Made by a program: the position numbers and the translations under genes. The notes under the pieces are model-generated. The model was not told where the DNA came from, did not search any database, and saw only the letters and a program-made list of their open reading frames with translations. A stretch of DNA of 35,917 nucleotides from a virus. Where the stretch lies: the IMG/VR virus record IMGVR_UViG_2651869533_000014, positions 1 through 35,917 of that record; one strand, written 5' to 3'. Positions 1-35,917 of the stretch are shown piece by piece; the first letter of the stretch is position 1, and each line of letters begins with the position of its first letter.

Positions 1-7562: not shown

Positions 7563-7829
7563 ATGAAAATAATTCTTAAAAACAAACTAAGCTCTAAAAA
7601 CTCCCTTATGCAGAAGCCTGGATATTCAAAGGCTAATTCAGAAGCCGATACTATAGAAAAGAATACCTATCCTAAGGGCTATAGGAAGCTTAAGCGTGAC
7701 GAAAAGACCCTAAAGAATGGCGAGGTAATGGGTAAGATTAAAAAAGGCGCTGTGGAAGTTGAGAGGCGCTTTAAAGCAAATAAAAACGAAATAGCCTTGC
7801 ACGATGAAATTGAAAAGAAGAAAATGTGA
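7563..7829 (+). CDS. hypothetical basic protein, 88 aa
   Basis: First ORF after the terminator. Lys-rich. Confidence 0.5.
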   Translation: MKIILKNKLSSKNSLMQKPGYSKANSEADTIEKNTYPKGYRKLKRDEKTLKNGEVMGKIKKGAVEVERRFKANKNEIALHDEIEKKKM

Positions 7830-7870
7830 ATTAAAAGCAGATAGATTAACGATTAATAGGATTTTATCGT

Positions 7871-8284
7871 ATGCCTAAATTTAGCCCGGAATCTTTTTCA
7901 AAGCTATCGACTTGTCATCTTGATTTGCAAGCATTGTTTTTTGAGGTTATTAAATACTTTGATTGCCAAGTTCTAGACGGCTATAGGAACCAGCAGGAGC
8001 AAGAAGATGCTTACAATGCAGGAAATACTAGTTTGCATTTTCCTAATGGTAAGCATAATAGCTTGCCTTCCATGGCCGTAGATGTCGCACCCTATCCGGT
8101 TGTATTTGCCAATACTCAGAGAGCTTATTGGTTTGCGGGCTTTGTTATGGGCTTGGCTGTCAAGCTTAAGGATGAAGGCAAAATGACTCATTCCCTTCGA
8201 TGGGGTGGCTCTTGGGACGGCTTAGGTAGATTTGACACTCCAGCTGAGCTTAAGGATTTAGACCATTTTGAGTTATTGCTATAA
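7871..8284 (+). CDS. endolysin, peptidase M15 family (L-alanyl-D-glutamate / VanY-like peptidase)
   Basis: GYRNQQEQEDAY, NGKHNSLPSMAVDVAP and LRWGGSWD...DLDHFEL match the H..D..H zinc-ligand layout of M15 phage endolysins. Confidence 0.8.
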   Translation: MPKFSPESFSKLSTCHLDLQALFFEVIKYFDCQVLDGYRNQQEQEDAYNAGNTSLHFPNGKHNSLPSMAVDVAPYPVVFANTQRAYWFAGFVMGLAVKLKDEGKMTHSLRWGGSWDGLGRFDTPAELKDLDHFELLL

Positions 8285-8502
8285 TGGGCAAATGGTTGGA
8301 GTTTTTAAAGAGCAATCCGAATCTAGTTTTGGTCTTCCCGACAATTTTATGTTTTGCTCAGTTTGTCTATGAGGTGATTGAAATAATAGAAACTGGTAAA
8401 CTAGACGTTGATGATTTAAACAACCTCGCATCATCAGCTAACGGCTTTGAAACCGTTATATTATTTTTTACAATGATTGTGTTGAAAAACAAAAAAAAAT
8501 AA
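8284..8502 (+). CDS. holin-like small membrane protein, 72 aa
   Basis: ATG overlaps the endolysin stop. Two hydrophobic segments (LVLVFPTILCFAQFVY and TVILFFTMIVL) and a basic tail (KNKKK). Confidence 0.45.
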   Translation: MGKWLEFLKSNPNLVLVFPTILCFAQFVYEVIEIIETGKLDVDDLNNLASSANGFETVILFFTMIVLKNKKK

Positions 8503-8541
8503 GATACTTTTGCAATAAATCACACTAAAGGATTAGTGTTT

Positions 8542-8952
8542 ATGGACGATAAGCCCAAAAACCCAGGCGGACAGCCTACCAAATTTAACGCTAAGCGATG
8601 CGCCGACATAATCGATGCCATCTATCACCGAATCCCCTACGAATATGCAGCCATGGCTAATGGCATTTCTGAGAAAACTTTATACAATTGGTTTGATATT
8701 GCCTTTGAGCATTTAGAGGCCGGAATTGACTCAGATTATACTAAGTTCTTACAGGATGTAAAAAAAGCTGAGATGCAACGCATTCGCGAACACAATGAAA
8801 TGATAGCTGCAAAGCCCGATAGATGGCAGGCCGATGCCTGGATTTTAGAGCGAAGATGGCATAAGCATTATAGCTCTAATACGCAACTTGTTAATCTTAA
8901 TTACAAACTCGATAGACTAATAGAAGGCGAAGCTAAAAATGAAGAAAAGTAA
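8542..8952 (+). CDS. terS: terminase small subunit (HTH type)
   Basis: N-terminal GGQPTKFNAKRCADIIDAI....YAAMANGISEKTLYNW is typical of HTH small terminases. AAAGGA lies 9 nt upstream of the ATG at 8542. Confidence 0.6.
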   Translation: MDDKPKNPGGQPTKFNAKRCADIIDAIYHRIPYEYAAMANGISEKTLYNWFDIAFEHLEAGIDSDYTKFLQDVKKAEMQRIREHNEMIAAKPDRWQADAWILERRWHKHYSSNTQLVNLNYKLDRLIEGEAKNEEK

Positions 8953-9067
8953 AGCGCCCATGAAGAAAGAGGAAGGCCCTCACTTTAAGCATGAAAAGCA
9001 TTTACATGAAAAGCCCAAGGCTATGAAGACACCGACTAAAAAGAAAGACCCATACTAAGGAGCAATA

Positions 9068-9238
9068 ATGACTGCTACATACCAATCACCAAAACCAGAC
9101 GGCTACTTATCAACTCGCAACAATGTGTTTCGCGACAGACAAGTAAAGCAAGTTGTTCGCACATTCGATGAGCAAGGAGCTTGCCGCAATTTGCCTGAGC
9201 AATCCAAAGCTAACTATGAGATGAAGCCATTTAAATGA
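9068..9238 (+). CDS. hypothetical protein, 56 aa
   Basis: Hand-translated. TAAGGAG lies upstream of the ATG at 9068, and the stop overlaps the next start (ATGA). Confidence 0.45.
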   Translation: MTATYQSPKPDGYLSTRNNVFRDRQVKQVVRTFDEQGACRNLPEQSKANYEMKPFK

Positions 9239-9450
9239 GCCTTAGAAGAGATGCGCTTATGTGGGCTCACATGGCTGATGAAGCCAGGAAGAAAGCTCCT
9301 ACGGACAATCATAAGGACGCGGTCTTGCAGGTTGCGGATTTGTGCGACCATATAAGCGCCTCAATGGAAAGAATCATCGATATAATGCATGCTACATGCC
9401 CTTGTAACTGCGATAAATGCATAGTGGATACTCCTAATATTTTACAATAA
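9235..9450 (+). CDS. hypothetical protein, 71 aa, C-terminal Cys cluster (CPCNCDKC)
   Basis: ORF from the track, translationally coupled to its neighbours. Confidence 0.5.
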   Translation: MSLRRDALMWAHMADEARKKAPTDNHKDAVLQVADLCDHISASMERIIDIMHATCPCNCDKCIVDTPNILQ

Positions 9451-9459
9451 GGACAAAGC

Positions 9460-9633
9460 ATGTTGACATTGGAAGTCATTCAAAAGCGGCGTGATGAATT
9501 GTCAGCCTCTCTAGTCTTAAGCGAGACGGATTTAGATTTACTTAAAGACCGAGCTCGTGACTTAAAGAAAGAAATCTCAAATACCAAAGGCGCTATCATG
9601 GAGATAGACCGCATTATCGAAGCCCATTATTAA
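9460..9633 (+). CDS. hypothetical coiled-coil protein, 57 aa
   Basis: Hand-translated: MLTLEVIQKRRDELSASL...IDRIIEAHY. It fills the gap between listed ORFs. Confidence 0.45.
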   Translation: MLTLEVIQKRRDELSASLVLSETDLDLLKDRARDLKKEISNTKGAIMEIDRIIEAHY

Positions 9634-9641
9634 GGACTTAA

Positions 9642-9869
9642 ATGAAATTCAACACGGAAGTATGGCTTAAATATCGAGCCAAGGCTAATGACATAGGCTC
9701 GATAATCTCATCTTACAAGAACATAAATACAGGCTTATTTGAAGGCATTGGACGTACTGACTTAACTAATCTCATTGATGCAGTTACCGAAGTGCTAAAG
9801 ATGTCAGATGACTATTTAACTTCATGTTATATGATGCCAAAAAGGAGGGGAAAACATGCCGCTTATTAA
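9642..9869 (+). CDS. hypothetical protein, 75 aa
   Basis: ORF from the track. Confidence 0.5.
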   Translation: MKFNTEVWLKYRAKANDIGSIISSYKNINTGLFEGIGRTDLTNLIDAVTEVLKMSDDYLTSCYMMPKRRGKHAAY

Positions 9870-10011
9870 AGGAGCTAAACCCGGGAGTAAAGGGTTCGGT
9901 GCTAACATAGCTGCCGAAGAAAAGGCTGGCAAACCGAGGAAACAAAGTATAGCTATAGCATTTTCAGAAGCTGATGAGAAAAAGAAGAAAAAGAAAAAGG
10001 TTAAGAAATAA
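9856..10011 (+). CDS. small basic protein, 51 aa, with a KQSIAIAFSEA motif
   Basis: Strong SD (AAGGAGGGG) 5 nt upstream of the ATG at 9856. The motif resembles a small conserved family with KQAIAIALSEA (I believe DUF6496, from memory). Ends TAATG into the next gene. Confidence 0.5.
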   Translation: MPLIKGAKPGSKGFGANIAAEEKAGKPRKQSIAIAFSEADEKKKKKKKVKK

Positions 10012-10196
10012 TGACCGATGAACAATGTGATGGGCTTGTTGGTTCTATAAATAAATTAACTATGGCTATTCATGAAGTCGGTTCAAAGCTTGAGAAAGCT
10101 ATTGATAATATTTATTTTCCCACACTTACTGATGGCATAGAAAAGCAACTTAATATCATAGCTCAAGTAATAGAAGAATCGAGCTGTGGAAGCTAA
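10011..10196 (+). CDS. hypothetical protein, 61 aa
   Basis: ORF from the track. Confidence 0.5.
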   Translation: MTDEQCDGLVGSINKLTMAIHEVGSKLEKAIDNIYFPTLTDGIEKQLNIIAQVIEESSCGS

Positions 10197-10205
10197 AAGG
10201 AATTG

Positions 10206-10424
10206 ATGATGGCTAAACTAACAACTGCTAAACGCAAGAAAATACCTAAAGGCGAATTTGCTTTACCGGAATCTAGGAAATATCCGGTTGATACTAAAGC
10301 AAGAGCCGCTAATGCTAAAGCGCGCGCATCTGAGATGGAGCATAAAGGCAAACTTTCTAAATCTAGCGAAGAAAAGATAGACGCAAAAGCTGATAGGGTC
10401 TTAGTCATATCTAAAAAGAAATAG
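10206..10424 (+). CDS. hypothetical basic protein, about 72 aa (KRKKIPKGEFALPESRKYPV..KARAANAKARAS)
   Basis: AAGGA upstream. The motif resembles a small conserved family of unknown function. Confidence 0.5.
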   Translation: MMAKLTTAKRKKIPKGEFALPESRKYPVDTKARAANAKARASEMEHKGKLSKSSEEKIDAKADRVLVISKKK

Positions 10425-10432
10425 GGACTAAA

Positions 10433-10618
10433 ATGCCAACCATTCAAAACAAATGGATTCAAAAGGAACGAAAAAAGCGTGAGGCTGAAACTGCTGCCGC
10501 TTACGCAAGTGATAAATCAGATAGCTATTCTATTGTTAGCCTTAAGAAGCCTGTTAAAAGATTTAGCCTGCCTTCTTATACAACTATGGCTCGAACTTTA
10601 AGAGGAGTTCGAAAATAG
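10433..10618 (+). CDS. hypothetical basic protein, 61 aa
   Basis: ORF from the track. Confidence 0.45.
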   Translation: MPTIQNKWIQKERKKREAETAAAYASDKSDSYSIVSLKKPVKRFSLPSYTTMARTLRGVRK

Positions 10619-10807
10619 ATGCAATGTAAATCTTGTGGCTATCCTAATTCGCATGTAGTAGACACGAAGAGGAACGAAAGAACTAATCAAATTATACGAA
10701 GGCGCGAATGTATAAAGTGTGGCGTTCGCTACAATACTCAAGAACAAGTAAAAGAAGCAGAGCCTAATTTTAAGACATCTCCTCCAAGGAGCATCTTAGA
10801 GAAATGA
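10619..10807 (+). CDS. stand-alone NrdR-type zinc-ribbon protein, 62 aa (no ATP-cone)
   Basis: MQCKSCGYPNSHVVDTKRNERTNQIIRRRECIKCGVRYNTQEQV follows the NrdR N-terminal pattern M.C..C.....V.D(S/T)(R/K)......IRRRR.C..C..R(F/Y).T.E. Confidence 0.6.
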   Translation: MQCKSCGYPNSHVVDTKRNERTNQIIRRRECIKCGVRYNTQEQVKEAEPNFKTSPPRSILEK

Positions 10808-12360
10808 GAACAGCATCTGAGATAGCTAGAAAGATTAAAGAAATAGAATACGCAAGACAAAAGGGAGTCGAGCGTCAGGTAACGATTAATGAACCAGGGA
10901 TGATTATACATGCTAAAGACCAAGATAAAATCTATATTCCAACTCAGACTGGTAATATTGCTCATCTCGATGACAGCTTTGTGCGCGTCATTATGGGCCC
11001 TTATGGCAGTGGTAAATCTACCTGGGCAGTTACAGAAATCGTTAGACGTGCTTGCGCTGTGCCAGTGTGGCATTCAGGAAGAAGACGAAGCCGATGGGGA
11101 ATTGTTAGAAATACCTCAGGTGAGCTCTCAACAACAACTTTAGCAACCTGGCTGGCATGGTTTGAAGACCTAGGCGATGTTAGAAAGCGCCAAAAGCCAA
11201 TAATGACCTATGAGCATACATTTAACGATGGCAAAGGCGTGGTCGAGTTAGAGTTACTATTTATAGCCCTAGACAGACCAGAGGATGTCAGAAAGATTAA
11301 GTCCCTGGAACTTACGGGCTGCTATATCAATGAGCTATCAGAAGTTCCTAAGGCGGCTCTTGCTCACATGAAGGGTCGCGTTAATCGCTATCCATCTAAA
11401 GCATTTTGCCAAGAGCCATATTGGTCAGGCATTATCGCAGATACCAACCCACCTGAAGATGACCACTGGATATATAAGGATTTTGAAGAGCAGCAGTTCG
11501 CGCATCATAAGCTATTTAAACAGCCGCCTGGACTTATAAAAGATGCTAATAATAAATGGGTACGTAACGTTAATGCTGATAACGCTAGTCACTTGCCTGG
11601 CAATTATTACGAAATGTTGGCAGAAGGACAGTCTCAAGAATTTATTAAGGTATTTTGTCTTGGTGAGTATGGTTCTGTTGGCTTTGGTAAGCGAGTTTAT
11701 CCTGAATTTAATCCTGATGTTCACGCAGTGGACTCAATATCTGCTATCCAGGGTCTCGAACTACGCATTAGTTGGGATTTTGGTCTTACTCCTGCTTGCG
11801 TGGTTAAGCAATTGTCTCCTCGTGGACAGCTTTTAATCCTTAAAGAATATGTTGCTGATGGAATGGGTATTAGAAGTTTTGCTGAATCTATAGTGTTGCC
11901 ATCCATTATGAAAGACTTTCCTTATTGCAAGATTGGAACATCAGTCGGTGACCCTGCGGGCAATAGTCGAAGTGAAATAATAGAAGAGATGTCATGTATT
12001 GGTGAGCTTAACTCTTTAGGCATTCCAACAATAGGCGCTAGAACTAATGATTTAGATCCACGTATTGGCTCCGTTAAATACTTCTTAAATAAGATGGTTG
12101 ATGGAAAGCCCGGGCTTTTGCTCGATAGAAAGAATTGCCCGGTATTATTTAAAGGCTTTGTTAAAGATTATGTATATGCACGAGTGGCAGTTTCAGGCGA
12201 GGAAAGATACAAGGACAAGCCTAATAAGAATATGTCATCACACCCAATGGATGCCCTAGGTTATGACTGCCTTGAGATAGCTAGTGATAGTATTACGCAA
12301 TATAAGATGGAAGATAAGAAAGTTGTAGATATGTTTAATCCCGTAATGAGAATATTTTAG
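10804..12360 (+). CDS. terL: terminase large subunit
   Basis: 518 aa with Walker A (MGPYGSGKST) and a Walker-B-like LTGCYINELSE. The C-terminal nuclease-like region has conserved acidic residues. Upstream of the portal gene. Confidence 0.9.
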   Translation: MRTASEIARKIKEIEYARQKGVERQVTINEPGMIIHAKDQDKIYIPTQTGNIAHLDDSFVRVIMGPYGSGKSTWAVTEIVRRACAVPVWHSGRRRSRWGIVRNTSGELSTTTLATWLAWFEDLGDVRKRQKPIMTYEHTFNDGKGVVELELLFIALDRPEDVRKIKSLELTGCYINELSEVPKAALAHMKGRVNRYPSKAFCQEPYWSGIIADTNPPEDDHWIYKDFEEQQFAHHKLFKQPPGLIKDANNKWVRNVNADNASHLPGNYYEMLAEGQSQEFIKVFCLGEYGSVGFGKRVYPEFNPDVHAVDSISAIQGLELRISWDFGLTPACVVKQLSPRGQLLILKEYVADGMGIRSFAESIVLPSIMKDFPYCKIGTSVGDPAGNSRSEIIEEMSCIGELNSLGIPTIGARTNDLDPRIGSVKYFLNKMVDGKPGLLLDRKNCPVLFKGFVKDYVYARVAVSGEERYKDKPNKNMSSHPMDALGYDCLEIASDSITQYKMEDKKVVDMFNPVMRIF

Positions 12361-12644
12361 TGAGCGACGATATATTGCCTTATCAAGAGTTGAGTCGTTT
12401 TGACATTATGTTTGGGCTGCGTGAAGAGCCAAATTATTTTAAAAAATTATGTGAGACATTAAACAAGGAAAAGGAAATGGATGTGAAAATAACAATTTAT
12501 AACGATGAAAACCAAGAGGCTATCATTGTAACAAATGGGCCTGAAGAAGGAATGGTTAATATTAAACTTATTGATGATGTCGATATTGTTACTGTATTTA
12601 TTGATGACTTAAAACTTGCCTTGAAAAAATTAACTGCTAAATAA
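12360..12644 (+). CDS. hypothetical acidic protein, 94 aa (GTG start overlapping the terL stop)
   Basis: ORF from the track. Confidence 0.5.
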   Translation: MSDDILPYQELSRFDIMFGLREEPNYFKKLCETLNKEKEMDVKITIYNDENQEAIIVTNGPEEGMVNIKLIDDVDIVTVFIDDLKLALKKLTAK

Positions 12645-12655
12645 GGATATTGTAG

Positions 12656-12934
12656 ATGTTTAAAGTGGTTAGAGAAAATAGTCCAAATAAGATGCGAGAT
12701 ATAGACATTACATTGGCTTACCACAACACAGGAAAAACATTGGAAGAGGTTGCAGATAGATTTTTTCTTTCGCATGAAACTGTTAGGAAAATTCACAATA
12801 GACACGTAACAAATATATTAAGACAGCTTGATAAATATACAGGCATTGAAGAAATGTATGGCTATCACACAGATGAAACCAGGAAATATTTGCAACAGTA
12901 CAAGGATTTTCTAATTGACGAAGGGATTGATTGA
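12656..12934 (+). CDS. small HTH protein (sigma-70 region-4 / LuxR-like helix-turn-helix)
   Basis: GKTLEEVADRFFLSHETVRKIHNRHVTNILRQL resembles region-4 type HTHs. Confidence 0.5.
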   Translation: MFKVVRENSPNKMRDIDITLAYHNTGKTLEEVADRFFLSHETVRKIHNRHVTNILRQLDKYTGIEEMYGYHTDETRKYLQQYKDFLIDEGID

Positions 12935-12937
12935 AAC

Positions 12938-13510
12938 ATGTTTTTAAGGCCACACACCTGGGTAGATGTTCCCTATACAGTTACTGAGCGAAGACGAGTA
13001 TTAAATGTCAGAGAATCTAAACATACCGCTATGGTATGGGATAAAAAATATTACAATATTGATACTGGCAAATATGATACTGATAAACTTCATACAATTA
13101 ATAGTTGCTTATTATCTGATATGATTGATAGCGAAGATGATGGCTCCTATTATTGCTTCAATGCAATAAAACTTAATTCAGTGACAAAAGAATTTACCGA
13201 AACATTAGATGAAGCACATGCCAAGGCTTTAAAGAAAGATGAAGAAATTAGACAAAAGAAAATCTTGAAAGAATTAGAAGAGCAAGAGCAAATAGAGCTT
13301 GAGAGGCAAAGAGAAGAGCGTATAGCCTTACGATGTCTAATAGCTGAAGAAAGAAGAAAATTAGCTATAAGAGAACGCGCATTAAAGAAGAAAATAAAAG
13401 AAAAAGCCGAGCTAAGAACAGAACAAGTATCGCGCCAACCAATGATTTATATAGGAGGCCCAAACCATGGCAAGCCTTATGGTTGCATTATAACTAAACA
13501 ATGGAAATAA
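12938..13510 (+). CDS. hypothetical protein with a Lys/Glu/Arg-rich coiled coil, 190 aa
   Basis: ORF from the track. A long charged helix at about aa 95-165. Confidence 0.55.
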   Translation: MFLRPHTWVDVPYTVTERRRVLNVRESKHTAMVWDKKYYNIDTGKYDTDKLHTINSCLLSDMIDSEDDGSYYCFNAIKLNSVTKEFTETLDEAHAKALKKDEEIRQKKILKELEEQEQIELERQREERIALRCLIAEERRKLAIRERALKKKIKEKAELRTEQVSRQPMIYIGGPNHGKPYGCIITKQWK

Positions 13511-13518
13511 TAATAACA

Positions 13519-13665
13519 ATGAATGGTAATTGTATATATTGTAAAAAAACATCAAATGGATTAGTTGATAAGGCATGTGAGACTTGTAGCAAACAATTCA
13601 AGGATATTGTTGATAAAGTCTGTAAGCGTTATGCTGTACCGATAAAAAGACTTGCTGATAGATAA
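13519..13665 (+). CDS. small CxxC...CxxC protein, 48 aa
   Basis: Hand-translated: MNGNCIYCKKTSNGLVDKACETCSKQFKDIVDKVCKRYAVPIKRLADR. Confidence 0.4.
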   Translation: MNGNCIYCKKTSNGLVDKACETCSKQFKDIVDKVCKRYAVPIKRLADR

Positions 13666-13690
13666 AAATTTAATTAAATGGAGATTAATA

Positions 13691-13951
13691 ATGACAAGCC
13701 AAGCCGCAGTAACACTAAAACTTCACTTTGCCAGTGATAACAATAATGTAATTCCTCGCATTGGAAGGCTTTATGCGCCAAATAATACTCTTGCTCAAGT
13801 AGCAACTGCAGGTTATCTAGATGCTTATTTACAAGCAAATGGCAATGACTTATTGGCAACTGACTTTGTAGCTGCGGTCGCCTCCGATGGCCATCAGTGG
13901 TATAAGCCGGTATTTACTAGTGGCTCTTGCACATTGACCCTGCTGCCATAA
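13691..13951 (+). CDS. hypothetical protein, 86 aa
   Basis: GGAG lies upstream of the ATG at 13691, inside the listed TTG-start ORF 13652..13951. Confidence 0.5.
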   Translation: MTSQAAVTLKLHFASDNNNVIPRIGRLYAPNNTLAQVATAGYLDAYLQANGNDLLATDFVAAVASDGHQWYKPVFTSGSCTLTLLP

Positions 13952-13986
13952 AAGGATTTTTTGTAAACTAACAAGGAGTGTTAAAG

Positions 13987-14226
13987 ATGTTTTTTCAAGA
14001 AGCGTTGCAATTATTACAAAATGGCGAAGATTTATGTCGCGAGGCTTGGACTTTAGAAGATGGGTACGTAAAGCTAATGCAAGGCATGAAGCACGTCTGG
14101 AAAGTTGTTGTTCACCCCACGCCTAATGCCGGTAATTATATATTCTCTTTAGAAGACCTTATAGCCAATGATTGGAAAAAGTTTGAAGCTCCAAAAAATG
14201 TTATAGAGCCTGCAAAAGCTGCATAG
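13987..14226 (+). CDS. DUF2829-like protein (the family that includes the anti-Thoeris sponge Tad2)
   Basis: AAGGAG 7 nt upstream of the ATG. N-terminal F.EAL..L..G....R..W and C-terminal LEDLIANDW match DUF2829 hallmarks as I recall them. Confidence 0.55.
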   Translation: MFFQEALQLLQNGEDLCREAWTLEDGYVKLMQGMKHVWKVVVHPTPNAGNYIFSLEDLIANDWKKFEAPKNVIEPAKAA

Positions 14227-14255
14227 AAGCAAAGATTACGATGCACTTCAGTAAT

Positions 14256-14300
14256 TCACTAAAACGTACCTTACCGGCAAGTTTGAATACGTTTTAGTGA
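14256..14300. repeat. perfect 13-bp inverted repeat (hairpin) upstream of the portal gene
   Basis: TCACTAAAACGTA (14256..14268) and TACGTTTTAGTGA (14288..14300) with a 19-nt loop. No T-run follows. Confidence 0.8.
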
Positions 14301-14337
14301 GTGGGTCGTATTAAAGGATTAATTTATTACCTCAAGG

Positions 14338-16557
14338 ATGGGGGATAGAATGGAAATTGTGGCCGAAGGCGTGTCCATTGATGGTATTGACGAAATCAAT
14401 GAGGACTTAAGAAATAGATTAAAAGAAGCTGATATTAATGAAGAAGACATTCTTGTAAAAGCTAGACAAAATCTAGTGCTTTGGGATGGTTACTTCGGCG
14501 AAAACGTAGTTCGTGGCAAAGATGACATGAATTTCTTATTGCGTGACCAATGGTCAGCAGTAGAGCGTTCAGAGTTTAGTAGGCTCTTTAAGCCCGCAAT
14601 GACATTTAATAAGCTTTATGATGTCACTAAGAAGGTAGTAGGCGAGCAACGCAAAAACAAACCAGATTTAATAGTCCGATCGCTAACTGGGAAAGCCACT
14701 CAAAAGCAAATCGACCTTCGAGCAGATTTAGTACGTACGATTTCATATCAGTCACAAAACGATTTAGTTTATCAAACAGCATTTAAGCAAGCCTTAATGA
14801 TGGGATTTGGTGCATTTGAGATAGTTTTAGAATATGAAAATCCCAAATCTTTTAATCAAGTAATAAGATACGAAATAATTCCTGATGTAACAAGAACATC
14901 ATTTGACCCAACAGCTATGAAGCCACATAAAGGCGATGGCAATTTTTGTGCTAGACAATATCTCTATACTAAAGACGAATTCTTCGCGACTTTTCCTCAT
15001 GTAGCCAATCCAGTTTCATATTCCGACCCACGGTCTTTATTAGACTTCCAGTGGGAAACTAGAGATACAATCGTAGTTTGCAAATATACGCAAAAAGAAT
15101 GGTTTCCAGTCAAAATACTATTATTAACTAATGGCAAAACGGTTACTGAAGATGAATGGAAGGATATGCAAAAGGATATTGAAATACGTAAAAGCTTAGC
15201 TGCAAGCTCCAAAGTAGTAGGCGACATGATTAGAGAGACAATTCCAGAGGTTCATGCGGAAAGAATGTCAAAAGATTATACAATTAATCAATATATGCTC
15301 ACTCAAAATCAAATAATCAATTTCACAGAGTGGCCCTCAAAATGTTTGCCCTTAATATTCGTAGATGGGGACTCAAACTATATAAATAATCAGCAATATA
15401 CCCGCTCATTTATTCATGAGGCTAAAGACTCACAAAAATTCGTTAACTACGTAGGCTCAGAAATAACAGCCGAGATTAAAAATAGACGGCGTGAGCAGTG
15501 GCTTGGAACGCCCGATAACATTCTTGGTAATGAACAAATGTGGCGAACGCCAGAACTTCAGTCTGGAATATTAGTTGCAAAACCAGATCCAAAAACTGGT
15601 CAAATGCCGCAGAAAATGCCTCCCTGGGAGCTATCTCAAACACTCTTGCAACAATTTCAGCGCGGCTCTCAAGACATGCGCGAAATCATGGGTTTTTCAG
15701 AAGCAGAGGAGCTTCAGGGTCGTGATATTTCAGGAAAAGCACGAAGAGAGAGAAAGCTAGAAGGTTCAATGTCAGCTTATGTATGGTTTGATAACTTAAA
15801 TCAATCCATTGAGCAAGGCGGACGTGTGGTTTTAGATTTATTGCCTGTTATTGCGGGCGAATATGAACGGCCAATGGTTATAACTAAAGCCGATGGACGT
15901 ACTGACTCTGTTGTACTTAATAAGTACATGGGTGAGGATTCTGAAGGTCAATCAATATTAGAAAACTCACTTGATGATGGAAATTATGATATTGAAATTG
16001 ATACTGGTCCGTCATTTGCAGTACAAAAAGATATGGCTTTAGAGTTCTTCCAGCAGACTTTACAAGCCTTCCCTCAATCATTCCCGCTTATTGCTGATTT
16101 ATGGGCTAAGAACTTAGACGTACAGTTTATGCCACAAATTGCTGAGCGCTTTAAAACCATGGTTCCACCTGAAGTTCTTGCCAAAGAAGAAGGAAAAGAC
16201 CCGCCTCCTAAGCAGCCAAACCCTCAAGAAATGATGATGCAGCAACAAATGCAAGTGCAGCAACAGCAAATGGCCATGAATGAGCAAAAGATGCATTTAG
16301 AAGAGCAAGCTCTTATGGAAAGAGCTGAAGAGCTCAAGATTCGCAAAGAAAAGCATTTACTTGACCAAGCAGAGATGATTCTTAAGGCACAGGAAATGCA
16401 ATCTAAGATGGGTCTTGAGCAGCAAAAGATAAAAGTTGAGCACGGGAAACTGTTGTTAGATGCGGATAGAACCGAGAAAGATTTCTCATCAAAGATTTCA
16501 CAAGTTCTTGCAGATTTGCATAAACATCAGAATCCGAGCAAAAAAGAAACAAAATAA
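14338..16557 (+). CDS. portal protein (P22-like size, Gln-rich C-terminal helical region)
   Basis: 739 aa, placed between terL and scaffold/coat. The C-terminal MMMQQQMQVQQQQMAMNEQKM coiled-coil-like tail is reminiscent of the P22 portal barrel. The ATG at 14350 is an alternative start. Confidence 0.8.
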   Translation: MGDRMEIVAEGVSIDGIDEINEDLRNRLKEADINEEDILVKARQNLVLWDGYFGENVVRGKDDMNFLLRDQWSAVERSEFSRLFKPAMTFNKLYDVTKKVVGEQRKNKPDLIVRSLTGKATQKQIDLRADLVRTISYQSQNDLVYQTAFKQALMMGFGAFEIVLEYENPKSFNQVIRYEIIPDVTRTSFDPTAMKPHKGDGNFCARQYLYTKDEFFATFPHVANPVSYSDPRSLLDFQWETRDTIVVCKYTQKEWFPVKILLLTNGKTVTEDEWKDMQKDIEIRKSLAASSKVVGDMIRETIPEVHAERMSKDYTINQYMLTQNQIINFTEWPSKCLPLIFVDGDSNYINNQQYTRSFIHEAKDSQKFVNYVGSEITAEIKNRRREQWLGTPDNILGNEQMWRTPELQSGILVAKPDPKTGQMPQKMPPWELSQTLLQQFQRGSQDMREIMGFSEAEELQGRDISGKARRERKLEGSMSAYVWFDNLNQSIEQGGRVVLDLLPVIAGEYERPMVITKADGRTDSVVLNKYMGEDSEGQSILENSLDDGNYDIEIDTGPSFAVQKDMALEFFQQTLQAFPQSFPLIADLWAKNLDVQFMPQIAERFKTMVPPEVLAKEEGKDPPPKQPNPQEMMMQQQMQVQQQQMAMNEQKMHLEEQALMERAEELKIRKEKHLLDQAEMILKAQEMQSKMGLEQQKIKVEHGKLLLDADRTEKDFSSKISQVLADLHKHQNPSKKETK

Positions 16558-16693
16558 TTTTAAAATCCTATATGTGCCGTATCAAATAGATTTTTACTAA
16601 CTATAATTAAATTATCAAGGGAAGGATCCCTTAGGGTTTCAGGCCGCCGTAAGGTCTAGGACAAGCAATTGTCGGAATGGAGAAGTAGAAATC

Positions 16694-17524
16694 ATGGACG
16701 ATGATAAGAATGCTTTTGCCGAGCAAGTAAATGGCATGGATGAAGATGGGGATAATCAGAGTGCAGTTGACCCAGGTTATTCTGATGAGCAGGAAGCTCA
16801 AGCAACGGAAAGAGATAGAGATCCTCAGGAAGAGGGATATACAGATGCGGTTCGCAAACGTATACATGCTCAAGCTAAAAAGCATCAGCGCGAAATGCGA
16901 CAAATGCAGGAACAAATCTTGCATTTACAAGCACAAAGCCCTCATGCAGAAAGCGCTAATCCAGCCCTTCATCCAGCCTCCAATCCTTATAACTCACCAG
17001 GGCAGCCAAATCCGCCCGCAATGAGCGAAGAGGAAAGGATACAGAAAGCTGTGCGTTATGCTCTCGGAGCGAAGGAACACGAAGAGAAGCAAGCGCGAGT
17101 TGCTGAGCATCAGGCTCATATACATAAGAAGTACCAACGACTTAATGATGAGTTTGATAAGGCAGCTGAGAAATACGATGATTTTGATGAAGTGGTAAGA
17201 GAAGGCGATGCGCCTTTCTCAGAACACGTCAGAGATGCATTATTACTCGTAAAAAATCCAGCAGAAGTTGCTTATAAGCTAGGTAAAAATCGTTCTGAAC
17301 TCGAAAGAATTTCAAGACTCCATCCCTTAGATCAGGCACATGAAGTAATCGATTTGTCGCATGCTCTTAGGACTGGGAACGATAATAAAACGAACTCAAG
17401 TCATAGTAAATCTAATCCAATAGGATCAGTTAGAGCAAACCCAAATAGTTCTTCAAGTGCCATTACGGATAAGACTCCGCCTTCAGAAATTAGAAGGCGG
17501 ATGAAGGCTGGCACATGGAAGTGA
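16694..17524 (+). CDS. scaffolding protein (by position and composition)
   Basis: 276 aa, highly charged and helical, lying between the portal and coat genes as in P22. Confidence 0.55.
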   Translation: MDDDKNAFAEQVNGMDEDGDNQSAVDPGYSDEQEAQATERDRDPQEEGYTDAVRKRIHAQAKKHQREMRQMQEQILHLQAQSPHAESANPALHPASNPYNSPGQPNPPAMSEEERIQKAVRYALGAKEHEEKQARVAEHQAHIHKKYQRLNDEFDKAAEKYDDFDEVVREGDAPFSEHVRDALLLVKNPAEVAYKLGKNRSELERISRLHPLDQAHEVIDLSHALRTGNDNKTNSSHSKSNPIGSVRANPNSSSSAITDKTPPSEIRRRMKAGTWK

Positions 17525-17605
17525 TTGATGGGTTTTAAGGATAAAACTCAAGGACTCTGAAACACTGCCAGGTGCCATTAAAAGGATTTAATGGAGACCT
17601 AGCAA

Positions 17606-17693
17606 ATGGCTAACCAATTTATTACGACCGACCTAGTATCTAATACTGCGTTGGCGATGTTTGCAAATAACGCACCTTTTGTAATGACTGCCT
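17606..17693 (+). CDS. coat (major capsid) protein, exon 1
   Basis: GGAG 9 nt upstream of the ATG. MANQFITTDLVSNTALAMFANNAPFVMTA resembles the N-termini of P22/Sf6-type coat proteins. The unspliced frame ends at TAG 17714..17716. The exact 3' end of the exon is inferred. Confidence 0.55.
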
Positions 17694-17939
17694 TAAATGC
17701 TGGGGCCTCTTTATAGAAATATAAATGAGATAATTGGGTGAACTCAGGGAACATCTCTAGTAGACAATCCTGATCTAAGCCTCGAAAGAGGAAAGAGCAA
17801 CGACCATCCCGAAAGGGAGTAGACTCAAGTGAGTCGAAGCGCCCAACAACCGAAAGGTTGAAGATATGGTCTGATCTAGTAAGCGATTACTAGCTGCTGA
17901 AAGGCGGGTTAAGATGACGGTCTTAATCGAACACAAATG
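17694..17939 (+). ncRNA. candidate group I self-splicing intron in the coat gene (boundaries inferred)
   Basis: Splits a conserved ORF. Hairpins: 17780-91 (GAAA loop), 17807-18 (GAAA), 17822-35, 17847-60 (GAAA), 17876-93, 17894-907 (GAAA) and 17908-27. UCUAAG (17774-79) with UAUGG (17865-69) forms a tetraloop-receptor-like internal loop. A P1-like hairpin pairs exon GCCU (17690-93) with GGGC (17703-06), giving a U.G wobble at 17693. The insert ends in G17939. Confidence 0.5.
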
Positions 17940-19063
17940 CAAGAATTTACCAAGATGATTTTGTATCTTCTGGATATAAAATCGGTGATACATTACAAGT
18001 TAGACGCCAAAACCACTTTATTGTTGGTGATGGCTCAGTCGCAACGCCTCAATCTATCATTGAAACAGTGGAAACAATTGTTATCGCGCATCAGTATCAC
18101 GCGTTGATTGCATATACCATTCAAGATTTATCTTTAAGAATTGAAGACTTCTCACGTTTGTTTATTGCTCCTGCTATACAGGAAGTAATTACTCAGATGG
18201 AAAAAGACATCGCTTCTGCAGCTGAACAAGAATTAAATTTCTTTACAGGTACAGCAGGCGTTGCAATTAACTCTTTCACTACTGTTGATACGGCTGGTGC
18301 GAAGTTACTTGAACAAGGTGTTAATATTGCTTCTGATGCTTATATAGCAATGACTGTTCGTGATGGCTCTTCTTTGAAAGGCGCTTTGCTTAATAACTTT
18401 ACGCCTGTCTTTAACGAAGATATCGTTAGAAGTTCTGCTATCGGGCATTTATCCTATTTTGATATTTTTCAATCTCAGAATATTAAGCGTCATATTGCAG
18501 GCGCAGGTCCAACCTTGCATTCTTCAGATCCATTATTGGTAAATGGTGCTGTGTCTTCTGGCAATACTATTATCATGGATGGCGCCACAATCAGCGTTAC
18601 TAACTACTTTGTAGTAGGCGATGTTATATCAATTGCTGGCGTTCAATCTGTTAACCCTGTGGGTCGTGCTTCAACTGGACAAGATATGCAGTTTGTTGTT
18701 ACTGCTAATGCTAGTTCTGATGGTAGCGGCAATCTAACAGTGCTAGTAAGTCCTGTCATAATTTCAGATACGCTTAATCCTAATCGTAACGTATCTAATG
18801 CCATTCCAGATAATGCGGCAGTTACAATGGTTGGCTCACATAACGTAAACGTTGCTTACCCAAGTCGCGGTTTAGATATTGTTTGCCCTCCTCTTTATAA
18901 GCTTCAAGTACCTTATGCATCTGTTGCTGTAGACCCTGAAACTGGTTTATCTCTTGCTGTTACTCAAACAGGCGATATTTTAGGCTATCAAAACTATATG
19001 CGTATCGACTTACTTTGCGGCTTTAACTGGCACCAACAGTATGCGGTTAGAGTTCTTTCCTAA
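17940..19063 (+). CDS. coat (major capsid) protein, exon 2, P22/Sf6 coat family
   Basis: The frame is open from 17927 with no ATG, GTG or TTG before 18068. ..RIYQDDFVSSGYKIGDTLQVRRQNHF.. aligns with Sf6 gp5 (..DRQLLAGEINSSTGDSVSFKRPHQF..). C-terminal MRIDLL also resembles Sf6 MRFDLL. Confidence 0.8.
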
Positions 19064-19073
19064 GGAGTCTTTA

Positions 19074-19271
19074 ATGCTTACATGTATATATCATCCTCTT
19101 GACCCCATGCGGGTCGTAGAGGAAGAGGAAGCAAGAAAACTGCGCGATACTGGTTGTTGGTTTGATTGTCCTGCTAAAGCAAAGCGATATCGTGAGAAAG
19201 TTGAGTCTGAAATAAAGCATGAGAATGGGGCAGATTTATCTAAGCCTAAATTCAAACATAAGGGGAAATAA
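19074..19271 (+). CDS. hypothetical protein, 65 aa
   Basis: AAGGAG upstream of the ATG at 19074, inside the listed ORF 19041..19271. Confidence 0.5.
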   Translation: MLTCIYHPLDPMRVVEEEEARKLRDTGCWFDCPAKAKRYREKVESEIKHENGADLSKPKFKHKGK

Positions 19272-19274
19272 AAA

Positions 19275-19478
19275 ATGAAAGACAACAAGATGGTTCAATC
19301 TAACAATGCGTTTGTTAAGTCTGAACAAATGAAGATGAAATCTAAAATGGGTAACAGGCCTGTTATGAAAAAGGAAATGGAAGAGTTTAATGCATATATG
19401 TCCAATGATGGCGAAAATGCACAAGACTTTGCCCGTAAACTTTGTTCTGGCATGGAAGATGCATTCCCGTTGAAATAA
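19275..19478 (+). CDS. hypothetical protein, 67 aa
   Basis: ORF from the track. Confidence 0.5.
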   Translation: MKDNKMVQSNNAFVKSEQMKMKSKMGNRPVMKKEMEEFNAYMSNDGENAQDFARKLCSGMEDAFPLK

Positions 19479-19487
19479 GTCTATGCA

Positions 19488-19518
19488 ATCGACATGTCGT
19501 AAAGATGTGTCGATTTTT
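19488..19518 (+). terminator. rho-independent terminator after the head module
   Basis: ATCGACA...TGTCGAT (7-bp stem, 19488-94 with 19508-14) followed by TTTT. Confidence 0.6.
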
Positions 19519-19546
19519 AGGGTTTATTTAAGCATAAGGAATTGCT

Positions 19547-20281
19547 ATGGCTCAAGTTACTAAGACTGTTAATGAATTAATCGTAAACTCATTATATTTA
19601 TTGGGTGAATTGGGCGTTGGCGAAACTCCTGACTCCTTTATGCTTTCCTCAGGACTTGATTTATTAAACGAACTATTAACAAAATTTGCAGCCGATAGTA
19701 TTTATATTCCCTACTTAACTGAGCTAGCTTTTAATTTTGTAGCAACACAACCTACTTATTCAATATCTGATATGGTTCCAGCAGACGTTGTTGGAGATAG
19801 AATCGTTGATTTATCTTATGCCAACTATACAGTTCCAAGTGCGGGACAAGGCATAATATATCCATTACAAATCATTAATAAAGCACAATATTATGGTGTT
19901 ACTAGGCTTTTACCATTAAATACAAGGCCTGGCTTTATATTCTTAGATAAACAAGCAAATGAAAGTTTTGTTACATTATATCCCGCGCCTGACCAGCCAT
20001 ACCCTTGTCTTCTGGGCGTTAAATCAATGATAGATAGCTTAGGAGCTAATGATACCCTAGCAGAATTGCCGCCATTCTATTACGGTTTCTTAAAGTATTG
20101 TTTAGCTCGCAAGTTTTTATCTTATTATCCATCAGGTAACTGGCCTGATACAGCCGAGCAAGAATATCAAGATTATTTTCAAACAATAAAAAATGCCAAT
20201 GAAACTGATGTTACGGTTAGGCCGTCAGCAATCATAACTCGTCCAGAGCCGTTTTACTGGCAAAATATCTTGGCCTACTAA
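19547..20281 (+). CDS. P22 gp4-like head-to-tail adaptor / tail accessory protein
   Basis: N-terminal ELIVNSLYLLGELGVGETPDSFMLSSGLDLLNELLTKF parallels P22 gp4 (DLVRAALRKLGVASDATL.....DAVDDLEAMMAEW). Its position after the coat gene fits. Confidence 0.55.
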   Translation: MAQVTKTVNELIVNSLYLLGELGVGETPDSFMLSSGLDLLNELLTKFAADSIYIPYLTELAFNFVATQPTYSISDMVPADVVGDRIVDLSYANYTVPSAGQGIIYPLQIINKAQYYGVTRLLPLNTRPGFIFLDKQANESFVTLYPAPDQPYPCLLGVKSMIDSLGANDTLAELPPFYYGFLKYCLARKFLSYYPSGNWPDTAEQEYQDYFQTIKNANETDVTVRPSAIITRPEPFYWQNILAY

Positions 20282-20282
20282 T

Positions 20283-22145
20283 ATGAGGAAAGACTACGAT
20301 ATAGTAGGCAGTTATGACAATCAACGTGTAAGTACGATAAATGCCGAACGTACCGTTAATATGTTTGAATATATGGACGAAGACGGTAAGCGTCCTAAAG
20401 TTTTATTATCAACAGCAGGTCTCGTTGATTCACTCCTTGAATTTGGAGCTGCAACTGGCGGCTCAAGAGATACATTCGTATTTAATAACGCAATATATGA
20501 AGTTTATGGAGCCTCTGTATTTCGAATTACAGGTTCTACAGGGCTACTCACTGCAACTCTTATTGGAAGTCTCACAACGAGCGCTGGCTTTGTTGGAATA
20601 GATGCAAATACCTTTCAAGTAATATTTGTAGATGGCGAAGAAGGGTGGATTTGGGATGATACAGCAGATACTTTTGAACTCATTACTGATACTGGATTTC
20701 CCCCAACACCGATAGATGTTTGCTACATAGATGGTTTTTTTATTGTAGCAAATGGTGGCACAAATAACTTTCAAATGTCATCTTTTAATCAAGGGATGGT
20801 TTGGAGTGGCGGAGGAGCTACTAATGCATTTTTTACTGCTGATTCAACAACGAGTATTCTTACTTTACCAGGTGTAACGACTGCAAATTTTGCAACAGGA
20901 ATTCCGGTAATCGTTAAACATGTATCAGGAACTTTGCCAACACCTTTAATTGAAGGAACTACCTATTATATTATTAGAGTAAGTTCATCTACTACAAATC
21001 CCGGAACCTTTAGATTAGCCACAACATACGCTAACGCAATCGCAAATGTTTTTATCACTTTAACATCTAACGGAACGCCCACAAACGTAGTGGAAAGCCT
21101 AGGCCAATTGCAGGTTGGAAGTATAACTTCTCATCCTGGCAATATAGTTGCCTGTCGAACACTACATAGAAGAATCTTCTTTTTCTCAGAAAACTACACT
21201 GAGGTTTGGGAAAATGCTGGACTTGGCACAAACCTTCCTATTAGACGCAATAACTCATTGCTTATGGAAGTGGGTACGCCTGCTATCGGTAGTGTTTCTG
21301 TAGGTTTTGATAGGATGTTCTTTTTGGCGCAGGACAAAGATGGGTTGGCAGGCGTCATGGAGGTTAAGGGAACCGAATCAATTCCCGTAAGCAATAGAGC
21401 TCTAGATTTCCAATTAGCTCAATATGCAGCCGACCCATTAACTGGAGTTGCAGATGCTAGAGGCATCTTGGTTAAAGAAAATGGCATAATCTTTTATAGA
21501 CTTAATTTTACCTTAGCTAATCATACTTTTGTACTTAATGTCTCCATGAGCACTCAACAAGAACCAAAATGGCATGAAGAAGAAGTATTGAATGGCGATA
21601 GACATCCCGCGCAAACGCATGCTTATTTTGATGGTGTAAATTATTACGGCGATTATAAAAGCCCTCTTTTTTATATCGTTAGTGATGGCGTTTCCACAAA
21701 CAATGGTGAGGCAATTAGACGCATGAGAATAGGACGTCAAATTACTCCGGAAGGCTATAATCGCTTAAGAATTGATAGATTTCATTTAGACGTTCTACAA
21801 GGTCAATTTGACGTTGGAAGTTTTGTAGACGTTGATTTGCTTACTGAAGATTCAAACGAAATTACAACAGAAGGCGGAACAAATATTATTGTAGATGAGC
21901 AAATAAATATTGGCGGAGGAAGCCCAATTATCTTTTTGTCTTATTCTAAAGATGGCGGTCAAACCTACGGAAACTTACTACAAGGCTTAATGGGCAAGCT
22001 TGGACAACGCACATTTAGAACCGTATGGAGAAAGCTTGGAACTACGCCTAGAGGCCAAGGCTTTGTTCCAAAGATTGAATTTTTTAATGATATGCCTTTT
22101 GTAATTCTAGGCGCTGCCTGGGACTTTGAGGTTATGCCGGAGTAA
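20283..22145 (+). CDS. P22 gp10-like tail hub / packaged-DNA stabilisation protein
   Basis: 620 aa. C-terminal IFLSYSKDGGQTYG......RTFRTVWRKLG resembles the P22 gp10 C-terminus (LFLSATTDGINYG....RVLWKRVG). Gene order matches P22. Confidence 0.6.
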   Translation: MRKDYDIVGSYDNQRVSTINAERTVNMFEYMDEDGKRPKVLLSTAGLVDSLLEFGAATGGSRDTFVFNNAIYEVYGASVFRITGSTGLLTATLIGSLTTSAGFVGIDANTFQVIFVDGEEGWIWDDTADTFELITDTGFPPTPIDVCYIDGFFIVANGGTNNFQMSSFNQGMVWSGGGATNAFFTADSTTSILTLPGVTTANFATGIPVIVKHVSGTLPTPLIEGTTYYIIRVSSSTTNPGTFRLATTYANAIANVFITLTSNGTPTNVVESLGQLQVGSITSHPGNIVACRTLHRRIFFFSENYTEVWENAGLGTNLPIRRNNSLLMEVGTPAIGSVSVGFDRMFFLAQDKDGLAGVMEVKGTESIPVSNRALDFQLAQYAADPLTGVADARGILVKENGIIFYRLNFTLANHTFVLNVSMSTQQEPKWHEEEVLNGDRHPAQTHAYFDGVNYYGDYKSPLFYIVSDGVSTNNGEAIRRMRIGRQITPEGYNRLRIDRFHLDVLQGQFDVGSFVDVDLLTEDSNEITTEGGTNIIVDEQINIGGGSPIIFLSYSKDGGQTYGNLLQGLMGKLGQRTFRTVWRKLGTTPRGQGFVPKIEFFNDMPFVILGAAWDFEVMPE

Positions 22146-22147
22146 AT

Positions 22148-22447
22148 ATGGCTAGAGATTTAGATAATTTTCCAACATATGACCCTCTTGTTAGGGATGA
22201 AGTATATTTATCAAATATTTGGGGTGACTTTCTTGCGTCATTTGTAGAGACATTAAGAGGCTATTTATCCGAAAGAGGCATTATAGTGCCGAATGTTACA
22301 GTATCTGATAAAAGCAATATCCTTAACCCTGTAGAGGGTCAAATGATCTATGTAACAAACTTTAATACTCCTGGATTCCCACGAACGGCAGCCTTACAGA
22401 TTTGGCAAGTTGTGGCAGGTGTTGGTCAATGGACAACTATAGTTTAA
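22148..22447 (+). CDS. hypothetical virion-module protein, 99 aa
   Basis: ORF from the track, inside the tail module. Confidence 0.5.
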   Translation: MARDLDNFPTYDPLVRDEVYLSNIWGDFLASFVETLRGYLSERGIIVPNVTVSDKSNILNPVEGQMIYVTNFNTPGFPRTAALQIWQVVAGVGQWTTIV

Positions 22448-22477
22448 TATATTAGTAATTTCACAAGGAATGTGATT

Positions 22478-23089
22478 ATGTCTTTTAATTTTGGTTCATT
22501 TACCGGTGGATTGGGTAATATTTTAGGTGGCCTATTTGGCCATTCCAGCAAGCCTTATGATAAAGCTATGGGGCAATACCAGCAATATGCCAATCAAGCC
22601 CAGCAAACTCAACAACCCTATTTAAATGCGGGCCAGCAAGCAATTCCTGCTTACCAACAATGGCTACAAGGCCAACAAAACCCAACTGATTTTATTAATA
22701 AAACAATGAATCAGTATCAAGAAAGTCCTTATGCTCAATATTTGCAACAACAATCAGTAAGAGCCGGACAAAATGCAGCCTCAGCAAGCGGCCTAATTGG
22801 AAGCACGCCTTTTGCAGATTATCTTCAAAATAGCGCCAATCAGATTGCATCAGGAGACCAAAATCAATGGCTGCAAAATGTCTTAGGCATCAATAGCCAA
22901 TATGGACAAGGCGAACAAAATCTAATGAACAGCGGTCAAAATGCTGCAAATTCGTTAACTAACCTTTATGGTCAGAATGCAAAAGATATGGCAGGCCTTG
23001 CTTATGGAAAACAAGCTGGAAAAGGAAATGACTTAGGCAATATTTTAAGTGGTGGCCTAGGGCTTTTAGGCAGCTTCTTTGGTTTATAA
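22478..23089 (+). CDS. Gln/Asn/Gly-rich internal virion (ejection-type) protein
   Basis: AAGGA 7 nt upstream of the ATG at 22478. Low-complexity Q/N/G composition. Its position matches the P22 ejection-protein block. Confidence 0.5.
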   Translation: MSFNFGSFTGGLGNILGGLFGHSSKPYDKAMGQYQQYANQAQQTQQPYLNAGQQAIPAYQQWLQGQQNPTDFINKTMNQYQESPYAQYLQQQSVRAGQNAASASGLIGSTPFADYLQNSANQIASGDQNQWLQNVLGINSQYGQGEQNLMNSGQNAANSLTNLYGQNAKDMAGLAYGKQAGKGNDLGNILSGGLGLLGSFFGL

Positions 23090-23098
23090 GGATTAATT

Positions 23099-35917: not shown

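Follow-up and report, generated by a model that had tools for sequence, protein, structure and literature searches.

A coat gene in two pieces

How does a phage make its major capsid protein when the reading frame for it closes after 36 codons and opens again downstream with no start codon close by? The question is raised by the coat gene of an uncultured phage with a genome of about 36 kb, contained in the window analysed here (a stretch of 35,917 nucleotides, whose ends overlap by 101 nt, typical of a circularly assembled complete genome). The gene is a major capsid gene of the P22 type (PF11651) and lies in an intact head module together with the terminase, the P22-type portal and the scaffolding protein. 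Most probably (we put the probability at roughly 0.93) it is interrupted by a group I intron lacking an open reading frame, with an architecture of subgroup IA (P1-P9 plus P7.1, P7.2, P9.1 and P9.2). The split frame had been described in the first-pass annotation of this DNA, and all of its coordinates are correct: the ATG at 17606 preceded by GGAG, the TAG at 17714, and the coat frame open again 3' of the TAA at 17924-26, where the earliest ATG, GTG or TTG is the GTG at 18068.

17593..17596, plus strand: Shine-Dalgarno sequence GGAG of the coat gene, read from the sequence, 9 nt 5' of ATG 17606
17606..17693, plus strand: coat exon 1, 29 codons and base 1 of codon 30, last base U17693
17694..17939, plus strand: group I intron, 246 nt, without ORF, subgroup-IA architecture (RF00028, uninterrupted alleles, covariation)
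17714..17716, plus strand: in-frame TAG, 21 nt into the intron and 5' of the catalytic core, closing the 36-aa ORF from ATG 17606
17940..19063, plus strand: coat exon 2, from bases 2-3 of codon 30 to the stop codon

Joining U17693 to C17940, that is, removing an insert placed after base 1 of codon 30, restores the frame and yields a protein of 403 aa. This spliced product matches PF11651 (P22_CoatProtein; E 4.1e-27, 95.4 bits against a cut-off of 24) with its residues 1-394 on profile positions 1-412 of 423, and in tblastn its residues 1-401 align unbroken to annotated P22-type coat or major capsid genes at 26-30% identity. Aligned over its whole length (100%), it shares 89-97% identity with at least 120 homologues, nearly all of them 403 aa long; residues 1-29 of the uninterrupted ones align colinearly with exon 1. 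The P22-type coat of 403 aa that had been postulated from the letters is thus borne out by the profile match and by colinear homologues of the same size. For the 331-aa ORF, a fragment of the coat, a look-up of the exact product returned no record.

The insert is a group I intron

The proposal that the insert is a group I intron was checked with the covariance model of this RNA family. RF00028 (Rfam) matches positions 17684-17893 with 73.4 bits (gathering score 50; E 5.5e-17); the match is full-length, covering model positions 1-253 of 253, and is the only Rfam match in the window. The insert also folds more stably than expected (z-score -2.83), only one of 200 shuffled sequences being as stable. 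The following elements can be assigned:

17690..17706, plus strand: P1 hairpin, 17690-95 (exon GCCU and intron UA) with the guide sequence UGGGGC at 17701-06 (Rfam alignment, minimum-energy fold)
17707..17729, plus strand: P2 hairpin, 17707-15 with 17720-29, a fifth GAAA loop
17734..17740, plus strand: P3 5' strand UUGGGUG, partner 17840-17846
17744..17773, plus strand: P4-P5 domain, P4 17744-49 with 17768-73 and P5 17754-56 with 17762-64
17774..17796, plus strand: P6/P6a with GAAA loop (fold and covariation)
17802..17806, plus strand: P7 5' strand GACCA, partner 17867-17871, pseudoknot with P3
17807..17818, plus strand: P7.1 hairpin with GAAA loop, subgroup-IA peripheral stem, compensatory changes at 3 of 4 pairs
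17822..17835, plus strand: P7.2 hairpin, subgroup-IA peripheral stem, compensatory changes at 5 of 5 pairs
17840..17846, plus strand: P3 3' strand CGCCCAA (covariation)
17847..17860, plus strand: P8 hairpin with GAAA loop, compensatory changes at 4 of 5 pairs
17861..17871, plus strand: J8/7 (AAGAUA) and P7 3' strand (UGGUC), conserved core element GAUAUGGUC, Rfam consensus AAGAUAUAGUC
17876..17893, plus strand: P9 hairpin, end of the Rfam model, 7 bp, 100% paired, 6 pairs with compensatory changes
17894..17927, plus strand: 3' peripheral hairpins P9.1 (17894-907, GAAA loop) and P9.2 (17908-27)
17928..17939, plus strand: 3' tail CGAACACAAAUG, the final base being the terminal guanosine G17939

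Pairing in an alignment of 10 related introns amounts to 91.1% for the 12 helices (P3/P7 pseudoknot included) in their true register, whereas a control with the partners slid out of register reaches 33-41%. At 38 of the 62 pairs compensatory changes (both sides changed) are found among the 10 introns, and none of 500 shuffles attains the observed values; RNAalifold alone reports such changes at 31 of 43 pairs. The two helices of the pseudoknot are paired in all 10 introns: P3 (7 bp, 100% paired) has compensatory changes at 5 pairs, and P7 (5 bp, 100% paired), the helix which holds the guanosine-binding site in group I introns, contains a pair that is C:G in 4 introns and U:A in 6. A 28-mer common to related introns lies in the P4-P5 domain. 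Conservation of P9.1 (64% paired) and P9.2 (70%) is below that of the other helices, in part because the alignment is weaker there.

Most of the structural elements noticed from the letters are real parts of this RNA. These are the four GAAA-capped hairpins (CCTCGAAAGAGG at 17780-91, TCCCGAAAGGGA at 17807-18, CAACCGAAAGGTTG at 17847-60 and CTGCTGAAAGGCGG at 17894-907), the three further hairpins (GACTCAAGTGAGTC at 17822-35, CTAGTAAGCGATTACTAG at 17876-93 and GTTAAGATGACGGTCTTAAT at 17908-27), the P2-like stem, which pairs 17707-15 with 17720-29 and is capped by GAAA, and the P1-like hairpin, in which GCCU (17690-93) pairs with GGGC (17703-06) and the wobble U17693.G17703 marks the 5' splice site, as both the Rfam alignment and the minimum-energy fold have it. 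One suggestion has to be withdrawn, namely that UCUAAG and UAUGG form an 11-nt receptor for a GAAA tetraloop. These segments belong to P4/P6 and to J8/7-P7: 17772-79 runs from the end of P4 through the 5' strand of P6 into the P6 internal loop, while 17867-71 (UGGUC), which covaries with 17802-06, supplies the 3' strand of P7. Since 17772-79 and 17865-71 are not opposite strands of one helix, such a receptor is impossible.

The gap might instead be crossed in translation, either because ribosomes bypass it, as they do in T4 gene 60, or because the coat is translated as two separate fragments, and the exon-1 frame does meet a stop shortly past the junction. We give this next to no credence. Both the covariance model and the covariation mark the insert as a complete group I ribozyme, and exon 2 offers no start before GTG 18068, just upstream of which no Shine-Dalgarno sequence was seen; moreover, we know of no precedent for the bypassing of 246 nt.

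As regards the subgroup of the intron, extra stems P7.1 and P7.2 between the 5' strand of P7 and the 3' strand of P3 distinguish subgroup IA (PMC3984707), and two hairpins (17807-18 and 17822-35) stand in exactly this place between GACCA (P7) and CGCCCAA (P3'). Among the subdivisions IA1, IA2 and IA3, the architecture suggests IA2.

Splice junctions

The ends of the intron are fixed by alleles that lack it. The ligated exon DNA GCCTCAAGAATTTAC is carried exactly by one uninterrupted allele (L083), which reads GGCCTCAAGAATTTAC as do the ligated exons of the window, so that the junction 17693|17940 is unambiguous; the site without intron has the form GCCTCAAGA. The peptide across the junction, FVMTASRIYQDDF, is read by more than 100 uninterrupted homologues of 403 aa and is present in nine of nine retrieved ones. 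The 5' splice site given by P1 agrees with this junction, and G17939, immediately 5' of exon 2, is fixed as the terminal base by the L083 allele together with the protein homologues. The junction first proposed, with A-S-R at the seam and a terminal G17939, therefore matches both DNA and protein. The 3' tail GAACACAAAUG| resembles that of introns whose junctions are set by T4-like DNA polymerase, T7-type capsid and SU10-type capsid proteins, and a motif GAACAY-N2-4-UG| is common to three introns (L001, L012, L016) whose 3' junctions are fixed by the host proteins.

Two other junctions were considered and rejected. The first-pass annotation had offered a direct repeat, AAATGC at 17695-700 and 17935-40, as an alternative seam reading ..ALNARIY..; joining 17700 to 17941 would give ..TALNARIY.., which occurs in 0 of 81 tabulated relatives, and no homologue of 405 aa is among the matches listed. 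The repeat is present and unremarkable, 3.3% of random pairs of 15/16-nt segments of the window having a 6-mer in common. Placing the 3' splice site at the last base of the Rfam match, G17893, would leave exon 2 out of frame; the intron runs on through P9.1 and P9.2 to G17939.

Uninterrupted relatives and the integrity of the assembly

The same gene is uninterrupted, with a match of 1209 nt, in 80 IMG/VR loci, one MAG contig and five loci of a genome collection; the intron is absent from all of the 86 uninterrupted relatives examined, and its distribution is sporadic. No second copy in a coat gene was found in IMG/VR (28-mer scan), in JGI metagenomes (22-mer scan; the four matches are all other introns), among the five genome-collection relatives or among the annotated phage records listed as matches. 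The intron-bearing allele is therefore known from a single assembly. One JGI contig with an identical portal gene stops about 0.6 kb short of the intron, on its upstream side. In a test for co-conversion, no local switch of the nearest neighbour appeared near the insertion site, the nearest uninterrupted coat genes having about 81% DNA identity. A search of the literature, of which our coverage is incomplete, returned no report of an intron in a P22-type coat gene. The MAG bins point to contradictory hosts (Sulfuricurvum, Planctomycetota, Gammaproteobacteria, Bacillota and 'Buchnera').

An allele seen once raises the suspicion that the assembler joined the intron of another phage of the same sample into the coat gene. 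Scans of IMG/VR and JGI recovered this allele with its intron on no further contig, other environmental phages do contain related introns, and JGI sample 3300002092 also contains an uninterrupted relative (L059). The insert is, however, bounded to the nucleotide, and its excision restores both the frame and the uninterrupted allele with nothing duplicated or lost. Its guide GGGC pairs with the local exon sequence GCCU and places the U.G wobble exactly on the junction. With identities of only about 80% in its closest relatives, no donor sequence is on record. A chimeric join is not expected to produce exact bounds, a fitting guide or the absence of a donor, and we regard an artefact as extremely improbable.

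Probable splicing

The conservation of the RNA suggests that the intron is spliced in this phage, presumably by the steps established for group I introns. The late transcript would fold into the ribozyme, and an external guanosine bound in P7 would attack after U17693, the U of the P1 U.G wobble. The free 3' hydroxyl of exon 1 would then attack after the terminal G17939, joining GCC-U to CA-AGA in a ligated RNA ACUGCCU-CAAGAAUU, the mRNA for the 403-aa coat. On unspliced RNA, ribosomes would halt at TAG 17714, within P2 and ahead of the core, and this stop codon may shield the catalytic core from them.

The intron could also be real but catalytically dead, which would make the coat gene a pseudogene and the genome defective or non-viable. 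Neither an endonuclease nor a sibling copy was found, and P10 is weak, with 2 bp possible as read from the sequence (C17940-G17702 and A17941-U17701). Against this, each of the 12 helices is intact, as are J8/7, P7, the U.G wobble and the terminal G, and the family model is matched in full; the exons are undamaged, encoding a protein 97% identical to functional-looking homologues, and the remaining genome is intact. We consider a dead intron very improbable and an intron that splices the better account.

By gene callers, the coat gene would be reported as a 331-aa fragment or missed, and recognition of the intron recovers a major capsid protein of 403 aa. The one genome with the intron and its 86 close relatives examined without it provide a natural contrast.

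Related introns in other phage genes

The closest relatives of the intron lie in genes for SU10-type and T7-type capsid proteins, T4-like DNA polymerase, ribonucleotide reductase and RNA polymerase of other phages. One intron lineage is common to these genes of very different phages. Nearest overall are the introns in capsid genes of uncultured phages, of the SU10 type (PF17236; IMG/VR L016, L015, L006, L007, L010, L003 and L005) and of the T7 gp10A type (PF21703; IMG/VR L012), which match at about 80% identity across 207 nt, P9.1/P9.2 being part of this stretch. Like the intron studied here, they lack an ORF and are located within the first ~30 codons of a major capsid gene; they differ from it in capsid family, insertion site and guide sequence, and compensatory changes have set P2, P7.2, P8 and P9 apart. 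To our knowledge, these capsid introns are undescribed as well.

Among annotated phage genomes, the best match is an intron in a phage DNA polymerase gene (82% and 79% identity, 140-nt core), which scores 75.9 bits with RF00028. Both introns are small and ORF-less, with P3-P9, P7.1/P7.2 and the tail GAACAC..UG|, but the polymerase intron has another host gene, another guide sequence and an unrelated phage lineage, and it seems from our reading of its junction to be missing P2, which is present in the window. The core sequence also resembles that of introns in Twort-like phages of Staphylococcus (56 records, about 77% identity over ~80 nt); T4 itself is absent from the 60 records that the sequence search listed. 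The classical IA2 introns of phages, T4 td, nrdB and nrdD and those of Twort orf142 (PMC3984707), share with ours the P7.1/P7.2 stems and a position in conserved phage genes at codons that are themselves highly conserved. Those of T4 contain endonuclease ORFs and reside in nucleotide-metabolism genes, neither of which is true here.

Group I introns in major capsid genes are known from the lactococcal phage Tuc2009 and the mycobacteriophage LittleE (PMC3706429). RT-PCR, together with N-terminal sequencing through the junction, demonstrated splicing in LittleE, of which intron-less relatives exist (PMC3706429). The two resemble our case in having a group I intron in an essential, highly expressed capsid gene. 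They are, in contrast, siphoviruses that infect Gram-positive bacteria and have HK97-like capsid genes, and the LittleE intron is 819 bp long and contains an HNH endonuclease gene, whereas the present one has 246 nt and no ORF in a P22-type coat gene. As self-splicing introns in essential phage genes, those for capsids included, are well documented, the present intron adds to a known kind of phage element and leaves the concepts unchanged, while the P22-type coat family joins the phage structural genes invaded by group I introns.

Mobility and origin

The coding strand holds no ORF belonging to the intron itself. Just two ORFs overlap it on this strand, one of 36 aa that runs on from exon 1 and one of 56 aa, the latter starting 3 nt before the 3' splice site and lying almost entirely in exon 2; on the minus strand, ORFs of 51 aa and 72 aa overlap the intron and reach into the exons. 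Pfam scans of 32 ORFs of the window, 8 of which were compared with PHROGs as well, found no homing endonuclease domain, and the sole nuclease-like signal is a sub-threshold VRR-NUC at 7084-7494. An ORF of 190 aa at 12938-13510 matches no family, and solved structures only at noise level (best E 0.019, proteasome subunits); it has no DNA match in one relative (L002). As neither the intron nor the 32 scanned ORFs encode an endonuclease, the intron has probably lost its autonomous mobility in this genome. It most likely arrived either by homing with the aid of an endonuclease, which was later lost or acted in trans, or by reverse splicing at a site matching its guide.

A bolder proposal, which we consider unlikely on present data, is that the intron belongs, as one branch, to an ORF-less subgroup-IA lineage which has repeatedly entered the 5' ends of major capsid genes (P22-, SU10- and T7-type) in unrelated phages without a homing endonuclease, by reverse splicing into short sites complementary to the guide. 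If true, the lineage might also bring an advantage, for example in the timing of late genes or in marking recombination boundaries between co-infecting phages. A hint in this direction comes from the SU10-type sister introns, which occupy two sites 12 nt apart, both ending in GACAU, the complement of the guide sequence of these sister introns.

A group I intron within a P22-type coat gene

The coat gene of this phage is interrupted, as the first-pass annotation had described: a 36-codon ORF runs from ATG 17606, with GGAG (17593-96, +) on its 5' side, to TAG 17714-16, and the coat-homologous frame resumes 3' of TAA 17924-26, the earliest candidate start codon there being GTG 18068. When 17693 is joined to 17940 the result is a 403-codon ORF (1212 nt), the coat length originally proposed, and its product matches the P22 coat protein family (PF11651) over residues 1-394 (E 4.1e-27). 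A large protein collection yielded 1,397 relatives, the best 120 of which share 89-97% identity at 100% query coverage and are nearly all exactly 403 aa long. All nine homologues retrieved carry ..NAPFVMTASRIYQDDF.. (one with NSPF instead of NAPF) and otherwise show short N-terminal differences.

The insert is a group I intron. Across the whole window, Rfam at its gathering thresholds gave a single match, to the group I catalytic intron model RF00028 (17684-17893, +; 73.4 bits against a cut-off of 50, E 5.5e-17, full model length), and only 1 of 200 dinucleotide shuffles folds as well as the interval itself (z = -2.83). The hairpins noticed at first reading are all present at the positions given; the elements are as follows.

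Elements of the intron (window coordinates)
17690-95 with 17701-06 (+), P1
17707-15 with 17720-29 (+), P2
17734-40 with 17840-46 (+), P3
17744-49 with 17768-73 (+), P4
17754-64 (+), P5
17774-96 (+), P6/P6a
17802-06 with 17867-71 (+), P7
17807-18 (+), P7.1
17822-35 (+), P7.2
17847-60 (+), P8
17861-66 (+), J8/7
17876-93 (+), P9
17894-907 (+), P9.1
17908-27 (+), P9.2
17928-39 (+), 3' tail

When the intron was aligned with nine relatives from a P4-P5 28-mer scan, a structure of 12 helices, P3/P7 pseudoknot included, was 91.1% paired across the 10 introns, against 33-41% in a control with the 3' partners slid by 1-3 columns. Two-sided changes occur in 38 of 62 pairs, and none of 500 shuffles reached the observed values; RNAalifold independently recovered most of the same helices, with compensatory changes in 31 of 43 pairs. 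In P7, a C:G to U:A switch separates GACCA/UGGUC (four introns) from GACUA/UAGUC (six). Stems P7.1 and P7.2 are placed between P7 and P3', which gives the intron a subgroup-IA architecture by the criteria that PMC3984707 summarises. The 11-nt tetraloop receptor suggested earlier fails, because its two halves are not opposed within one helix: UAUGG belongs to J8/7 and P7, UCUAAG to the 5' strand of P6 and its internal loop.

Splice junction

The uninterrupted coat allele of locus L083, GGCCTCAAGAATTTAC, exactly matches the ligated exons and is no longer reproduced when the junction is moved by one base in either direction; the intron therefore comprises 17694-17939 (246 nt), as first proposed. 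It begins with UAAAUG and ends with AAAUG, G17939 being the terminal guanosine, and in the Rfam alignment the conserved P1 U.G wobble falls on U17693.G17703. By analogy with its family, guanosine would attack 3' of U17693 and exon ligation would follow at G17939.

Host proteins fix the 3' junction in three related introns.

Protein-fixed 3' junctions (bar, splice site)
Escherichia phage PSD2002, T4-like DNA polymerase: ..LYGAL|GNVWFRYYDL..
L012, T7-type capsid: ..LKTFSG|EVLAAF..
L016, SU10-type capsid: ..SVADI|ITDITPF..

All three terminate in GAACAY-N2-4-UG|, as does the window's GAACACAAAUG|. A 3' end at P9 (17893), where the Rfam model stops, is out of frame. The other junction initially considered, at an AAATGC repeat, would give ..TALNARIY.., which occurs in none of the 81 tabulated relatives; the repeat itself is nothing unusual, a shared 6-mer turning up in 3.3% of random segment pairs.

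The GCC-U|CA-AGA codons at the 17693/17940 junction are rare among relatives (exact combination in 1/81) and maximise P1 and both possible P10 pairs. Co-conversion of the flanks and selection for splicing would both fit this choice, and the nearest uninterrupted coat genes (~81% DNA identity) are too diverged to separate the two.

Distribution and related introns

The coat gene is uninterrupted, as a single 1209-nt match, in 80 IMG/VR loci, one MAG contig and five genome-collection loci; with the intron absent from all 86, its distribution is sporadic. PFVMT[A/G]SRIYQDD is kept in all 81 tabulated loci, Ala/Gly being the sole amino-acid change, and its synonymous positions vary freely, the usual setting of a phage intron. 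No second copy of the intron in a coat gene was found in IMG/VR (28-mer scan), among annotated phage records or in JGI metagenomes, where an intron-specific 22-mer gave four matches, all to other introns. One JGI contig (sample 3300002092) carries a portal gene identical to the window's and stops on the upstream side of the coat gene; an uninterrupted relative, L059, comes from the same sample.

The exact P4-P5 28-mer occurs in 14 IMG/VR stretches, 13 of which match RF00028 at 68-89 bits (L004 lies below the gathering score). The closest relatives are ORF-less introns (~80% identity over 207 nt) inserted in the first ~20 codons of capsid genes of SU10 type (PF17236); next comes one in a T7 gp10A-type capsid gene (PF21703), near codon 29. 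Among annotated phages the best match (82% over 140 nt) is a 219-nt unannotated gap in PSD2002 (OK335775, 166610-166827) between two 'DNA polymerase' CDSs; it scores 75.9 bits with RF00028 and is a group I intron, the equivalent element of vB_EcoM_G2285 being annotated Intron_gpI. We read the PSD2002 junction from the protein as ..LYGAL|GNVWF.., which would place the true P1 downstream of its position in the Rfam alignment. More distant core matches extend to 149 phage records, including Staphylococcus Twort-like phages, Aeromonas T4-like split polymerases and crAss-like phages; among those inspected, the host genes encode ribonucleotide reductase, helicase and polymerase.

Some environmental contigs carry two introns of this lineage, with 0.6-2.1 kb between matches.

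Paired introns
L098: 3150-3370 and 4013-4239
L100: 955-1175 and 1818-2044
L008: 3236-3463 and 5603-5815, large and small ribonucleotide reductase genes

Capsid-gene group I introns are already documented, for example in Tuc2009 and mycobacteriophage LittleE, the latter demonstrated by RT-PCR and protein sequencing across the junction (PMC3706429). We found no report of one in a P22-type coat gene in the literature searched, the coverage of which was incomplete. The intron is real and the main interpretation of the first-pass annotation right; it is ordinary in kind, a well-known class within a new host-gene family.

Mobility and translation

On the coding strand, the intron (17694-17939) carries no ORF of its own; only two ORFs overlap it there, the 36-aa run-on of exon 1 and one of 56 aa that opens 3 nt short of the 3' splice site and lies nearly all within exon 2. 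The overlapping ORFs on the minus strand measure 51 and 72 aa. The in-frame TAG 17714 would free ribosomes ahead of the catalytic core, which we infer may aid folding. No endonuclease domain was detected in the 32 window ORFs examined; HNH endonuclease genes lie beside or inside some related introns, that of L013 in a T7-like RNA polymerase gene being one example. PMC3984707 reviews phage introns that lack an ORF, as well as homing aided by a free-standing endonuclease. The sister introns of homologous SU10-type capsid genes occupy two sites 12 nt apart, ..SVADI|ITDI.. (L016, 2816-3063) and ..DIITDI|.. (L003, ~5043 onward), both ending in GACAU, complementary to the introns' guide sequence, a hint that they may have changed site by reverse splicing.

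Genome context

An identical 101-nt direct repeat at the window ends (1-101 = 35817-35917) indicates that the genome, of about 35,816 bp, is complete and was assembled as a circle. The head genes form an intact module, in which the split coat gene comes after the three listed.

Head genes upstream of the coat gene
10804-12360, terminase
14338-16557, P22-type portal
16694-17524, scaffolding protein

Between terminase and portal, 12368-13671 is without DNA similarity to the relative L002 and looks like a variable cargo region; it contains a 94-aa ORF, a 92-aa HTH protein (sigma-70 region 4-like) and a 190-aa ORF for which no family was detected. An 82-aa ORF that also lies between terminase and portal (13978-14226, +) matches the Tad2-like Thoeris anti-defence domain (PF11195, E 3.6e-7), and a counterpart gene is called in L002. 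In the structural/tail region, a 459-aa ORF (24390-25769, +) gives a sub-threshold match to the polyvalent-protein ADP-ribosyltransferase domain PF18760 (25 bits against 31.2). A 223-aa ORF (33570-34241, +) matches the U-box (PF04564, E 5.1e-11, 43 bits against 21.4), a ubiquitin-ligase-type domain which is, to our knowledge, rare in phage genomes. The near-complete genome-collection relatives L105-L109 sit in MAG bins of unrelated phyla (Sulfuricurvum, Planctomycetota, Gammaproteobacteria, Bacillota and 'Buchnera'), and their binning is probably wrong.
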